64,000 nucleotides of DNA from a phage: the sequence record PZ296772.1; one strand, given 5' to 3'. Shown piece by piece: positions 1 through 64,000 of the stretch (positions within the stretch are counted from its first letter, which is position 1; the number at the start of each line of letters is the position of its first letter). The notes beneath the pieces are model-generated. The model saw only the letters and a program-made list of their open reading frames with translations. It was not told where the DNA came from and searched no databases. Position numbers and translations under genes: made by a program.

Positions 1-1373
1 CCTTGATAAACAGATGCGCCAAATGGAGCTTCATGTCTTTGGTATTCTCCCCAACCACCAGCGTGTTTATGGTATGACATCTGCTGTGCTTGAACACCAC
101 CAACGTGCATTCCATCACATCCTACACCAAGTCTATCCTTCCCATAACCATCTTGTCCTCGTTGATTTAAAATGTGACCACCAGTACCCGCTCCTCTGAC
201 GAAAAGACCTCGCATATCAGGAATACCAGGATTATTCCAATCGCCGCCAAATCTCGTTCCGACCGTGTTTCTATAATCGGGATATTGATCTCCTGACACG
301 GTTCCACCATGACATAAAACCCAACCCGGAGGAGCGCTATCACCTGCGAACATTTGAATTGTTCCAACAGGAACACGTTCAGATGCATATCTCTCTGTTG
401 CAACTGGCTGGTCACCGTTTTTCCACATTCCGCCACGCGACCAAATTCCATTTGCTGTGAGGTGATCTAAATTTAAAGAACCATTAATAGTTTGCCCACC
501 GCGTGTATTAATTACATCTGCGTTCCATGCTAATGCTCCAGAGCCATCGCCTTCGGGTGCAACACCGGCCTGCGTCGTTAATTTTACGACTCCACGCATA
601 GAACCGGTAGCTCCTCTACCATTTAGCGTTTCACCTGTTACAGCAACATCTCCCAAATTACTATTAATTTCCGATTGTGTTCCTAGACGTATAACACCTT
701 TATATTCTTGTGTTGCAACAGAATTCATAAAGGTATACGGGGAAATTGCATATCCTTCGCGAAGAGTTCCTTGACGTGTTTGAGCCACCGTAGCTAAACG
801 CACAACACCGGTAATAGATTCTGAAGCCGGGTCGTTATTAGGAGCTATTTGAGAAATTAATTTTATTGCTAATTGCTGTGTTTTAAGCGGAGTCATTGCT
901 GTGGTGTCATCAGACCCGGCAAGTGCAGCGGTTTGAGTTGCAATTTTAATAACACCATTAGTTGTTTCTGTTGAATAACGAGTAGAGAATGTGTTATCAA
1001 TAGTTTGGTTTAATTTAAGCGGAGTAATAGAAACAGTGTCTAAAGTGCCAGCAATGGCCTCCTCTTGTGTTGCATATTTAGTTACGCCGTACTGTGTTTC
1101 TGACGCGTTCGGATACTGAAGTCTTGCATTTAATGTGGCGGGTGTAACGGCTTTAGTACTATTAAATCCATCAAGAACTTCTTGTTCTGTCGCTAATTGA
1201 ATTACACCTTTTTCTGCTTCGCTTGCGTCCGGAACACCTTTAACACCATATGCGCTAATTGAGGCTAAGGCTGCCTGGACATTGGTTATTGAACTATCAA
1301 AATTTGACCCTACCGGGTCAAATTCAACATATACCGATTCGTTCGAAACGTGTTGATATGTATTGTTACTCAT
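1..1373 (-). CDS. 12: Short tail fibre protein gp12, 5' part (C-terminus lies beyond window start)
   Basis: Minus-strand ORF from ATG at 1373 running off the edge; product [13 protein letters not shown]... with fibre-like G/T/S-rich repeats; ATGA overlap with gene 11 stop; T4 order 11-12. Confidence 0.9.
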
Positions 1374-2029
1374 GCGGTTCTCACAAAATAATAAAAGGTT
1401 GTAGGTGAAGTATGGTTGTCAAGAGTAATGGTTTGCGCACCTAGTAAATTCCAAGTGCCGTACCCGGACTTAGCCTGAGACACTATTTCTTGAGAAACCG
1501 TGATACCATAAGCGGAATACGTTGGGAGTACGTGTCTTTGGTTATCTAAATATGTTATTTGTAATTTAGTCCCAACATTAGGGTCATCTTTATACTCTGC
1601 AATAGCCAATTGGTCGGAAATCGCATTCCGGAGAGTAGTACGTAATTGTACAACAAATTCGTCGGCTGTCATACCTACAGTAGCATTAACAGGAAGCCCA
1701 TAAACTTTTACAATAACAGGGCTTCCATCGGGCAAACTAGGGTCAGTTACACTTCCACTAAAGGACCAATAATCTACCTGTGAAGTTCCTTCAGGAGATA
1801 CACCTGAGGTGTTAATTGTAACTGTTCCTACATCTGCTCTAGCAATATTATGAACATCGTTTATTGCAGATTCTACGTTATCATCATAGAATCCTTTTGC
1901 CAATTGAGAAATGGTTACAGAACCTACGCCTTGGTTGTTTAAAATATCAATTTGAGTAGGATTTTTTCTAAATCCTAAAAAATCTGCTTCGCGGGATATT
2001 ACTCCCGCTTTAGTATTAAGTATGGTCAT
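1370..2029 (-). CDS. 11: Baseplate wedge protein gp11 (short tail fibre attachment)
   Basis: 219-aa ORF starting [13 protein letters not shown] (ATG at 2029, TAATG overlap with gene 10 stop); size and synteny as T4 gp11. Confidence 0.9.
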
Positions 2030-3843
2030 TATGCAATCCTTACCCAACGATATACGGTAATTGACGGTTGAATATTATTTACGGCTTGAGGCGGTATGTG
2101 TGTACTATTCGTTGTGGCGTGGCCTTCACGGTATTTGGTGTATATAGGACCTTCTGCATCAGGGTCGTATTGACAACCACCAATAATAATTGTACCGTTC
2201 TCATCGGAAATAAGAACTTTCTCGTCAGTTTGAGTAGGAGGTAAATCAGAATTAGTTAGTGTGTTAGACGTTGTTCCGAGTGTTCCACCGGCGGTATGTG
2301 TAGGATTCCCGCTAGAATCAAGGTCGTTATTATTTAATGCAAAATTAGGATCGCTAATATCGTCGTTCCATCCAACTAATACTTTTCCTTGTCCCCATAA
2401 TTTCCAAGAGCCAAATCCTAAATACGTGGCTGGGTTATTAGGGTTCACTGCATTTTCGTAAATAGTACCGACAGGGTAAATGGTGTTAAAAATATTTGCA
2501 ATAGACGAGAATTCCCTGCTATATGCAGGAACAGATTCTACATTAGGCCATCCGATATTATTGAAATCGGTCAAAGCCACATCGCCGGTCACATTTACGG
2601 TTGCACCTTGTGCGACATACCTTTCATCAGTTGTATCTAAAATGTCATCGATACTTAATAAAGTGCCTAAATCGTTATTAAACCATGTAATATCAATAAT
2701 GTCTTGGTCTTCAAACTTACGGTCAAAGACTAAAGCACGTGCAATAGTTGCATCGTTATCATCGTATTCAATAGAATAATCGGTGTTAGATGTAACCCAA
2801 GTCCCACCTAAAGCTGAACACTCGGTAGAAGTTTCTGCATCAGCACCTTCACATCTGAACATAGGTAAACCAACAGTACCAGCTAATTCTTGAAGAATAC
2901 CGTTAAAACGAACTTCTAAAGAATTGGTATTGACCGGTTCTGAAGGATTAACTCCAAATGCCGAAAAAGGAATAGATTTCAAAGTTGACAAATCCGCGAC
3001 ATATACACTTCCTTCTAAGGAAGGACGGGTTGTTAATTTCGAATCTAAAATACGTATTTGGCGGCGAGAATAAGAACTACGTAATTGTGTAATCCCATCT
3101 AAAAAGGTTTCAATTTGTACGGTGTCGCCGATATTACATGGTTGTCTTAAACGGATGCTTTTACCATCTAATGCAACGATTTCTCCAGGATTAGCTCCTG
3201 GAGAACCAAAGTCACTATTGTCACTGAACACGTCACCATAGTATAATTCGTTACCACGATGTTTTACACGGATATTATTCACATTATAAGAAACAGGCCC
3301 AAATACATCAAGAAAATCAGTTTGACCTTGAACTTCGACTAAAAATTCTTTACGAGCTACACTACTAATATCAGAACTAGTAATTTTGTCTATTTGTTTA
3401 TTTTTAACGTATTCCCAGCGCCCGGGAGAACAGTAAACTAATTCTAAGTCTGAAAACTGTACATTGATTTCTACTGGGCTAGAAGAACCTTTAATAGTAT
3501 CACCGCTGGCAGCAATTAATGTTACAGGGTTAATATTCCATGTGGCGAATACATCACGGGCTCTAATTACTTTATTATAATCTTCTACTGTTCCTTTAGG
3601 TAAATTTATAGAAACACGCCCTGTTGAAGTATCAATTGCGTATGATTTACCCCATTCAGCAGCTAAATTAAGTCCATCTGAAGAATGGTATGTTTTCCAG
3701 GCACCAGCGGAATACGGAACTTCGCCGTCGCCTAATTCATAATACAACTCATCAAAGTTTTCATTAATTTTTGCACCACCACGACGAAGGTAATCGCCTT
3801 GTCCGTCATCAACGACGTTCCCAATTTTAATATTTTGTTTCAT
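2029..3843 (-). CDS. 10: Baseplate wedge protein gp10
   Basis: 604-aa [23 protein letters not shown]...; T4 gp10 length about 602 aa; position between 9 and 11. Confidence 0.92.
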
Positions 3844-4706
3844 TATTGAGCGACCCTAATTTTCTGAGTTGAAATAACTTTAGCTGCCACTCGAAGACCA
3901 TTTATATGTGAAGAAACTGTCATAGTGGCAAAATTGTTAATTATCGAAAAACTAATATTCGCAATTTCATCTTCTTCGTTATCATTACCAACGCGCATCA
4001 CTGCGTATTCGGTTGAAATAACTCTTGAATTAATTGTATCTATTAGAATATTTATTTCACATGATTTAATTTTTCTACCGTTGGCAGATTGGCATGTAAC
4101 CAAAAGTTTAGCAGCGTTATATTCAGTTTTATAAAATAGAGGAATATTGACATAGTCTGAAATAATATTCCATGTCCCGTCTACAGGAATTTCGGTATGA
4201 CTAAACATACTTTCTGTAGAATAATCCCATATTGAACCGCCTGCACCAGAAGAAATACAACGAAGAGTAACTTTAGTATAAGGTGTGGTTATAACTAAAT
4301 TACCTGCAACACCTTTAATAGAATCTAATGCTTGGATACTTAATGGGTTATTTACAGAAATTGACCCGTTTGAATTTATAAATTCCACGGAATCGCCGAG
4401 TTCACCTCTAGCAACAGTAACAATAACACCACCGGTAGAAGCATCTATGTCGTGTCTACTTCCTACTGGAACAGGGGTGAAATAATCAGTAGGGCCTCCT
4501 TTTTGGTAGTATCCAGTGGCATGGATTATTTGTCCATTCGGTCCTGTCCCATTAGCAGTTGCCATTTTTCGTTGGTCACCAAACGCATTGTAAATAGCAT
4601 TTATATCATTGTTTATTTTAACACCGCCGTCAAAAAGGATATCGCCTGTAGAAGCGTTACCAATTTCGCCAACGTCAATCAATTGTTTTGGAGTTTGAAT
4701 ATACAT
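3843..4706 (-). CDS. 9: Baseplate wedge protein gp9 (long tail fibre socket)
   Basis: 287-aa ORF; T4 gp9 is 288 aa; lies between 8 and 10; own late promoter upstream. Confidence 0.88.
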   Translation of the reverse strand: MYIQTPKQLIDVGEIGNASTGDILFDGGVKINNDINAIYNAFGDQRKMATANGTGPNGQIIHATGYYQKGGPTDYFTPVPVGSRHDIDASTGGVIVTVARGELGDSVEFINSNGSISVNNPLSIQALDSIKGVAGNLVITTPYTKVTLRCISSGAGGSIWDYSTESMFSHTEIPVDGTWNIISDYVNIPLFYKTEYNAAKLLVTCQSANGRKIKSCEINILIDTINSRVISTEYAVMRVGNDNEEDEIANISFSIINNFATMTVSSHINGLRVAAKVISTQKIRVAQ

Positions 4707-4731
4707 GTGGCTAATCCTTAATAGTTTATAC

Positions 4732-4739
4732 TATTTATA
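4732..4739 (-). promoter_or_regulatory. T4-type late promoter (TATAAATA) for gene 9
   Basis: Plus-strand TATTTATA = TATAAATA on coding strand, about 26 nt upstream of gene 9 ATG. Confidence 0.6.
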
Positions 4740-4746
4740 CACGAAA

Positions 4747-4764
4747 GGGAGACCGAAGTCTCCC
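4747..4764 (-). terminator. Stem-loop 3' of gene 8 (7-bp stem, UUCG loop)
   Basis: GGGAGAC-cgaa-GTCTCCC perfect inverted repeat directly after gene 8 stop; only a weak U-tract follows. Confidence 0.45.
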
Positions 4765-4768
4765 TAAA

Positions 4769-5773
4769 TTAGAACATAAACAAAATATTGATCTCTTCGG
4801 TTTGGTCCATTGCCATAATAATAGGTGGACGGTTTTCCATATAAATCATTTCACCAGAATGACGCTGTAAATCTCCGGGGTCATAATAATCCTTTTCAGC
4901 CTTTATATTAGGGTCATTAGGACGGAGTTTAGCTTCTAAGGGATTTGTGATAATAGAAATTTGTCTAAATCCTTTATTACCAGGCAGTGCTGCATTAGGG
5001 AAATAAACTGAGTCTAAATAGGCTTTAAAACGAATTATGTTTGCTTTAACTCTATACACAAGGCCAAAATCATCTTGTTGCCAGGTTAGATTGTTTTCAT
5101 ATCCCCAACGAGCAGGGTCTTCTTTAACTTCTTCCGGCCATGGAACGACTATATATTCATTAGTACATCGGTTTATAGACACATCAGGTGGAATCTCATA
5201 AAGATACTCCCATATATATCCATCACCAACTTCGATAATCCCTTCAGCATCTCCACGACCTTCAGGAGGAGTCATTGACCTAACAGAAGGTGTCCATTTA
5301 CCACCTAATTTAAGACATTCTTCTTTGTTGTCGAGAGACTCAATAGAACACATCCCAACATCAGGAACATCTACGCAACGATATACTAACCATCCGGCCC
5401 CGACTTCAGTAGCATTATAAGGGGCTGTATTACATACGACTATATCATTTATTTTGAATGTATAAGGGTCCGGATAACGAATATCTCCCCAGTCACGTCT
5501 AGGAATAACCGAGTCTAACATAGATGGGATAACTTTAACTAAACCCATCATGTTAGTCCACATATCTGTTACACCTAAAACCGAGTCTGTTGGATACGGT
5601 GGGGCGAAGCCCACCTCATTTTCATTAGCAGCCCATGGTTCAGACCGACCAAACGTTATAAAGATGGTGTTTTTATTATCACCATCACCTATTGAATTGT
5701 AGAAATTCAACATTTTTTCAGTTCTAAATTTTGAAGTAACTATCGCACGATAGACAACACTTGAATCATTCAT
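4769..5773 (-). CDS. 8: Baseplate wedge protein gp8
   Basis: 334-aa ORF, same length as T4 gp8; 8-nt overlap with gene 7. Confidence 0.9.
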   Translation of the reverse strand: MNDSSVVYRAIVTSKFRTEKMLNFYNSIGDGDNKNTIFITFGRSEPWAANENEVGFAPPYPTDSVLGVTDMWTNMMGLVKVIPSMLDSVIPRRDWGDIRYPDPYTFKINDIVVCNTAPYNATEVGAGWLVYRCVDVPDVGMCSIESLDNKEECLKLGGKWTPSVRSMTPPEGRGDAEGIIEVGDGYIWEYLYEIPPDVSINRCTNEYIVVPWPEEVKEDPARWGYENNLTWQQDDFGLVYRVKANIIRFKAYLDSVYFPNAALPGNKGFRQISIITNPLEAKLRPNDPNIKAEKDYYDPGDLQRHSGEMIYMENRPPIIMAMDQTEEINILFMF

Positions 5774-8700
5774 CTAATTTAACCTGTGGTGGATTAATCG
5801 GGTCTCTAGGATTTCCCACGTTATCTAACAATCTTTCATTAACAAGCTCTCTAAATCTAGAGAACGTTGTACCTGATGCATCAAATAATGGGCTCATTGG
5901 CTTGCGTCGTTCGGACGGTAATTGTCCTTGGAAAATAGAGTTATCATTTTCTTCGTTATAATTTGCAGGTAAAGGGTATTCGATACCGGCATAAGGTCCA
6001 GCATCATAAATTACTTCACCTGTAACAGGATTGAATTCTACATTACCTTGAGGGTCTAAACGAGCGACGCGGTCTGCATATTCCGTAGGCAGTCCGGAAT
6101 CCCACTTATAATTTTTATATTTATTAATAATAGTTTCAACATGTTTAAGCGTTAATCCTGTATTAATAAACATTGTTAATAAGGTTATTGCAATAAATCC
6201 AAATCCTACCGGATGTACAAAACGTAGTACGTCAGATTTCCAACGAGAGGACGGAAGATTTGACTTTATTTTCATGACGTAATAAGCTCTACCACGATTA
6301 AAATAATCGATAGTGTTTTGGGCAAGTTCTTTACCTTTAATACCGCGAACTATTTCACCTTCAAAATCTGCTAGTCTTTCGGCTTTTACTTCTTGACCGA
6401 CTAAAAGCCTACCTAAAAGGTTATGAATAGTCACAGTCCATTGTAATTTACCTTTAGAATAGCTTCTTTCTAAATATGTAACATTACATCTACCTGTAGC
6501 GGTGTATATAGTTTGTCCAACCAAATCTTCACTTATAGAATCAGATTGAATTATGATATCGTACTCTGTTCCAGCAGATGACTCAATTTCCACTTCAACG
6601 TCTTCGTTATAAAGAACTTTAAACAAAAACTTATACGACGCTTCAGTTCCTTTAGTAGAATAAAAATCATAACTTCTAGACTCAAAGAACCTAGAAACTA
6701 AATCACGTTTCTCAGCATTCAAATAAATGTTCCGTTTATAAATTTCGGACCAAAGATATTCCCATGCGTGTTCTTCTCGTGGGTATTTATTTTTAATCAA
6801 ATTCAATAAGTTATTATAATGAGTCCCGTATCCATCAGAAAGATATTGAATATACGCTTCACAAAATGCTTCAAAGTTTGTATTATCCAACAGATAAGAC
6901 TCTGGCATCATTGTAGTGAGTAATGGGCGTAAATCCGGGTCAGCTAGACCTGTCTCTTCAACAGGAACCCAAGAAGTTTCTTTTTCTTGGTTTTGTAATG
7001 AGGCGGTCAAGAATACGTTAGTGGGCTTCCAAATTATAGAAACGTTATCTCTAACACGATAACTAAAATCGTAATATGAAATTATTTCACCTGATGATTT
7101 ATAAAACAACATACCAGATGCGTATTTTTTAAATCCAGTGAATTCTATATTCGGCATAACAATCTTACAATCGCCATCATTCCAGTATTCATGAACTTTA
7201 CGATCAGGTGAAGTGCTAGGGTGGCTTTCAACTACCTTTGTGTAAAGCAAATCAGAATAAATCACTACCGCTCTATCAGAGTTATTAATCCAAGAACGTG
7301 TGCCTGATTTTCTAGAATAACTAAAGAAAGGTTCTGCATAATACTGCATAGGAGTTGGTGAAAAAGTTTCCCAATTACTTTCTTCGTTTGATGCGAAAAT
7401 CATCATATGGTAATGTTTATCTGCGAGCCATTCTCTAGGATATTCATACTTAACTGCTCTTAAAAGTTCATACTTAGATTGCGTTTCTGGGTCGTCAACA
7501 ATATCAGATTCTAAAAATTTAAAATTACTAGAAGAGATATAAAGCTCAACACCATCAGTAGACATATTGGTGAAAGCCGGTTCTATACGACGGCGTTCTT
7601 CTTCGGTATTACCAAATATCCTTTTAAATGTTCCAGCGTCATGGTCTAAAACGTATACACCTTTATCAACGGAATCCAAAATAGGCTTTGTTCTTGGGTC
7701 GTCATTAACATTTTCGACTTCACCAATAATAAGAGCGAATATTCTTCCACCAACAGAATCCATTTTATAACAAACTGCTTTAGGGTTGCCTGTTATTGTA
7801 AACGTCTCGGGTTCAAACAACCGTTCGGAATAGGTCGGAGATAATGGATCTGAATCAATAGGAGCGTTACTGGTTTTAACGAAGCGAACTTTATCTCTGG
7901 CCGCAATATAAACATAGTCGTCATTACAAGTAATAGCTTCTGCAATACGTGATACGTTTCCTGGTAATGACGCGTATGTACCGAAAATCTCTACATCAAA
8001 ACCTAAATTTAATCGGTCCCCGATTTTAGCAAATGTTACATCTTGTGAACTGAAACGAACATCATCAGCAGACCAACGAATATCGGATGATTTACGCCCG
8101 TAAAAAATCTTATCATAGCCGAGCAAATACGTCGTATATTCTGATTGGTAATATACAGTTCGTGAAAGTGGATATCCTACACGGTCATTAAGCAATTTAA
8201 CCGCTTTCCATGTTTGGCCTTTATCATTAGACACTTTTACAATAGGTTGGAATCTTTCAAAAAGGTAAAGAATTCCTTCAGATTCCATTAGATATACTCG
8301 ATTTATATCTTTACATACGTCCTGGATATGCCCCTGGATTTCATGATACTGATTTTCACCAATTATAAAATTTCTAATCGATGACACATCGGTGTATGCA
8401 GGACTAAATTGGAACGACTCGCTCATCAGTGCTGCCATGATCGTGTCATTATTAAAATCAACGTAGTTTGTATTATTTTTTGTAAATTTTTCAGAAATAA
8501 ACTCGTTAGCTAATTGCATTTCAATCATATGTTGGAATGTGTAAGCGTTTATTTCAAATGTTTCAAACTCTTCGGTGTATCTCCAATCAGACTGCTCAAA
8601 TCCCTCCGCTGCTGTAGCCACACGCATCATATATGTTGTTAATGAATTTAAACCAGACTCAAAGAAATTGTTATCAGCGGTATATCCTAAATTAGTCCAT

Positions 8701-8864
8701 CTATAGCTATTACGGGGAATTGCTTCCCCATTAGCTGTTTTGGTCTCAGCTATTTCCACAAAATAGTAGAAATTAGCGCCAACCTCATCCCAGCGAATTT
8801 GAACTTGGTTTGCGGACAATTTAGATAATCTGAGACTCGTGACTGCTGGCGCTTTTACTGTCAT
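5766..8864 (-). CDS. 7: Baseplate wedge protein gp7
   Basis: 1032-aa ORF, same length as T4 gp7; ATGA overlap with gene 6 stop. Confidence 0.92.
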   Translation of the reverse strand: MTVKAPAVTSLRLSKLSANQVQIRWDEVGANFYYFVEIAETKTANGEAIPRNSYRWTNLGYTADNNFFESGLNSLTTYMMRVATAAEGFEQSDWRYTEEFETFEINAYTFQHMIEMQLANEFISEKFTKNNTNYVDFNNDTIMAALMSESFQFSPAYTDVSSIRNFIIGENQYHEIQGHIQDVCKDINRVYLMESEGILYLFERFQPIVKVSNDKGQTWKAVKLLNDRVGYPLSRTVYYQSEYTTYLLGYDKIFYGRKSSDIRWSADDVRFSSQDVTFAKIGDRLNLGFDVEIFGTYASLPGNVSRIAEAITCNDDYVYIAARDKVRFVKTSNAPIDSDPLSPTYSERLFEPETFTITGNPKAVCYKMDSVGGRIFALIIGEVENVNDDPRTKPILDSVDKGVYVLDHDAGTFKRIFGNTEEERRRIEPAFTNMSTDGVELYISSSNFKFLESDIVDDPETQSKYELLRAVKYEYPREWLADKHYHMMIFASNEESNWETFSPTPMQYYAEPFFSYSRKSGTRSWINNSDRAVVIYSDLLYTKVVESHPSTSPDRKVHEYWNDGDCKIVMPNIEFTGFKKYASGMLFYKSSGEIISYYDFSYRVRDNVSIIWKPTNVFLTASLQNQEKETSWVPVEETGLADPDLRPLLTTMMPESYLLDNTNFEAFCEAYIQYLSDGYGTHYNNLLNLIKNKYPREEHAWEYLWSEIYKRNIYLNAEKRDLVSRFFESRSYDFYSTKGTEASYKFLFKVLYNEDVEVEIESSAGTEYDIIIQSDSISEDLVGQTIYTATGRCNVTYLERSYSKGKLQWTVTIHNLLGRLLVGQEVKAERLADFEGEIVRGIKGKELAQNTIDYFNRGRAYYVMKIKSNLPSSRWKSDVLRFVHPVGFGFIAITLLTMFINTGLTLKHVETIINKYKNYKWDSGLPTEYADRVARLDPQGNVEFNPVTGEVIYDAGPYAGIEYPLPANYNEENDNSIFQGQLPSERRKPMSPLFDASGTTFSRFRELVNERLLDNVGNPRDPINPPQVKLDE

Positions 8865-10831
8865 TGTGAAATAGGCTCCAAATCTATGGTTAAATATTGC
8901 GGACGTAAGTCATTTTCAAATACAATTAACGACCCGTCTTTAGTAAAGATAACATCATCAGCTGGGTCCGAATAGAGTTCAATAGTTTGAACTTCAAACC
9001 TATCAGAAGTTAAATCAATTTTAGCTATATTCCAATAAATTGAATCAGCCGGATAATTTACTTCACCTATAGAGTAATATTTGTTTCTTCCGTCCGTAAC
9101 ATGAAGTTTATTAAAATCGTCACCAGTATATGGTTGAATATAAGCATTTTCTATAACGTCGCCATCTGCAAACGGGCCAATGATAACTTGTCCAATGCCA
9201 CGGTCATTTCTATCTGAACCTACAATGCGAACGTCATATTTAATAGTAGCTTCCGTTTCAGGGTCAACGCGTAAACTATCAAATGAAAACACGTTAGATT
9301 CTAATGTTCTATCTTTAATCTGGTTATTGTATTTAATACCTGTTTCAGGTGTTTTGTAGAAGTTCTGTACCTCGCGAACCATTTGAATAGTCGCAGACGA
9401 ACCAATGATAGAAATATCTGCGTCATCGACATACGTTAGCATTTTAGATTTTGCGAATGACGAGTTAAAAATTTCCACGTCTTCAATATAATACCGGTCG
9501 ATTTTATTAATAATTTGGCCTTCTAACCATTGTTCAGATTCCTGTAATTTGTTCAATGCATACGTAACGCGAATATTCATTTTAATAAACAAATAATCAG
9601 GAGAAATAACAACAGGAGTTATCGTCCCTAAGTTATACTCATTAAGATAATTTTTAATATCGTCTCGTTGGACGGAAGTCAAATATAGCCCAGACTTAGG
9701 TTTAGCAGCAATAAATGCGTACCCAGGCTTAGATGAATCCGTAAATGTCTGAACCGCTTGAATAATAGAACCAAATCGTTCAGAGACGAATGTGTCGTAA
9801 TCAGTAGCGGTCACACATCGTTGTTGAGTTTCGCGTTTAATTGTACCTAATTCACGGATACGTTCAATATCTTCAGGGTCGCCACCACCATCCGCACCAA
9901 CGAAGTCAGGGTTATTACTTGGGTTTTCATTAATTCCAATAACTGTGATATTAGCTAATGTATCAGCATAAGAGAATCCTACTGCACCATTTGCTTCAGC
10001 ACCATTAGTAGAAATATATTCAATTACGATTTTAGAACCCTGGACGGGTTTAAGGCCACCAATGTAGTTGGATGTTAAAGCACCTTCTGATGTGTTAATA
10101 GAGATTTCACCTTCACCAAAATAAAATTCAGTGTTCCCGTCAACAGTTTCTCGCATATAATAAATGGTTGAAGTAGAACCAGCATGAACCATCGATTTGC
10201 GGGTCCAGTTAATCCATTCTGCTCCGTCAACATACAATTTAACCAAATTACGGTCAATGTTCTTATCACGAATAATGATAGGTTTTAATTTATCAAATGT
10301 TAATTCAGTACGAACAATACGTCCCTGAGCTAACCTAAGACGTGGGAAATATTGATTATTTTTGTCTTTAACTACAATGACGTCTTCGGTGGAAACAAAG
10401 TTATATGGATTTACAGAAGTACCTTTAGCATACGCCAGGAAACGAGTACCACGTGGAATAGTGATATAGTTTCTATTTAATGCATCCGTACATGTGAGCA
10501 TAATTTCTGTTTGTGCTGCTGATTTAGATGCAGGCAGATATCCATTATCCTGCGCCGCTTGTACAACAGAACTGCGCAAGTTAGCAGTACGCATAAAGCT
10601 TTCATACACTGCACTATTACTGAACTGTTGGATATAAAGAGTGTTATATGCTAAAAGGTCGCACAATACATTTAAGCGTGAACCTTCAAAATCATAATCA
10701 AGAAATTCATTCTGCCCATTGAGCCATTCGATAATGTTTTGTTTGATTTCGGCAAATGTACCACCGATAAAAATCTCGGGAATAGCATTCGCTGTTCTGG
10801 CTAATTGATAATTTACAGGAGTGTTTGCCAT
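8861..10831 (-). CDS. 6: Baseplate wedge protein gp6
   Basis: ORF with start taken at MANTPVNYQLARTANAIPEIF (656 aa; ORF-track start 19 codons upstream is probably an over-extension); T4 gp6 about 660 aa. Confidence 0.9.
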   Translation of the reverse strand: MANTPVNYQLARTANAIPEIFIGGTFAEIKQNIIEWLNGQNEFLDYDFEGSRLNVLCDLLAYNTLYIQQFSNSAVYESFMRTANLRSSVVQAAQDNGYLPASKSAAQTEIMLTCTDALNRNYITIPRGTRFLAYAKGTSVNPYNFVSTEDVIVVKDKNNQYFPRLRLAQGRIVRTELTFDKLKPIIIRDKNIDRNLVKLYVDGAEWINWTRKSMVHAGSTSTIYYMRETVDGNTEFYFGEGEISINTSEGALTSNYIGGLKPVQGSKIVIEYISTNGAEANGAVGFSYADTLANITVIGINENPSNNPDFVGADGGGDPEDIERIRELGTIKRETQQRCVTATDYDTFVSERFGSIIQAVQTFTDSSKPGYAFIAAKPKSGLYLTSVQRDDIKNYLNEYNLGTITPVVISPDYLFIKMNIRVTYALNKLQESEQWLEGQIINKIDRYYIEDVEIFNSSFAKSKMLTYVDDADISIIGSSATIQMVREVQNFYKTPETGIKYNNQIKDRTLESNVFSFDSLRVDPETEATIKYDVRIVGSDRNDRGIGQVIIGPFADGDVIENAYIQPYTGDDFNKLHVTDGRNKYYSIGEVNYPADSIYWNIAKIDLTSDRFEVQTIELYSDPADDVIFTKDGSLIVFENDLRPQYLTIDLEPISQ

Positions 10832-10839
10832 TTTAATTC

Positions 10840-11133
10840 CTATTTTATAAAGACTTTTGACGAGGCCTGAGAAACAGTATCCCCGCATGAAATTGGATCA
10901 GCCATTTGAACGGCCTTTTTACCGGTGATGTATACTTTAGATGTACGAGGTTCAGTAACACCTCCATGAGTCTCGTATGGTTTTTTAATTTCTGTATGAG
11001 GTGTTATTTGGTCTCCTGCCACAAGAACAGGAATACCGCCGGTGAACACTTTAGATTGGGAAGCATTTATTACAGTAGGAGGCCATGCTTCATGACCTGT
11101 TGTAACGCACTTGTCATAACTTAAGCCAGACAT
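10840..11133 (-). CDS. 5.4: PAAR-repeat tail spike tip protein gp5.4
   Basis: 97-aa product from [19 protein letters not shown]... with CxxxH and CGD motifs; sits between 5.1 and 6 as in T4. Confidence 0.85.
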
Positions 11134-11135
11134 TT

Positions 11136-11651
11136 TCACGGCCTCACATAAACATAGTTTCGTAATTGATGAGCCCATTTGCTCCAATTTCCTACTATAG
11201 TTTTTGTATAAACCTTAGTAAGAGTTTTTTGTACTGGAGCCGGTGGAGGTTCTGTACCAGAGTCACTTCTAGAACCGCCTGATGAACTTTCTTCTTGGTG
11301 GTTATAAATCATTTCAACCGTATAACTAAACACTTTACGAAGATTCTGAGGAGCTCTCCACAAATATAACTGTGTTGACTCATCTTTTGGTAAATCATCC
11401 CATGAAGATGCGGTTTCAAAATCATCATTTAATCGGTATTTCAATGCATCAGAAGAAAAGCTAAACACACTTTCATATGTTCCATATAAACGATTACCAT
11501 CTACCGTAATGCCTTGTGTCGGTTCATAATCTGTTATATTTATTGACACTAAAGTTTCGGTTGTTTCTAACTGTGGAGTAAAAAGGACGTCAATAGACGC
11601 CCCTTCCATGTCTTCTCCTAAGTCGGTATTTAAAGGAAGTATTTGTGCCAT
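11136..11651 (-). CDS. 5.1: Conserved hypothetical protein in gene 5.1 position
   Basis: 171-aa ORF directly downstream of gene 5 and upstream of 5.4; synteny with T4 5.1. Confidence 0.7.
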
Positions 11652-11654
11652 ATA

Positions 11655-13388
11655 TTACCCAATATCAATACGAGATCCGTCAACAGTATATTGTCCTGAA
11701 GCTATTGAGCTCATTGTAGTCATTGTCTCCGACCAATTTCCAGCAACAGTCATATCAACATTACCATTGACGGTCCATTTAACATTACCATTAACAGTAT
11801 AGTCATGATTCCCTTCAACTTGAGTCTTAGCATCACCTTTAACAAGAATATCTGCATTCCCGTCAACGACTATTTTGATATTGCCCTTAACGTAAAGAGT
11901 TCCATCGCCTTCAACAGTTTTAACTTGGTTGCCACGAATAAAGATTGTGTCATTGCCGTCTATTTGATGGAGGCGGTCCGCCATGTTATAATATATTTCA
12001 TTAGCACCAACGTTAACAAGCTTATCGCCAGAAATCAAGAAGTTCCCATCACCATTAGTGATGTCATAAAGGTCTTCTACAGTTTTACGAGTACGACGCC
12101 CGGACGGAGAAACTTCCTCATATGACCCTGTTGGATGAACTAAGCGATAACGTTCATTACCTGGAGTATCGTCAAATTCTTGGATATGACCACTTTCTGT
12201 TTCCATAGCATGAACATACGGGTATTCACCGCGATAACTTGATTCTGGTTCTTTAAAAAGGATGCGTGAATCTAATGGAACAGGAGGACCAGCCGGGTCT
12301 TCTGAATCGGTATTTCTAGTAACTAAATCGGCGCCAACACCAGGCGAAGGCGGTGTTTTAACAGGAACGCCATATGATTCCATGTTACCTGTTAAAATAA
12401 TTGTTGTTACACGTGAAGCGCGTCCTTTAGTCTGTTGGAACCATAATGAATCGCGTCCAGATTTGTATGCAGTTTTCCAATCACCTTCGGCCATTGCTTT
12501 AAGCATAGTATTGAATTTTGCTACACCACCAACGCCCATTTGGAAGCACATGTTTTCTAATGCCATTTGGCGAGATCTGTTCATTTTAGCATAAACAGGA
12601 CCTACTTTAGAATTAGAACGAATGTCTTTCTGCATCTTAGCAAGGTCCTTCTCAAATAACGCTGTTGCTTCTTCTAATGTAATAGTTCCCGGATTTCCTG
12701 TTACTTCACGCCCTACTTGATCGGATAACAATTTATTAATTCGAGACATGTCTCGGGTCTTTTCCATTACGATAAGGTGTCCAATACCTACTGTAGGATA
12801 CCCGAGATGGTCCCAATACACTTTATCACGAAGACCTTCGTCACGACGTAGCATTTCTGTTATTGTAAAATTAGGGTCATCATCTTCTGGAATATTTGCT
12901 AAATCTGTATCATCCGGGTTTATACCATAATCCAAGTTGTTGTCTTGAATTACGTTAGAATTCGAATAATAACCAGCTTCACCACCTTGGTTTAATACGT
13001 TCGTATCATTACCTAAACGTCGTGGATATTGACCTGTAGGGTCGGAAAAACCTTCGAGTCTATTAGGCTTTTCACGTACAATTCCGCCGTATGTACCAAG
13101 TACAATTCCGTTTGTTTTCCATTTGTCTAAGAAATGACCATATACTCGAGTTCCTTCAACAGGACCTGTAACAGAACCACCGATACCTGACATTGACGCA
13201 GACGTAATAGGTTGAATAACAGTCATCCATGGAAGTTTTTCTGTAGGAATACCTTGTACATCACCTTGTGCTCTCTGTGCCGGATGAAGACCAACTACTC
13301 GCACTCGAACTCGCCCTTGTTTTAATGGGTCCATTCTGTCCTCGACAACACCCACGAACCAATTAAGGCTACTGCTAATCATTTCCAT
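11655..13388 (-). CDS. 5: Baseplate hub / tail-associated lysozyme gp5
   Basis: 577-aa ORF with N-terminal OB domain, central lysozyme domain (EGLRDKVYWDHLGYPTVGIGHLI) and C-terminal VxGxxxxx beta-helix repeats. Confidence 0.95.
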   Translation of the reverse strand: MEMISSSLNWFVGVVEDRMDPLKQGRVRVRVVGLHPAQRAQGDVQGIPTEKLPWMTVIQPITSASMSGIGGSVTGPVEGTRVYGHFLDKWKTNGIVLGTYGGIVREKPNRLEGFSDPTGQYPRRLGNDTNVLNQGGEAGYYSNSNVIQDNNLDYGINPDDTDLANIPEDDDPNFTITEMLRRDEGLRDKVYWDHLGYPTVGIGHLIVMEKTRDMSRINKLLSDQVGREVTGNPGTITLEEATALFEKDLAKMQKDIRSNSKVGPVYAKMNRSRQMALENMCFQMGVGGVAKFNTMLKAMAEGDWKTAYKSGRDSLWFQQTKGRASRVTTIILTGNMESYGVPVKTPPSPGVGADLVTRNTDSEDPAGPPVPLDSRILFKEPESSYRGEYPYVHAMETESGHIQEFDDTPGNERYRLVHPTGSYEEVSPSGRRTRKTVEDLYDITNGDGNFLISGDKLVNVGANEIYYNMADRLHQIDGNDTIFIRGNQVKTVEGDGTLYVKGNIKIVVDGNADILVKGDAKTQVEGNHDYTVNGNVKWTVNGNVDMTVAGNWSETMTTMSSIASGQYTVDGSRIDIG

Positions 13389-13963
13389 TATGCAATCTCC
13401 ATCTCACGAATCAAATCTGTGATAAACGAGTTTATATCTTCTTTTGCAACAATTTTTATTTTACGAAGTTTTTCATTATCTAATACTGCCGCTTCATAAG
13501 TATCTACTGCAGCTAAAGGTCCTTTATATTGCGGATACTTACGAGCTTCATCACCTTTATCGTACCACACTAAAGGCTCGTCCGGATATGAAACCAAATT
13601 GTAAAATTTCTCACGATTTTCATTAATATGATAAAGAACTTGGTCGCCGCCCGCATTAGCATATTTCTGAATAGAAGCTTGATAAGCTGCTTCCTGAGAT
13701 GTAATCCAACCATAATACGGATCATAGTTATCATTACACATCAAAAGGACCCAGTATAATTGAGGGTTGCCATAAATGATATTCGCTAGTTCTTCAGGAC
13801 GCGGAGAGCCTTTAATATAATAAGAACGTAATCTATAATTGGCAGCAACACGTTTAAAGTACTCTTTATAGTTACGAAATATGTCTGTCATAGGAATAGT
13901 AGGTGCATTCTTATTAACTGTTTTAGCACTATATCCTATTGGGTCGAAGAATGTAAATAACAA
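13388..13963 (-). CDS. 53: Baseplate wedge protein gp53
   Basis: 191-aa ORF upstream of gene 5 (T4 gp53 about 196 aa); preceded by late promoter. Confidence 0.85.
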   Translation of the reverse strand: MLFTFFDPIGYSAKTVNKNAPTIPMTDIFRNYKEYFKRVAANYRLRSYYIKGSPRPEELANIIYGNPQLYWVLLMCNDNYDPYYGWITSQEAAYQASIQKYANAGGDQVLYHINENREKFYNLVSYPDEPLVWYDKGDEARKYPQYKGPLAAVDTYEAAVLDNEKLRKIKIVAKEDINSFITDLIREMEIA

Positions 13964-13990
13964 GATAGTCTCCTTCCAATATGAAATTGG

Positions 13991-13998
13991 TATAAATA
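13991..13998 (+). promoter_or_regulatory. T4-type late promoter TATAAATA for gene 4
   Basis: Exact TATAAATA 27 nt upstream of gene 4 ATG, in the divergent 53/4 intergenic region. Confidence 0.65.
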
Positions 13999-14005
13999 AT
14001 AATAC

Positions 14006-14013
14006 TATTTATA
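14006..14013 (-). promoter_or_regulatory. T4-type late promoter TATAAATA for gene 53 operon
   Basis: Plus-strand TATTTATA = TATAAATA on minus strand, 43 nt upstream of gene 53 ATG. Confidence 0.6.
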
Positions 14014-14024
14014 AGGAGGACAAC

Positions 14025-14474
14025 ATGGCCTACTCTGGTAAATGGGTCCCAAAAAATTTAAAAAAATACCGTGGAGACCATACCAAAATAACGTATCGTT
14101 CAAACTGGGAAAAATTCTTTTTCGAATGGTTGGATAAAAATCCAGAAATTATTGCATGGGGTAGTGAAACAGCAGTAATTCCATATTTTTGTAATGCTGA
14201 AGGTAAGAAACGTCGATACTATATGGACATATGGATGAAAGATGCATCAGGTCAAGAGTTTTTTGTAGAAATAAAACCAAAGAAAGAAACTCAACCACCT
14301 ATTAAACCGGTGAATCTTACAACTGCGGCTAAGAAACGTTATATGAATGAAATATATACCTGGTCTGTGAACTGTGACAAATGGAAAGCTGCCTCAGCTG
14401 TTGCTGAAAAGAGAAATATAAAATTTCGAGTTCTAACCGAAGATGGTCTTAGAAAACTCGGATACAAGGGGTAA
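14025..14474 (+). CDS. 4: Head completion protein gp4
   Basis: 149-aa product from [14 protein letters not shown] (internal ATG with GGAGG RBS; ORF-track start upstream lacks RBS); size and position as T4 gp4. Confidence 0.8.
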
Positions 14475-14476
14475 TT

Positions 14477-15298
14477 ATGAGCATATTCCAAATTATATCT
14501 GAAGGCGTACAAGCCCCTAAGATTGCTCAGTCTATGAATGAAAGAAAATGGATTGAGATAGGATTAGAATACAAGAAAGCTAAAGAGAAAGGAATCACTG
14601 CAAAAGCATTTGCAGAATCAAAAGGAATAAAATACTCGTCGTTTACATCTGCAATGTCTAGATATGCATCATCTATTAAGACTGCACAGAAAATTGAAAC
14701 GCTTGAATCTAAACCTAAAAATAAACTCAATAAGCAAGAACGTCAACTTCTGATGATAAACTCGTTTCGCAGTTCAATACGAGAAAAGATTAGAAATGAA
14801 GGCGCAGCAGTAAACAACAAATCATCTAAGTGGTTTGTTGAAACAATTAAGAAAAGTGTAAAAGGTCATAAAGTAGTCAAGCCTACGCCAGGCAAAATTT
14901 ATACTTACGTTTATGATGCTAAACATAAAGATACTCTGCCATACTGGGACCGATATCCTTTGATTATTTATTTAGGATTAGGTAAACATAATTTGATGTA
15001 TGGGTTAAACTTGCACTATATCCCACCTAAAGCACGTCAACAGTTTCTTGAAGAATTGCTGAAGCAATATGCTAGCACAACTACTATTACTAATAACACA
15101 AAGTTGAAGATAGACTGGAGCAAGGTGAAAGGATTTCAAGGTGCTGACAAAATGATTAAAGCATACCTGCCAGGCCACATTAGAGGAACAATAACAGAAA
15201 TAGCTCCTAAAGACTGGGCTAACATAATCATGTTACCTACTCAACAGTTTATGTCAAAAGGAAAACGTTTCTCTGCGAATACTGTTTGGAAATCTTAA
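14477..15298 (+). CDS. 2: DNA end protector protein gp2
   Basis: 273-aa ORF (T4 gp2 about 274 aa) immediately after gene 4. Confidence 0.75.
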
Positions 15299-15400
15299 TT
15301 CTATTCTCTTCCGTTCGTCTGATATTCTGTTGAATCGGATTAATGGAAGAGACCTAAAACCATTATACTGCATTTTTATTAAAGCGTTTTTGAGGTGCTT

Positions 15401-15985
15401 ATGACTCGTCCAGCGAGACAGATTTTTAACCAAACAAATATAACAAACTTTGTTGTGGATATCCCGGATAGTACACGAACTTCAGGTTTTGTGCTCAATG
15501 CCCAAACGGCTCCATTGCCAGGTGTGAGAATTCCTGTTGTTGAAACTGTGACAGGCACAATGGGGCTAGGACGTGCAATGCGTGCAGGCACCACATTTGA
15601 ATATGACCCTTTTATTGTACGATTTATAGTTGATGAAGACATGACGTCCTGGATGAACATGTATAAATGGATGCTCAGCACTAATAACTATATAACCGGC
15701 CATAATACGGCCCACTCTGATGGTCCTGAGTTTGTTACTTTGCACATTTTAAACAACAATAAGACCGAAGTAGTTTTGACGGCAAATTTCTATAAACCAT
15801 GGATTTCCGATTTGAGTGAAATTGAATTTAGTTACACTGAAGACTCTGACCCTGCCGTTACTTGCGTAGCAACTATTCATTACGCGTATATGACGATAGA
15901 AAAAGATGGCGAAGTCATTGTATCTCAACAACCACGTCAAGCGGTCGAATCTAAATCCATTTCTAGACACCCTTCCTTGCGTTAA
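15401..15985 (+). CDS. 3: Tail completion protein gp3 (by synteny)
   Basis: 194-aa ORF MTRPARQIFNQ... with GAGG RBS 5 nt upstream; lies between gene 2 and gene 1. Confidence 0.6.
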   Translation: MTRPARQIFNQTNITNFVVDIPDSTRTSGFVLNAQTAPLPGVRIPVVETVTGTMGLGRAMRAGTTFEYDPFIVRFIVDEDMTSWMNMYKWMLSTNNYITGHNTAHSDGPEFVTLHILNNNKTEVVLTANFYKPWISDLSEIEFSYTEDSDPAVTCVATIHYAYMTIEKDGEVIVSQQPRQAVESKSISRHPSLR

Positions 15986-16030
15986 TCGCTTCTAGCTCCG
16001 TATGTTATAATCACTCATAAATTATATGAG
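15980..16030 (+). promoter_or_regulatory. Promoter-like -10 (TATAAT 16006-16011) with flanking inverted repeat upstream of gene 1
   Basis: TATAAT followed by CTCATA...TATGAG inverted repeat overlapping the RBS; no clear -35. Confidence 0.35.
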
Positions 16031-16038
16031 GAAAACCT

Positions 16039-16773
16039 ATGGAGCTAATCTTTTTAAGTGGCATCAAACGTAGTGGTAAAGACACTACTGCTGATTACAT
16101 CAATTCAAACTTTAAATCCGTAAAATACCAATTGGCATATCCGATTAAAGACGCTCTAGCAATAGCCTGGGGACGTAGGCATGCTGAAAACCCTGATGTA
16201 TTCACAGAGTTGAAATACGAATACTTTGAAGGCATTGGATACGACCGTGAAACACCATTAAATCTCAATAAGTTGGATGTTATTGAATTATTGGAAGAAG
16301 CGCTAATTTATTTGCAAAGTCAATATTTACCAATTAATAATGTTAAAGTATTATCATCGTTAGAAGGTGGATATTCGTATCTAGATATTAAACCATATGA
16401 AGCCCTGCGTGAAGCTATAAATAATATCAACGACACATGGTCAATCCGCCGTCTTATGCAAGCCCTCGGTACGGATGTTGTCGTTAATTTATTTGACCGT
16501 ATGTATTGGGTTAAACTTTTTGCATTAAACTATATGGATTATATTGGAAGTGATTTCGATTACTATGTCGTAACCGATACACGTCAAGTCCATGAAATGG
16601 AAACCGCTAGAGCGATGGGTGCTACAGTTATTCATGTGGTTCGCTCTGGTACGGAATCCACTGATAAACATATTACAGAAGCTGGGTTGCCTATTGAAGA
16701 AGGCGATTTAGTTATTACAAACGACGGCTCTTTAGAAGAGCTTTATTCTAAAATTGAAAAAATCTTAAGGTAA
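16039..16773 (+). CDS. 1: Deoxynucleoside monophosphate kinase gp1
   Basis: 244-aa ORF with P-loop GIKRSGKDTT and strong T4 gp1-like sequence throughout. Confidence 0.93.
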   Translation: MELIFLSGIKRSGKDTTADYINSNFKSVKYQLAYPIKDALAIAWGRRHAENPDVFTELKYEYFEGIGYDRETPLNLNKLDVIELLEEALIYLQSQYLPINNVKVLSSLEGGYSYLDIKPYEALREAINNINDTWSIRRLMQALGTDVVVNLFDRMYWVKLFALNYMDYIGSDFDYYVVTDTRQVHEMETARAMGATVIHVVRSGTESTDKHITEAGLPIEEGDLVITNDGSLEELYSKIEKILR

Positions 16774-16777
16774 TAAA

Positions 16778-17463
<686 letters not shown>

Positions 17464-17476
17464 TTTTCACAAAACA

Positions 17477-17512
17477 GTTTACATAAGGATGATGGTGTGT
17501 TACTATCATCCT
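17477..17512 (+). promoter_or_regulatory. Early promoter cassette (GTTTAC -35, TACTAT -10, GGATGAT/ATCATCC inverted repeat)
   Basis: -35 17477-17482, -10 17501-17506, 18-bp spacer, 7-bp inverted repeat flanking the -10. Confidence 0.6.
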
Positions 17513-17540
17513 ATCAAATAAACAGCCTCAAGGAAATAAA

Positions 17541-17828
17541 ATGAAAACCTATAAAGAATTTATATCACCTGTTGCTAACGTTTCTACTCTGACCGAAGCA
17601 TCCCTTACTTCTGAAGTTATTAAAACAAATAAAGGACGTGAGGGTAAACCAATGATTAGTCTGGTTGACGGCGAAGAAGTAAAAGGTACTGTTTACTTAG
17701 GGGATGGATGGTCTGCTAAGAAAGATGGCGCTACTATTGTTATCTCTCCGGCTGAAGAGACTGCACTGTTTAAAGCTAAGCATATTTCTGTAGCTCAGCT
17801 TAAAATTATTGCAAAAACTCTTCTGTAA
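17541..17828 (+). CDS. Capsid-targeted internal protein candidate (IPI-like)
   Basis: 95-aa ORF starting MKTYKEFISPVANVSTLTE: T4 capsid-targeting-sequence-like leader with [LI]xE protease motifs; in ipI position next to 57B. Confidence 0.7.
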   Translation: MKTYKEFISPVANVSTLTEASLTSEVIKTNKGREGKPMISLVDGEEVKGTVYLGDGWSAKKDGATIVISPAEETALFKAKHISVAQLKIIAKTLL

Positions 17829-17831
17829 GTA

Positions 17832-17870
17832 GTTTACATGTTGATAGGACTATGTTATAGTAGTCCTATC
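17832..17870 (+). promoter_or_regulatory. Early promoter cassette (GTTTAC, TATAGT, GATAGGACTA/TAGTCCTATC inverted repeat)
   Basis: -35 17832-17837, -10 17856-17861, perfect 10-bp inverted repeat 17843-17852 / 17861-17870. Confidence 0.65.
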
Positions 17871-17893
17871 AAAACAACCAAATGGAACCTAAA

Positions 17894-18157
17894 ATGAAAA
17901 CTTTCAACGAATTCATCTCAGAATCGTCTGGTGTGAAAATTAACAAAGCGGTCAATCAGGTTATTGTTGATATTCTTAATTTGTATAACATTGACTTAAC
18001 TCCGCATATCACGCTTGGTAACAAACGAAACTTTTTCATATTTGACACGTCTGAACTTGATGAAAATCAGTTCAATAACATTCAACGTTTTGCGAATGAT
18101 AAAGGTCTTCGACACGAGCCTGGTGGCTATAAAAAATACGCAATATATTTGAAATAA
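17894..18157 (+). CDS. Capsid-targeted internal protein candidate
   Basis: 87-aa product from MKTFNEFISESSG (CTS-like leader, ISE at residues 8-10). Confidence 0.6.
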   Translation: MKTFNEFISESSGVKINKAVNQVIVDILNLYNIDLTPHITLGNKRNFFIFDTSELDENQFNNIQRFANDKGLRHEPGGYKKYAIYLK

Positions 18158-18160
18158 AGG

Positions 18161-18198
18161 TATACAAGCCTATAGGGATATGATATAGTAGTCCTATC
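18161..18198 (+). promoter_or_regulatory. Early promoter cassette (TATACA -35, TATAGT -10, partial inverted repeat)
   Basis: -35 18161-18166, -10 18184-18189, 17-bp spacer; right arm TAGTCCTATC as in other copies. Confidence 0.5.
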
Positions 18199-18226
18199 AA
18201 AACAAATGAGTAAATGGAGAAATAAA

Positions 18227-18412
18227 ATGAAACGCGCTGAACTGATTCGTAATGTTGCTGTAGTAATTGCTTCAATGGCCTTTAGTTTTTCGATGTTTGT
18301 AGGATTCATTTGTGGACTACTGACAACAACAGAAAATTCTATCTCATTGGTAGTAGCATTTCTAATCGGTTTAATCGCTATTGTTATGGATAAAATTGCA
18401 AAAGGTGAGTAA
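18227..18412 (+). CDS. Small membrane protein (2 predicted TM helices)
   Basis: 61-aa product MKRAELIRNVAVVIASMAFSFSMFVGFICGLL...; GGAG RBS; hydrophobic segments. Confidence 0.5.
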   Translation: MKRAELIRNVAVVIASMAFSFSMFVGFICGLLTTTENSISLVVAFLIGLIAIVMDKIAKGE

Positions 18413-18775
18413 ATGAAATATCATGTATATGCAGATTTTGAAGCAAATCCTTCTAAAGACCCTGATTGTCGTTTGATACGCAGACCATTTGATTCAGCAG
18501 CTCAAGCATGGGCTTGGATTAAAACTTGTACTCCTTCTTACACTTTCTTTGAAGTGGTAGACGATAACGGTGTTCTGCATCCAGAACCTACAGAAACTAT
18601 TAATTTCCTTCTGTTTGCTGGATATGACTGTTATCCTCTTGGCGGTATTGACGACCTTGTTGCTACAGGAAAAACTGTTGAGGCTCTTCGCGAAATTTAT
18701 AAAAACGCAGAAGAAAATTTTGACTGGTATCATATTGTTGATGCTCATACCTTTGAAGTGGTGGAACACTCATGA
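18413..18775 (+). CDS. Hypothetical protein
   Basis: 120-aa ORF, translationally coupled to neighbours; no recognised motif. Confidence 0.5.
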   Translation: MKYHVYADFEANPSKDPDCRLIRRPFDSAAQAWAWIKTCTPSYTFFEVVDDNGVLHPEPTETINFLLFAGYDCYPLGGIDDLVATGKTVEALREIYKNAEENFDWYHIVDAHTFEVVEHS

Positions 18776-19062
18776 TTCTTTATGCTAAAGTAAAATCTGT
18801 CGAGAATGGATATGAAAGCGATCAACGTGCAGCTAAAGCACTAGTTAATGACTATGGTATTCTGACTAACTTTGAGGTTGAAAAGGTTTATATCGACCGT
18901 TCATCTTCGCAAGTTAAATTACTCTGTGAAGATGATAAATTTAACACAGTTAACTTTGATTTCTTTATTGAAACAGAAAAAGGCCCTCTTGAATATGATA
19001 TTTTCAAGAATCCTTTGAAATTACGTTGCATTGAATATAATTACATTAATATGGTACGGTGA
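18772..19062 (+). CDS. Hypothetical protein
   Basis: 96-aa ORF with ATGA overlap to upstream ORF. Confidence 0.5.
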   Translation: MILYAKVKSVENGYESDQRAAKALVNDYGILTNFEVEKVYIDRSSSQVKLLCEDDKFNTVNFDFFIETEKGPLEYDIFKNPLKLRCIEYNYINMVR

Positions 19063-19066
19063 GTAA

Positions 19067-19582
19067 ATGAATATTTGTTTAGGCAGTACAATTCCTAAGG
19101 GTTACGTAATTGATGTCACTACTTATGAAAATGATGGTGACAACTATAAAACCAAAACATTGTTTGAAGTGGAAGAGCATGAGCTCCAACAGTTTAAATA
19201 TCTTTTGAAGAAATTTAAGAGTCGTCATTCCAGCACTAAAGCTGAACGTTACTGTGGTAATACACCATTCAGTGATTGCTCGCTTTTAATCTACGAATAC
19301 TTGGTTGAAGGACTGTTCTCAGACCAGCTTTATCCAGAATTCATTAAAAAGGTCTTTGATATTGAAGTCGACCTTGGTAATAAATCTGAAGAAGACGAAT
19401 CGCGTGTATTCGACCTGTTCCGTGAGAATGGATATTTAGTATCAGAAGGTCTCGTTGGTATTCTTGGTCATGCTTCTGAATATTATGATTATGATTTCTT
19501 GCGTGTAGTTGAATGTGTTGAATTTGCTTATATTGAAGAAGAAATCGTTTTGCCAACTGTTAAAATGATTGATTTGCTTTAA
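19067..19582 (+). CDS. Hypothetical acidic protein
   Basis: 171-aa ORF; no recognised motif. Confidence 0.5.
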   Translation: MNICLGSTIPKGYVIDVTTYENDGDNYKTKTLFEVEEHELQQFKYLLKKFKSRHSSTKAERYCGNTPFSDCSLLIYEYLVEGLFSDQLYPEFIKKVFDIEVDLGNKSEEDESRVFDLFRENGYLVSEGLVGILGHASEYYDYDFLRVVECVEFAYIEEEIVLPTVKMIDLL

Positions 19583-19661
19583 GAATTATGTGTTATTATT
19601 AATTCATACCATCTATTACCAAAGGTGCTCTAAAGTGCCTTTCATAATAGAAAGTTATTTA

Positions 19662-19735
19662 GGCCCTGTAGCTCAACGGTTAGCAGCAGTCCCCTCATAA
19701 GGGAAAGGTTACCAGTTCGAATCTGGTCTGGGTCA
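19662..19735 (+). tRNA. tRNA with anticodon CAU (Met or Ile2/lysidine type)
   Basis: Hand-folded cloverleaf: acceptor GGCCCUG/CUGGGUC (1 mismatch), T-arm ACCAG-UUCGAAU-CUGGU, anticodon loop CUCAUAA; CCA not encoded. Confidence 0.65.
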
Positions 19736-19741
19736 TATATT

Positions 19742-19818
<77 letters not shown>

Positions 19819-19836
19819 ACTTTAAGTGAGGAAAAT

Positions 19837-20181
19837 ATGAAAGGCAATGTTTATCTGGTAGTTCATGATTTAACGTTTTATTTTAACGAATATGATACAG
19901 TTATTTCTCATCGATTGATTAATTCGCTGTATCAGCATGCCGATTACATCTATGTTCAAAATGAATTTGGACATTGGAAGTTCATTAAAAACCGTTCTGG
20001 GTTAACTAGTTTTGAATACTTTGACCGTAAAGACCTTTTAAACGAAATCCCGTTGCAACATCGGTTCCAGAAACGTGAATCATTATATTATTGCCGTCAT
20101 ATACCAAACGCCGAATGTGTTAATGAAGCGATTAATCTATGGCGTCGGCGTCGAGAGCAAATTGATGATATGCCAAAATAA
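19837..20181 (+). CDS. Hypothetical protein
   Basis: 114-aa product from MKGNVYLVVHDL (ATG with GAGG RBS just after tRNA-Arg; the ORF-track start overlaps the tRNA). Confidence 0.5.
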   Translation: MKGNVYLVVHDLTFYFNEYDTVISHRLINSLYQHADYIYVQNEFGHWKFIKNRSGLTSFEYFDRKDLLNEIPLQHRFQKRESLYYCRHIPNAECVNEAINLWRRRREQIDDMPK

Positions 20182-20494
20182 GAAGCCGGGTCGCTACCGG
20201 CAAGTCGTCGGACTGATGTTCCCTGAATAAGACCCGACTTTAAGGCGTACATGAGTTGACATCTTAAAGTCCCTTATCTCACAGCAGAAACGGCGCACAG
20301 AATTATCGATTCGAGGAAATATCTTTGCCGTAAGCCGAGTAGCGTTTTTGACGGAACGTTCGGATATGGTCGAGATATGGCCTTTTAAAAATATTGAGTA
20401 GCGTCAACTACTTAATAACCGGGTTCGAATCCCGGCGTTTCGTACAAACACTTGCCTTAGCAGGTGGAACCCCGACAAGGTTGCCGCAAGGCTT
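20182..20494 (+). ncRNA. Candidate structured small RNA / tRNA-like remnant region
   Basis: 313-nt non-coding stretch after the tRNA pair, containing tRNA T-arm-like CCGGG-UUCGAAU-CCCGG (20419-20435) and ending at an intrinsic terminator; no canonical tRNA could be folded. Confidence 0.25.
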
Positions 20495-20522
20495 AGCCCC
20501 TTCCGAAAGGTTGGGGCTTTTT
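20495..20522 (+). terminator. Intrinsic terminator (repeat family copy 1)
   Basis: AGCCCCUUCC-GAAA-GGUUGGGGCU hairpin followed by UUUUU. Confidence 0.7.
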
Positions 20523-20567
20523 GGTATAATAATAAATAGATAAGTTAATTAACTTAGGAAAAGCAAC

Positions 20568-21032
20568 ATGAAATCATACGCTGAATTTTTGACTGAACAA
20601 TCTAGTTCAGATGTAAAAGCCGCTGCGATTGCAGCAATTCAAGCAGGTAAATATTCTTACAAAGACGCCTCCGATGAAGAACGTTTCCGTTTTATTAGAG
20701 ATTTTAAAGCCGAAGGTTTTACTAATGCTAATACTGTTAGCCGAGTTTTTAAAAGCCTAGCTGCATCAGGTGAATTGTTCCAGAAAGCTACAGGTAAAGC
20801 ACCTGCGCCAAAAGCGGACCCTAAAACAGCTCAAGAAAAAAATATCGCCAAAGGAATTATTTCTAAGTATGAAGCAATTCTTAAAGAGCTTTTAGTAATC
20901 AAAACAGAAGGCCAGAAACTGGCACGAGCACATAGTTTCAAAGATAATCCTCACGCTCATAGCCTTGAGTATGTTGAAGATATCCAAAAACTTATTAAAG
21001 ACCGTATCTGGTCTGCTAAACAAATTAAATAA
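20568..21032 (+). CDS. Capsid-targeted internal protein candidate
   Basis: 154-aa ORF starting MKSYAEFLTEQ (CTS-like, LTE at 8-10); Ala/Lys-rich. Confidence 0.6.
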   Translation: MKSYAEFLTEQSSSDVKAAAIAAIQAGKYSYKDASDEERFRFIRDFKAEGFTNANTVSRVFKSLAASGELFQKATGKAPAPKADPKTAQEKNIAKGIISKYEAILKELLVIKTEGQKLARAHSFKDNPHAHSLEYVEDIQKLIKDRIWSAKQIK

Positions 21033-21038
21033 TAGAAT

Positions 21039-21065
21039 GCCCCTTCCTTACGGTTGGGGCTTTTT
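21039..21065 (+). terminator. Intrinsic terminator (repeat family copy 2)
   Basis: GCCCCUUCC-UUAC-GGUUGGGGC hairpin followed by UUUUU. Confidence 0.7.
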
Positions 21066-21098
21066 GGTATCTAGGGCATAAAAATATTTCATAAAGAT

Positions 21099-21140
21099 GT
21101 TTACTTCTTCTAAGGACATGATACTATAGACTTATCAACC
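21099..21140 (+). promoter_or_regulatory. Early promoter cassette (GTTTAC -35, TACTAT -10)
   Basis: -35 21099-21104, -10 21122-21127, 17-bp spacer, followed by CTTATCAAC leader. Confidence 0.5.
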
Positions 21141-21155
21141 GCAGAGGAAAATGTT

Positions 21156-21461
21156 ATGAGTCTTTATACTGAACTGAATAAAAAATCTGAAGAATCTGCT
21201 GAAACTATTTTTAAAAACGTGCAAAAGCGTATTCTAGAAAAGATGTATAACACTGCAGCTAAAGGTGAAAAATCTTGCCGGTTCCCGATGAGGTGTTCTT
21301 CTGATTTATGCGCAAATACTATTGAATGGCTGGAAAGTGAAGGTCTTACGGTAGAGAAAAACCCGGCGACTTCTATTGATAGCGAATCATATATTAGTAT
21401 TTCTTGGGATAAACCTCGTACGAATGAAGGACACTACAAGTTGTTAAGTTGGAAAAATTAA
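21156..21461 (+). CDS. Hypothetical protein
   Basis: 101-aa ORF; no recognised motif. Confidence 0.5.
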   Translation: MSLYTELNKKSEESAETIFKNVQKRILEKMYNTAAKGEKSCRFPMRCSSDLCANTIEWLESEGLTVEKNPATSIDSESYISISWDKPRTNEGHYKLLSWKN

Positions 21462-21470
21462 AAATAACGA

Positions 21471-21510
21471 TGTACAAGCACCAAGGATGGTGATACTATA
21501 GACTTATCAA
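21471..21510 (+). promoter_or_regulatory. Early promoter cassette (TGTACA -35, CACCA/TGGTG inverted repeat, TACTAT -10)
   Basis: -35 21471-21476, inverted repeat 21479-21492, -10 21494-21499. Confidence 0.5.
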
Positions 21511-21529
21511 CTACAGAGGAGTAAACAAA

Positions 21530-21694
21530 ATGACTACTTTAATTATTTGGTTCGATGAAAATGAAGAAACATACTGTGTGAATATCGGTGAAAGTCCAAT
21601 GCCTGAATTTGAATCCTCAGATAAAAACTCTGTTGTATCTTGGGCTGAAGGTTATAAAGCCGCTAAAGGTGACGTTGAAATAATTTACATCTAA
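21530..21694 (+). CDS. Small hypothetical protein (54 aa, below ORF-track cutoff)
   Basis: ATG 8 nt after GAGGAG RBS; MTTLIIWFDENEETYCVNIG...; shares leader and first codons (ATGACTACTTT) with ORF at 26139. Confidence 0.5.
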   Translation: MTTLIIWFDENEETYCVNIGESPMPEFESSDKNSVVSWAEGYKAAKGDVEIIYI

Positions 21695-21720
21695 GTAAGT
21701 TTATGTTATAGTAATCACAT
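21684..21720 (+). promoter_or_regulatory. Early promoter-like element (TTTACA -35, TATAGT -10)
   Basis: -35 21684-21689, -10 21707-21712, 17-bp spacer, upstream of ORF 21741. Confidence 0.45.
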
Positions 21721-21740
21721 CAAATCAAGAGGAAAACAAA

Positions 21741-21968
21741 ATGGCTAAAGTTAGTATTGATGTCGTTGATTATGAATATACCGAAGAAGTTATTCGCAAC
21801 CGTCACCCTGAAGTTCGTATCGATTCAGCCCAAGATTCCAAGTTCTGGACAACTGAGCTTAATCTGAGTGGTCCTTATGAAGCTGTTAAGAAGTTCATGG
21901 TTGAAGAATACTGCGAAGGCATGCACCCGGAAGACGCCAAGTTTTATGTCAATTTGATTAAAAAATAA
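21741..21968 (+). CDS. Hypothetical protein
   Basis: 75-aa ORF. Confidence 0.5.
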   Translation: MAKVSIDVVDYEYTEEVIRNRHPEVRIDSAQDSKFWTTELNLSGPYEAVKKFMVEEYCEGMHPEDAKFYVNLIKK

Positions 21969-22005
21969 TTTACAAACTCTTGAGAGCAGAGTATAATGCT
22001 CTCAT
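21969..22005 (+). promoter_or_regulatory. Early promoter cassette (TTTACA, TATAAT, TGAGAGCA/TGCTCTCA inverted repeat)
   Basis: -35 21969-21974, -10 21992-21997, 8-bp inverted repeat flanking the -10; near-duplicate of cassette at 53512. Confidence 0.55.
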
Positions 22006-22038
22006 TGGATAATAAACCACCAATTGAAAGGTAATAAT

Positions 22039-22632
22039 ATGAACACACTGAAGAAACTTGTTGAATTCATCCGCACTAAACTGGGTACTGCTATGGCTAA
22101 AAATCTGACTGTCGAAGAACAGTATAATGCAGCTGCAGATAAGTTGATTACCCAAATCAGAGAACTAAAAACGGCTTCTGTTAAATCTATTAATGAAGAA
22201 AAACGTATTCGCGAACTTGTTATTGAAAAGAATAAGCAAGCCGCTTCTAAGGAACGTGAAATTCGTAAGCTCCTGGCTGAAGGACAAGATGTTACCATGC
22301 ATGCTAAGCTTGGTCTTCTGTATCGTCGAACTGCCGAACAACTTAATACAAAAGCTGACGGGTATGCCGCTATGCGAATTGAAATTGCTCGTAAGGTGGT
22401 TGAACTTGACGATGCTCGTCAGAATCTGGCAATCAAACTCGAATACATTCGTGAAACTCGAGCAGCCAATGCCCTTGGTATCTCTACGGCTGATGATGTA
22501 ATTGAAATCGCTGCACTGACTAAGGTTGATATCGAAGACACTCTGACTCGTGTTGAAACGTTCAATGGCACTCCAGCTGGTGTCGAAACCACTTCTGCCG
22601 ATGTACAAGAATATATTAACTCTTTGAAATAA
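22039..22632 (+). CDS. Coiled-coil protein
   Basis: 197-aa product from [16 protein letters not shown]; long heptad-rich helices; any PspA-like resemblance is compositional only. Confidence 0.5.
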
Positions 22633-22640
22633 AATAATAC

Positions 22641-22662
22641 GGAGGACTCAGGTCCTCCTTTT
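22641..22662 (+). terminator. Intrinsic terminator
   Basis: GGAGGAC-UCAG-GUCCUCC hairpin followed by UUUU. Confidence 0.65.
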
Positions 22663-22681
22663 GGATAATAAAGGAGTTAAC

Positions 22682-23278
22682 ATGCGAAACCAAAATAATG
22701 ATATTGACTCAATGTTCGAAGAGTTCCGAAATAAGGTAAATCCACCTACGTCTTTAGTTGATTCATTACGATATGTTGCAACTGGACGTAAATGGTACTG
22801 GTCGTCTTCTTATGAGACAACTGAATATGCAAATAACCGAAAATCTTTATTAGCCCCAGGTATTATGATTCATGATATCGGAGCTATTGCTAAACTAGTT
22901 GCAGACCATGATATTAGATTCACTGATTTCATTGCTCCTACATGGTCTGTTTGTTGTTTAAACACTGAACGGGACTATATCAGCGAACGCTCTGAAGATT
23001 ATTATGGTTTTAGAGATAAGCTCTTAAGGTCTAACATGTTTTATATCGATACTGAAGTTCTAGTCGATAATAAAAAATATTACTTTACGTTAATCGTCGA
23101 TTCTGAAACTATGTATGAAGGCAAGCCTTTGCTTAAAAGAGTTGATGCTTTAAGTGCTATTGATGCGCTTTATGAAACCATGGTTGTTAGTCCTAATTTC
23201 ACTAACAATTTAATCCTTGAGCAATTTATTATGGAATGTAGAGAATATGTCAAAGCCAACCCTATACATGCCAAGTAA
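22682..23278 (+). CDS. Hypothetical protein ending in FIMECR tail motif
   Basis: 198-aa product from MRNQNNDID (AAGGAG RBS); C-terminus ...EQFIMECREYVKANPIHAK. Confidence 0.55.
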   Translation: MRNQNNDIDSMFEEFRNKVNPPTSLVDSLRYVATGRKWYWSSSYETTEYANNRKSLLAPGIMIHDIGAIAKLVADHDIRFTDFIAPTWSVCCLNTERDYISERSEDYYGFRDKLLRSNMFYIDTEVLVDNKKYYFTLIVDSETMYEGKPLLKRVDALSAIDALYETMVVSPNFTNNLILEQFIMECREYVKANPIHAK

Positions 23279-23642
23279 GCCCTGGGCGTATGAATACAAG
23301 CGTAAATTAATCCCAAATGAAGTACTATTTGGCCCTATTTTAGCTTTAGCATTTTTAATCTTTATGATTATAGGAGCTGTTTTAGATTCTAGTGAAGTTA
23401 TATCGTCTGATGCAGCATTTTCATTAATGTTCGTCGCACCACTTATTGTACCATTTTTATTAATGCCTATTAACTGGGTAGGATATTGGCACCAAGGCCG
23501 TCATCACAGAGCTCGAGTTCGTGAGTGGAAAGTTCAGTGCGCAAAAGCCCAAGCTCAGTATGATGAAGCTGTTAAAAAGTATGAATATGAAGAAGCTATG
23601 GAATTCGTTAAGGAAATAAGATGCAAAAGCCTCAACTCTTAA
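23247..23642 (+). CDS. Membrane protein (2 TM) with basic/helical C-terminal tail
   Basis: Start chosen at MSKPTLYMPSK (alternatives 23217 or 23268); hydrophobic helices; tail ...EFVKEIRCKSLNS. Confidence 0.45.
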   Translation: MSKPTLYMPSKPWAYEYKRKLIPNEVLFGPILALAFLIFMIIGAVLDSSEVISSDAAFSLMFVAPLIVPFLLMPINWVGYWHQGRHHRARVREWKVQCAKAQAQYDEAVKKYEYEEAMEFVKEIRCKSLNS

Positions 23643-23980
23643 CCGTATGGCCTTCTCTTGGTGAGAATATTTTAATTTTTATCACGAGCGCCGGCATGGG
23701 ATTTGCCTTTGGATTAGTTGGATTTCTTATTGACGGCGTTGTGTTAGGATTTATAGGGAACACTGGTGGGTTCACAGACCAATGGCAGGACTTACGGTAT
23801 ACCCAAGCCTTTGCATCCATCGCATCCTTTTGTACTGTAGTCTATTTTTACTACGATTTTATAAACCATAACAAGAAAAATAAAAAGGTTTACGCTTCTC
23901 AAATGATTAGTTATAATGAACTCCTAGCTAGACGTGAAAATGAAACAATCGAAAACTTTATTAAGGAATGTAGAAAATGA
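23621..23980 (+). CDS. Membrane protein with C-terminal ENFIKECRK tail
   Basis: 119-aa ORF; 2-3 hydrophobic helices then Lys-rich linker and ENFIKECRK terminus. Confidence 0.55.
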   Translation: MQKPQLLTVWPSLGENILIFITSAGMGFAFGLVGFLIDGVVLGFIGNTGGFTDQWQDLRYTQAFASIASFCTVVYFYYDFINHNKKNKKVYASQMISYNELLARRENETIENFIKECRK

Positions 23981-24282
23981 GTAAGATTATTGAAATTAAA
24001 GTACCAGAGTTTAATGATGCCAAATCCGCTTCAGATGCAATTTATAAACTTCTGAATCAAGCTGAACGTATCGAAGAAGAAGCAACAAAGATCGCAGACC
24101 AATATTCTGTATCATTTTCTGTAGGTGATTATGGTAGCGGTCGTACTTATTATCCTAAGGGTGAAATCGTATCCCAGTGGATGAAAAATGAAATTGAAAA
24201 TAATGGCGGCGATGTTAAGCGTGAAGGTAATGGTTACGTTATTACTGAAGGTGCTTGGGTTTCGTCTTCTGCGTTGTGCTAA
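23977..24282 (+). CDS. Tandem paralog 1 of GWVSSSxxC family
   Basis: 101-aa ORF ending GAWVSSSALC; followed by two paralogs with near-identical spacers (TGCTAAGGAA..ATG). Confidence 0.55.
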   Translation: MSKIIEIKVPEFNDAKSASDAIYKLLNQAERIEEEATKIADQYSVSFSVGDYGSGRTYYPKGEIVSQWMKNEIENNGGDVKREGNGYVITEGAWVSSSALC

Positions 24283-24291
24283 GGAATCATT

Positions 24292-24564
24292 ATGTCTAAA
24301 GAACAAACCGAACTGGCTGAAGCCGTAGCAAAAATATATGCAGCTATTGAGGCTGCCAAAGAAATTGCTGATAAACAAAACACAACATTCGACTTGTATC
24401 CAGCTTATGGTATGGGTGGAACCTATCATTCACCAGGACATCTTAAAGCCGATCTTGAACGTTGTACAAAAAACGGTTATGCTGAATGGGCTGATGTTTA
24501 TCAATACGACTACAACCTGAGCCTTGAAGATGGTGGTTGGGTTGCATCTTCACACACTTGCTAA
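24292..24564 (+). CDS. Tandem paralog 2 of GWVSSSxxC family
   Basis: 90-aa ORF ending GGWVASSHTC. Confidence 0.55.
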   Translation: MSKEQTELAEAVAKIYAAIEAAKEIADKQNTTFDLYPAYGMGGTYHSPGHLKADLERCTKNGYAEWADVYQYDYNLSLEDGGWVASSHTC

Positions 24565-24573
24565 GGAAACCAT

Positions 24574-24771
24574 ATGTCTCGTGAATTAGATTGTGCTGTA
24601 CGTACCGCGGTAGCTGCTCTAGAAAACCTGTTCCAAATTGCAACAGAAGAACGCGAAGAAGTTACATTATGGATTGAAGATAACGCAGGTCTGAATCTCC
24701 AGGACGCGATCTCATTATCTAATAATAGCATTACTGTTCAAGGCTGGGTATCGTCTAGTTATTCTTGCTAA
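24574..24771 (+). CDS. Tandem paralog 3 of GWVSSSxxC family
   Basis: 65-aa ORF ending QGWVSSSYSC. Confidence 0.55.
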   Translation: MSRELDCAVRTAVAALENLFQIATEEREEVTLWIEDNAGLNLQDAISLSNNSITVQGWVSSSYSC

Positions 24772-24775
24772 AACA

Positions 24776-24814
24776 GTTTACAATAAGATAGGACTATGTT
24801 ATAGTAGTCCTATC
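24776..24814 (+). promoter_or_regulatory. Early promoter cassette (GTTTAC, TATAGT, GATAGGACTA/TAGTCCTATC inverted repeat)
   Basis: -35 24776-24781, -10 24800-24805, perfect 10-bp inverted repeat 24787-24796 / 24805-24814. Confidence 0.65.
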
Positions 24815-24833
24815 AAATTAAATGGAGTCCGCA

Positions 24834-25073
24834 ATGATTTATTACGAAAGTATCGGAACCAAAGTGGTTGGTAAAACCATTACTCGTGAAAAGTTTGCAA
24901 AGATATTCGATATGCGTTATAAAAAATCTGAACACAAAGGCATCCGATTCGAAGATGCGCACTGTGCAATTTGCCCTTATAATGAAGACGTAAATGGTAC
25001 AATCGTTCCATTGGTAGAGGCTTCACATGATGACCTCTGGGATGAATATAATATCGCATGTCGTGAAATTTAA
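24834..25073 (+). CDS. Hypothetical protein
   Basis: 79-aa product from MIYYESIGTK (GGAG RBS); ends ...YNIACREI. Confidence 0.5.
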   Translation: MIYYESIGTKVVGKTITREKFAKIFDMRYKKSEHKGIRFEDAHCAICPYNEDVNGTIVPLVEASHDDLWDEYNIACREI

Positions 25074-25101
25074 GTTAATGAATTAATCCGAGGAAAATAT
25101 T

Positions 25102-26058
25102 ATGATGTTAGTTATTGGTTCTCGTGCACTTCACTATCATGGTCTTATTGATTCTAGCGCTATCAAAAATAGTGATTGGGACTTTATTGCAGACCAAGGT
25201 TCTTGGAATGCATTCAAAAATCAAATGATGGGTGTATATGTTCATCAAGATAACCCTGATGTCCAAGTTTTCAAATGCTTCCATAATGGACGCGAAACTC
25301 ATTTTGAAGCATATATTGTTCCGGCAATCACTAATGTCCGTGAATTAGTCGGTGAACTCACTCCTGAAGATTTCACGTCTTCTTATGACCTTTTAAAATA
25401 CGCCAAGAAAAATTTGACTAAAGACCGTTTGACCGGGTTTTACTGGGCAACTCCTGAGATATGTCTTGCAATTAAAATGTCTCATCGTTTCAAGAAAAAT
25501 AATCCATTCTTTTTAAAGACTATGAACCATATTCAGTATCTTCGCGGTAAAGGTGTTACACTGAACGATGAACTTACTGAAATTATGCTGAAACGCCAGA
25601 AAGAAACTTTGAACTATGCTCACCCGGTTCTTGACACTTCTAAAAGTGCGTTCTTTAAAGATGACATCTATACATATGACCATGATACTATTCATGAAGC
25701 CATTGCACTAACTGACCAGCCTGCTTATAAGTTTTATATGAAAGAAGGCTCAGAAGTTATGACATCACGCGAGAAGTTCGAATCATTACCAGAAATGGTT
25801 AAATTAGCCGGTGTATATGAAGAAGCTTGTGTATTAGCTCTTGAACGTTCACAGATTCCTAACGACTTTAAAATCCATCCGAGTGATAGTTTTATGATGG
25901 CCCTTGAAAAGGTCTGTACATCAATCACATCAGGATGGTTCCGTGAGTTCGCTTGGGAAAATTATAGCAAAGTAGTAAGTATGTACCAAAGCTTAGGACA
26001 TGACGATTACGTCAAGCGTTTCAAACAAAACTTTCATATGGTAAAACCTTTCAAATAA
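25102..26058 (+). CDS. Hypothetical protein, possible nucleotidyltransferase-like N-terminus (weak)
   Basis: 318-aa ORF; N-terminal VIGSRA...(17 aa)...SDWDFI loosely resembles hG[GS]...DxD of Pol-beta-type NTases but spacing is long. Confidence 0.5.
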   Translation: MMLVIGSRALHYHGLIDSSAIKNSDWDFIADQGSWNAFKNQMMGVYVHQDNPDVQVFKCFHNGRETHFEAYIVPAITNVRELVGELTPEDFTSSYDLLKYAKKNLTKDRLTGFYWATPEICLAIKMSHRFKKNNPFFLKTMNHIQYLRGKGVTLNDELTEIMLKRQKETLNYAHPVLDTSKSAFFKDDIYTYDHDTIHEAIALTDQPAYKFYMKEGSEVMTSREKFESLPEMVKLAGVYEEACVLALERSQIPNDFKIHPSDSFMMALEKVCTSITSGWFREFAWENYSKVVSMYQSLGHDDYVKRFKQNFHMVKPFK

Positions 26059-26070
26059 TTTCACAAAACA

Positions 26071-26106
26071 GTTTACAAGGTCTGTAGTTGTTGATACTAT
26101 AGACCT
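26071..26106 (+). promoter_or_regulatory. Early promoter cassette (GTTTAC, TACTAT, AGGTCTGTAG/CTATAGACCT inverted repeat)
   Basis: -35 26071-26076, -10 26095-26100, inverted repeat with one mismatch. Confidence 0.6.
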
Positions 26107-26138
26107 ATCAAAACAAATGAGTGAATGGAGATATAAAA

Positions 26139-26339
26139 ATGACTACTTTGAATAAACGTTTCGGTAAAGCTAAACCTGGTTGTGCAGCAGAACGTCGTTA
26201 TGTTTTCGCTCAGTTAGAAGATGTAGAGTATCAGATTAATCAAGTTCACATTACTGGTATCGAGCCTATGTGTGGCCTTGAAGCTCTTCGTGAAGTTCGT
26301 GATGGGTATCGTCGTGACATCGAAGAAATGTCAAAATAA
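26139..26339 (+). CDS. Hypothetical protein
   Basis: 66-aa product from MTTLNKRFGKAKPG (GGAG RBS). Confidence 0.5.
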   Translation: MTTLNKRFGKAKPGCAAERRYVFAQLEDVEYQINQVHITGIEPMCGLEALREVRDGYRRDIEEMSK

Positions 26340-26340
26340 G

Positions 26341-26378
26341 TGTACAAACTGATAGGGCTATGTTATAGTAGTCCTATC
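26341..26378 (+). promoter_or_regulatory. Early promoter cassette (TGTACA, TATAGT, GATAGGGCTA/TAGTCCTATC inverted repeat)
   Basis: -35 26341-26346, -10 26364-26369, imperfect 10-bp inverted repeat. Confidence 0.55.
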
Positions 26379-26395
26379 AACTTGAGGAGAATATT

Positions 26396-26701
26396 ATGAA
26401 ATTAACAGAAACCAACCGAATCGGTCTTTTTACAATATTTGCATCGCTTTTTTACGCAGCTCTTTCTGTTGCAGTATTACAAAAGGCTTACGATATGGAT
26501 GGTGTTCCTGGTTGTATATTTTTATCACCGTTTTTATTATTCGTCGGAGCTTTGATATTATATGCCACGTCCGGTTTAGACCATAATGTCTGGGTCAATT
26601 ATAAACGTAAATTGTCCGAAGAAGAACACGCAGAAGCTCGTAAAAAAGCTATTGAATCTACCAATCTAGAAAATTTCATTAAAGAATGTCGAGGAAAATA
26701 A
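26396..26701 (+). CDS. Membrane protein (2 TM) with C-terminal ENFIKECRGK tail
   Basis: 101-aa ORF; two hydrophobic helices, charged helical linker, ENFIKECRGK terminus. Confidence 0.6.
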   Translation: MKLTETNRIGLFTIFASLFYAALSVAVLQKAYDMDGVPGCIFLSPFLLFVGALILYATSGLDHNVWVNYKRKLSEEEHAEARKKAIESTNLENFIKECRGK

Positions 26702-26702
26702 T

Positions 26703-27389
26703 ATGAATAGTTCTAAAGTGTTTAATAGTCAAGCTCGTGCAGTAGGTGGTTTTGCCGGCGGTATTTCTAATGATAAAATCAAGAACGAGCCTATGTTCTT
26801 CAACTGTAGTTTAGAATTTGCTTATAATAACGGCGGTCCTATTACTCGCTCTTTCATTATGAACTTGCCGGATGATTGGAACACCGACCAGGTTGTATTT
26901 GATTCACGAGTCCACATGCTGATGCCTGGTTGGTATCCTGCAATCCCAGGCTATCACCATGATGACGTACCACGCCCAGATATTCCAGTTGGTCAACACT
27001 TTATTACTGCAGGACAACCTGACTATGACAACCCTCGTTACCATTCTGAACATATTCTTGGTCTTGTTAACGCTGATGTGTGTCCTACTCATTTTGCAAC
27101 AGGAACTGCGGAGTTCAGTCAGATTCCTGATGGCGAACTTATCTATCGCCAGTGGCACAAAGAAGTCCTCGAAAAAATTGAAAAAGGTGAACTAGAGAAA
27201 TGGGAAGCTCCGGACCGTACTCTTCTTCAGTTTGATTGGCAAACATGGCACACTGGTTCTCGTGCAATTAGTAATGGATGGCGTTGGTTCGGACGTGTAT
27301 CTCGTAATACAGACAGAGTTAAAAAGATTACCAATGAAATTCGTGTCAATGCCCAAGTTTATCTGGAATTCCCTATGGAAGGCTGGTAA
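26703..27389 (+). CDS. Hypothetical protein (His-rich, possible metal-binding)
   Basis: 228-aa ORF with YHHDD and HSEH clusters; function not assignable from sequence. Confidence 0.5.
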   Translation: MNSSKVFNSQARAVGGFAGGISNDKIKNEPMFFNCSLEFAYNNGGPITRSFIMNLPDDWNTDQVVFDSRVHMLMPGWYPAIPGYHHDDVPRPDIPVGQHFITAGQPDYDNPRYHSEHILGLVNADVCPTHFATGTAEFSQIPDGELIYRQWHKEVLEKIEKGELEKWEAPDRTLLQFDWQTWHTGSRAISNGWRWFGRVSRNTDRVKKITNEIRVNAQVYLEFPMEGW

Positions 27390-27880
27390 TGATACATAAA
27401 ATTCACTGGGCAAACATGGACGATGGCGATGAAGGTATTTCATATTATTCTATAGATTGGACAGGATGTCCATCCTACTTAGTGAAACATATTTGTCAAG
27501 AATTTAAAATCGACCAGCCAGCAGGTATTATCGTGAACAGATACATTAATGGATATCAACCTATCGATGAAGTAATACGAACAACTCAAGCTGAGCTTGA
27601 AAAGTTTTTCAATAAGTGCCAATGGATAACAGGATGGATTATATTTGTACCGTCTATATGGTTTTTCAGTACTAAGGTGAGTTCTTTCGGTTTTGTTGAT
27701 ACTATTGCTATCTTATTAGCATCTAGTATCATAAGTGTTGTTGGTGGCATCATTGGCGGCGGTACCGCCGCCATCATTATTAATCTTGTTAAAAGTAGTT
27801 TACAAGAACATAAAGACAAGATAAAAGCCAAGAATAATGAAGTTGAACGTTTTATTACCGAATGCAGGAATTTGAGATGA
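27389..27880 (+). CDS. Membrane protein with C-terminal ERFITECRNLR tail
   Basis: 163-aa ORF; soluble N-domain, two hydrophobic helices (res. about 85-135), Lys-rich linker and FITECR terminus. Confidence 0.6.
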   Translation: MIHKIHWANMDDGDEGISYYSIDWTGCPSYLVKHICQEFKIDQPAGIIVNRYINGYQPIDEVIRTTQAELEKFFNKCQWITGWIIFVPSIWFFSTKVSSFGFVDTIAILLASSIISVVGGIIGGGTAAIIINLVKSSLQEHKDKIKAKNNEVERFITECRNLR

Positions 27881-28113
27881 GTATAGCAATTTACATTAAA
27901 TCAGAATCATGTGATTCTTATCTGTATTCCTATGATACCGGAACGTCAGAAGAGAAAATCAAAGAAGATTTAGAAAGCGACTTGGATATGTTCCGACCTA
28001 TTTCTGATTATATGGTCCAAATATCTGATAGTGAAAGTCCGTCAACAGAAACATGTGTTGAAATTATTATACGAGATATCTTTAAACAATCACGGGACCG
28101 AGATGATGAGTAA
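27877..28113 (+). CDS. Hypothetical acidic protein
   Basis: 78-aa product from MSIAIYIKSES. Confidence 0.45.
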   Translation: MSIAIYIKSESCDSYLYSYDTGTSEEKIKEDLESDLDMFRPISDYMVQISDSESPSTETCVEIIIRDIFKQSRDRDDE

Positions 28114-28561
28114 GAAAAATAAAGTGAAAGAACTATCAGCCGGTATTATTTTCCTTACCGAAGATAAAGAATTATTCATGGGGCGTGTAACTGGTTCTCG
28201 TCCTAAAGGTTCTTTAGCTCATCGGTGGGATATTCCTAAAGGTCGTGTCGAGCCCGGTGAATCTCCTATCGAAGCCGCTATTCGTGAATGCGAAGAAGAA
28301 ACTGGGTTTACACAATATGACCCTGCCTTCCTGAAAGACCTAGGTGAACATCATTACTCAGACAATAAGAATATTCATCTGTTCCTATATACCATCCCTG
28401 TAGAGCACGAGCAATTCAGAAACAGTGTTTGTAATTCCTATCATACATTCCCAGATGGACGACAGATTCCTGAATTTGATGCATTCGCTTTAATTAAACC
28501 TTCTCAATGGGAATATGTAATGGGCAAATCATTATATAAGGTGCTCACTACCCTCTTATAA
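28103..28561 (+). CDS. nudE: Nudix hydrolase NudE
   Basis: Nudix box GRVEPGESPIEAAIRECEEETG; 152 aa; immediately upstream of lysozyme e as in T4. Confidence 0.9.
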   Translation: MMSKKNKVKELSAGIIFLTEDKELFMGRVTGSRPKGSLAHRWDIPKGRVEPGESPIEAAIRECEEETGFTQYDPAFLKDLGEHHYSDNKNIHLFLYTIPVEHEQFRNSVCNSYHTFPDGRQIPEFDAFALIKPSQWEYVMGKSLYKVLTTLL

Positions 28562-28569
28562 GTAATAAA

Positions 28570-28593
28570 TACCTCCTATAAACGTGGGAGGTA
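28570..28593 (+). promoter_or_regulatory. Stem-loop sequestering the Shine-Dalgarno of gene e
   Basis: TACCTCC-tataaacgtg-GGAGGTA: 3' arm contains GGAGG 5 nt before the e start codon; loop contains late-promoter-like TATAAACG. Confidence 0.6.
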
Positions 28594-28595
28594 TT

Positions 28596-29084
28596 ATGAA
28601 TATATTTGAAATGCTTCGTAATGACGAAGGTCTTAGACTGACTTTATACAAAGACACTGAAGGCTTTTGGACTATTGGCATAGGCCATTTAGTAACAAAG
28701 AACCCGTCTTTAGCCGTAGCTAAAGCTGAACTTGACAGAATGATCGGTCGTAAATGCAACGGTACAATTACACTTGATGAGGCTGAAAAGCTATTTAATG
28801 AAGACGTTGATAAAGCCGTTCGCGGAGTCTTGGGTAATGCTAAACTTAAACCGGTATATGATTCTTTAGATGCGGTTCGTCGATGTGCATTGGTCAATAT
28901 GGTCTTCCAAATGGGTGTAGCAGGCGTCGCCGGTTTTACTAATTCTCTTCGTATGCTTCAACAGAAACGTTGGGACGAGGCGGCAGTAAATCTAGCCCAA
29001 TCTAAATGGTATCGTCAGACACCTAATCGCGCGAAACGCGTAATCTCAACATTTAAAACAGGAACTTGGAAAGCGTATATATGA
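28596..29084 (+). CDS. e: Endolysin (T4 lysozyme e)
   Basis: 162-aa product [32 protein letters not shown]... about 80% identical to T4 lysozyme from memory; catalytic Glu/Asp/Thr context conserved. Confidence 0.97.
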
Positions 29085-29362
29085 AAACATATAGTGAATT
29101 TTTATCAGAATCTATTCTTAGCGAAGCTACTGACACATTTGCAACTAAGCTAGGTGCAGCTTTGGTTGAAGCTGAAAGTCTATTAGCACGTATTTCTGAA
29201 CTTGCTAGTAAGATAGATACTCGCAAATTTGAGCGCACCAGTGATATCGTTAAGCTTGAAGCATTGTTGCGCATGTGTGATAAACCAGAAGAAATCGCTA
29301 AGAACGGTTCGCTGATGAAACAACGTCTTGAAAAATATATTTCAGGCGCTTCAGAAAAATAG
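29081..29362 (+). CDS. Capsid-targeted internal protein candidate (IPIII/IPII position)
   Basis: 93-aa product from [15 protein letters not shown] (CTS-like, LSE at 8-10 and 13-15). Confidence 0.65.
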
Positions 29363-29363
29363 T

Positions 29364-29416
29364 GTTTACTTCCTCCAAGGTCTTTGATACTATACATTCA
29401 TCAACTACTTGGAGGA
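29364..29416 (+). promoter_or_regulatory. Early promoter cassette upstream of denV (GTTTAC, TACTAT, 9-bp inverted repeat containing the denV RBS)
   Basis: -35 29364-29369, -10 29388-29393, TCCTCCAAG (29371-29379) / CTTGGAGGA (29408-29416). Confidence 0.6.
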
Positions 29417-29420
29417 AATT

Positions 29421-29834
29421 ATGACTCGTATCAATTTAACACTTGTTTCTGAACTGGCCGACCAACATCTTATGGCTGAGTATCGTGAATTACCACGCGT
29501 ATTTGGTGCAGTCCGTAAACATGTCCAAAATGGTAAACGTGTAAAGGATTTTAAAATCTCTCCAACATTTATCTTAGGCACAGGTCACGTAACATTCTTT
29601 TACGACAAACTCGAATTTTTACGTTTACGTCAAATCGAGCTAATCGCTGAATGTTTGAAACGCGGTTTCAAAATAAAGGACACGACGGTCCAGGATATTT
29701 CCGACATACCTGCCGAATTTCGTAATAATTATGTCCCGTCCGAAGCGTCCATTGCGATAAGTCAAGCACGCTTAGATGAAAAAATTGCTCAACGTCCGAC
29801 TTGGTACAAATACTATGGTAAATCAATTTACTAA
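29421..29834 (+). CDS. denV: Endonuclease V (pyrimidine dimer DNA glycosylase)
   Basis: 137-aa product [34 protein letters not shown]..., very close to T4 endo V from memory. Confidence 0.95.
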
Positions 29835-29840
29835 GGAAAA

Positions 29841-30101
29841 ATGAAAATGTATCAAGAATTTATCTTTGAAGCAGATGCCAAAGGTCCTAAATTTAAAGTT
29901 AAAGCTTTCATTGGTGATGCGGAAGACTTTGGCTCGTTAAAACGTAATGGATATTCTTTCTTAGGTGGCGATGGTAAAGAAATCAACACCTATGCAAAAC
30001 GTAGTGAAATTGCTTATGTTGTAGCAAGCCCTAAAGTAGACGTTGGCGATATTGGATATGATTTTAACAACTTCGGAATTATTTCTGGCGGTAAAGCTTA
30101 A
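29841..30101 (+). CDS. Capsid-targeted internal protein candidate
   Basis: 86-aa ORF starting MKMYQEFIFEADAKG (CTS-like, IFE at 8-10). Confidence 0.65.
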   Translation: MKMYQEFIFEADAKGPKFKVKAFIGDAEDFGSLKRNGYSFLGGDGKEINTYAKRSEIAYVVASPKVDVGDIGYDFNNFGIISGGKA

Positions 30102-30104
30102 ACG

Positions 30105-30145
30105 GTTTACGCTTAAGTATTAATATGGTATAATTGCTCTATCAA
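30105..30145 (+). promoter_or_regulatory. Early promoter cassette (GTTTAC -35, TATAAT -10)
   Basis: -35 30105-30110, -10 30129-30134, 18-bp spacer, CTATCAAAAC leader. Confidence 0.5.
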
Positions 30146-30164
30146 AACAAACAAGGAAACAAAA

Positions 30165-30494
30165 ATGAAAACGTATAAAGAATTTATCACTGAAGTTACA
30201 TTATCTGCGGAACAGAAAGCTGCTATCGAAGAAGGTAAAAATCCCAAAGTAACATATAAAGTAAATAGTAAAGGCGTTTTTGATGGTTTGGTTCAAGACC
30301 CTGAATTGAAAAAAGCTCTTTCTAAAACTAATGCGTACTTTGCTCCTAAATTTAACACAGCCGGTGTACTTATTGGATTGGATGTATTCAACTCTAAAGG
30401 TGTTCTATCTAATGCCTTTGGTTATGCCGCTAACAAAATTACCAAAGCTGCATGGGAATCCAATACCAAACAAGCTCAAAAGCCTAGAGTATAA
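30165..30494 (+). CDS. Capsid-targeted internal protein candidate
   Basis: 109-aa ORF starting MKTYKEFITEVTLSAEQ (CTS-like, ITE at 8-10). Confidence 0.65.
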   Translation: MKTYKEFITEVTLSAEQKAAIEEGKNPKVTYKVNSKGVFDGLVQDPELKKALSKTNAYFAPKFNTAGVLIGLDVFNSKGVLSNAFGYAANKITKAAWESNTKQAQKPRV

Positions 30495-30666
30495 TTCTTG
30501 CCTAATAAAGGGAAACGCAACCTCTCCTCATGAACGTCGAGTCCTCTGAGTGATGTACCTTTTCCAACCTGTAATAAGGCCGAGCGCAATGCGGTAATGG
30601 GTTTACATAGCGAGTCGAAGGACCTAACATGTGCCACGGAACGGCCCCAACCTTAAGAGAAACTAA

Positions 30667-31206
30667 ATGAGAACATTTTTAACCGGACCTTATCTATCCC
30701 TGATGAATGCTTTTACACACCATTCTGATGCTAGAGTAGAAGAAATTTGTAAGAACGGTTATGTCCCACCATTTGAAGACGTACTCAAGCAGTACTGTAC
30801 ACTTCGTTTAGACGGCGGCAGACAATCAGGTAAATCAATTGCTGTGACTAACTTTGCTGCTAATTGGCTGTATGATGGCGGAACAGTTATTGTTCTTTCT
30901 AATACTTCAGCTTATGCTAAAATTTCTGCCGGCAACATTGAAAAAGAATTTTCTCGTTATTCTAGCGACGATATTCGATTCCGTTTATTTACTGATTCTG
31001 TTCGTAGTTTTATTGGCAATGAAGGTTCTAAATTCCGTGGATTAACGCTTTCTCGTATTCTGTATATAATTGACGAGCCTATTAAAGCTCCTGATATGGA
31101 TAAGATTTACAATGTCCATATTAAAACAGTCCAACACTGTTGCAAAAGCAAATATTGCATCGGCGGTAATGCTCGTCCTCAATTTTTTGTGATTGGAATG
31201 CAATGA
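30667..31206 (+). CDS. Small P-loop NTPase
   Basis: 179-aa ORF with Walker A GGRQSGKS and Walker B-like ILYIIDEP. Confidence 0.6.
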   Translation: MRTFLTGPYLSLMNAFTHHSDARVEEICKNGYVPPFEDVLKQYCTLRLDGGRQSGKSIAVTNFAANWLYDGGTVIVLSNTSAYAKISAGNIEKEFSRYSSDDIRFRLFTDSVRSFIGNEGSKFRGLTLSRILYIIDEPIKAPDMDKIYNVHIKTVQHCCKSKYCIGGNARPQFFVIGMQ

Positions 31207-31511
31207 TGACCACTATTGAAGTTTTTGAATATTGTTATAACAGTCCAGTATGCAATAAAAGGGCTCTTGTAGAAAATTACGAGATTTACCATTTTAAACC
31301 TAAACGATACCGTTTGACTAAAGGACTGTTTGCAGGGCAGCAGGTTCTTTGTACTGCTCCTAATGCACGGTTGATGACTAGTATTCCGCATTTCAAAATG
31401 GAATTTATTGATGGGCCATTTAAGGGATTAATCACTCAAAGTTTAATGGCGTTTAATTCCGACCCGTTTTTGATTAAAGAAAAAACTTGGATAAATTTAT
31501 TTTCTAATTGA
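31203..31511 (+). CDS. Hypothetical protein (coupled to P-loop NTPase)
   Basis: 102-aa ORF overlapping upstream stop (ATGATG). Confidence 0.5.
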   Translation: MMTTIEVFEYCYNSPVCNKRALVENYEIYHFKPKRYRLTKGLFAGQQVLCTAPNARLMTSIPHFKMEFIDGPFKGLITQSLMAFNSDPFLIKEKTWINLFSN

Positions 31512-31517
31512 GGTTAT

Positions 31518-31880
31518 ATGAAAGCATATCAAATTCTTGAAGGTGCACATAAAGGCACTATTTATTTTGAAGACGGCACTCAAGCCCGGATTATTGTCTC
31601 TAAGACTTTTAAAGAAGACGCTATTGTAGACCCGGAAATTTTCTACGGTTTGATTGCCCGTGAAATTGAAATTGAACATCAACCTAAAGTTAAAATTGAA
31701 GGTGGTCAACACCTGAACGTTAATGTTCTGCGTCGTGAAACTCTGGAAGATGCAGTTAAGCATCCAGAAAAATATCCGCAGTTGACCATCCGTGTATCCG
31801 GTTATGCAGTTCGCTTTAACTCTCTGACTCCGGAACAGCAGCGCGACGTTATCGCTCGTACCTTTACTGAGAGTCTATAA
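31518..31880 (+). CDS. grcA: Autonomous glycyl radical cofactor (GrcA/YfiD-like)
   Basis: 120-aa ORF whose C-terminal 60 aa carry the glycyl-radical motif [25 protein letters not shown], near-identical to the enterobacterial GrcA/PFL C-terminus. Confidence 0.9.
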
Positions 31881-31888
31881 TAGCTAAA

Positions 31889-32104
31889 TTGATTATAGAA
31901 GGGTCTGAAGATGTTTTAAAATGTTTTGCCGCCTGGTTTAGTTGCTCAGGCGAGCAATCATTCATTGAAGCATTTAGAATGGGTGATATTACTGGAAACT
32001 ATCCGGCAACTGATATCACTGTACGTGGATATGGTATTAATGAGCCTATCCAATTGGTCGAATATGACCTTGCCACCGATGAGGAAATTCCTTATGTCGA
32101 TTGA
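31889..32104 (+). CDS. Hypothetical protein
   Basis: 71-aa ORF. Confidence 0.45.
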   Translation: MIIEGSEDVLKCFAAWFSCSGEQSFIEAFRMGDITGNYPATDITVRGYGINEPIQLVEYDLATDEEIPYVD

Positions 32105-32360
32105 AGATATTAAAGGCTACAAGCCGCATACCGACGATAAAATCGGTAAAGTGAACGCTATTAAAGATGCAGAAGTCCGTCTTGGATTGTTGTTTGATGC
32201 TCTGATTGAAGAAGCATATATCTTGAAAGAAAATGAAACAGAGCAACAAACCAAAGAAGATATGGATGCAGTACAGGCTCTTAAGTATGCTAAGCAACAT
32301 CTAAAAGAAGCCAGCATGTGGGCCTGTCGTGCAGTATTTCGACCTGAGGAAAAATACTAA
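32094..32360 (+). CDS. Hypothetical protein
   Basis: 88-aa product from MSIEDIKGYKPHTDDK (GAGGA RBS); the longer ORF-track start overlaps upstream gene out of frame. Confidence 0.5.
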   Translation: MSIEDIKGYKPHTDDKIGKVNAIKDAEVRLGLLFDALIEEAYILKENETEQQTKEDMDAVQALKYAKQHLKEASMWACRAVFRPEEKY

Positions 32361-32575
32361 TGGCTTCTACTATTACCGGGTTATTGGACTTTCAAGAAAA
32401 AGTCAACAAAATTTGTAGTGAATACTTAAAGTATCTTGAAGAAGACCTTGAAGATTGTAAGGAAGAAGGCGAAGAAGACTATGCTGACCAACGTCGTCGC
32501 CAAATCGAAGAGATGAGGCATTTCGCCAATATGGTATCTAAAGAATCTTGGGCTTTAACTCCATTTTATCAATAA
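32360..32575 (+). CDS. Hypothetical acidic protein
   Basis: 71-aa ORF. Confidence 0.45.
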   Translation: MASTITGLLDFQEKVNKICSEYLKYLEEDLEDCKEEGEEDYADQRRRQIEEMRHFANMVSKESWALTPFYQ

Positions 32576-32579
32576 AGTA

Positions 32580-32630
32580 GTTTACTTCTCCTCTAGTTGT
32601 GTTACTATAGACATGTCAACTAGAGGAGAA
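32580..32630 (+). promoter_or_regulatory. Early promoter cassette with 14-bp perfect inverted repeat
   Basis: -35 GTTTAC 32580-32585, -10 TACTAT 32603-32608, TTCTCCTCTAGTTG (32586-32599) / CAACTAGAGGAGAA (32617-32630); right arm contains the RBS. Confidence 0.65.
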
Positions 32631-32636
32631 ATCAAA

Positions 32637-33095
32637 ATGACTATCAATTCAGACGTTTTTATCCGCCGTAATAAACTCCGTCGAATCTTTGAAACGGAGT
32701 TCCGCAAAATAAATGCCGGTATAAAAGATGCTGCAAAGTCTCTTGGGCTACCCGGCTTTCATATCAAGTATTCTCAACATCTCTTAGATCGTGCCATCCA
32801 GAGAGAAATAGATGAGAATTACGTTTTTGAATTATTTCGTAAAGTAAAAAATCATGTTAAAGAAGTTGCAGAATTTTTATCAATGCCGGCACGTCCAGAT
32901 GTTGATGAAGATTTTGTCGAAGGTGTCGAATATCGCCCGGGCCGTTTAGAAATAACTGATGGAAATCTTTGGTTAGGACTTACAGTTTGTCGCGAAAATC
33001 CAGCGTTCAAAATGAAGACTCTTCAATGCAGAATGGCTATTATTAACAGTAAACGACTACCAGGAAAAGCTTCTAAAGCAGTGATTAAAATCTAG
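32637..33095 (+). CDS. Hypothetical protein
   Basis: 152-aa product from MTINSDVFIRRNK. Confidence 0.5.
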   Translation: MTINSDVFIRRNKLRRIFETEFRKINAGIKDAAKSLGLPGFHIKYSQHLLDRAIQREIDENYVFELFRKVKNHVKEVAEFLSMPARPDVDEDFVEGVEYRPGRLEITDGNLWLGLTVCRENPAFKMKTLQCRMAIINSKRLPGKASKAVIKI

Positions 33096-33103
33096 AGGTA
33101 AAC

Positions 33104-33646
33104 ATGAGAAAAGCACTACTCGCTGGTCTATTTGCTCTTTCATTATCAGCACATAGCTCCGAGCATACTTTTAGTAATGTCCAACTCGATAACTTGAATT
33201 ATGCTTATCAGTTTGGGGAGCAGTTTTCTAAGGATGGAAAATTTAAAACGCATGAAAATATGCATAAGAAAGGACTTGGATACATAATGGCCGCAATACT
33301 ATGGCAGGAATCATCTGCTGGTATTAATCTTAAAGATAAGAAAGGTCACCATGCGTATGGAATGTTCCAAAACTATCTACCAACAATGAGGGCAAGAATT
33401 AACCAGCTTGGTTATAATATGACTGATGCCCAAATTAAGAAAATGCTATCTAAGCGGTCTAATTCAACCAGATGGGCTTATATCGAATTTTCTTATTGGT
33501 TAAATATACATAACGGGGATATAAGAAAAGCTATATCCTCATACAATGCGGGATGGAAGACAAGTGCTGGAAGTAAATATGCTTCTGAAGTCCTAGAAAA
33601 GGCTAATTACCTTAAATCAAATAAACTACTGGAAATAAAAGAATGA
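33104..33646 (+). CDS. Secreted lytic transglycosylase-like protein (SLT domain)
   Basis: 180-aa ORF with N-terminal signal peptide (MRKALLAGLFALSLSAHS), catalytic-type WQESS and SYNAG motifs. Confidence 0.6.
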   Translation: MRKALLAGLFALSLSAHSSEHTFSNVQLDNLNYAYQFGEQFSKDGKFKTHENMHKKGLGYIMAAILWQESSAGINLKDKKGHHAYGMFQNYLPTMRARINQLGYNMTDAQIKKMLSKRSNSTRWAYIEFSYWLNIHNGDIRKAISSYNAGWKTSAGSKYASEVLEKANYLKSNKLLEIKE

Positions 33647-33990
33647 CCAAAATGTTGGCTTTAATAGTTGGCTTGGTTTCATTTAACGCTCTTGCTAATA
33701 CTACATATACTGATGTAACGGAGTATACAAACAGAACGGCGTCTGATTATTGTGGTAAAAGTCAAGAGTGTAAAGTAGATTTTTCACAAAAATTGTTATA
33801 TGCGTATAAAGACGGAGAAAAAGATGGGGCGTCTAGTAGGTTCAAGGCGTCTACCTTAATTAAACGATATCATAAAAAATGGCAAATATTAGAATGCTCG
33901 GTGGCGGAACCTAAAGATAAGGCAGCATGCAATTCTATGGTAGACCGCCTAGTTGACTCTTATACTAGAGGACTTGCAGCAAGTGATTAA
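33643..33990 (+). CDS. Secreted/periplasmic small protein
   Basis: 115-aa ORF with signal peptide MTKMLALIVGLVSFNALA and 4 Cys. Confidence 0.5.
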   Translation: MTKMLALIVGLVSFNALANTTYTDVTEYTNRTASDYCGKSQECKVDFSQKLLYAYKDGEKDGASSRFKASTLIKRYHKKWQILECSVAEPKDKAACNSMVDRLVDSYTRGLAASD

Positions 33991-34450
33991 AAACTATATC
34001 AAGGGCGATATTGTCGCCCTGTTTTCTAAAGGTAATAATATTGCTCATGGGTGTAATTGTTTTCATACAATGGGCGCCGGTGTAGCAGGACAATTAGCAA
34101 AGGCTTATCCAAAAATTCTGGAAGCCGATAAACTTCAAACTGTATATGGAGATGAGTCTAAACTCGGGACTTATTCAGTTTATGAAAAATATTTTAAGAC
34201 CCATAAAGCTTATTGCTTTAATCTTTATACACAGTTTGAGCCGGGACCTAATTTTGAGTGCTCTGCTTTAATGAATTGTATAATAGAATTAAATGAATTC
34301 GGAAAGAATAAGATAACAAAGCCTGTAATTTATATGCCAAGAATTGGTGCAGGTATCGGTGGTGGAAACTGGGATGTCATCGAAGAGATTTTAGATACAT
34401 ATTCCACTAAACTAGAAATTGTGATTGTTGATTGGGAACCATTGTTATGA
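33983..34450 (+). CDS. Macro-domain-like protein (ADP-ribose binding/hydrolase fold); start uncertain, no in-frame ATG
   Basis: Motifs NNIAHGCNCFHTMGAGVAGQL and PRIGAGIGGGNW resemble macro-domain signatures; first in-frame starts are TTG 33953 or GTG 33983 (GAGGA 11 nt upstream of GTG). Confidence 0.5.
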   Translation: MIKNYIKGDIVALFSKGNNIAHGCNCFHTMGAGVAGQLAKAYPKILEADKLQTVYGDESKLGTYSVYEKYFKTHKAYCFNLYTQFEPGPNFECSALMNCIIELNEFGKNKITKPVIYMPRIGAGIGGGNWDVIEEILDTYSTKLEIVIVDWEPLL

Positions 34451-34659
34451 ATATACACTATCCACATCCATATGACCCAAAGAATAAGACAGTAATTATT
34501 CGTCAATGGGAACGCATTTGTCGTACTAAATGTCCAATTAATAGTCCACATGATGTAGATAAAGACTACATCGGAACATTCGTTGAATATACCTTTATTG
34601 ATAAGAAAGGCCGTAAACAACATGTAGAAGAATATTGCTTAAAGGTGACATGGCTATGA
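34447..34659 (+). CDS. Hypothetical protein
   Basis: 70-aa product from MNIHYPHPYDPK. Confidence 0.45.
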   Translation: MNIHYPHPYDPKNKTVIIRQWERICRTKCPINSPHDVDKDYIGTFVEYTFIDKKGRKQHVEEYCLKVTWL

Positions 34660-34862
34660 GTCAAACAAAAATTCTTACAGGTGCTAAATGCGAAAAATGC
34701 GAATGGCCTGTAGTTTTTGCTTTATGCAATGACGAAATGGCTTGTGATTTTGATTATTGGTGTTACTGTTCGAACAAAGGTTGTAGCAATCATAAAGGTG
34801 AAGGGTTTTACTCAGGATTTTACCCTTACCCGGATTTCGTTAAAGAAGGTGAACCTAAATGA
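34656..34862 (+). CDS. Cys-rich small protein (possible zinc ribbon)
   Basis: 68-aa product with CEKCEW...CNDEMACD...CYCSNKGC. Confidence 0.45.
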   Translation: MSQTKILTGAKCEKCEWPVVFALCNDEMACDFDYWCYCSNKGCSNHKGEGFYSGFYPYPDFVKEGEPK

Positions 34863-35041
34863 AATTGACTAAAGAAGAGAAAACTAAACTGTTCGAACTT
34901 ATCCATGACCTATTGGATGAACAAGCAGCCACCAGTGCGTATGATGAATACGCTCCTTTGACAGACGAAGAATATCAAGCATTGATGGAATCATTTGACA
35001 GGAAAGAACAAGAACTCATTGACTATGTGAATTCACTATAA
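34859..35041 (+). CDS. Hypothetical acidic protein
   Basis: 60-aa ORF. Confidence 0.4.
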   Translation: MKLTKEEKTKLFELIHDLLDEQAATSAYDEYAPLTDEEYQALMESFDRKEQELIDYVNSL

Positions 35042-35050
35042 GGGACTCTT

Positions 35051-35632
35051 ATGGCTAGTTTAATTTTTACATATGCAGCAATGAACGCAGGTAAGTCTGC
35101 TTCATTACTTACTGCCGCACATAACTATAAAGAACGTGGCATGGGTGTATTAGTTCTTAAACCGGCTATTGATACTCGTGATTCAAAAGGTGAAATAGTC
35201 TCTCGCATTGGTATTCGTCAGGATGCCAATATAATTACAAAAGACATGGATATCTTTGAATTTTATAAATGGGCTGCAGCACAAAAGGATATTCACTGTG
35301 TATTTGTTGACGAAGCTCAGTTCTTAACTACTGAAAAGGTGTATCAACTTAGTCGTATTGTTGACGTATACAATGTGCCGGTAATGGCATATGGACTACG
35401 AACAGATTTTAAAGGTAATCTATTTGAAGGTTCTCAAGCATTAATGGCTATCGCCGATAAGCTTGTTGAACTTAAAGGTGTCTGTCATTGCGGTAAAAAG
35501 GCCACAATGGTAGCTAGAGTCGCGGAAGACGGACTTCCAATTACAGATGGCAGTCAAATTGAAATTGGTGATACTGATAGATATGTGTCATTATGCCGGA
35601 AGCATTGGAATGATTTGACAGGGTTGTTATAA
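35051..35632 (+). CDS. tk: Thymidine kinase
   Basis: 193-aa ORF with P-loop AAMNAGKSASLLT and C-terminal Zn-binding CHCGKKA...C motif; T4 tk is 193 aa. Confidence 0.93.
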   Translation: MASLIFTYAAMNAGKSASLLTAAHNYKERGMGVLVLKPAIDTRDSKGEIVSRIGIRQDANIITKDMDIFEFYKWAAAQKDIHCVFVDEAQFLTTEKVYQLSRIVDVYNVPVMAYGLRTDFKGNLFEGSQALMAIADKLVELKGVCHCGKKATMVARVAEDGLPITDGSQIEIGDTDRYVSLCRKHWNDLTGLL

Positions 35633-35659
35633 ATACTAATATCTAACCAAGAGGTATAT

Positions 35660-35872
35660 ATGCAGCAATTAAACGAAAGACAACTTCGTAATCTTACTGT
35701 AACCCAATTGGATGAAATCCGAAGAGAATTAGGACATTCTATTTCTCATTTAAACGAGGATATCCGTCAAACTGGTTCTAAAGCTGATTATACACGCAAG
35801 CGCAAGCTGGAAAAATACCTCGCAGATGTTAAGGCCGTCCAAAGGCGAAAAATAAATACTGGCCAAAATTAA
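35660..35872 (+). CDS. Hypothetical protein
   Basis: 70-aa basic ORF. Confidence 0.45.
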
Positions 35873-35884
35873 CAGGAGGCCTAT

Positions 35885-36187
35885 ATGGCCTTAAGAGCGA
35901 TAGCCATTGTGGCGATGCTGGGGTTTTTTGCAGCAACGACTCCTATTGTTGGCACTGCATATGTTGACCCGTACTTTGATAACTTTATGGAATCAGGGAT
36001 TAAAAACGTATATACTTTGTTCGAAATTCAAAATGTCGAGAATTCTGAAAAATTCTATAAGTATATGGCAAAGCATTACAAAAATAGCCCCTGTGATGAT
36101 GCATTTGAATGCCAGGAACAAGGCATAAAAACTGCCAGACAATTTGCCGAGTTCATGAAAATAAAATTAGAGCCTACATCTATCTAA
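35885..36187 (+). CDS. Hypothetical protein with N-terminal hydrophobic segment
   Basis: 100-aa ORF; possible signal anchor MALRAIAIVAMLGFFAATTPIVG. Confidence 0.5.
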   Translation: MALRAIAIVAMLGFFAATTPIVGTAYVDPYFDNFMESGIKNVYTLFEIQNVENSEKFYKYMAKHYKNSPCDDAFECQEQGIKTARQFAEFMKIKLEPTSI

Positions 36188-36191
36188 TCAA

Positions 36192-36219
36192 AGCCCCTTC
36201 CGAAAGGTTGGGGCTTTTT
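36192..36219 (+). terminator. Intrinsic terminator (repeat family copy 3; part of 36-bp direct repeat)
   Basis: AGCCCCUUCC-GAAA-GGUUGGGGCU + UUUUU; 36184-36219 is identical to 36807-36842. Confidence 0.7.
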
Positions 36220-36220
36220 G

Positions 36221-36228
36221 TATAAATA
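36221..36228 (+). promoter_or_regulatory. T4-type late promoter TATAAATA
   Basis: Exact TATAAATA immediately after the terminator, 25 nt upstream of ORF 36253. Confidence 0.55.
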
Positions 36229-36252
36229 TCCTTGTAAACTAAGAGAGGATAT

Positions 36253-36810
36253 ATGAAATTTTTAAAATACATAAGTTGGGTTGTTCTTGTTCCTATAGAT
36301 TGGATCGCAGCGATTTTAGCAATTATTCTAGCACCATTTGTAGTTCCATTCCATAGTGAAAAAACAGGTAAACTACCTTATGGCTTTGACTGGATGATGA
36401 CTTACGATAATCCTATCGATGGTGACCGTGGTCATGTTGAACGTTGGTCTAAAATACGTAAAATTCCTGTTATAGGTAAATATGCTCAACGCGTAGCTTG
36501 GTTATGGCGCAACAAAGCATATAATTTTTCGTATCATGTTTTAGGTCGCGAAGCTTCATCAGAATGGCACTATAAAGGCAACGCTGAAACTAAATCTGGA
36601 TCTCCTGATCCGGCACATCATGGATATCTTTTAGTTTGGAACGAGTCTGCATGGGGATTATTCGCTGCTATACCTTATCTTAAGGTTGGTGGTATTACAT
36701 TTTATCTGCGTGTTTACTGTGGTTGGAAACTTAAGAGTCTTTTGAGTCGTCCTATTCCACGCGCAATGCTTTCATTCCATATCAACCCTTTACGATATTA
36801 CAAAAACTAA
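36253..36810 (+). CDS. Membrane-anchored protein expressed from a late promoter
   Basis: 185-aa ORF with N-terminal TM segment; bracketed by identical terminator repeats; preceded by TATAAATA. Confidence 0.6.
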   Translation: MKFLKYISWVVLVPIDWIAAILAIILAPFVVPFHSEKTGKLPYGFDWMMTYDNPIDGDRGHVERWSKIRKIPVIGKYAQRVAWLWRNKAYNFSYHVLGREASSEWHYKGNAETKSGSPDPAHHGYLLVWNESAWGLFAAIPYLKVGGITFYLRVYCGWKLKSLLSRPIPRAMLSFHINPLRYYKN

Positions 36811-36814
36811 TCAA

Positions 36815-36843
36815 AGCCCCTTCCGAAAGGTTGGGGCTTTTTT
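36815..36843 (+). terminator. Intrinsic terminator (repeat family copy 4; part of 36-bp direct repeat)
   Basis: AGCCCCUUCC-GAAA-GGUUGGGGCU + UUUUUU. Confidence 0.7.
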
Positions 36844-36853
36844 GCATTTAACA

Positions 36854-36905
36854 GTTTACTTCTCCTCAGGTTGTGTTATAGTAGACCTTACTTACTAGAG
36901 GAGAA
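36854..36905 (+). promoter_or_regulatory. Early promoter cassette (GTTTAC, TATAGT, TTCTCCTC/GAGGAGAA inverted repeat)
   Basis: -35 36854-36859, -10 36877-36882, 8-bp inverted repeat 36860-36867 / 36898-36905 including the RBS. Confidence 0.6.
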
Positions 36906-36909
36906 CGTT

Positions 36910-37089
36910 ATGTCACGTAAAGAAAAAATTTCTAAGTTAATGTTTTTGATTGAAGAGTATGCTAACGCTGTATCTGATTGGGAAAATGCCCATGGGTGTG
37001 AAGACGGTGATATCGACATTAACAGAGCTATGAAAAAGATGGCTGATACGCACACCGAATTGCAAATGTATGTTAACGAGATTATGTGA
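36910..37089 (+). CDS. Hypothetical protein
   Basis: 59-aa product from MSRKEKISKLMFLIEEY. Confidence 0.45.
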   Translation: MSRKEKISKLMFLIEEYANAVSDWENAHGCEDGDIDINRAMKKMADTHTELQMYVNEIM

Positions 37090-37096
37090 GGATATT

Positions 37097-37303
37097 ATGC
37101 TTTACGATTATACTGGAAAATCTGAAGACGGTGTACTTGAACTTTTACCTGAAAGCGCTGAAGATGATGATACGGTGGTGATGTTTTGTAAAAATGGTCC
37201 TGGGGATAAGGGATGGATTTATCTTCGTCAAGAAAATGACTTAATTGTTTTGGACCCTAAACAAGTTGAAGAACTTTATCAACATTTAAAACACAATCGG
37301 TAG
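37097..37303 (+). CDS. Hypothetical protein
   Basis: 68-aa product from MLYDYTGKSEDGVLE (GAGGA RBS). Confidence 0.45.
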   Translation: MLYDYTGKSEDGVLELLPESAEDDDTVVMFCKNGPGDKGWIYLRQENDLIVLDPKQVEELYQHLKHNR

Positions 37304-37341
37304 TTTACATCTTGGTAGGACTGTGTTATAGTAGTCCTACC
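37303..37341 (+). promoter_or_regulatory. Early promoter cassette (GTTTAC, TATAGT, GGTAGGACT/AGTCCTACC inverted repeat)
   Basis: -35 37303-37308, -10 37327-37332, 9-bp perfect inverted repeat. Confidence 0.65.
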
Positions 37342-37361
37342 AAAAACAAATGGAGAACAAA

Positions 37362-37472
37362 ATGAAACTTTTGCTTATCGCTTATGTTGTAGTACAATAC
37401 AATTATCCAATGTTTACTTATAACATGGTAAACGGCATAGTGAATCTTATTGAAGCGAGTATGGTAAAATGA
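37362..37472 (+). CDS. Small hydrophobic peptide (36 aa)
   Basis: MKLLLIAYVVVQYNYPMFTYNMVNGIVNLIEASMVK; GGAG RBS 8 nt upstream; stop overlaps next start (ATGA). Confidence 0.3.
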   Translation: MKLLLIAYVVVQYNYPMFTYNMVNGIVNLIEASMVK

Positions 37473-37648
37473 CCCGTGAACAAGCTAATAAATTGATGGA
37501 CCTTATCCGTGACTTACGTGAAGCCGATTCAGATTTGAATGATGTAGCTTATCACGCGGTAAATGATAACGTAGACTTTTATGAAAATCAGGTTGATGCT
37601 TGTCAGAATGATTTGGTGAATTTTGTTGAAACTTTAATTGGTGAATAA
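37469..37648 (+). CDS. Small acidic protein (59 aa)
   Basis: MTREQANKLMDLIRDLREADSDLNDV...; coupled to up- and downstream ORFs. Confidence 0.45.
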   Translation: MTREQANKLMDLIRDLREADSDLNDVAYHAVNDNVDFYENQVDACQNDLVNFVETLIGE

Positions 37649-37649
37649 T

Positions 37650-38180
37650 ATGAAAACTGTAATTGAAACGACTGAGTTGTTTGGTGATTTATGTATTGAA
37701 AAACGCGGGTATGCTTACGTTCTGACACAAGAAGATGATGCGGTTACTATTCTTCCTATGGAACTGGACAAGATTTTGAAACTCAATCCACCAGGCCATG
37801 CATCTGTAATTAACATTAACGAAGACCTTCAAGTTAGTTTTTATCATGGACTTTATAGTGGGGTTAATATCGAAACAGAAGACGAATGTTTTTCTATTAA
37901 TAATTGGAAAACATTCGTCACTAAAGTGAAAGAATTCATGGAATCTGAAACAGCCAAAAAGGCCAAACTTCAATGGGCTAAATGCCGTAATGCTTTTATT
38001 ACAAATCCGGACAACCCTGACTATACAACAGTCCTGAGTGTTAATCCTTCTTATGAAGATGGTGATGTTGTAGTTATTCGCCAAATTGATGACCTTCGTC
38101 AACATATCGTTGCATTAGACAAAGATGAAGCAGTTGCTCTTAAAGCTTATCTTGATTCTATTATCCCAACTTTGAAATAA
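37650..38180 (+). CDS. Hypothetical protein
   Basis: 176-aa product from MKTVIETTELFGD. Confidence 0.5.
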   Translation: MKTVIETTELFGDLCIEKRGYAYVLTQEDDAVTILPMELDKILKLNPPGHASVININEDLQVSFYHGLYSGVNIETEDECFSINNWKTFVTKVKEFMESETAKKAKLQWAKCRNAFITNPDNPDYTTVLSVNPSYEDGDVVVIRQIDDLRQHIVALDKDEAVALKAYLDSIIPTLK

Positions 38181-38189
38181 GGAATTATT

Positions 38190-38663
38190 ATGATTATCAA
38201 TGAAAACTCTTGGCACTATAAAATTTATGCCGCATTCAATAGTACATGGAATCGTCCGAAAACATTATGTGCTTATTTTTGGAAAACGTTTATTCCGGTA
38301 TTAGCTGTTTCGATTATTGGATTTGCGATTTTAGCAGCAGCCACAATCATTGGCCAGGAAATTTTAACTAAATTCTTTGTTTTTAGCAGTCTATGGACAT
38401 TAGTTCCAGCCTCAATTGGTATAGGCATTTTAACAATATCAGTAATGGTTCTTATTGCTGTCGGGGCGGTAATTGGTCCATCTTGGTTGTTAGACAAATA
38501 TAACGACAGAAAATATTATAAAGAAATTGAGCTCATTGCACAAAACCAAGAACGAATTAAAAATGGACTTGGGCCTATTGAACGTAAGAAATCATTAATA
38601 GGTGAATACCTTAAAGCTCGTAAAGAAAAAGTCTGTCCTACCCTTGAATATAAGGCTAAATGA
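38190..38663 (+). CDS. Membrane protein (3 predicted TM)
   Basis: 157-aa ORF with hydrophobic helices and charged C-terminal tail. Confidence 0.55.
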   Translation: MIINENSWHYKIYAAFNSTWNRPKTLCAYFWKTFIPVLAVSIIGFAILAAATIIGQEILTKFFVFSSLWTLVPASIGIGILTISVMVLIAVGAVIGPSWLLDKYNDRKYYKEIELIAQNQERIKNGLGPIERKKSLIGEYLKARKEKVCPTLEYKAK

Positions 38664-39649
38664 TGAAAACAATTATGAAAGGCTACTTTGGTAGCCACCT
38701 TTATGGAACGTCTACTCCTGAATCTGACGTCGATTTTAAAGAAATTTATGTCCCTCACGCTCGTGATATCTTGACCGGTAATGTTAAAGAACACATGAGC
38801 AAGAACACGAATAACACATCATCTAAAAACACTAAAGATGATATTGACCACGAGTTGTATAGTCTCAAATATTTCTTTAAACTAGCTGCAGATGGTGAAA
38901 CCGTCGCATTAGATATGCTTCACACTCCACCAAGTCTAGTAGTTAAATCTGATTTGCCTGATGTATGGAAGTATATTCAAGATAACAGGTCTCGTTTCTA
39001 TACCACTAACATGAAATCTTATTTAGGGTACGTCCGTAAGCAAGCTTCTAAATACGGTGTCAAGGGTTCTCGTCTGGCTGTTCTCCGCCAAGCCCTTAAA
39101 CGTTCTAATGAATGGGGACAATACTTTGATAATGGTGCAGTAATTCGTTTATCACATATGAAGAATGTTCTGCCTGTAGGTGAATTTGCTTCATGGGTTG
39201 AAACTGAAAACGAGAAAACAGGTAAGCAAACATTCTATAGTCTGTTGGACCGTAAATTCCAAGATACGTTAACCAATAAAGAGTTCAATGCCATCCTGGT
39301 TAAACTTGAAGAGAACTACGGTGAACGTGCTCGTAAGGCAGAAGCCAATGAAGGTATTGATTGGAAAGCATTGAGTCATGCATGCCGTGGTGGACTTCAG
39401 CTCTTAGAAATTTACAAAACCGGCGACCTGGTTTACCCGCTTAAGGATGCTCCATTTATTCTCGATGTTAAGCTTGGTAAACATACATTTAAAACTGTAC
39501 AAGAATTCCTAGAAGATATCGTTGACCAAGTTGAACATGCGGCAGAACAAGCTGCTAAGAACGGTATGCAGCAAAAAGTAGATATGAGTTTCTGGGATGA
39601 CTTCCTTGAGCAAGTCTACTTAGAAAACCACAATTCATACTATAAATGA
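38660..39649 (+). CDS. Nucleotidyltransferase-fold protein (Pol-beta superfamily)
   Basis: 329-aa ORF; N-terminal FGSHLYGTSTPESDVDF fits hG[GS]x(9-13)Dh[DE]h, third acidic residue candidate in VALDMLH. Confidence 0.6.
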   Translation: MMKTIMKGYFGSHLYGTSTPESDVDFKEIYVPHARDILTGNVKEHMSKNTNNTSSKNTKDDIDHELYSLKYFFKLAADGETVALDMLHTPPSLVVKSDLPDVWKYIQDNRSRFYTTNMKSYLGYVRKQASKYGVKGSRLAVLRQALKRSNEWGQYFDNGAVIRLSHMKNVLPVGEFASWVETENEKTGKQTFYSLLDRKFQDTLTNKEFNAILVKLEENYGERARKAEANEGIDWKALSHACRGGLQLLEIYKTGDLVYPLKDAPFILDVKLGKHTFKTVQEFLEDIVDQVEHAAEQAAKNGMQQKVDMSFWDDFLEQVYLENHNSYYK

Positions 39650-39650
39650 T

Positions 39651-39669
39651 AAGGGCCTTCGGGCCCTTT
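39651..39669 (+). terminator. Stem-loop after NTase gene
   Basis: AAGGGCC-UUCG-GGCCCUU hairpin; weak U-tract. Confidence 0.4.
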
Positions 39670-39696
39670 AGGGGGTCAAAATATTTTTAAAAAGTA

Positions 39697-39733
39697 GTGT
39701 ACATGCTTTTAGGATATGTTATTATAGACCTAT
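39697..39733 (+). promoter_or_regulatory. Early promoter cassette (GTGTAC -35, TATTAT -10)
   Basis: -35 39697-39702, -10 39720-39725, CTATCGAAAC leader. Confidence 0.5.
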
Positions 39734-39763
39734 CGAAACGAAATGAGTAAATTGGAGAATAAA

Positions 39764-40744
39764 ATGTTCAACGTTCAAATCAAAAAAGGTATCTATCGTA
39801 ATAACGAAATCTCCGGTTCTTATGTTGCCACAAAGACCTGGTTCCCGGCAAAGCTTAATCCTGAATGTTCCCACTTAGGTGACGGTAAAATTTTCGTTAT
39901 GATTGATGGTTCTGAACGTGGAGTATGGGTCTTCAAATCAGATATCGTAATGGAAGGAGCTGAGACATCACCAGTTGCAGTTGTTGAAAGCACTGAAGAT
40001 ATGAAAACTCGTATCAACAAACGCTTTAAAGTAATGAACATGATGACGAATGGCATTATCGATGGCAAAATTCGTTCACTCATTATTTCAGGTGCAGCCG
40101 GTATTGGTAAGACGTATTCTCTGGATAGAGCGCTTAATAATGCTAATGATAACGGTTTCATCAAATACAAAAGCATTAATGGTAAAATCTCAGGTATTGG
40201 CCTTTACGAACAACTTTGGCTCAACCGTGATGCAGACAGCGTTCTCTTAATCGACGACGTTGACGTATTCTCGGATATGGATATCTTGAACCTTCTTAAA
40301 GCAGCATTAGATACTGGTGATAAACGCAAAGTTTGCTGGAGCACTGCATCATCTTATCTTGATGATAAGGGTATTGATAAAGAATTTGAGTTTGAAGGTA
40401 CTATCGTTTTCATTACAAACGTTGATATCGATAAAGAGTTAGAACGTGGTTCGAAACTTGCTCCACACCTTCAAGCTTTAGTATCTCGTTCAGTGTATCT
40501 TGACCTTGGAGTACACTCTAATGAAGAGATTATGGTTCGAGTTGAAGATGTAATATTATCTACTGACATGATGCAGAAACGTGGTCTGACGGATGCAGAA
40601 ACGTATAAAGCATTGTCCTGGATGAAGGCTAACATATCTCGTCTTCGCAATGTGTCATTACGTACGGCTCTTTATGTAGCAGATTTTATTTCAACTGATA
40701 AAGATGGTTGGGAGGAAATCTCTGAAGTAACTTTACTGAAATAA
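39764..40744 (+). CDS. AAA+/P-loop ATPase
   Basis: 326-aa product from MFNVQIKKGIY; Walker A ISGAAGIGKTY, Walker B LLIDDVDVF; about 110-aa N-terminal domain. Confidence 0.6.
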   Translation: MFNVQIKKGIYRNNEISGSYVATKTWFPAKLNPECSHLGDGKIFVMIDGSERGVWVFKSDIVMEGAETSPVAVVESTEDMKTRINKRFKVMNMMTNGIIDGKIRSLIISGAAGIGKTYSLDRALNNANDNGFIKYKSINGKISGIGLYEQLWLNRDADSVLLIDDVDVFSDMDILNLLKAALDTGDKRKVCWSTASSYLDDKGIDKEFEFEGTIVFITNVDIDKELERGSKLAPHLQALVSRSVYLDLGVHSNEEIMVRVEDVILSTDMMQKRGLTDAETYKALSWMKANISRLRNVSLRTALYVADFISTDKDGWEEISEVTLLK

Positions 40745-40882
40745 GCTTATAGGAAGTTCTGAGGTAACAAAAGCCATAAAGATGAATAATCATATGGCTT
40801 ACCTCAAAGAAGGACACCAGGAACCTACTGAGGGCATAGAAATATTTAAAAATAATGATGTACAAATCAAAGAGGATATGTT

Positions 40883-41170
40883 ATGGATTTTATGCAAAAA
40901 ATTAAAGCCGCAGTCGAACTCTATGCTCATCGTATGGTTAGTTCTACAATGCAATATAGCGAGGAGGTTCGCCAGGACTCTTCCTTGAAAGGAAAAACTA
41001 AAGCCTTAATTACCTTAGATCGTTTGCAAAAGAATGCCATAGAGATGCTCCAGTACGATAAGGATGTGTATAAGAAAGAACAGGAAGAGAAACTTAAATC
41101 TGAAAAATTACAAAAAATCCCGAAGTCGGTTTGGTTCAGTGGAAAAAATACCGAAAAAAGTTTCTTTTAG
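40883..41170 (+). CDS. Hypothetical protein
   Basis: 95-aa ORF with AGAGGA RBS. Confidence 0.5.
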   Translation: MDFMQKIKAAVELYAHRMVSSTMQYSEEVRQDSSLKGKTKALITLDRLQKNAIEMLQYDKDVYKKEQEEKLKSEKLQKIPKSVWFSGKNTEKSFF

Positions 41171-41172
41171 TT

Positions 41173-41207
41173 GTTTACAAGGTCTATGATTATGTTATTA
41201 TAGACCT
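41173..41207 (+). promoter_or_regulatory. Early promoter cassette (GTTTAC, TATTAT, AGGTCTAT/ATAGACCT inverted repeat)
   Basis: -35 41173-41178, -10 41196-41201, 8-bp inverted repeat. Confidence 0.6.
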
Positions 41208-41228
41208 ATCAACTACTGGAGGTAAAAC

Positions 41229-41756
41229 ATGAACGCTAAAGATATTTTCAACCTGGTAAATTATAACGACGGTAAATTTAAATCTGAAGCACAAAGCAAG
41301 TTCTTTAATGACGTTGCTTATGGTAACGAGATTACCGTGGACGGAGGTCAGATTTTCAAATCTCGCTGGAATTGGATTGTTATCATCGATTCGGTTGGAA
41401 TTGTGGAAGTCTACAAAAACACTAACAAAAAACGTACATTATTCTGGTCTCGTGAAACTAACGAGCAGTACAAAAAGGATAAAGCATCTCGTTTATCCAA
41501 AGTAACCCAGGAAGATATCGAGTTTATCAAGAAAGATATCGAGATGTACGAAAATTTAATCGCTGAAGACCAGGCAGTACTCGATAAGTTTGATGAAATT
41601 AAAGCTTCTCGTGAAATCCCTGACTTCATGAAAGAAACAGTAAACGAACGATACGCTCTCACTTCAGAACGTATTGCAAACTATACAAAACAGAAAGCAG
41701 AACGTATTAGTACTCTTCGGAAATTTGAAGAACGTTTAAAGTCGGTTCACGCATAA
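41229..41756 (+). CDS. Hypothetical protein
   Basis: 175-aa ORF. Confidence 0.5.
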   Translation: MNAKDIFNLVNYNDGKFKSEAQSKFFNDVAYGNEITVDGGQIFKSRWNWIVIIDSVGIVEVYKNTNKKRTLFWSRETNEQYKKDKASRLSKVTQEDIEFIKKDIEMYENLIAEDQAVLDKFDEIKASREIPDFMKETVNERYALTSERIANYTKQKAERISTLRKFEERLKSVHA

Positions 41757-41758
41757 AC

Positions 41759-41790
41759 GCTTTACCCAAGGACGGGTTATAATGGTTTTG
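41759..41790 (+). promoter_or_regulatory. Middle-promoter-like element (MotA-box-like CGCTTTA + TATAAT)
   Basis: aaaCGCTTTAc about 12 bp upstream of TATAAT 41778-41783; resembles cassette at 59204. Confidence 0.4.
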
Positions 41791-41818
41791 AGTTCCAATT
41801 CAATCTGAGGAAATAGTT

Positions 41819-42814
41819 ATGAGCATTACATCTGATGCGGTAAAACATGAAATTAACGGTTTATGTGCTTCACAGATTAAAGTGTGGTTTAAAGACCATA
41901 ACGATCGCAGAGCACTTAATTATGAGCAAATTGCTATCCAAGTTCATCAATTACTGACAAGTAAATTTGATTTTCATATGCCGTCTGAAATCTATACTAA
42001 TCTGCCGCGAGCACTTATTAAAGCGTGTAAAGGTTATGGAAAATCAATGGCTGACGGAATATTCAGCGCGCTGAATAAACTTAACGTTCTGTCGATGATT
42101 AACTCTAACAACATCCTGCGTAATCTAGGACGTACTGATTTGTTCGGTCGTGAACAGTGTAAAATGCCTTTGAAATGGATTGTTGCCCATCTTAACGAGA
42201 ACCAAACACGTTTTATGGCTGTAACAGCACGTTTACAAATGGGCCTAGATCGTCAGATGAACTTTAAAACTCATCCACGTTATTCAGGTTCAACAAACTT
42301 TTATAAATGTGAGCTTCAAAAGGTTGGTGGCAAAACTGTCTTAGTAGTTCGTGTAACGTTTGAAGGACGTCGTCAAGGATATTTTGACATAATCGGCTCT
42401 GGACTTAAACATTGTGGATTTATCGACGAAGTTGATATCAAGCGAGACGGCATTGGATACCGTATTGGGTATGTTTGTACTCTTAAAGAAGAGATTTCAG
42501 GACCAGCACCAGGACTAAAAGACGTTAGATATAAAGACGAGCTCGTTGAAGAAATAAAAGAAGTTGAATATGATATCAACCAAGAAGATGCTCTTAAAGA
42601 CCTTATTGATGAACTGAACCAAGACGTTATTCCGGTTCAGAAATTTGAATCAAAACATGCTGAGCAAATCAAATACTTTGAAGCTTTGATTAACGAACTT
42701 AATGTAACTATTCAACAGACTGATGATGAAATCTCACGATTAGCGGGCTTAAACGGTAAAAATAAAACAGAACGAGCTAATCTTATTCAAGTAGTAAAAC
42801 TTCTTAAGGAATGA
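41819..42814 (+). CDS. Hypothetical protein with C-terminal coiled coil (1 of 3 tandem)
   Basis: 331-aa ORF; about 230-aa N-domain then heptad-rich C-terminus. Confidence 0.5.
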   Translation: MSITSDAVKHEINGLCASQIKVWFKDHNDRRALNYEQIAIQVHQLLTSKFDFHMPSEIYTNLPRALIKACKGYGKSMADGIFSALNKLNVLSMINSNNILRNLGRTDLFGREQCKMPLKWIVAHLNENQTRFMAVTARLQMGLDRQMNFKTHPRYSGSTNFYKCELQKVGGKTVLVVRVTFEGRRQGYFDIIGSGLKHCGFIDEVDIKRDGIGYRIGYVCTLKEEISGPAPGLKDVRYKDELVEEIKEVEYDINQEDALKDLIDELNQDVIPVQKFESKHAEQIKYFEALINELNVTIQQTDDEISRLAGLNGKNKTERANLIQVVKLLKE

Positions 42815-42845
42815 TGTACAACCAAGGATGGTTGGAGTATAATAA
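42815..42845 (+). promoter_or_regulatory. Early promoter cassette (TGTACA, CAACCA/TGGTTG inverted repeat, TATAAT)
   Basis: -35 42815-42820, -10 42838-42843, inverted repeat 42819-42834. Confidence 0.55.
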
Positions 42846-42869
42846 ATTTTTCAACATGAGGAATATAAA

Positions 42870-43829
42870 ATGGCTTTTATTACACGTAGAGAACTTATCA
42901 AAGAATTTACCTCGAACGCATATACTCCAGGACCTAATCCTATCCGTATGCCTGTAAAGACTCCTGAAGAGATTGAGGAAATCTGTTCATATTATGGGAT
43001 TAATTCTCGTATGTTTACTCAATTTGAATGCGTTACTAACACACCCGTTAAAGAGTTCATTAAAAATGGTGAGTTCAGCCGTTTATTAGCCAAACAGAAA
43101 CTTCGTAATTTTTGTATCGGCGGCTGCGGACAATATTTTGCTAAACAGTTCCGAAATAACCTTAACAATCTGATGGCCATTGCTTCTCGTATTCGTCCTC
43201 AAGCAATTAACATGAAACATTTGAAATATACTTACGATAAGTTAGAAATCATGGTTATCAGTGAGAATGAGTTCACTCTTACATATAAACCTAAGAATGA
43301 TAACGTTGCTCGTGTATTCCACCAAGCGCTAGAAGTGTTAGGCGATAATATCCATGAGATTAAAGCAATTTATTCTCGTGAGCTTAATATTATCGACCCT
43401 ATCAAGAATAAGGGCCATATCGCTATCCAGGCTCGTGTATCTATTGGTAAAAAGGTTCCTGCGCCATGGTGGCACAAAGACTCTGAATACTATCAAAATC
43501 TTAAAAAGGAAAATGCATTGTTTGAAGGCAATATTACAGCAACACCAGTCGGTAATGCAGAGGTTCTAGGCGCATATTCTCCAGCACAATCTGGTATGTT
43601 TAAAGGTTTGCCAAATGTGTGCAAACTGTCGGCAGTAAAACTAAATGTTTCTAATGACCTTCTTCCGGCAGAAGATTATCATTACAACCAAATCAAGGCT
43701 ACTGTAGACCAACTGTCCGTTGAACTTGACAAAGCACAAGCTAAGCTTCGTGATGCTCAAAGTGTTGTAACGAATCTCCAGTTGCAGTATTCTAAACTTT
43801 TTAATGCAATGAATGCATTAAAATCATAA
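42870..43829 (+). CDS. Hypothetical protein with C-terminal coiled coil (2 of 3 tandem)
   Basis: 319-aa ORF. Confidence 0.5.
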   Translation: MAFITRRELIKEFTSNAYTPGPNPIRMPVKTPEEIEEICSYYGINSRMFTQFECVTNTPVKEFIKNGEFSRLLAKQKLRNFCIGGCGQYFAKQFRNNLNNLMAIASRIRPQAINMKHLKYTYDKLEIMVISENEFTLTYKPKNDNVARVFHQALEVLGDNIHEIKAIYSRELNIIDPIKNKGHIAIQARVSIGKKVPAPWWHKDSEYYQNLKKENALFEGNITATPVGNAEVLGAYSPAQSGMFKGLPNVCKLSAVKLNVSNDLLPAEDYHYNQIKATVDQLSVELDKAQAKLRDAQSVVTNLQLQYSKLFNAMNALKS

Positions 43830-43833
43830 AACG

Positions 43834-43865
43834 GTTTACAACCAAGGATGGTTGGAATATAATGA
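43834..43865 (+). promoter_or_regulatory. Early promoter cassette (GTTTAC, CAACCA/TGGTTG, TATAAT)
   Basis: -35 43834-43839, -10 43858-43863; near-identical core to cassette at 42815. Confidence 0.6.
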
Positions 43866-43891
43866 ATCTATCTTAACGAGAGGAAAATATT

Positions 43892-44842
43892 ATGACACGT
43901 TCACATTACATTGAATACTTTGCCGGGCTTATCGCTAACGTTCATGCCCAGCGCGCTTCTGGTGCACTAGGATTTGATGTTCCACACCGAGATGTAGTAA
44001 GTGGTATTCTTCGTGATTTTGGTACATACACAGGTCAAGAAAATCATATCTGTAAAGATACTCAAAATGCATATTCTCATTCATTAGGGACACTGCTTCA
44101 ATGGTTCAAACGTTCTCGTTTATTATCTTCTACTGTAGCTCGTGATAACATCAAAAACTTTATGAAGCCGAGCTTTATTAAATCTGTGACATCTAAAACC
44201 GATTTGGTTGAATTCACTATTGTTAATGATGTTAAAAAGACTCATTTGGCTGATTGGTTATCTACCATTCCTGAAACTAAATTTGCTGATAAATTTGCTT
44301 GTGAATTCAATAACCAAGTGAATATGCTTTTTAAACATTCTCGTAAATTATTCACGGGCGGTGATGGTCGTACAAATAAAGTTCATGTTAAAGATTGGGT
44401 TACTGCAGTATTCAAACCAACCGGTAATGGTAACGCATCATTATCAATTGATATCCAGGTTCCTTATTACTACTCACGTAATCTCGGTACCATGAAAGCT
44501 GAAGAAATTAATAAGCATAACAAAACCGTTCGTTCGTTGTCTTATAAACTTATTACATTGTTAGAGACTATGGATGTTGTTGAAACGTTCGACGAGTCCG
44601 AAGATAACGGTTCAATGTTATACAGTTCTCGCACCCGAATTAAGCTGAGGAACCCTAACGAGTATAAACTTAAGACTATTAAAGAACCTAAAGTAGAAAA
44701 AGTTGACAACTTGAGCGAAGAACGTGAGTACCTCAAATCTCGTCTGAAAGAAGTCGAAGCCCAGATTAAAGAACAGACTAAATCGTTAAAAGCTCTGAAT
44801 GCGAAAGCGGATGGTTTACGAAATGCCATTGAGGTGTTATAA
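43892..44842 (+). CDS. Hypothetical protein with C-terminal coiled coil (3 of 3 tandem)
   Basis: 316-aa ORF. Confidence 0.5.
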   Translation: MTRSHYIEYFAGLIANVHAQRASGALGFDVPHRDVVSGILRDFGTYTGQENHICKDTQNAYSHSLGTLLQWFKRSRLLSSTVARDNIKNFMKPSFIKSVTSKTDLVEFTIVNDVKKTHLADWLSTIPETKFADKFACEFNNQVNMLFKHSRKLFTGGDGRTNKVHVKDWVTAVFKPTGNGNASLSIDIQVPYYYSRNLGTMKAEEINKHNKTVRSLSYKLITLLETMDVVETFDESEDNGSMLYSSRTRIKLRNPNEYKLKTIKEPKVEKVDNLSEEREYLKSRLKEVEAQIKEQTKSLKALNAKADGLRNAIEVL

Positions 44843-45147
44843 TGAATCTACGTCTTCTAGAGGATATTGATATGAGCACTAATCATGGCTTAGTTAAGTT
44901 TATTGATGATAGTTCAAAGATTGAATTTGTTCAGCGAGATAAAATCCTCGGTGAAGAAGAGTTCGTTCCTCCGGCATGGAACGAAATAATGAAAATGGTT
45001 GAACGACGTGAAAATGCTGCCAAATCGGCAGCAAAACATCCATGCCCAGAATGTGGAACTATCCAGGTCCAACTGGTTAACTGGACCACTGATAACTTGA
45101 AATTGAAATGCCGTAAATGCTTCCACAAATTTGAGAGAACAATATAA
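44842..45147 (+). CDS. Zinc-ribbon protein
   Basis: 101-aa ORF with CPECG...(16)...CRKC. Confidence 0.5.
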   Translation: MNLRLLEDIDMSTNHGLVKFIDDSSKIEFVQRDKILGEEEFVPPAWNEIMKMVERRENAAKSAAKHPCPECGTIQVQLVNWTTDNLKLKCRKCFHKFERTI

Positions 45148-45560
45148 TGAGATATAGCCTTCGTTGTTTTATCGCAGCTTTAGTTTTTGCCATTATTCCA
45201 TTCATTTGGAACAGCCAGAATACTTACATGGAAACTAAAGTAATTCCTGTGGAGGTAGTGGAATTAATCTCAGGCCAATCTACAGGAAAATATTCTAAAT
45301 TAGAATTTATTGCAGTCTATAAAGATGAGCAAGGACGAGTTTTTGACAGGCATGTATCACCATCGTTTTATACGCTTCTGAATAAAGGTGATACGATAGC
45401 TATAGAAATTCGTGAGATGGATATTCAGCAAAATACTCGAGATAACATCATTTGGTTCTTTGGTACAGTGCTGATGTTTTCTATCGGTATCACAGGTTTT
45501 ATTACATGTATTGTATTTGGCATTGCATATTTAATCGATGAAAGGAAAAATAATGTTTAA
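45147..45560 (+). CDS. Membrane protein (N- and C-terminal TM helices)
   Basis: 137-aa ORF. Confidence 0.5.
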   Translation: MRYSLRCFIAALVFAIIPFIWNSQNTYMETKVIPVEVVELISGQSTGKYSKLEFIAVYKDEQGRVFDRHVSPSFYTLLNKGDTIAIEIREMDIQQNTRDNIIWFFGTVLMFSIGITGFITCIVFGIAYLIDERKNNV

Positions 45561-45816
45561 AGTGTACGGGTATGACTCTACTATTCATAAATGCATTTAT
45601 TGTGATAATGCGAAACGATTGCTGACTGTTAAGAAACAGCCATTCGAATTCATTAATGTTATGCCAGAAAAAGGTGTGTTCGATGATGAGAAAATTGCTG
45701 AGCTTCTGGTTAAGCTTGGACGTGAATCACAAGTCGGATTGACTATGCCACAGATATTTGCTCCTGATGGAAGTCATATTGGTGGATTTGACCAACTGCG
45801 AGAATATTTTAAATGA
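45553..45816 (+). CDS. nrdC: Glutaredoxin/thioredoxin NrdC
   Basis: 87-aa product MFKVYGYDSTIHKCIYCDNAKRLL... with CxxC active site; close to T4 NrdC from memory. Confidence 0.9.
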   Translation: MFKVYGYDSTIHKCIYCDNAKRLLTVKKQPFEFINVMPEKGVFDDEKIAELLVKLGRESQVGLTMPQIFAPDGSHIGGFDQLREYFK

Positions 45817-46109
45817 GTATTGATTTAACTTTCCCGGGCTCTTATGACCAGGGTAAATTAGAAGCTTTGTTATATCAAGAAATGTGTTCTCGTGCTAAGA
45901 ACGATATCCAATATGCTATCGATAATCCATGGGGTGAATTTCGTATATTAATGGGTAATCGAATCATAGGTGTTCAATGGCGATTCGTTGGTCTTGAACC
46001 TGAAGACTACGAAGAAAACGAGCACGGTGACTGGATTCCTGTTGGTGAATATCACTGGGAATACGGTGGTCCTGATTTCGAAGTTTCCTGTGCCTGGGTA
46101 GAACAATAA
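45813..46109 (+). CDS. Hypothetical protein
   Basis: 98-aa ORF. Confidence 0.5.
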   Translation: MSIDLTFPGSYDQGKLEALLYQEMCSRAKNDIQYAIDNPWGEFRILMGNRIIGVQWRFVGLEPEDYEENEHGDWIPVGEYHWEYGGPDFEVSCAWVEQ

Positions 46110-46127
46110 ACTGCGAGAATATTTTAA

Positions 46128-46484
46128 ATGACATATTCATTAAATCTTAAAGATTTCCAAGATGCATACGAAGTTTGTGTATCAGAGCTTGGTCCTGAAT
46201 CTCCATCTATTATTGAAGTTTTAAATGTGCTCCCTTCATCATTAGCGTATGAAGCCAAATCATGGGGATGGAATGATACTATTGTTCGTGATGACTTGTA
46301 TGTCCTGATGAATGACATGATGGTTAAAAAGGCAGAACCGGTTGCACCAATGGTTACCATTACCGTTGAAGAATATAATCGCCTGCAAGCCATTGAAGAG
46401 CTTCTGTGGAACATTGAATGTGACCTGCCGTCAGGGCTAGAATCCTGGATTGATTATGAAGAGCTCAATAAACTCCGGGGTTAA
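46128..46484 (+). CDS. Hypothetical protein
   Basis: 118-aa ORF. Confidence 0.5.
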   Translation: MTYSLNLKDFQDAYEVCVSELGPESPSIIEVLNVLPSSLAYEAKSWGWNDTIVRDDLYVLMNDMMVKKAEPVAPMVTITVEEYNRLQAIEELLWNIECDLPSGLESWIDYEELNKLRG

Positions 46485-46612
46485 ACCGTGGTATTCTGCT
46501 CGATGGGAGACTGTCGAGCCAGACGTCGAAACGGTTTACAACGACGAAGAACCATGTTATGATGAACCTTCAATAAATGAATTAATTGATATGGAAATGG
46601 GAAGAGATTATT

Positions 46613-46783
46613 ATGCAAGTTAAATTATTGTACCGTTTATTAAAAAACGGCAAGCATGATTGGTATTTGCTTATTAAAACCGATCCGAATTTTTTCTCTG
46701 GACAACCATTTACAGTTCGTCCTACTAAACGTCAGCTTCGCAAAGCTAAACGTTCTCATCGTAACTTTTATAGAGAATATTGA
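46613..46783 (+). CDS. Small basic protein
   Basis: 56-aa product from MQVKLLYRLLKNGKHDWY. Confidence 0.4.
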   Translation: MQVKLLYRLLKNGKHDWYLLIKTDPNFFSGQPFTVRPTKRQLRKAKRSHRNFYREY

Positions 46784-46784
46784 T

Positions 46785-47198
46785 ATGAATATTTCTGAAA
46801 CTCGCGGTAAATGGTTCAAGATTGTTAAAGAAGACGAAGAACTACAAGACAAGTTTCCTGAATTAAAGAAAGGAACAATCCTCAAGGTAATTGGTACTAC
46901 TACCGAAGATGGTTATGGCGACCATGGCATTATCGAAGTGATGTTGAACACAGGTGAGAAACTTTGCATCTATGACCGTGATACTTCTCTTTGGTGCTTC
47001 TGGGAATCCCATTCAATAGATGAACTCGAAGAAATTGACCAAGTAGTTTGTGATGGTGGACTTGGCGAATTCGAAGGTGAACGTATTTCTTATGCTTTAG
47101 CTAAATTAGCTGGTCAAGAAAATAATGACGGTTATGAAGGTAATCTGATGCAAGCCGCAGCGGAATACATTGAATATTTAGAAAGACGTTTAAGTTAA
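46785..47198 (+). CDS. Hypothetical acidic protein
   Basis: 137-aa product from MNISETRGKWFKIVKEDEE; ATG abuts upstream stop. Confidence 0.5.
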   Translation: MNISETRGKWFKIVKEDEELQDKFPELKKGTILKVIGTTTEDGYGDHGIIEVMLNTGEKLCIYDRDTSLWCFWESHSIDELEEIDQVVCDGGLGEFEGERISYALAKLAGQENNDGYEGNLMQAAAEYIEYLERRLS

Positions 47199-47203
47199 TA
47201 AAT

Positions 47204-47228
47204 ACCCTTATCTATTTAAGGTAAGGGT
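47204..47228 (+). promoter_or_regulatory. Stem-loop sequestering the gene 49 Shine-Dalgarno
   Basis: ACCCTTA-(11 nt loop)-TAAGGGT; 3' arm contains AAGGG 6 nt before the gene 49 ATG. Confidence 0.5.
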
Positions 47229-47233
47229 TTATC

Positions 47234-47707
47234 ATGTTATTATCAGGCGCAAAATATAAAGAAGAAAAACAAAAATTTTATGATGCACAGAATGGTAAGT
47301 GTCCTATTTGCCACCGTGAATTAGACCCTGATGTTCAAGGTAACCATCTTGACCACGACCATGAATTAAACGGGCCAAAAGCTGGTAAGGTTCGTGGTTT
47401 ACTATGTAACCTGTGCAATGCAGCAGAAGGTCAAATGAAGCATAAGTTCAACCGTTCTGGTCTTAAAGGTCAAAACGTTGATTACCTCGAATGGCTTGAA
47501 GCTCTTCTTGCTTATTTGAAACAAGATTATTCTGATAATAATATCCATCCTAATTTTGTTCCAGACAAAACTAAAGAGTTCTCAAGACTAGGTAAAGAGG
47601 AAATGATGACTGAGATGCTTCAAAGAGGATTTGAATATAATGAATCTGATACTAAAACACAATTAATAGCTTCATTCAAAAAGCAGCTTAGAAAGAGTTT
47701 AAAATGA
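47234..47707 (+). CDS. 49: Recombination endonuclease VII (Holliday junction resolvase)
   Basis: 157-aa ORF with Zn-binding CPICHRELD...CNLCN; size as T4 gp49. Confidence 0.93.
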   Translation: MLLSGAKYKEEKQKFYDAQNGKCPICHRELDPDVQGNHLDHDHELNGPKAGKVRGLLCNLCNAAEGQMKHKFNRSGLKGQNVDYLEWLEALLAYLKQDYSDNNIHPNFVPDKTKEFSRLGKEEMMTEMLQRGFEYNESDTKTQLIASFKKQLRKSLK

Positions 47708-48241
47708 CGATTGAAAAAGAAATTGAAGGACTAATTCATAAAACTAATAAAGACCTTTTAAACGAGAATGCTAATAAAGATTCTCGTGTTTTTCCAACTC
47801 AACGGGACCTTATGGCTGGTATTGTGTCTAAACACATTGCCAAAAATATGGTCCCGTCTTTTATTATGAAAGCGCATGAAAGCGGAATTATCCATTTCCA
47901 CGATATTGATTATTCCCCTGCTCTTCCATTTACTAATTGCTGTTTAGTAGATTTAAAAGGAATGCTTGAGAACGGATTTAAGCTCGGTAATGCACAGATT
48001 GAAACTCCTAAATCAATCGGCGTTGCTACTGCAATTATGGCGCAAATTACTGCACAGGTTGCTTCCCACCAATATGGCGGAACGACTTTTGCGAATGTAG
48101 ATAAAGTACTTTCTCCTTATGTTAAACGCACCTATGCAAAACATATTGAGGATGCAGAAAAATGGCAAATCGCTGATGCGTTGAATTATGCTCAATCTAA
48201 AACAGAAAAAGATGTATATGACGCGTTTCAGGCGTATGAGT
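47704..48241 (+). CDS. nrdD: Anaerobic ribonucleotide reductase NrdD, exon 1 (3' boundary approximate)
   Basis: Reading frame MTIEKEIEGLIHKTNKDLL... stops 3 codons after ...DAFQAYE; the NrdD frame resumes about 1 kb downstream. Confidence 0.85.
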
Positions 48242-48452
48242 TAATTTAATTCAGGCTCATGTAAAACCGGTCTAAACGGGGAACCTCTCTAGTAGACAAT
48301 CCCGTGCTAAATGTTCTTTTGAACTAAATGCCTAACGACTAACCGTGATGAATGTAGCGGTGTAGAATAGAAGCTAATGCTATTCGAAACGGCCGGCATC
48401 GAAAGATGAAGATATAGTCTAATCTGCATGGCGACATGCAGCAGTCATCTTG

Positions 48453-48460
48453 TATAAATA
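48453..48460 (+). promoter_or_regulatory. T4-type late promoter TATAAATA inside intron, upstream of endonuclease ORF
   Basis: Exact TATAAATA 30 nt upstream of ATG 48490. Confidence 0.5.
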
Positions 48461-48489
48461 AGATTATCTTATGAATACGAGGTGAAACA

Positions 48490-49260
48490 ATGAAATGGAT
48501 AAAAAGACGTTGTACTAAAATAAAAGATAAAGACGCATTTACATACTTAGTTAAGTTTTCTAATGGCGACATTTATATCGGTTATAAAAAATTTAGAACA
48601 ATTAAAAACAAGCCCACAAACTGGAAAACTTACACAACGTCATCTAAGTATATAAATGAACGCTTAAAAACTGATACACCTACTAAATGGATAATTTTAA
48701 AAACATTTGATAGTTATAAAGATGCATTAAAACATGAAGAAGAGGTCATACGTAAATATTTTTATAGCAAAAAATGTTTAAATAAATCCATAGGCGGTAA
48801 AAAGTTTTATAAGCATCCGGATACTGAAGAACATATTCAAAAATTAAGAGATGCTCATAAGGGTAAAGTGTTATCCGAATCTCATAAAAACAATATAAAA
48901 TCTTCTGTGGCTGAATATTATGCTAAAAACAGAAGATCTAAGGAACATGTGCAAAATAATATCAATAGTCGAAAAAGTAAAAAACAAGTATCGATAAAGC
49001 TTAAAAATAAAACTTTTAGAAGTTTTAAAAAAGCAGCGGAATATTTAAATTGCACTGAAAGTGAAGTCGAAACTCATCCTCTTGTTTTGAGTATTAAGAC
49101 TACTATTCATAAAGTTCCTGAATATGTGGTTGTTGACGGTATTAAGTATACGTCTTATATAGAAGCAGCTAAAGCGCTAAATTTTCATCCTAGCACTATA
49201 AAAGAACGTTGCATATCTATGGACTATCCAAATTTTGTTGTTTCATATAAACGGGCATGA
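48490..49260 (+). CDS. Intron-encoded homing endonuclease (GIY-YIG-like N-terminus)
   Basis: 256-aa basic ORF; N-terminal TYLVKFSNGDIYIGY resembles GIY-(x9-11)-YIG; C-terminal repeated helix-turn-helix-like segments (AAEYLNCTESEV, AAKALNFHPSTI). Confidence 0.7.
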   Translation: MKWIKRRCTKIKDKDAFTYLVKFSNGDIYIGYKKFRTIKNKPTNWKTYTTSSKYINERLKTDTPTKWIILKTFDSYKDALKHEEEVIRKYFYSKKCLNKSIGGKKFYKHPDTEEHIQKLRDAHKGKVLSESHKNNIKSSVAEYYAKNRRSKEHVQNNINSRKSKKQVSIKLKNKTFRSFKKAAEYLNCTESEVETHPLVLSIKTTIHKVPEYVVVDGIKYTSYIEAAKALNFHPSTIKERCISMDYPNFVVSYKRA

Positions 49261-49274
49261 ATTTGCGACTCATG

Positions 49275-50566
49275 CTGAATATAATGATGAAGTAAATACA
49301 CTTTTCAGCTCTAATGGTCAAACGCCTTTTGTAACAATTACATTTGGTACGGGAACTGACTGGACTGAACGAATGATTCAGAAAGCAATTCTGAAAAATC
49401 GTATTAAAGGTCTTGGTCGTGATGGGATAACTCCTATTTTCCCTAAGCTTGTTATGTTCGTTGAAGAAGGTGTTAATCTTTATAAAGATGATCCGAACTA
49501 TGATATTAAGCAGCTTGCTTTAGAGTGTGCAAGCAAAAGGATGTATCCTGATATTATTTCAGCTAAGAACAATAAAGCTATCACTGGTTCATCTGTTCCT
49601 GTTTCTCCAATGGGTTGCCGTAGTTTCTTGAGCGTATGGAAAGATTCGACTGGTAATGAAATTCTTGATGGACGTAATAATCTTGGTGTTGTAACACTGA
49701 ATCTTCCTCGCATCGCGTTAGATTCTTATATTGGAACACAGTTCAATGAACAGAAATTTATCGAATTGTTCAATGAACGAATGGATTTATGTTTTGAAGC
49801 TTTGATGTGTAGAATTAGTTCCTTAAAAGGAATTAAAGCTACTGTTGCTCCTATTCTTTACCAAGAAGGTGCATTCGGGGTTCGTCTTAAACCCGATGAC
49901 GATATAATTGAGTTATTTAAAAACGGTAGAAGTTCAGTGTCTTTAGGATACATTGGTATTCACGAATTGAATATTCTTATCGGTCGTGATATTGGACAAG
50001 AAATTTTAACTAAAATGAATGCTCATCTTAAACAGTGGACTGAAAGAACTGGGTTTGCTTTTAGTTTGTATTCTACTCCTGCTGAAAACCTTTGCTATCG
50101 CTTCTGTAAACTTGATACAGAAAAATATGGAAGTGTAAAGGATGTTACTGATAAAGGTTGGTACACTAACAGTTTCCATGTTTCAGTAGAAGAAAATGTT
50201 ACTCCGTTTGAAAAGATTTCTCGTGAAGCGCCATATCATTTCATTGCGACAGGTGGTCACATTTCTTATGTTGAACTTCCTGATATGAAAAATAACTTAA
50301 AAGGTCTTGAGGCTGTATGGGATTATGCCGCACAACATTTAGATTATTTTGGTGTTAATATGCCAGTAGATAAATGTTTTACATGTGGAAGTACCCATGA
50401 AATGACTCCTACTGAAAACGGATTTGTTTGTTCTATTTGCGGAGAAACTGATCCTAAAAAGATGAATACCATAAGAAGAACATGTGGTTATTTGGGAAAT
50501 CCGAACGAACGCGGATTTAATCTCGGTAAAAATAAAGAAATCATGCATAGGGTTAAACACCAATGA
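49275..50566 (+). CDS. nrdD: Anaerobic ribonucleotide reductase NrdD, exon 2 (5' boundary approximate)
   Basis: Frame ...EYNDEVNTLFSSNGQ... to C-terminal glycyl-radical region with Zn-binding CFTCGSTHEM...CSICGE and RRTCGYLG. Confidence 0.85.
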
Positions 50567-51033
50567 ATTATGATAGATTTTATCCCTGTGATTTTGTGAA
50601 TGGCCCTGGATGCAGGGTCGTTCTTTTCGTCACAGGTTGTTTGCATAAATGCGAAGGGTGTTATAATAAATCAACATGGAATGCTAGAAATGGTATTCCA
50701 TTCACTGGTGAAACACTGGAACAATTAATTGAATGTTTGAATAATGATTATACAGAAGGATTAACTATAACTGGGGGAGACCCTCTTTATCCTGATAACA
50801 GAGATGTGATTCATTGCATTGTTCAAACAGTAAAAAATCTTTATCCCAGTAAAAGCATTTGGTTGTGGACAGGATATAAGTTTGAAGATATTAAACAACT
50901 AGAAATGCTTAAATATGTTGATGTTATTATTGATGGGAAGTATGAGAAAAATCTTCCGACCAAAAAGCTGTGGCGAGGATCAGATAATCAGCGACTTTGG
51001 TCAAATACCGATGGGGTGTGGAAACATGATTAA
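50563..51033 (+). CDS. nrdG: Anaerobic RNR activating enzyme NrdG (radical SAM)
   Basis: 156-aa ORF with CLHKCEGCYN radical-SAM cluster motif; ATGA overlap with nrdD. Confidence 0.92.
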   Translation: MNYDRFYPCDFVNGPGCRVVLFVTGCLHKCEGCYNKSTWNARNGIPFTGETLEQLIECLNNDYTEGLTITGGDPLYPDNRDVIHCIVQTVKNLYPSKSIWLWTGYKFEDIKQLEMLKYVDVIIDGKYEKNLPTKKLWRGSDNQRLWSNTDGVWKHD

Positions 51034-51148
51034 ATTGAATTACATTATGGATACTATAAATGATATGATTTTTCATTTTGGTCCAGAATTTTATTCCCAA
51101 TATAGTTTAGTGCTTATCAATGCTTGGTTAATTAATTAAGGATAAAAT

Positions 51149-51364
51149 ATGTATAAATTTCGTAAAGGTTTAGCTGATTTTCTTACAACTGTAACATTCT
51201 TTCTGTTTATGGCAGTTGGAGCTATTTTTCTTATTCCTTTTACTGGTGTATTTTTCGTGATTAGTTTAATTTCTCCAGAAAAGGGCTTATCTTCTAATGA
51301 GTTCAATGAGCGTCTGGATAAAATTACTAACAAACTGAATTCTGTTCTTGATAAAAAGGCTTAA
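51149..51364 (+). CDS. Small membrane protein
   Basis: 71-aa ORF with two hydrophobic helices. Confidence 0.5.
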   Translation: MYKFRKGLADFLTTVTFFLFMAVGAIFLIPFTGVFFVISLISPEKGLSSNEFNERLDKITNKLNSVLDKKA

Positions 51365-51366
51365 TT

Positions 51367-51684
51367 ATGATTAGTTTTGAGCGGTACGTGGTAGAGAGTT
51401 GGAATGGGTTTGATATGTTCGGTAATGACTATTATTTTTACGAATGTAATCTAAATCCTAGTTTTTGGGCTGGACGTGAACGAGATCTCGAAGAAATTAA
51501 TGCTCGTGCCGAATTGTTAGGTGAACTGCCTACAGTTTATTTTACATTTGATGAATCCGGCTTCGTTATCCAGGTTTATTTTCCTGAAGAAAACTCGGGT
51601 GAGGATTCTGTTAATCCTCCTTATTGGGCTTACCAAGGAATTATTTCTCGTGGAACAAAACTCGAACTTAAAGAACAAGATTGA
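51367..51684 (+). CDS. Hypothetical protein
   Basis: 105-aa ORF MISFERYVVESWNGFDMF... Confidence 0.5.
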   Translation: MISFERYVVESWNGFDMFGNDYYFYECNLNPSFWAGRERDLEEINARAELLGELPTVYFTFDESGFVIQVYFPEENSGEDSVNPPYWAYQGIISRGTKLELKEQD

Positions 51685-51973
51685 AATTTATGGCATCCCT
51701 GAAGAAGTTGGACGTTGTCCAGGATGTTATACTGTTACAAAACTTTTAAAGGAGCTCAATGTTCCTTATACATTTTATAAAGTCCTCACTAATAATGGTA
51801 AGATTGAATACGACCGTCCTTTAATCGTATCTCTTGCTAAACGTGCAGGATTCACTTCACTTAATATTCGTTATCCTGTCATATTTTTAAATGATAAGAA
51901 ACAAAAGAATATTGCAGAGTTTAAAAAGTCCTTGATTTCATTAGGATACGACTCTGATATCATAGAAGATTGA
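51680..51973 (+). CDS. Glutaredoxin-like protein (CPGC) lacking an in-frame ATG near its N-terminus
   Basis: Thioredoxin-fold-like frame IEIYGIPEEVGRCPGCYTVTKLL... in +1 frame relative to upstream ORF; only ATGs in frame are more than 40 codons upstream inside the other gene. Confidence 0.45.
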   Translation: MEIYGIPEEVGRCPGCYTVTKLLKELNVPYTFYKVLTNNGKIEYDRPLIVSLAKRAGFTSLNIRYPVIFLNDKKQKNIAEFKKSLISLGYDSDIIED

Positions 51974-51996
51974 CCAGGTGCCGCCTGGTCTTCTTT
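51972..51996 (+). terminator. Intrinsic terminator
   Basis: GACCAGG-UGCCG-CCUGGUC hairpin followed by UUCUUU. Confidence 0.55.
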
Positions 51997-52082
51997 ATCC
52001 TATTTCTAATATAATCCATTGGAATCTTCACTTCACTATCTCCTTGTGCCCCTCTCAAATCAAAAATATTTTTCATAAAACA

Positions 52083-52131
52083 GTTTACATCCTCGATAGA
52101 TGTGTTAAGATTAAACCAACTGCTATAGAGG
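52083..52131 (+). promoter_or_regulatory. Early promoter-like cassette (GTTTAC -35, weak -10, imperfect inverted repeat)
   Basis: -35 52083-52088; CCTCGATAG / CTATAGAGG arms. Confidence 0.4.
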
Positions 52132-52139
52132 AAAACAAA

Positions 52140-52322
52140 ATGACAATTGAAGATAAAGAAATTAAGGTTGACCAGTACTATTCTGTCAACGGTAACGCAG
52201 TACAGATAACCGGAGTTTCAAGCCTGGATGTTTGGTACCGTTCAATCAAATATCCAGAAATTGGTGAAATGCTTTGTGACCGTAGTATCTTCTGTTCAAT
52301 TGCGAAGGAAATTAAGCCATGA
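52140..52322 (+). CDS. Hypothetical protein
   Basis: 60-aa product from MTIEDKEIKVDQYY (GAGG RBS). Confidence 0.45.
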   Translation: MTIEDKEIKVDQYYSVNGNAVQITGVSSLDVWYRSIKYPEIGEMLCDRSIFCSIAKEIKP

Positions 52323-52567
52323 TTAGTTTAGATTCAAAGAAGGTTGTTCTAACCCTTAAAGTTAATGACGAGCATCCGGTATTCATTACCATTTCCGATT
52401 TGCATGTTGAAATTGCTAATGGCGTTCGTACTTATCAAGCAAATAAAACTCATTGGGACTATATCCCAATGTTGACGCTTACTCAGCGTTTAGAATCAAT
52501 CGGTCTTAAAGACCTTTCAGTAAGTGAAGTGAATTTTATCAAACGCATTGTATCAATCAACCTCTGA
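52319..52567 (+). CDS. Hypothetical protein
   Basis: 82-aa ORF with ATGA overlap. Confidence 0.5.
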   Translation: MISLDSKKVVLTLKVNDEHPVFITISDLHVEIANGVRTYQANKTHWDYIPMLTLTQRLESIGLKDLSVSEVNFIKRIVSINL

Positions 52568-52574
52568 GGTACTT

Positions 52575-52868
52575 ATGGGTAAAACATATCGTCGTAAAGA
52601 TTTGAAAGTTCGCGATTACGACTATTTTGGTAAGCGTAAAGCTCCTGACGGTGTTAGCCACAAAGACATGGTTGAAAACATCTTCCGCTCAGATAAATGG
52701 AAACGTATGAAAGGTGTTGATTCTGAAGTCAAGAACGAAATGAATCGACAACTCCGCAAAGAAGTTCGTAAGTTGAAAAAAGATGTTTACAGTAAAGAAG
52801 ATTATGATTATAATACTTCTCATACTGAAGCCAAACGTAAAGCTAACGAATGTTATCGTTACAGTTGA
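52575..52868 (+). CDS. Hypothetical basic protein
   Basis: 97-aa product from MGKTYRRKDLKVRDYDYFGKRK. Confidence 0.5.
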   Translation: MGKTYRRKDLKVRDYDYFGKRKAPDGVSHKDMVENIFRSDKWKRMKGVDSEVKNEMNRQLRKEVRKLKKDVYSKEDYDYNTSHTEAKRKANECYRYS

Positions 52869-52875
52869 GGAAATT

Positions 52876-53007
52876 ATGAATATCAAACGCTGGCTTTTTA
52901 AGCAAGGGTTCTACACTTTAAATTCTGCTCCAAAAGGCGATACAACTAAGTGGTCAGTAAATGACTGGATTAAATTTATTGATGAAAACGGTAACTGGAA
53001 AATTTAA
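52876..53007 (+). CDS. Small protein (43 aa)
   Basis: MNIKRWLFKQGFYTLNSAPKGD...; GAGG RBS; abuts next start. Confidence 0.35.
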   Translation: MNIKRWLFKQGFYTLNSAPKGDTTKWSVNDWIKFIDENGNWKI

Positions 53008-53208
53008 ATGAATCCTGAAAATATTGTGTCATGGCAACTTCGTGAAGAACGTGCAGAATTCTTTGCCAATATGAAACTCAACGGCGTTGAGGATGAAGAC
53101 TTCTTACGTTGGTTCTGGATTTACAAATACAAAGAATGCCAGCACGCTGTACTACTGACTTGTGCAGTTATGTACGAAGGCTGGAAAGGCGCTAAAAAGT
53201 TCGGTTAA
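53008..53208 (+). CDS. Hypothetical protein
   Basis: 66-aa ORF. Confidence 0.45.
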   Translation: MNPENIVSWQLREERAEFFANMKLNGVEDEDFLRWFWIYKYKECQHAVLLTCAVMYEGWKGAKKFG

Positions 53209-53211
53209 TAA

Positions 53212-53248
53212 TGTACAACGATAGGAAGACATGTTATTATCTTCCTAT
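53212..53248 (+). promoter_or_regulatory. Early promoter cassette (TGTACA, TATTAT, ATAGGAAGA/TCTTCCTAT inverted repeat)
   Basis: -35 53212-53217, -10 53235-53240, 9-bp perfect inverted repeat. Confidence 0.55.
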
Positions 53249-53271
53249 CGTCTTAAAATGAGGAAAATATC

Positions 53272-53511
53272 ATGGCCCAAGAATTAGATTTTATCAAATT
53301 CAAAAAACACCTCGACGTTAAAATTGGGGATTCAATTGTTAGGATTGAGTATGACATTTTAACAGATGCTATTACTGTTAGTTGTGATGGAAATAGTTTC
53401 AGCTTCGATACAACCGAAAACAAATACCCAATCTATAAAGGCATCTTTGATATGGGTGTTGATATCACTCCACGTGATACAAATTACTTACTTTTCATGC
53501 TTAAAAAATAA
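53272..53511 (+). CDS. Hypothetical protein
   Basis: 79-aa ORF. Confidence 0.5.
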   Translation: MAQELDFIKFKKHLDVKIGDSIVRIEYDILTDAITVSCDGNSFSFDTTENKYPIYKGIFDMGVDITPRDTNYLLFMLKK

Positions 53512-53545
53512 TATACAACTCTTGAGAGATGAGTATAATTCTCTA
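53512..53545 (+). promoter_or_regulatory. Early promoter cassette (TATACA, TATAAT, AGAGA/TCTCT inverted repeat)
   Basis: -35 53512-53517, -10 53534-53539; near-duplicate of cassette at 21969 including downstream TTGGATAATAAA. Confidence 0.55.
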
Positions 53546-53576
53546 GTTGGATAATAAAATAACCGAGGAAAATAAT

Positions 53577-53909
53577 ATGTCTACTAAAATCAAAAACGTA
53601 GTTAATTCTTTCGCTTTCGATAAAGTTGTTGCTCTTCTGGAATCCGGCAATATTGTTACTCCTCAAGTTCTTGACGCGTGGGAATTCCGTCTTTATGAAA
53701 TCATGCAAAAACATGGCCAGAAAATTGGACGTAATTCTATTCGCGAAATTCTAGTACAATATATTCTTTCTGAATTTGACGTTGCTGCATTTGGTGTTGA
53801 ATCTAAAGCTTATCAGAAACATGAAATCTCTGAAAAGACTATCCGTCGTATGAAAAATCAACGTAAGAAAAAATTCGTTGACCTGAAAATTGTTAAGGCG
53901 GTAAAATGA
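53577..53909 (+). CDS. Hypothetical protein
   Basis: 110-aa product from MSTKIKNVVNSFAFDK. Confidence 0.5.
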   Translation: MSTKIKNVVNSFAFDKVVALLESGNIVTPQVLDAWEFRLYEIMQKHGQKIGRNSIREILVQYILSEFDVAAFGVESKAYQKHEISEKTIRRMKNQRKKKFVDLKIVKAVK

Positions 53910-54133
53910 GCGTATTAACAGAAACTTTGATTAATGACCTGCGTCTAGCTGGTTACGAAGTTGGTACAAATAGCCTAGGTCTTCCTCAGATTGAAGGTCC
54001 TGGATTTATTCTAGAATATGAATTCAAACAATGGTGGTTATATGCTACGGTTGACGATGCGTTGAATATTGATTTCGTTGACCAATTTGATTCGCTGGAT
54101 GCTGCTCTTGAAGCAGCAAAGGAACTAGAATGA
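53906..54133 (+). CDS. Hypothetical protein
   Basis: 75-aa ORF, ATGA-coupled. Confidence 0.5.
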   Translation: MSVLTETLINDLRLAGYEVGTNSLGLPQIEGPGFILEYEFKQWWLYATVDDALNIDFVDQFDSLDAALEAAKELE

Positions 54134-54399
54134 AATTAACTCGAATCAGTATAACTGAAGAAAAGCTTGGCGAATTTTATGTTGACGAATACATGAAAGT
54201 CACGTATTTTCCATTCGTTAAAGGTGTTGGTTTTTGGGAAACTCATGTATCTCAATTAAACGAAGGCGACTATAACGAAACACATGAGAACTTTTTAGAT
54301 TTTCTTTATAATGCCGGTCTTACTGAGCTTTATATCGATATCCATGAGTTCAAACGTTTAATGGAAAAAGTGTTTCAGGCTTATTGTTTGCTCCGATAG
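54130..54399 (+). CDS. Hypothetical protein
   Basis: 89-aa ORF, ATGA-coupled. Confidence 0.5.
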   Translation: MKLTRISITEEKLGEFYVDEYMKVTYFPFVKGVGFWETHVSQLNEGDYNETHENFLDFLYNAGLTELYIDIHEFKRLMEKVFQAYCLLR

Positions 54400-54406
54400 T
54401 ATCTCG

Positions 54407-54450
54407 TGCTTTAAGATAGGTCTCTAAATATTATGATATAATAGACCTAT
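54407..54450 (+). promoter_or_regulatory. Promoter-like element upstream of gene 55 (TGCTTTA box, -10-like TATTAT/TATAAT, inverted repeat)
   Basis: TGCTTTA 54407-54413; TATAAT 54437-54442; GATAGGTCTC / ATAGACCTAT arms. Confidence 0.4.
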
Positions 54451-54471
54451 GAATTGAGCCAAGAGGTACTT

Positions 54472-55029
54472 ATGACTGAACAAAAACCTAAAAATAACTA
54501 TGTGAATAATAAAGAGCTTCTCGCCGCTATAATCGAGTGGAAAAAGGAGCTCTTAAATAATAAAGACCCAAACAAAATTATTCGTCAGAATGATACCATC
54601 GGTTTAGCAATTATGCTTATCGCCGAAGGCCTGTCCAAACGTTTCAACTTTTCAGGATATACCCAGTCTTGGAAGCAGGAGATGATTGCAGATGGGATTG
54701 AAGCCTCTATTAAGGGACTTCATAATTTCGACGAAACTAAGTACAATAACCCACATGCATACATAACTCGAGCTTGTTTTAATGCTTTTGTCCAACGTAT
54801 CAAAAAAGAACGTAAGGAAGTTGCAAAGAAATATAGTTACTTCGTTCATAATGTCTACGACAGTCATGACGATGATATGGTAGCGTTGGTAGATGAAACG
54901 TTTATTCAAGACATCTACGATAAAATGACGCATTATGAAGAATCCGCTTATAAAGCTCCTGGGGCTGAAAAGAAGGAAGTTGTTAGCGATTCGCCTAGTT
55001 TGGATTTTTTATATGAGGATGACAATTGA
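54472..55029 (+). CDS. 55: Late transcription sigma factor gp55
   Basis: 185-aa product [27 protein letters not shown]...; close to T4 gp55 from memory. Confidence 0.93.
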
Positions 55030-55228
55030 CATCTCTAACTACTTAGAAGAACCTTTTGACGAAGCAATCCCTTATTTGGTAAAACTGTTGGGTCGTGAAT
55101 TTAAAATTAATTTTGACATCGACCCTTTGAACCCACATGACGTGTCATTTTCGATAAATGGGACTCCGGTTGAGTATGAGTTCTGTATTGAAGAGGATGG
55201 ACGTTTTTATTTTAATTTAATGAGATAA
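55019..55228 (+). CDS. Hypothetical protein
   Basis: 69-aa product from [15 protein letters not shown], start overlapping gene 55 stop. Confidence 0.45.
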
Positions 55229-55229
55229 T

Positions 55230-55553
55230 ATGACTACCGAGATTATTGAAAATAAAGAAGCAGAAGATGCAGTAGCTAAAATGCTACAAGAAATCCAAAA
55301 GAAAAATGAAGCTGAAGCACGTAAAAAATCCGAAAAGATTCTTAAAAAGAATCGTTTTGAACTAAACCGTCTTTATGCTCATGCTCAAGAAGCAGCAATT
55401 CAAAACAACTTCGAAGCTTACGAATATGCTATTAAGAAATCTCGGGATATTCTACGACAACCATATAATGACAAGTTAATTAAAATCCAGTGGGTTACTA
55501 CTCGTCAGGCTATTGAGGACATCATTAATGGCGCTAGTTCAAACAAAGTTTAA
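55230..55553 (+). CDS. Hypothetical coiled-coil protein
   Basis: 107-aa ORF. Confidence 0.5.
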   Translation: MTTEIIENKEAEDAVAKMLQEIQKKNEAEARKKSEKILKKNRFELNRLYAHAQEAAIQNNFEAYEYAIKKSRDILRQPYNDKLIKIQWVTTRQAIEDIINGASSNKV

Positions 55554-55945
55554 ACGATTGAAGCTGAACGCAGGGTTCACCCTTAAATTGGGAGGTCCTC
55601 TTTGTGTTAAAATCTCTGAAAAGGAATATCACGACAGTTCTATTACAGAAATTTGTCCACCTATTGTAAAGGCAGACCCAAAACAACTCGTGTGGGTTGA
55701 TTCATTTCAAGTTAAGAAATGGTGGAAACGATGAGAGAAATCGATTTAGGCATTTTCTGAGAGGTGATTATGCATGACGAACATCCCGACTTCTGAAAAT
55801 TTCGATAAAATCCGTAAAGGCAAAGCAGAAAGAATGAGACGTTTTAAAGAGTCTTATGATAAAGCTAAAGCCGAAGGAACTATTACGTACAAGCCCATTC
55901 GATTTAAAAGTTCAAATGAGCCTCTGTACGGTGTACTATGTGGAT

Positions 55946-55970
55946 AGGAACTCTTCGGAGTTCCTTTTTT
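55946..55970 (+). terminator. Intrinsic terminator
   Basis: AGGAACUC-UUCG-GAGUUCCU hairpin followed by UUUUU. Confidence 0.7.
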
Positions 55971-56016
55971 GCTTTATAAACGGATGATAGAATGAATTAA
56001 CTAATGAGGAAATAAT

Positions 56017-57036
56017 ATGAAAATTTTGCACTTAGGCGACTTCCATATCGGAGTCAAACAAGACGACCCATGGGTTCAAGATATTCAACGTGATGGTATT
56101 CGTCAAGCAATTGAATACTCTAAGAAACACGGGATTAAAACTTGGATTCAGTACGGCGATTGGTTTGACGTCCGTAAAGCAATAACACATCGTACAATGG
56201 AATTCAATCGTGAAATCGTTGATATGATTTCTAAAGCAGGCATTCACGTTCATGTCACGATAGGAAACCATGACATGGCGTTTAAGAATACAATAACACC
56301 TAACACTGTTTCTGAATTGTTAACTCAATTTGAAAACTTTACTATTTACGAGCGTCCGACTACTGTAGATTTTGACGGATGTCTGATTGATATCGTTCCA
56401 TGGATGTGTGAAGAAAATACAGGTGAAATCTTAGAGCACATCAAGACTTCTTCCGCAGCGTATTGTGTTGGGCACTGGGAACTGAACGGCTTTTATTTCT
56501 ATAAAGGAATGAAGTCTCATGGGCTTGAACCTGATTTCTTAAAGACCTATAAACAAGTCTGGTCCGGCCACTTCCACACAATCTCTGAAGCTGCTAACGT
56601 CAAATATATTGGGACACCATGGACCCTTACTGCAGGCGATGAGAACGACCCACGCGGATTCTGGGTATTTGACACTGATGTTGAACGTATGGAATTTATT
56701 CCTAATGAAACAACATGGCATCGACGAATCACTTATCCGTTTAAAGGCAAAATCAATTATTCTGATTATACTAATCTAGCCGTACGTGTTATAGTATCAG
56801 AAATTGATTCAGAGTTGACTAAGTTTGAATCTGAACTTGAAAAAGTAGTTCACTCTCTTCGTATGGTTTCTAAAGTTGATAACAGTGTTGAATCTGATGA
56901 TGACCAGGAAATCGAGATTAAATCACTTCAAGATATCATTAAAGAATATATTGACGCGATTCCAGATATCTCAGACGAAGACAGAGAAGCGCTGGTCAAA
57001 TATTCCAACGAACTTTATATTGAGGCAACACAATGA
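56017..57036 (+). CDS. 47: Recombination endonuclease subunit gp47 (Mre11-like)
   Basis: 339-aa ORF with phosphoesterase motifs LHLGDFH, GDWFD, GNHD; same length as T4 gp47. Confidence 0.93.
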   Translation: MKILHLGDFHIGVKQDDPWVQDIQRDGIRQAIEYSKKHGIKTWIQYGDWFDVRKAITHRTMEFNREIVDMISKAGIHVHVTIGNHDMAFKNTITPNTVSELLTQFENFTIYERPTTVDFDGCLIDIVPWMCEENTGEILEHIKTSSAAYCVGHWELNGFYFYKGMKSHGLEPDFLKTYKQVWSGHFHTISEAANVKYIGTPWTLTAGDENDPRGFWVFDTDVERMEFIPNETTWHRRITYPFKGKINYSDYTNLAVRVIVSEIDSELTKFESELEKVVHSLRMVSKVDNSVESDDDQEIEIKSLQDIIKEYIDAIPDISDEDREALVKYSNELYIEATQ

Positions 57037-57290
57037 CTTTAGATGAATTTAACAATGCTGGGCTCGGGCTTGAAGTTGAAATAGACGTTAAAGATGATGA
57101 TGGATTCGAGAACACCATCAAGTATTGGATTGAGCCATTACGCGTTGAAGGCAATGAAGTTAAAGCAGTTCATGTCTGCACCGACTGGGCTATTGAATTT
57201 AGCTTTAATATAATGGACAACGATACTCCCGGCTCTATTCTTAAAATGGCTGAAGCGTGTATCGAGGATGCGTATAATGACGAAGACTGA
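57033..57290 (+). CDS. Hypothetical acidic protein
   Basis: 85-aa ORF, ATGA-coupled to gene 47. Confidence 0.5.
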   Translation: MTLDEFNNAGLGLEVEIDVKDDDGFENTIKYWIEPLRVEGNEVKAVHVCTDWAIEFSFNIMDNDTPGSILKMAEACIEDAYNDED

Positions 57291-57516
57291 TTATAAAATC
57301 CATCGTCATGAATTTAGTATTGGTGACGGTTATATTGGTATCGTTGAATGGACTGAGAATTACGAGGAATCAACTCCTCGTTTCTTTGGAACAATGTATG
57401 TTACCTGTGAGTACGCACCAGGTGTTGTTATGTATGCAGAACTAGATGAATATTTTGCTGATAGAGATGACATGTTAAAATATGTAGAGGACTTCATTCG
57501 AAGAGAATACATATGA
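57277..57516 (+). CDS. Hypothetical protein
   Basis: 79-aa product from MTKTDYKIHRHEF. Confidence 0.5.
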   Translation: MTKTDYKIHRHEFSIGDGYIGIVEWTENYEESTPRFFGTMYVTCEYAPGVVMYAELDEYFADRDDMLKYVEDFIRREYI

Positions 57517-59201
57517 AATCATTTAAATTAAATCGTGTTCGTTATCAAAACATCATGTCGGTAGGTGGGAATCCTATTGATATCCAATTAGATAAAGTCC
57601 AAAAGACATTAATCACCGGTAAAAACGGCGGTGGTAAATCTACGATGTTAGAAGCCATTACTTTCGGACTTTTCGGTAAACCATTTCGTGATGTTAAGAA
57701 AGGACAAATCATTAACAGCACGAATAAGAAAGAGCTCTTAGTTGAGCTTTGGATGGAATTCGATGATAAAAAATACTTCATTAAACGCGGCCAAAAGCCC
57801 AATATTTTCGAAATCTCCGTTGACGGTGTTCGTCTTGATGAATCTGCCAGCAGTCGGGACTTCCAAGAAGAATTTGAACGTAGCATCGGAATGTCATACG
57901 CGTCTTTTAAACAAATCGTTGTGCTTGGGACGGCAGGGTATACCCCTTTCATGGCTCTTAGCACCCCTGCTCGTAGAAAACTTGTCGAAGACCTTTTAGA
58001 AGTCGGCACACTCGCTGAAATGGATAAAATCAATAAGTCTCAAGTTCGAGAACTTAATTCCCAGGGACAAGTTCTAGATGCCAAGAAAGATGGTATTATC
58101 CAACAAATTAAGATTTATAACGAGAATATTGAACGTCAAAAGAAATTATCTGGTGATAATGTAGCGCGTCTACAGAATATGTATGACGATCTAGCCAAAG
58201 AAGCTCGTTCATTAAAAGCAGAAATCGAAGAAGCTAATGAGCGACTACTTAATATCGTTCTTGATGAAGACCCTACTGAGGCATTCAACAAGATCGGACA
58301 AGAAGCATTCTTGATTAAATCTAAAATTGACTCATATAACAAAGTTATTAAGATGTATCATGATGGCGGTACATGTCCTACTTGTGCATCACAGTTGCAC
58401 CAGGGTGATCCTATTGTCTCTAAGATTACCGATAAGCTTCACGAATGTAATCACTCATTCGAGCAACTTACATGTCACAGAGATAATCTGAGTGTCCTAG
58501 TGGACGAATATAGAGCTAATGTTAAGACTAAACAGGACCTTGCATCTGATATTCGTACCAAGAAACAAGCAATGATTGCCACTATTGATAAAGCTAAGAA
58601 AGTTAAAGCTGCAATAGAGCAAGCCTCAGCAGAATTTATCGACCATGCTGATGAGATAGCTTTGCTTCAAAAAGAACTTGATAAAATCATTAAAACAAAA
58701 TCAGACATCGTTCTTGAAAAATACCATCGTGGTATTATCACAGATATGTTAAAAGATTCTGGTATTAAAGGTGCTATCATTAAAAAATATGTGCCTTTGT
58801 TCAACAAGCAGATTAACCATTATCTTAAAATCATGGAAGCTGATTACGTGTTTTCTATTGACGAAGAATTCAATGAATCTATAAAATCACGTGGTCGTGA
58901 AGACTTTAGTTATGCTTCATTTAGTCAAGGTGAAAAGGCCCGTATCGATATCGCACTGTTGTTTACATGGCGAGATATTGCTGAAAAGGTCTCTGGTGTT
59001 AAAATCAACACTCTGATTCTTGATGAGGTTTTTGATGGTGCTGTCGATTCTGAGGCTGTTAAGGCTATAGATACCATCCTTGGTAGTTTACAAAATACTA
59101 ATGTGTTCATTATCTCTCATCGAGATCATGACCCTCAACGTTATGGACAACATCTTCAAATGAGCAAAGTTGGACGATTTACTGTAATGACTGTTTCATA
59201 A
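57513..59201 (+). CDS. 46: Recombination endonuclease subunit gp46 (Rad50-like ATPase)
   Basis: 562-aa ORF: Walker A GKNGGGKST, central coiled coil with zinc hook CPTC, signature FSQGEKARIDIALL, Walker B LILDEVFDG. Confidence 0.95.
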   Translation: MKSFKLNRVRYQNIMSVGGNPIDIQLDKVQKTLITGKNGGGKSTMLEAITFGLFGKPFRDVKKGQIINSTNKKELLVELWMEFDDKKYFIKRGQKPNIFEISVDGVRLDESASSRDFQEEFERSIGMSYASFKQIVVLGTAGYTPFMALSTPARRKLVEDLLEVGTLAEMDKINKSQVRELNSQGQVLDAKKDGIIQQIKIYNENIERQKKLSGDNVARLQNMYDDLAKEARSLKAEIEEANERLLNIVLDEDPTEAFNKIGQEAFLIKSKIDSYNKVIKMYHDGGTCPTCASQLHQGDPIVSKITDKLHECNHSFEQLTCHRDNLSVLVDEYRANVKTKQDLASDIRTKKQAMIATIDKAKKVKAAIEQASAEFIDHADEIALLQKELDKIIKTKSDIVLEKYHRGIITDMLKDSGIKGAIIKKYVPLFNKQINHYLKIMEADYVFSIDEEFNESIKSRGREDFSYASFSQGEKARIDIALLFTWRDIAEKVSGVKINTLILDEVFDGAVDSEAVKAIDTILGSLQNTNVFIISHRDHDPQRYGQHLQMSKVGRFTVMTVS

Positions 59202-59203
59202 AC

Positions 59204-59236
59204 GCTTTAACACGATGTGGTTATAATGACCACATC
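59204..59236 (+). promoter_or_regulatory. Middle-promoter-like element (CGCTTTA box + TATAAT with GATGTGGT/ACCACATC inverted repeat)
   Basis: Box 59204-59210, -10 59222-59227, 8-bp inverted repeat flanking the -10. Confidence 0.45.
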
Positions 59237-59255
59237 AAATTAAATGGAGAACAAC

Positions 59256-59444
59256 ATGGAGTATTCAACTGGCCAACATCTTCTCGTTGTCCCTGAAATT
59301 AAAAAATATGTTTTGACCAATACGTTTTCAGGTGAAGAACATATTGTTACTGAACAAATGCTCAAATCTGCTTTTAAAGATGAGTATAATAAAATAATGT
59401 CTAATCGCAATTCCGCCTGGACAGTTACCGACTTCTACGAATAA
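59256..59444 (+). CDS. Small protein in gene 45.2 position
   Basis: 62-aa product from MEYSTGQHLLVVPEIKK; position between 46 and rpbA. Confidence 0.5.
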   Translation: MEYSTGQHLLVVPEIKKYVLTNTFSGEEHIVTEQMLKSAFKDEYNKIMSNRNSAWTVTDFYE

Positions 59445-59456
59445 GAGAGAAATAAT

Positions 59457-59873
59457 ATGTTTACTACTGCTAAAGGTTTCACTGCTGCTGATCTGAAAGT
59501 TACTTCTATCCGTACTGACGTTAACCCACATAACCATAATCGTGTTCGTAAAGCATGGGTCCTGCATTGTGATGACGCAAGTGCTAAAAAACTTCAATCT
59601 TTGCCACAAGAAACTCGTTTTATGATTTATGGTTTTATTGATAACGATGTATCTGATATGTGGATTCATCTGATGCGTAAGCACTATAAAGATTCTATTG
59701 AAGCTGGCGGAAAAATCGTTCTTGATAAAGACGGTTCTGAGCGTCTGGAAGATTTATATTGTGTTGATGCAGACGAACAACTAATTGCAGCTGGCGAAAT
59801 TGTTGCTTCTAAAATTCCAGAATATATTGAATCATTGCCTGAAGCTATTAAAAAGCAGATGGTTGCTGCATAA
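59457..59873 (+). CDS. rpbA: RNA polymerase binding protein RpbA (by synteny)
   Basis: 138-aa ORF immediately upstream of gene 45. Confidence 0.65.
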   Translation: MFTTAKGFTAADLKVTSIRTDVNPHNHNRVRKAWVLHCDDASAKKLQSLPQETRFMIYGFIDNDVSDMWIHLMRKHYKDSIEAGGKIVLDKDGSERLEDLYCVDADEQLIAAGEIVASKIPEYIESLPEAIKKQMVAA

Positions 59874-59915
59874 TAAATTTGTTATAAACTTTGAATTGTC
59901 TTGAAAGGAAATAAA

Positions 59916-60602
59916 ATGAAACTGTCTAAAGATACTATTGCTATTCTGAAAAACTTTGCCTCTATTAACTCCGGTATTCTGCTGAGTCAAGGTAAATTTA
60001 TTATGACTCGTGCAGTTAATGGCACTACTTATGCGGAAGCAAATATCTCTGATGAAATTGATTTTGACGTAGCACTTTATGATTTGAATAGCTTCTTAAG
60101 CATTTTGAGTCTAGTGTCTGATGATGCTGAAATTTCAATGCACACTGATGGTAATATTAAAATTGCAGATACACGTTCCACAGTTTATTGGCCTGCCGCT
60201 GACAAGAGCACTATTGTTTTTCCTAATAAGCCAATTCAATTCCCAGTGGCTTCTGTGATTACTGAAATTAAAGCCGAAGACCTTCAACAATTGCTTCGAG
60301 TTTCACGTGGTCTTCAGATTGATACAATTGCTATTACAAATAAAGATGGTAAAATTGTTATCAATGGCTATAATAAAGTTGAAGATTCAGGACTAACTCG
60401 TCCTAAGTATTCTTTGACTCTTACCGATTATGATGGTTCTAACAACTTTAACTTCGTAATCAATATGGCTAATATGAAAATCCAGCCAGGTAACTATAAA
60501 GTAATGCTGTGGGGAGCCGGTGATAAAGTTGCAGCCAAGTTTGAAAGCTCTCAAGTAAGTTATATTATTGCGATGGAAGCCGATTCTACCCACGACTTCT
60601 AA
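59916..60602 (+). CDS. 45: Sliding clamp gp45
   Basis: 228-aa product MKLSKDTIAILKNFASINSGILL...; same length as T4 gp45. Confidence 0.95.
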   Translation: MKLSKDTIAILKNFASINSGILLSQGKFIMTRAVNGTTYAEANISDEIDFDVALYDLNSFLSILSLVSDDAEISMHTDGNIKIADTRSTVYWPAADKSTIVFPNKPIQFPVASVITEIKAEDLQQLLRVSRGLQIDTIAITNKDGKIVINGYNKVEDSGLTRPKYSLTLTDYDGSNNFNFVINMANMKIQPGNYKVMLWGAGDKVAAKFESSQVSYIIAMEADSTHDF

Positions 60603-60677
60603 GTCAAAGCTTTACGTTTAATGTAGTACGATTATGGAGGAGAAATCCTCCAGTTTAATGATAATGAGGAAAATTAC

Positions 60678-61640
60678 ATGATTACTATCAATTCCAAAGA
60701 ACACATTCTAGAACAGAAATATCGTCCTTCTTCCATTGACGAATGTATTCTGCCTGCGTATGACCATGAAACATTCAAGTCTTTAGTATCTAAAGGAAAA
60801 CTTCCTCATATTATTTTGCACTCTCCTTCTCCTGGTACAGGTAAAACAACTGTAGCAAAAGCATTATGTAATGATATCAATGCCGAAATGATGTTCGTCA
60901 ACGGTTCTGATTGTAAGATTGATTTTGTGCGTGGCCCGTTAACTGCATTCGCTCGTTCAGTCTCAATGGAAGGCAAGCCTAAAGTTATTGTTATTGATGA
61001 ATTCGACCGTAGTGGTCTCGCCGAATCACAACGTCACCTTCGTACGTTTATGGAAGAATTCTCTAGTAACTGCTCTATTGTTATTACTGCTAACAACATC
61101 GATGGAATTATTGAACCATTACGTAGTCGTTGTCGAGTTATCGAATTCGGACGTCCAACCGAAGAAGATAAAATCTCGATGATGAAGAAAATGATTCATC
61201 GTATGGTTGAAATCTGTAAGAATGAAAATATCGAAATCGCTGATATGAAAGTTGTTGCAGCTCTGGTTAAAAAGAACTTCCCGGACTTTCGTCGTACAAT
61301 TGGTCAATTAGACCAGTACTCGTCTAAAGGTGTTCTTGATGCAGGTATTCTGTCTATCGTAACTAATGACCGTGGCACAGTCTCTGACGTTATCGAAGCA
61401 ATGAAGAATAAAGATATCAAACAGCTTCGTGCATTAGCTCCAAAATATGCTGCAGATTATTCATGGTTCATCGATAAATTAGTTTCAGAATGTTATGACC
61501 AAGTTGCACCTGGTAAAAGTATTATTTCGCTTTACGAAATTGCAGGCGAAAATAATAAGTTTCATGGACTAGCAAGTAATATTGAATTACATGTTATGTA
61601 TATGCTTCTTCAACTGACCTGCGAACTGACTTGGAAATAA
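60678..61640 (+). CDS. 44: Clamp loader large subunit gp44
   Basis: 320-aa ORF with Walker [11 protein letters not shown], Walker [12 protein letters not shown] motif. Confidence 0.95.
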
Positions 61641-61641
61641 T

Positions 61642-62205
61642 ATGAACTTATTTGATGATGACGTCCAGCTTAACGAGCACCAAATTGCATGGAAGTCTAA
61701 TGACGCTGATGCGATCCAAAAATGTGCTGATATGTTTAAAGAAAAACCTGAGAATGAATTCTTTAAAATCATTAATGCTATTAATGAAAAGAAACCTATG
61801 TCAATTGCTCAGGTCGACTACTCAAAATTTATGGTTGAGAACTCATTATCCCAGTTCCCAGAATGTATGCCAGCTGTTTACATGATGAACTTAGTCGGTT
61901 CTGAATTAAGTGATGAAGCGCACTTCAACTATATGATGGCGGCAATTCCGCGTGGTCGACGATTCTCTAAATGGGCTAAACTAGTAGAAGACACTTCAGA
62001 GTTACTAGTTATCAAACTGTTGATGAAACATTACACAATCAACATGAATGATGCTACCGAGTATAAGCGGCTCCTTGAAAAAAATAACAAGTTGCCAATA
62101 GTCCTTAAAGAACTGAAGGCCATGGTCACTGATGAATTTCTCAAAGAAGTTACCAAAAACGTGAAAGAACAAAAACAATTTAAAAAATTAGCATTGGAAT
62201 GGTAA
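61642..62205 (+). CDS. 62: Clamp loader small subunit gp62
   Basis: 187-aa ORF following gene 44 with 1-nt gap; same length as T4 gp62. Confidence 0.9.
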
Positions 62206-62207
62206 AA

Positions 62208-62576
62208 ATGATTGAAATTAAATTGAAGAACCCCGAAGATTTTCTGAAAGTCAAAGAGACTTTGACCCGTATGGGCATCGCTAATAACAAGGATAAAGTT
62301 CTTTATCAGTCCTGTCATATCCTCCAAAAGCAAGGTAAGTACTATATCGTCCACTTTAAAGAAATGTTGCGTATGGATGGACGTCAGGTTGATATCGACG
62401 GTGAAGACTATCAGCGACGTGATTCGATTGCCCAGTTGCTTGAAGACTGGGGATTGATTATTATTGAAGACTCTGCTCGTGAAGATCTATTTAGTCTGAC
62501 TAATAACTTCCGAGTTATCTCTTTTAAACAGAAAGATGACTGGACTTTGAAAGCAAAATATACAATTGGTAATTAA
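62208..62576 (+). CDS. regA: Translational repressor RegA
   Basis: 122-aa product MIEIKLKNPEDFLKVKETLTRMGIANNKDKVLYQSCHIL... Confidence 0.93.
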   Translation: MIEIKLKNPEDFLKVKETLTRMGIANNKDKVLYQSCHILQKQGKYYIVHFKEMLRMDGRQVDIDGEDYQRRDSIAQLLEDWGLIIIEDSAREDLFSLTNNFRVISFKQKDDWTLKAKYTIGN

Positions 62577-62580
62577 AGCA

Positions 62581-62600
62581 ATGGGACTTCGGTCCCATTT
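62581..62600 (+). terminator. Stem-loop after regA
   Basis: AUGGGAC-UUCG-GUCCCAU hairpin; followed by UUGG and a TATAAT (62605-62610). Confidence 0.45.
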
Positions 62601-62657
62601 GGAGTATAATAAGTTCATCAACAAACAAAAGACAATAACTCGTCTAAAGGAAATTAA

Positions 62658-64000
62658 ATGAAAGAATTTTACTTAACGGTTGAACAGATTGGTGATTCAA
62701 TTTTTGAACGTTACATCGATTCTAATGGCCGTGAACGTACTCGTGAAGTAGAATATAAACCATCACTGTTTGCTCATTGTCCAGAAAGTCAGGCTACGAA
62801 ATATTTCGATATCTACGGTAAGCCGTGTACTCGTAAGTTGTTCGCTAATATGCGTGATGCCTCCCAATGGATTAAACGCATGGAAGATATCGGACTTGAA
62901 GCACTTGGCATGGACGATTTCAAATTGGCGTATTTGTCTGACACTTATAACTATGAAATCAAATACGACCATACAAAAATTCGTGTGGCTAACTTCGACA
63001 TCGAAGTAACATCTCCGGATGGGTTCCCTGAGCCGTCACAAGCAAAACATCCAATTGATGCTATCACCCATTATGACTCAATTGATGACAGGTTTTATGT
63101 ATTTGACCTTTTGAATTCTCCATACGGTAATGTGGAAGAATGGTCTATCGAAATTGCGGCTAAGCTTCAAGAACAAGGTGGTGATGAAGTTCCATCCGAA
63201 ATTATCGATAAAATCATTTATATGCCGTTCGATAACGAAAAAGAATTGTTGATGGAATATCTCAACTTCTGGCAACAGAAAACTCCTGTCATTTTGACTG
63301 GATGGAACGTTGAGTCATTTGATATTCCATATGTGTATAACCGAATCAAGAATATTTTTGGCGAATCAACTGCGAAACGTTTATCACCACATCGTAAAAC
63401 TCGTGTTAAAGTTATCGAAAACATGTATGGTTCTCGTGAAATCATTACATTGTTCGGTATCTCTGTTCTTGATTACATTGACCTTTACAAAAAATTCTCT
63501 TTTACCAATCAACCGTCATATTCTCTGGATTACATTTCAGAATTTGAATTGAACGTTGGTAAACTGAAATACGACGGCCCTATTTCTAAGCTTCGTGAAA
63601 GCAATCACCAACGATATATTTCTTATAACATTATCGACGTGTATCGTGTATTGCAAATTGATGCTAAGCGTCAGTTCATCAACTTGAGCTTGGACATGGG
63701 TTATTATGCTAAAATTCAGATTCAATCCGTGTTCAGTCCAATTAAAACTTGGGACGCTATTATTTTTAATAGCCTTAAAGAACAAAACAAGGTGATTCCA
63801 CAAGGTCGTTCGCATCCAGTTCAACCTTACCCAGGTGCTTTTGTTAAGGAACCTATTCCAAATCGATACAAATATGTTATGAGCTTCGACCTCACATCTC
63901 TGTATCCAAGTATTATTCGCCAAGTGAATATTAGTCCGGAAACAATAGCAGGAACGTTTAAAGTAGCTCCATTGCATGATTATATTAACGCTGTTGCTGA
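62658..64000 (+). CDS. 43: DNA polymerase gp43, N-terminal part (continues beyond window end)
   Basis: Open frame from ATG 62658 to window edge (not in ORF track because no stop); MKEFYLTVEQIGDSIFERYID... with exonuclease motifs FDIEV and YNIIDV. Confidence 0.93.
   Translation, partial: MKEFYLTVEQIGDSIFERYIDSNGRERTREVEYKPSLFAHCPESQATKYFDIYGKPCTRKLFANMRDASQWIKRMEDIGLEALGMDDFKLAYLSDTYNYEIKYDHTKIRVANFDIEVTSPDGFPEPSQAKHPIDAITHYDSIDDRFYVFDLLNSPYGNVEEWSIEIAAKLQEQGGDEVPSEIIDKIIYMPFDNEKELLMEYLNFWQQKTPVILTGWNVESFDIPYVYNRIKNIFGESTAKRLSPHRKTRVKVIENMYGSREIITLFGISVLDYIDLYKKFSFTNQPSYSLDYISEFELNVGKLKYDGPISKLRESNHQRYISYNIIDVYRVLQIDAKRQFINLSLDMGYYAKIQIQSVFSPIKTWDAIIFNSLKEQNKVIPQGRSHPVQPYPGAFVKEPIPNRYKYVMSFDLTSLYPSIIRQVNISPETIAGTFKVAPLHDYINAVA

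Follow-up and report, generated by a model that had tools for sequence, protein, structure and literature searches.

Arms races between phages and their hosts have their main model in T4 and its relatives, and most of the genes that fill the hyperplastic regions of these phages have no function assigned. The closest described system to the locus presented here is T4 nrdC.5, which overcomes the sirtuin defence Dsr1 (Srikant, Guegler & Laub 2022, PMC9391042) and which, carried alone on a plasmid, suffices to restore plating on Dsr1-carrying cells (PMC9391042). The neutralisation of Dsr1, reported for T4 nrdC.5 only, is the sole known activity of the NrdC.5 family (PMC9391042). Other comparable counter-defence proteins are the T4 internal proteins, TifA, Dmd, and gp49.2. 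Like the genes described below, these are non-essential, fast-diverging, grouped in hyperplastic clusters, and lost or amplified under selection (PMC9391042, PMC13096335, PMC4122927). Most of them, however, are small, have a single domain, and lack a conserved coiled-coil tail, and a tandem family of ~300-aa paralogues was not described among such proteins in the literature searched.

Two kinds of promoter are of interest for these regions. The repeated elements known as PeSL and PmSL are promoter-early and promoter-middle stem loops, respectively (Arbiol 2010 PMC2839356, Comeau 2014 PMC4122927), the first ones being defined by an early promoter TTTACW-N17-TAYWAT with an A/T-rich upstream sequence, followed by a Shine-Dalgarno sequence and a start codon (PMC4122927). 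Middle promoters, in turn, carry a MotA box with the consensus (a/t)(a/t)(a/t)TGCTTtA at 12+/-1 bp from a good -10 element, and include T4 PnrdC.7, whose start site has been mapped to position 53325 (table in PMC2988021).

The nrdC array in the window and in related phages

The window, the whole 64-kb stretch of DNA analysed here, comes from a Mosigvirus, an RB69-like T-even phage. Where a sequence-only reading of this DNA had placed them, the + strand carries three consecutive ORFs (331, 319 and 316 aa) arranged head-to-tail, the RB69-type orthologues of T4 nrdC.6, nrdC.5 and nrdC.3. They form a run of non-essential prereplicative genes within the hyperplastic region that nrdC.10 and nrdC delimit.

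Gene 1 (41819..42814) encodes a protein of the NrdC.6 family, matching phrog_2257 over residues 1-331 (E 2e-127) and belonging to PF26899, a precomputed assignment on its close homologues. It shares 29% identity with T4 NrdC.6 (BLASTP E 5e-18) and occupies the same position after nrdC.8 as T4 nrdC.6. Gene 2 (42870..43829) encodes the Mosigvirus form of the NrdC.5 family, DUF7235 (PF23882; E 1e-118, 396.6 bits for a gathering cut-off of 30, residues 15-318). Its similarity to T4 NrdC.5 is recovered by BLASTP (E 1.6e-10, 25% identity over 302 residues) and, in both directions, by phmmer (E 4e-10 to 7e-10). Gene 3 (43892..44842) encodes a protein of the NrdC.3 family (PF26897; phrog_1435, E 3e-102), orthologous to T4 NrdC.3 (56% identity, E 3e-118) and paralogous to T4 NrdC.4. 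Word-indexed homologue searches with all three proteins returned close relatives only, searches of PDB sequences with the array proteins gave no matches, and a search of the region against Rfam found no RNA family. Many database records label all these genes as 'thioredoxin', which represents a widespread misannotation.

Synteny in related phages, suggested as a check in the sequence-only reading, holds: comparison of homologues and gene order places the array in four genera in the same order, with a different gene content. Mosigvirus has nrdC.6-nrdC.5-nrdC.3 and lacks nrdC.4, Tequatrovirus has nrdC.6-nrdC.5-nrdC.4-nrdC.3, and Dhakavirus and Gaprivervirus have nrdC.6-nrdC.5-nrdC.4, with nrdC.4 in place of nrdC.3. 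Compared with T4 NrdC.3, NrdC.4 and NrdC.6, the window keeps the orthologues of the first and the last one, but not NrdC.4. The array is one of three or four members, with a content varying by genus, and not a triplication. These genes are dispensable, since two viable phages carry natural deletions: ACG-C40 has lost most of nrdC.5, nrdC.4 and nrdC.3, and Pinarejo has lost nrdC.6. Syntenic proteins of ~325-350 aa with C-terminal heptad helices are also found in Moonvirus, Jiaodavirus, Karamvirus, and Acinetobacter phages.

Divergent bodies and conserved tails

Pairwise BLASTP among the three proteins gives no similarity, and each of them constitutes a separate PHROG and Pfam family. The families were compared as profiles with hhalign, after removal, before the final NrdC.5-NrdC.3 score, of P0056, a deletion chimera of both families that had been recruited into both alignments. 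At this level, the paralogy of NrdC.3 and NrdC.4 is certain (98%, E 5e-13), and NrdC.5 is probably homologous to this pair, with 89% in the local alignment (E 2e-6, in the globular part) and 97% in the global one. NrdC.6 is plausibly homologous to the other three, judging from its profile score, the register of its motifs, and the order of its predicted secondary structure. Its alignment to the combined NrdC.3, NrdC.4 and NrdC.5 profile reaches E 2.7e-4, with a score of 36.9 and a probability of 42% from shallow profiles (Neff ~2-4), compared with scores of 14-20 for reversed queries and of 9-19 (E at least 0.07) for the unrelated neighbours NrdC.8, NrdC.10 and NrdC.2. NrdC.8 had also been considered as a short member of the family, and was discarded with an hhalign E of at least 0.07. 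A deep NrdC.6 profile is impossible, since an exhaustive search for representatives gave only 6 clusters. The alignment of the N-domains suggested in the sequence-only reading is in part borne out by these comparisons (NrdC.3 and NrdC.4 are similar to each other and NrdC.5 probably to both, with NrdC.6 at the lower level given above). Of the old triplication proposed there, an ancient paralogy with graded profile support is what stands, the unit being an array of three or four members and not a triplication.

The AlphaFold model of gene 1 consists of a helical N-domain, a beta-hairpin, a low-confidence linker of ~60 residues, and a C-terminal helical hairpin. The model of gene 3 (pLDDT 56) is poor in its middle part, where the pLDDT is below 50. 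The secondary-structure order is parallel in the NrdC.3 and NrdC.6 models, which are of medium quality (pLDDT 56 and 65) and were compared without superposition. In a BFVD search with the NrdC.6 model, the sole significant matches were proteins of ~300-335 aa from other T4-like phages, one of them very probably the syntenic Acj9p122, which shows the same architecture as the array members and, together with its homologue PhT2_335 (a two-sequence family), matches the NrdC.3/NrdC.4/NrdC.5 profile with E 8e-4. The search with the gene 3 model was uninformative beyond orthologues.

In all four families, the C-terminal tails are better conserved between genera than the bodies. The tail of gene 1 (residues 281-331, 42659..42811) is made of a heptad helix at 281-309, a G-N-G break, and a helix at 313-330. 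It is 58% identical to its Tequatrovirus, Dhakavirus and Gaprivervirus orthologues, compared with 18-23% outside the tail, and finds tail-only matches in H65, P0061 and P0062. The tail of gene 2 (residues 267-319, 43668..43826) is an unbroken heptad helix with 39% identity to T4 NrdC.5, against 17% for the body, and that of gene 3 (residues 275-316, 44714..44839) is one long helix with a heptad pattern. The heptad-positive segments (281-309, 267-319 and 279-314 in genes 1, 2 and 3) are the strongest of their proteins and C-terminal in the three of them, being matched by 8, 0 and 1 out of 300 shuffles, respectively. AlphaFold places helices at 281-308 and 313-330 in gene 1 and at 275-315 in gene 3. 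Hence, of the tails of 50-60 residues of heptad repeat initially described for all three proteins, the C-terminal heptad helix is confirmed, whereas its length and uniformity are not, the helices being shorter and less even. The tails of different families are too dissimilar to be aligned convincingly (11-19% identity between NrdC.3 and NrdC.4), but have similar endings, for instance L..A[IL]..L[KN]. The idea that the tails are functionally important fits with their higher conservation.

A probable middle promoter and two early-type cassettes

Only two of the three genes share a promoter type, contrary to what had been suggested for all of them. The element before gene 1 (41755..41783, + strand) has only 12 nt between CTTTAC and TATAAT, and consists of AAACGCTTTA at 41755-41764, a 13-bp gap, and TATAAT at 41778-41783, with a weak palindrome, ACCC-AAGGAC-GGGT, at 41764-41777. 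The arrangement AAACGCTTTA-N13-TATAAT corresponds to the geometry of a MotA-box middle promoter, with one mismatch to the consensus (C for T, the box starting as CGCTTTA instead of TGCTTTA), and orthologous elements are present in T4, Dhakavirus and Gaprivervirus. In T4, position 53325 lies 7 bases past the TATAAT of the orthologous element. Position and sequence identify the element of the window as an orthologue of the MotA-dependent PnrdC.7, with which it shares the location after nrdC.8, the GCTTTA box, the TATAAT, and a gap of 12-13 bp. The T4 promoter, however, drives nrdC.7 and then nrdC.6, whereas that of the window would drive the nrdC.6 homologue directly, because nrdC.7 has been relocated downstream of nrdC.2. 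The GenBank and RefSeq records of T4 carry no promoter annotation in this region.

Genes 2 and 3 are preceded by early-type promoter cassettes on the + strand. The first one (42815..42843) reads TGTACA-N17-TATAAT with a palindrome, CAACCA-AGGA-TGGTTG, at 42819-42834 in the spacer, and the second one (43834..43863) reads GTTTACA-N17-TATAAT with an A/T-rich upstream sequence and the same palindrome at 43839-43854. The two near-identical promoters noticed in the sequence-only reading are indeed there, as the intergenic sequences read as described and share an identical 18-nt core, found at 42818-42835 in the gene 2 cassette. This ACAACCAAGGATGGTTGG occurs exactly twice in the 64 kb (42818 and 43838), with 0.06 occurrences expected by chance. 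In a consensus scan, the two cassette sites score 10/12 and 11/12, but the region is no richer than its shuffles (25 promoter-like sites compared with 25.8), so the support for these promoters comes from conservation and orthology instead of the scan. Another early-type match, at 44814-44843 within the end of gene 3, was discarded as an nrdC.2 promoter, its -10 overlapping the nrdC.2 start codon; the T4 counterpart retains GTTTAC as coding sequence (G-L-R) and lacks the -10.

These cassettes are recent copies of the known PeSL kind and hold no record of an old duplication. The shared promoter type had been taken as a sign of an old triplication, but it is no evidence for such an event, as three observations indicate: the repeat of phage moha runs on into a duplicate of the end of the preceding coding sequence (82 nt, 89%), no promoter is found before nrdC.5 in T4, Dhakavirus and Gaprivervirus, and the promoter of gene 1 is of a different class. 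The -35 of the gene 2 cassette has been shortened by a deletion relative to moha, where it reads GTTTAC, with the deletion endpoint inside the -35. As in PeSLs, an early promoter of T4/PST type is repeated here together with a stem-loop, ahead of a Shine-Dalgarno sequence and a start codon; the surroundings are hyperplastic and adjoin indels, and a Mot-box version is found before gene 1. The published stem-loop immediately precedes its promoter and is considered a terminator (PMC4122927). The palindrome of the window differs in sitting within the -35/-10 spacer and in lacking a U-tract. It consists of an invariant CCA-AGGA-TGG with variable complementary arms, and its folding energy is -6.9 kcal/mol (z -0.4 to -1). 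The palindrome core gave no relevant match in the literature searched. Its reading as a CsrA site, and that of GGAG+TATAAT as a RegB site, were set aside as resemblances only; the sequence after the hairpin matches the RegB/S1 consensus GGAGRAYARAA at 9/11 positions. The third copy in the window carries GGAA, which is poorly cut by RegB.

Proposed function of the array and alternative readings

We lean towards the view that the three genes are the Mosigvirus version of an nrdC.6-nrdC.5-(nrdC.4)-nrdC.3 array of diverged paralogues with one architecture, counter-defence roles, oligomeric tails, and a turnover driven by cassettes. The array is read as diversifying counter-defence proteins because T4 nrdC.5 overcomes Dsr1, the functional data within the family coming from one member in one phage (T4 NrdC.5). 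The surrounding region is rich in counter-defence genes, as indicated by its neighbours gp49.2, an anti-OLD protein (PMC13096335), and Pin. Gene 2 resembles T4 NrdC.5 in its array position, its body-linker-helix architecture, and its early or prereplicative expression, and differs from it in an extremely divergent sequence and in having its own promoter, which T4 nrdC.5 lacks. By analogy, gene 2 may keep anti-Dsr1 activity, and genes 1 and 3 may also be anti-defence genes. Most likely, the trio would represent a modest set of counter-defence proteins rather than a system of a new kind.

According to this model, the members would be very divergent paralogues with a fast-evolving alpha/beta body of ~260 aa, in which a helical bundle carrying the conserved helix-turn-helix 'LLS..A+..I+N[FY]' comes before a long helix and then beta strands. 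A disordered, indel-rich linker would follow, and then an amphipathic helix of 30-50 aa that is better conserved than the body. Each body would bind and neutralise a different host immune protein, as proposed from T4 NrdC.5 and Dsr1, and the tail would make the protein oligomeric. Gene 1 would be expressed from the PnrdC.7 orthologue as a MotA-dependent middle gene, and genes 2 and 3 from the two PeSL-kind cassettes, which would double as sites of recombination where members enter or leave the array.

A different origin, in which unrelated bodies were joined to similar tails by cassette shuffling and the likeness is convergent or modular, at least for NrdC.6, seems unlikely. It would account for the lack of pairwise BLASTP similarity, the separate PHROG and Pfam families, and the hhalign probability of only 42% for NrdC.6, and it fits with the gene exchange that PeSL cassettes are known to mediate here (PMC4122927) and with the existence of tail-only fragments and a NrdC.5/NrdC.3 chimera. 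Nevertheless, the weak NrdC.6 alignments sit in the body and not in the tail, in a register mutually consistent across the three families and with shared motifs, and score above the reversed and unrelated-gene controls; the predicted secondary-structure order is the same in NrdC.6 and NrdC.3, and the chimeras are simple deletions instead of functional domain swaps.

Quite unlikely, too, is that the three proteins build one hetero-oligomeric complex through their coiled-coil tails, dedicated to a single host-takeover task, even though NrdC.6, NrdC.5 and one NrdC.3/NrdC.4 member co-occur in the same order in 4/4 genera sampled, all the genes lie in one prereplicative transcription region, and the tails, with their similar terminal pattern, are the best conserved parts. 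Independent inhibitors are favoured by the sufficiency of plasmid-borne T4 nrdC.5 on Dsr1 cells (PMC9391042), by the viability of ACG-C40 and Pinarejo without some members, by the unconvincing alignment of tails from different families, and by the NrdC.6 of the T4 reference, which has lost its tail through a frameshift. That these are nucleic-acid-binding or regulatory early proteins, such as helical DNA-binding dimers, with no relation to host defence, is highly improbable.

Returning to the array of counter-defence paralogues, the relationship among NrdC.3, NrdC.4 and NrdC.6 and the architecture they have in common are deduced in this analysis, the databases treating these families as unrelated. 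As a tentative extension, these proteins and the syntenic tailed proteins of ~330 aa from other Straboviridae could make up one ancient, fast-diversifying family of immune antagonists, with each body directed to a different defence sensor (Dsr1 being the first known target), the tail providing an oligomeric state suited to oligomeric defence proteins, and the cassettes remodelling the array. The trio is ordinary in kind, and its modest use is as a testable hypothesis. The near-identical promoters reflect recent cassette copying instead of gene history, and the 'thioredoxin' label of the array genes is corrected. If these genes do form one family sharing the architecture of the anti-Dsr1 NrdC.5, each of several hundred sequenced coliphages would offer three to four orphan genes as counter-defence candidates, and the conserved tail would provide a handle on their mechanism.

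The nrdC.6-nrdC.3 array and its variants

The three genes are known T4-type accessory ORFs and therefore not a new system. Their coordinates and lengths coincide exactly with those of the sequence-only reading. All lie on the plus strand: gene 1 (41819-42814, 331 aa; phrog_2257, PF26899) and gene 3 (43892-44842, 316 aa; phrog_1435, PF26897) are similar, according to curated records, to T4 NrdC.6 and NrdC.3, respectively, and gene 2 (42870-43829, 319 aa; phrog_2351, PF23882, DUF7235, E 1e-118) is similar to RB69p097, named nrdC.5 in the RB69 record. Many Mosigvirus (RB69-like, T4-type) coliphages share 97-98% identity with this region, in which the trio has nrdC.8 on one side and nrdC.2/nrdC on the other. 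At the BLAST level, gene 2 matches Mosigvirus only (133 records); it is nonetheless distantly homologous to T4 NrdC.5, being 25% identical to it across 302 residues (E about 1e-10). Membership of the NrdC.6 family is very restricted: 1.84 billion representative proteins yielded six clusters.

In T4, four such genes are consecutive, namely nrdC.6 (275 aa), nrdC.5 (340), nrdC.4 (333), and nrdC.3 (308), and in Dhakavirus and Gaprivervirus the order is nrdC.6, a small membrane ORF, nrdC.5, and nrdC.4. The trio therefore represents one form of an array whose synteny, as compared across related phages, is kept in at least four genera with variable membership. The small ORF, a predicted membrane protein of 66-71 aa between the NrdC.6 and NrdC.5 homologues, is found in moha (66 aa; 6975-7175), Dhakavirus, and Gaprivervirus (related loci L007, 6668-6883; L008, 6672-6887; L010, about 8524-8739), is absent from T4, and has been deleted in the lineage of the window. 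Array genes are dispensable, since natural deletions remove them: the one in ACG-C40 spans from inside nrdC.5 to inside nrdC.3, and Pinarejo lacks nrdC.6 except for a tail remnant. Such deletions (ACG-C40 locus, 4805-5213; chimera P0056) join the NrdC.5 and NrdC.3 frames at non-equivalent positions, and the resulting chimeric ORFs can contaminate family alignments. The nrdC.7 homologue, a 137-aa predicted membrane protein downstream of nrdC.2 (45147-45560), has been relocated within the array, its T4 position being between nrdC.8 and nrdC.6.

NrdC.6 of the T4 reference (NC_000866, 52066-52893, 275 aa) has an aberrant end, ...FNNMMMKFSDYLD, and a different reading frame, just upstream of T4 nrdC.5, still contains the conserved tail QYDDEIFRLSGLSSKAKSEREKLIKIVDLLKS; AR1 and ACG-C40 encode an intact protein of 294-295 aa. 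This truncation is a frameshift, belonging either to the reference strain itself or to its recorded sequence. In PV648364 ("T2 escape mutant"), nrdC.7, nrdC.6, nrdC.4, and 49.2 are each broken into two ORFs, which could be sequencing errors or real escape-mutant mutations. Many GenBank records call all nrdC.x genes, the trio included, "thioredoxin", an annotation error spread from the gene names; the sole redoxin among those of the window is nrdC itself (45538-45816). For phage ATK48 (KT184310), the deposited annotation places a "direct repeat sequence1 possible binding site of StbAB" inside the NrdC.6 homologue. Upstream of the array, the P-loop/AAA-like NrdC.10 (39743-40744) is conserved far more widely than the array itself, across Straboviridae and some jumbo phages (1312 records).

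Divergent bodies and constrained tails

An old triplication had been suggested for the trio, and common ancestry of the N-terminal globular bodies does emerge, in grades, although an exact three-member unit does not, the array having three or four genes depending on the genus. Pairwise BLASTP within the trio found no similarity. Profiles were built from ten loci plus retrieved homologues, leaving out P0056, which had contaminated a first comparison. In these profile-profile alignments, NrdC.4 matched NrdC.3 (probability 98%, E 5e-13), and the globular part of NrdC.5 matched the NrdC.3 and NrdC.4 families (89% local, 97% global, E 2e-6). NrdC.6 against the three merged families gave a probability of 42% (E 2.7e-4, score 36.9, 95 columns), as compared with scores of 14-20 for reversed queries and 9-19 (E >=0.07) for the unrelated neighbours NrdC.8, NrdC.10, and NrdC.2. 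These weak NrdC.6 alignments are mutually consistent in register (NrdC.6 ~82 = NrdC.5 ~60 = NrdC.3 ~69) and place two motifs, "LLS..A+..I+N[FY]" and "NQ.R..A..ARL..G.D+Q", in the same order, followed by a beta segment. The AlphaFold models of NrdC.6 and NrdC.3 also have a closely parallel secondary-structure order: three helices precede a helix-turn-helix that carries the first motif, and beyond a loop lie a long helix and a beta hairpin (near 162-179), with a linker leading to the terminal helix. NrdC.3 and NrdC.4 certainly belong to the same ancient, extremely divergent family, of which NrdC.5 is a probable member and NrdC.6 a plausible one.

Further support for a single family comes from other Straboviridae, where the corresponding position, from nrdC.10 to nrdC or gene 49, is occupied by proteins of ~325-350 aa ending in a heptad helix (Merlin, 334 aa; Boboto, 323; AS6, 352; PhT2, 335; Acj9p122, 325). 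The Boboto protein matches NrdC.3/NrdC.4 (87% probability), the AS6 protein aligns with NrdC.6 over 205 columns (E 8e-4), and the Acinetobacter pair (PhT2 335 aa, Acj9p122) with NrdC.3/4/5 over 203 columns (E 8e-4). In BFVD, the NrdC.6 model has significant matches to proteins of this kind only: IME523 (1e-7), the 325-aa Acj9 protein (8e-6), and Mineola (3e-4).

A simple heptad score finds the strongest amphipathic stretch at the extreme C-terminus in all three proteins (residues 281-309, 267-319, and 279-314 in genes 1, 2, and 3), a result reached in 8/300, 0/300, and 1/300 shuffles, respectively; nothing comparable was found in the neighbours NrdC.10 and NrdC.2. AlphaFold places terminal helices at 281-308 and 313-330 in gene 1 and at 275-315 in gene 3, the two proteins modelled. 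The heptad tails initially described are thus real, but range from 30 to 53 residues rather than a uniform 50-60. In all four families, conservation between genera is higher in the final 45-50 residues than in the remainder: 58% identity vs 18-23% for the body in NrdC.6, 24-39% vs 14-17% in NrdC.5, 56-67% vs 39-46% in NrdC.4, and 70-83% vs 51-72% in NrdC.3. The junction between body and tail is indel-rich and of low confidence in the models. The tails are the constrained part of these proteins, the contrast being the one expected if a variable recognition domain were joined to an element under constraint for interaction or oligomerisation.

Promoters of two classes and a palindrome in the spacer

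Each gene had been credited with its own promoter of a common type; the intergenic sequences are as quoted, but the first element differs from the other two. Before gene 1, only 12 nt separate CTTTAC from TATAAT, and the sequence there, AAACGCTTTA-N13-TATAAT, agrees with the consensus for a MotA box, (a/t)(a/t)(a/t)TGCTTtA at 12+/-1 bp from the -10 (PMC2988021). Its T4 orthologue lies after nrdC.8 and before nrdC.7, and the mapped start of the middle promoter PnrdC.7, 53325 (PMC2988021), is the seventh base past that TATAAT. Both the fit and the orthology argue for gene 1 being served by a middle promoter.

The elements before genes 2 and 3 are early-type (TGTACA or GTTTACA, N17, TATAAT) and correspond to the PeSL cassettes of T4-type hyperplastic regions, defined as TTTACW-N17-TAYWAT in T4/PST and indel-associated, with Mot-box versions termed PmSL (PMC4122927). 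They share the 18-mer ACAACCAAGGATGGTTGG, present in the 64-kb window only at 42818 and 43838 (0.06 chance matches expected). These sites score 10/12 and 11/12 in a consensus scan, which by itself is no proof of promoters, since its 25 promoter-like sites do not exceed the 25.8 of shuffled sequence. In moha, the promoter repeat runs on for 82 nt (89% identity) into a duplicate of the preceding gene's end, and the deletion of the membrane ORF in the window has its right end inside the -35 hexamer, where ATGTAC replaces the GTTTAC of moha. T4, Dhakavirus, and Gaprivervirus lack a promoter upstream of nrdC.5. The near-identity of the two promoters is thus recent, and the common promoter is no record of the ancient duplication. 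A further match, GTTTAC-N18-TATAAT at 44814-44843, within the end of gene 3, has a TATAAT that runs across the stop of gene 3 and the start of nrdC.2 (TATAATG); it is unlikely to be an nrdC.2 promoter, as T4 keeps GTTTAC as coding sequence and the -10 is missing there.

PeSL cassettes as published have their stem-loop ahead of the promoter, whereas here several early or middle promoter cassettes carry a palindrome within the spacer between the -35 and the -10. Its centre, CCA-AGGA-TGG, is invariant, and its arms vary yet remain complementary in four genera: CAACCA/TGGTTG in the window, CATCCA/TGGATG and CTTCCA/TGGAGG in Dhakavirus and Gaprivervirus, and AGCCA/TGGCT, CCACA/TGTGG, and ATACCA/TGGTAT in T4. 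The exact 10-mer core has five copies in the window. Sites of the palindrome lie at 42819-42834, 43839-43854, 41764-41777, 21479-21492, and, on the minus strand, ~59072-59085; orthologous sites occur in T4 (L003) and the related loci L007-L010. Across eight instances, pairing holds for 96% of cells, and three pairs have changed on both sides. This covariation is strong, on an instance set partly biased by selection; part of it was picked by a hairpin-requiring scan, which leaves the comparisons of orthologous sites as the only unbiased ones. Folding energies are ordinary, and the region has no Rfam match.

GGAG+TATAAT usually follows the palindrome (42835-42846 in the window; orthologues in FP43, PhAPEC2, moha, E33, VR20, and T4), GGAA replacing GGAG in the copy before gene 3. 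As RNA (GGAGUAUAAUA), it matches the RegB/S1 consensus GGAGRAYARAA (PMC1702504) at 9/11 positions, and read-through transcripts may be processed there.

A probable role in counter-defence

The single functional datum for the array is a published one. Neither E. coli ECOR17 nor MG1655 with the dsr1 gene of ECOR17, which encodes the sirtuin defence Dsr1, allowed plating of a T4 clone that had deleted nonessential genes, and T4 nrdC.5 expressed alone restored plating (PMC9391042). Nearby, Gp49.2 inhibits OLD (PMC13096335), and Pin is an inhibitor of the host Lon protease according to curated phage record annotation. Given the anti-Dsr1 activity and these anti-host neighbours, counter-defence is most likely the role of the whole array, as homology, architecture, evolutionary pattern, and genomic context also suggest; the bodies would each engage a different target in the host, and the tails would mediate oligomerisation. 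For these accessory ORFs, the analysis adds a common architecture, and probably a common origin, with the anti-Dsr1 protein NrdC.5, identifies the tails as their constrained part, and assigns their promoters to two known classes, copied recently.

Follow-up and report, generated by a model that had tools for sequence, protein, structure and literature searches.

In the 64,000-nt stretch of phage DNA analysed here (sequence record PZ296772.1; hereafter the window), nrdD is interrupted by a 1045-nt insert at positions 48242-49286 of the window. There is little doubt that this insert is a mobile IA2 group I intron, that its insertion point coincides to the nucleotide with that of the T4 nrdD (sunY) intron (...UAUGAGU|intron|AUGAAG...), and that it carries a homolog of the endonuclease I-TevII. 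The evidence was computed and consists of the intron boundaries, the covarying ribozyme structure, the homology and fold of the enzyme, a regulatory hairpin, and the mosaic flanks of the exons.

Boundaries and ribozyme structure of the intron

The two nrdD exons are on the plus strand, as is the intron (48242-49286, 1045 nt), which was delimited by the colinearity of the spliced product and by Rfam RF00028. Exon 1 (47704-48241, 538 nt) was defined by the list of open reading frames, by Pfam NRDD profile positions 1-141, and by the intronless junction, and exon 2 (49287-50566, 1280 nt) matches NRDD profile positions 145-562 plus Gly_radical. In the list of reading frames, the exon-1 frame runs from 47704 to 48249 and terminates in ...AFQAYELI*, and the exon-2 frame reaches 50566. 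An earlier note on this DNA had recognised this stop, a 256-aa basic ORF, and a ~1-kb group I intron splitting nrdD at the T4 position. The reading frames and pI (9.9), the RF00028 match together with NRDD matches on both halves, and alignment with T4 and intronless phages bear these observations out.

When the intron is excised in silico, with the 5' splice site after U48241 and G49286 as the terminal intron G, the result is a 605-aa NrdD that is colinear with those of intronless phages. Hundreds of intronless nrdD genes align without a break across the spliced junction and read GCTTATGAA|TATGAAGTA there, and the homologous T4 junction, once joined, gives NRDD_BPT4 exactly, as found by looking up the deposited T4 NrdD protein. 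In spliced RNA, the ligated exon junction would read ...UAUGAGU-AUGAAGUA... Of the two 5' sites put forward previously, U48241 proves correct and U48235 does not. The 3' site suggested at that time, after G49274, is 12 nt off the true site; it is in frame, but the four extra residues that it would add (SEYN) occur in no intronless NrdD, and the position falls inside the conserved P9.2 stem (49270-49275).

An insert of this kind could also persist without splicing, in which case NrdD would be produced in two separate chains or would be missing. Every inspected GenBank record of the window-type allele annotates NrdD as two separate fragments with no joined CDS, and the spliced 605-aa product was absent from the protein collection searched. 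The two exons, however, are undamaged and in frame, and their pN of 0.005 indicates purifying selection. As described below, a complete group I fold is kept by compensatory changes, the 5' site has a U-G wobble, and the terminal G is conserved. The T4 homolog, moreover, is the classical self-splicing sunY intron. The probability of an unspliced insert is therefore close to nil. Immediately downstream, the activase gene nrdG (50563-51033, plus strand; Pfam Fer4_12 and Radical_SAM) overlaps the nrdD stop codon; mobC, which lies between nrdD and nrdG in T4 and SA20RB, is absent there in the window.

The boundaries and covarying ribozyme structure, both shown computationally, place the insert among the group I introns, in subgroup IA2. 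A covariance model, as proposed in the earlier note, does recognise it: the local RF00028 match at 48210-48441 (73.2 bits, E 2.4e-18, model positions 1-253) lies above the gathering score of 50 bits. Scans of the whole window against Rfam, with gathering and E-value thresholds, missed the intron and returned only two tRNAs. Thus, whole-window scans can miss a genuine 73-bit intron.

As read from the sequence, P1 (48236-48260, plus strand) pairs the 5' exon AUGAGU (48236-48241) with the internal guide GCUCAU (48255-48260), which places a U48241-G48255 wobble at the 5' cleavage site. The introns L020 and L017 have CUUGAGU/GCUCAAG at this position, and a P1 with a U-G wobble together with a terminal 3' G is an arrangement common to the window, T4, L017 and L020. 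A P10 pairing of UUCA (48250-48253) with UGAA (49288-49291) is possible. The ribozyme core, P3-P9 (48267-48441, plus strand), was assigned by comparison with T4 and by covariation over seven introns. Its helices are P3 (48267-72/48391-96), P4 (48276-81/48300-05), P5 (48286-88/48294-96), P6 (48306-07/48330-31), P6a (48313-16/48321-24), P7 (48337-41/48415-19), P7.1 (48342-46/48357-61), P7.2 (48365-70/48380-85), P8 (48397-400/48405-08) and P9 (48424-30/48435-41), all on the plus strand.

Relative to T4, 76 base pairs could be compared, with 17 compensatory double changes, six one-sided changes and one broken pair; the last, a C-U in P5, counts against the reading preferred here. Over 50 pairs in seven related introns, 97.7% of cells are paired and 24 of the 50 pairs have double changes, a result matched by none of 500 shuffles; slid controls were 33-41% paired. 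P7 is invariant across the compared introns and is thus uninformative for covariation. The IA hallmark helices P7.1 and P7.2 are both present, have five compensatory changes between them relative to T4, and were both recovered by RNAalifold. Core identity among the seven introns is 71-80% in all directions and thus does not reveal the closest relative.

The 3' end of the intron forms a P9.2-like hairpin (49255-49275, plus strand; GCAUGA-AUUUGCGAC-UCAUGC) that includes the stop codon of the intron ORF (UGA, 49258-49260). Four of its six stem pairs are compensatory double changes relative to T4 (GUAGAG/CUCUAC), and hairpins with a GCGA-containing loop are found at the P9.2 position in L008, L017, L020, an Aeromonas intron and a Vibrio intron. 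A terminator scan flagged this hairpin as a minus-strand terminator look-alike. A long-range pairing between the start and the end of the ORF (48484-92/49236-44) may also be considered but is unproven; T4 keeps it via one-sided changes only, and it was not found in L017 or L020.

The endonuclease gene and its upstream region

The homing endonuclease gene (48490-49260, plus strand; 256 aa plus stop) encodes a basic protein (pI 9.9; 57 K+R vs 26 D+E) that aligns end to end with T4 I-TevII (144/257 identical, 56% aa, E 2e-101). Its layout comprises a GIY-YIG domain (residues ~1-106), a NUMOD3-like helix region (~110-165), and two HTH-like modules (~171-193 and ~213-253). The GIY-YIG-like N-terminus and HTH-like C-terminal repeats described previously were both recovered by Pfam, as SegE_GIY-YIG (27.5 bits, cut-off 25) and NUMOD1 (25.3 bits, cut-off 22.8), and the ORF is also matched by PHROG. 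A single-sequence phmmer search against PDB sequences gave no match, and I-TevI was reached with a 27-sequence family profile, which matches its DNA-binding domain (1i3j, E 6e-6). The alignments that had been suggested against I-Tev and Seg-family proteins thus led to I-TevII over the full length, to I-TevI through the DNA-binding domain, and to SegE through Pfam.

Residues Y19, Y29, G31, E83 and N98 (motif FTY19...Y29-I-G31 plus E83 and N98) are unchanged in the 27 family members; the canonical GIY-YIG Arg could not be placed. The AF2 model of the protein (pLDDT 90) has the GIY-YIG fold. To our knowledge, there is no solved structure of I-TevII. The ORF and I-TevII share one 50% cluster, and among 5.8 billion proteins this family forms only two 90% clusters, with nothing between them.

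Upstream of the ORF, RNA folding predicts a hairpin (48445-48485, plus strand) that hides the Shine-Dalgarno sequence GAGG (48479-48482) in read-through transcripts. The fold of 48442-48500 has a free energy of -17.3 kcal/mol (z = -5.0), compared with -17.4 kcal/mol for its T4 counterpart, and an RNA beginning at 48467 is unstructured (0 kcal/mol). [quoted passage not shown] Within the hairpin, in its 5' arm and loop, lies TATAAATA (48453-48460, plus strand), which is an exact match to the T4 late-promoter motif, begins to the 5' side of the ATG at a distance of 29 nt, and is also found in T4 at the homologous place. The earlier note had called it a late promoter. The exact match stands, but the motif is not enriched in this AT-rich window (7 observed vs 9.3 expected) and is not significant in itself; positional homology with T4 nevertheless suggests that the site is a late promoter.

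A further block, CTTATGAATACGAGGTGAA (48468-48486, plus strand), overlaps the ribosome-binding site and resembles the homing site. It agrees with the intronless junction CTTATGAAT|ATGAAGTAAA at 16 of 19 positions, which is the best match in the entire intron and is reached by 4 of 2000 shuffles. A similar block in the T4 intron is attributed to Loizos et al. in the summary given in PMC3984707, and the T4 similarity is also noted in PMC2988022. The block may be an operator or else a relic of invasion by the endonuclease gene.

Divergence from T4, distribution and mobility

The intron is 66.7% identical to that of T4 in nucleotide sequence, with 71% identity in the ribozyme, 63% in the ORF and 62% in the 3' tail, and dS between the two intron/endonuclease alleles is ~1.5. 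Because the ribozyme, ORF and 3' tail have diverged to a similar degree, the whole cassette represents a second allele rather than a conserved intron whose ORF was exchanged. Judged by sequence, then, the window intron is distinct from the T4 allele, to which it is not nearly identical.

The earlier note had instead proposed that a GIY-YIG enzyme would differ from the T4 intron ORF, and that an unrelated gene had replaced the original ORF within a conserved nrdD intron. Such a replacement might account for the ORF being just 56% (aa) and 63% (nt) identical to I-TevII when the host gene is ~96% identical, and related cores in VB-EcoM-WM and Vibrio phage F96 do carry another enzyme family (an HNH ORF in P6). 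However, I-TevII is itself a GIY-YIG enzyme according to the T4 RefSeq annotation and Table 1 of PMC2988022, and the window ORF is colinear with it over all 256 residues. The ORF also follows P9 as in T4, shares the block at the ribosome-binding site and overlaps P9.2 in the same way, and the ribozyme is as diverged as the ORF, which leaves no conserved intron around a foreign gene. More distant I-TevII-like genes are likewise found at this position: P0003 and P0004, from metagenome contigs, are two further lineages (36-37% aa identity) whose genes are placed after P9 of introns at the same nrdD site. No relatives of the ORF were found in IMG/VR viral contigs. Since the ORF is homologous to I-TevII throughout, and I-TevII is a GIY-YIG enzyme, replacement is highly improbable, and divergence of the entire cassette is preferred.

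The exons are mosaic around the insertion site. Exon 1 is 100% identical to T4 upstream of 48212 and 77% identical in its final 30 nt (48212-48241); exon 2 is 72.5% identical in its first ~40 nt (49287-49326) and ~97-100% identical beyond, and its differences are synonymous without exception. In the 24 codons around the junction, 17 synonymous differences were counted, compared with a pS of 0.126 in the other 581 codons. These diverged flanks are probably co-conversion tracts.

The window-type allele (at least 95% aa identity) is present in 45 GenBank phage records and the T4 type in ~24. The same intron (at least 99.6% nt identity) occurs in both Tequatrovirus and Mosigvirus phages. All carriers share the exon markers adjacent to the intron, and the extent of these markers varies between carriers. 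Such a pattern, with one allele spread over two genera and exon tracts of differing length beside it, is the footprint that homing leaves.

It is also conceivable that the intron splices but its endonuclease is inactive or no longer homing, and that the element is a vertically inherited passenger. Endonuclease-gene decay is frequent in T-even introns, as illustrated by an internal deletion in 215Ecol030PP, a frameshift in F1/FN, a split ORF in 236Ecol005PP, and a 2-nt deletion in U5. However, the window ORF is intact and its protein is identical to that of HY03, the ORF is full length at at least 99% identity in 41 of the 45 records, dN/dS relative to T4 I-TevII is 0.26, and the motif residues are conserved. 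The occurrence in two genera with variable flanking tracts also argues against vertical inheritance, and a passenger element is thus considered improbable. An intact endonuclease copy such as that of the window is likely to be active, with some uncertainty given the decay in sister phages.

For a mobile intron, a mechanism can be proposed in which splicing, late expression, cleavage and homing are inferred from T4 experiments. The ribozyme (P1-P9, 48236-48441, and the 3' hairpin, 49255-49275) would excise itself from the pre-mRNA by guanosine-initiated two-step transesterification and restore the 605-aa NrdD. The enzyme joins a GIY-YIG nuclease domain to an extended DNA-binding region like that of I-TevI. 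In early and middle read-through transcripts, the endonuclease gene would be silent, with its Shine-Dalgarno sequence locked in the hairpin, and late transcripts starting just after TATAAATA would lack the 5' arm of the hairpin and permit translation. The endonuclease would then cleave intronless nrdD, close to the insertion site, in phages that infect the same cell, and repair from the intron-bearing genome would copy the intron along with flanking exon sequence of variable length. Historically, the deeply diverged second allele probably entered the T-even pool separately from the T4 allele and spread by homing.

Doubtful, but deserving of some consideration, is a difference between the window-type enzyme and T4 I-TevII in target specificity or cleavage position. 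The two proteins differ by 44%, and near where cleavage is expected (+13 to +25 of exon 2) each allele carries a separate set of synonymous changes in the exon. If specificity did differ, the alleles could compete, with one cutting spliced-copy or intron-deleted versions of the exon context of the other, or each could protect its host gene from the other; they would also be a natural pair for dissecting I-TevII recognition.

Overall, the element is an ordinary one of a well-understood kind, and the understanding of group I intron homing is unchanged by it. The window-type allele appears to be uncharacterised, as no description of it was found in the literature searched, yet it is the commoner of the two in sequenced genomes (45 vs ~24 records). 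T-even phages thus hold two deeply diverged nrdD intron/I-TevII alleles at one site, which provide a natural 56%-identical variant for studies of I-TevII recognition and a clean case of variable-length co-conversion tracts.

Comparison with known systems

The closest parallel is the T4 nrdD (sunY) intron with I-TevII. Both introns interrupt the same host gene at the same nucleotide (GAGU|AUGAAG) and have an IA2 architecture with P7.1 and P7.2, and in both the ORF lies 3' of P9 and runs into the 3'-terminal hairpin, which holds a remote 3' splice site. Upstream of the ORF, each also has TATAAATA, a hairpin in which the ribosome-binding site is sequestered and, at that site, a block that resembles the homing site; their GIY-YIG enzymes are homologous (258 aa in T4 vs 256 aa in the window). 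In contrast, the T4 intron is 1033 nt rather than 1045 nt in length, and the window differs from it by 9 nt inserted downstream of the promoter motif and ahead of the ribosome-binding site, a longer P7.2 and shorter P8, an extra stem formed by the loop of the regulatory hairpin, and a different set of synonymous markers in the co-converted exon flanks.

The T4 td intron with I-TevI is likewise an IA2 phage intron controlled by a late promoter plus hairpin, and the td introns of RB9, T6 and TuIa match the window core exactly over 42 consecutive nucleotides. I-TevI resembles the window enzyme in that its catalytic domain is of the GIY-YIG type and its DNA-binding domain is extended, with an HTH at the C-terminus. 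Among the free-standing Seg endonucleases of T-even phages, the SegE family (Pfam PF19835) is the best Pfam match of the N-terminal domain of the window ORF, and hundreds of profile relatives have the pattern Y..YIG..Y..SS..E..N. However, Seg enzymes are not intron-borne, have targets that are intergenic or in neighbouring genes, and differ in their C-terminal halves. Finally, the nrdD introns of ~140-kb E. coli and Vibrio phages (such as VB-EcoM-WM and Vibrio phage F96) share the host gene family and have IA2 cores that are 76-79% identical, with 40 nt of P7-P7.1 in VB-EcoM-WM identical to the window. Unlike the window intron, they are inserted at ...SMG|CRS... and carry an HNH ORF in the P6 loop, not after P9.

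The interrupted nrdD gene and its splice sites

The interval 47704-50566 matches many Tequatrovirus and Mosigvirus genomes (e.g. vB_EcoM_F1, JB75, and SHSML-52-1) over its full length at 96-98% identity, and its neighbours, predicted from the ORF list and Pfam, are endonuclease VII (gp49; 47234-47707) and nrdG (50563-51033). The window is thus a T4-like phage, shown on the complementary strand relative to the T4 map. The nrdG start lies 4 nt ahead of the nrdD stop codon (50563-50566); mobC, a homing endonuclease gene, is therefore absent from this junction, where T4 and vB_EcoM_SA20RB carry it. Only two tRNA genes were found in the whole window by the Rfam scan (19662-19735 and 19742-19815). 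The T4 tRNA cluster comprises eight tRNAs, and the tRNA set of this phage thus appears reduced.

As described in the earlier note, the ORF list contains an nrdD frame at 47704-48249 that ends in ...AFQAYELI*, a basic 256-aa ORF (48490-49260, plus strand; pI 9.9), and a frame holding ...EYNDEVNTLFSSNGQ... that extends to 50566. Pfam NRDD profile positions 1-141 match the first nrdD piece and 145-562 the second, and these complementary ranges indicate one interrupted gene. Excision of 48242-49286 (plus strand, 1045 nt) joins exons 47704-48241 and 49287-50566 into an 1818-nt coding sequence for a NrdD of 605 aa, and a 600-nt query built from both exon ends aligns in one piece to the intronless nrdD of hundreds of phages. 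At the junction (slash), intronless phages read GCT TAT GAA / TAT GAA GTA and the window reads GCG TAT GAG T / AT GAA GTA. T4 has a 1033-nt intron at the homologous junction, removal of which gives the deposited T4 NrdD (NRDD_BPT4, AAD42633.1) residue for residue. In P1, the 5' exon AUGAGU (48236-41) pairs with GCUCAU (48255-60), which places a U48241-G48255 wobble at the cleavage site, and the last intron nucleotide is G49286. Therefore, of the two 5' splice sites proposed previously, U48241 is retained and U48235 is not, and the proposed 3' site, G49274, is replaced by G49286. G49274 is part of a stem, in a conserved hairpin at the 3' end of the intron, and its use would add four residues that are present in no intronless NrdD.

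The ribozyme core

The covariance-model check called for in the earlier note gave an Rfam Intron_gpI match at 48210-48441 (73.2 bits, gathering score 50; E 2.4e-18). This match came from a 1.35-kb local scan. When the full 64 kb was scanned with Rfam, once at the gathering threshold and once at an E-value threshold, filtering left the intron unreported. The difference is relevant here, as failure of a covariance model had been named as a refuting result: if a 73-bit match can be lost in a 64-kb scan, the lack of a hit at that scale is not a safe refutation.

The structure was also compared with T4 using a hand-built IA2 model (P1, P3-P9, P7.1, P7.2, a ribosome-binding-site hairpin, and P9.2). 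Of its 76 pairs, 52 are identical, six differ on one side and still pair, 17 carry compensatory double changes, and one, in P5, is broken. RNAalifold recovered the same helices from seven related cores. When P7 is included as a pseudoknot, 97.7% of the cells in this alignment are paired and 24/50 pairs show double changes; none of 500 shuffles reaches any of these measures, and only 33-41% of cells pair in a slid-partner control. Selection thus maintains a group I fold in the intron RNA. A terminator-like hairpin flagged on the minus strand (49255-49275) is the intron P9.2 hairpin seen on the other strand. Similarly, SA20RB is annotated with a "rho-independent terminator" immediately before the late promoter, and this element is the equivalent of P9.

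The intron-encoded endonuclease and its upstream region

The one unusual claim in the earlier note, replacement of the endonuclease gene, fails. It relied on the mistaken view that the T4 intron ORF is not of the GIY-YIG type; this ORF, I-TevII, is annotated as a GIY-YIG enzyme in the T4 record and reviewed as one in PMC2988022 (Table 1). The window ORF aligns with I-TevII across all 256 residues (144 of 257 positions identical, E 2e-101), and is its homolog rather than a replacement. The GIY-YIG-like N-terminus is recognised by Pfam (SegE_GIY-YIG, 27.5 against a cut-off of 25). The helix-turn-helix-like C-terminus is likewise borne out, by NUMOD1 (25.3 against 22.8) and by a 27-member family profile, in which a NUMOD3-like helix and the C-terminal HTH match the DNA-binding domain of I-TevI (1i3j, E 6e-6); Foldseek with the whole extended model returned nothing significant. 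Y19, Y29, G31, Y48, S51, S52, E83, and N98 are invariant among the 27 members.

Two discrete classes of the protein exist within the phage collection, one of at least 95% identity (45 records) and one of ~56%, the T4 type (~24 records), with none of intermediate identity, and a search of 5.8 billion proteins found only these two 90% clusters. Between the window ORF and I-TevII, dN/dS is 0.26 and dS about 1.5, which indicates that the two have long been diverging under purifying selection.

The predicted late promoter TATAAATA is present exactly at 48453-48460. However, the motif occurs seven times in the window against 9.3 expected and is not significant by itself, so we infer a promoter here from homology. 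It occupies the 5' arm and loop of a hairpin formed within 48442-48500 (-17.3 kcal/mol, z -5.0) with the Shine-Dalgarno GAGG in the 3' arm, and an RNA starting at 48467 is predicted to be unstructured; T4 has the same arrangement (-17.4 kcal/mol). Overlapping the endonuclease ribosome-binding site, 48468-48486 (CTTATGAATACGAGGTGAA) agrees with the homing site of intronless nrdD at 16 of 19 positions, which 4 of 2000 shuffles reach. A 9-nt insertion in the window allele makes this match two bases longer than its T4 counterpart. The similar T4 block was used by Loizos et al., as summarised in PMC3984707, to argue for endonuclease-gene invasion, and a role as an operator was suggested subsequently (PMC2988022).

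Mobility, decay, and relation to the T4 intron

Exon 1 is 100% identical to T4 upstream of 48212. Identity is 77% in its last 30 nt, 71% in the ribozyme core, 54% in the P9-to-ATG spacer, 63% in the endonuclease ORF, 62% in the 3' tail, and 72.5% in the first 40 nt of exon 2, before rising to about 97-100% after 49326. The junction flank differences are all synonymous, 17 in 24 codons versus a pS of 0.126 in the other 581. Carriers occur in two genera, Tequatrovirus and Mosigvirus, and across them the intron itself is at least 99.6% identical. Every carrier has CAG GCG TAT GAG T / ATGAAGTAAATACACTTTTCAG beside it, and the outer markers (TAT GAC GCG TTT upstream, AGC TCT AAT downstream) are present in some and replaced by intronless-type sequence in others, a pattern that probably traces co-conversion tracts of differing lengths. 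T4-type introns have a different set of flank markers, and the two alleles therefore arrived separately.

The window endonuclease gene is intact, in contrast to decayed copies in sister phages. 215Ecol030PP (L006, 501-979) carries the same allele with a ~566-nt internal endonuclease-gene deletion, leaving a 479-nt intron, and has shorter co-conversion tracts on both sides. The window-type gene of F1/FN (L016, vB_EcoM_F1, 787-1558) is frameshifted by one extra base and annotated as two ORFs, the T4-type gene of U5 (L011, about 480) is frameshifted by a 2-nt deletion, and the ORF of 236Ecol005PP is split in two.

A profile search recovered two further I-TevII-like protein lineages, P0003 (267 aa) and P0004 (257 aa), at 36-37% identity. 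On metagenome contigs (L017-L022) their genes lie beyond P9 in group I introns that occupy the same nucleotide of nrdD (...CUUGAGU/...AAUG/AUGAA...), and the nrdD exons there are far more diverged from T4-like phages. The association of this enzyme family with this site is therefore old. Separately, a 40-nt stretch spanning P7 and P7.1 (48327-48366; L008, 1786-1825) is shared without mismatch with an intron in nrdD of VB-EcoM-WM, a 139-kb phage. That intron differs in its nrdD site (...SMG/CRS...) and in carrying an HNH ORF in P6. Recombination between introns, or else strong constraint, may account for the shared stretch.

In GenBank, the window-type sequence in 45 phage records is called "homing endonuclease", "intron-associated endonuclease 2", or "hypothetical protein", and nrdD is annotated as two fragments in every record inspected. 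The exact protein is also filed as "transposase" in bacterial assemblies (WP_080181647.1, Salmonella enterica; WP_171921553.1, E. coli), probably as misnamed phage DNA. No paper describing this second allele was found in the literature searched, which did not include Sandegren & Sjoberg 2004.

Overall, the split nrdD, the group I intron, and the GIY-YIG ORF stand, and endonuclease replacement and G49274 do not. The observation holds up, with exact limits now assigned, and the element is an unremarkable example of a thoroughly familiar type. In every testable feature the element would work like the T4 nrdD (sunY) intron with I-TevII, and its insertion site, architecture, and protein homology place it in that lineage, as an allele distinct from that of T4.
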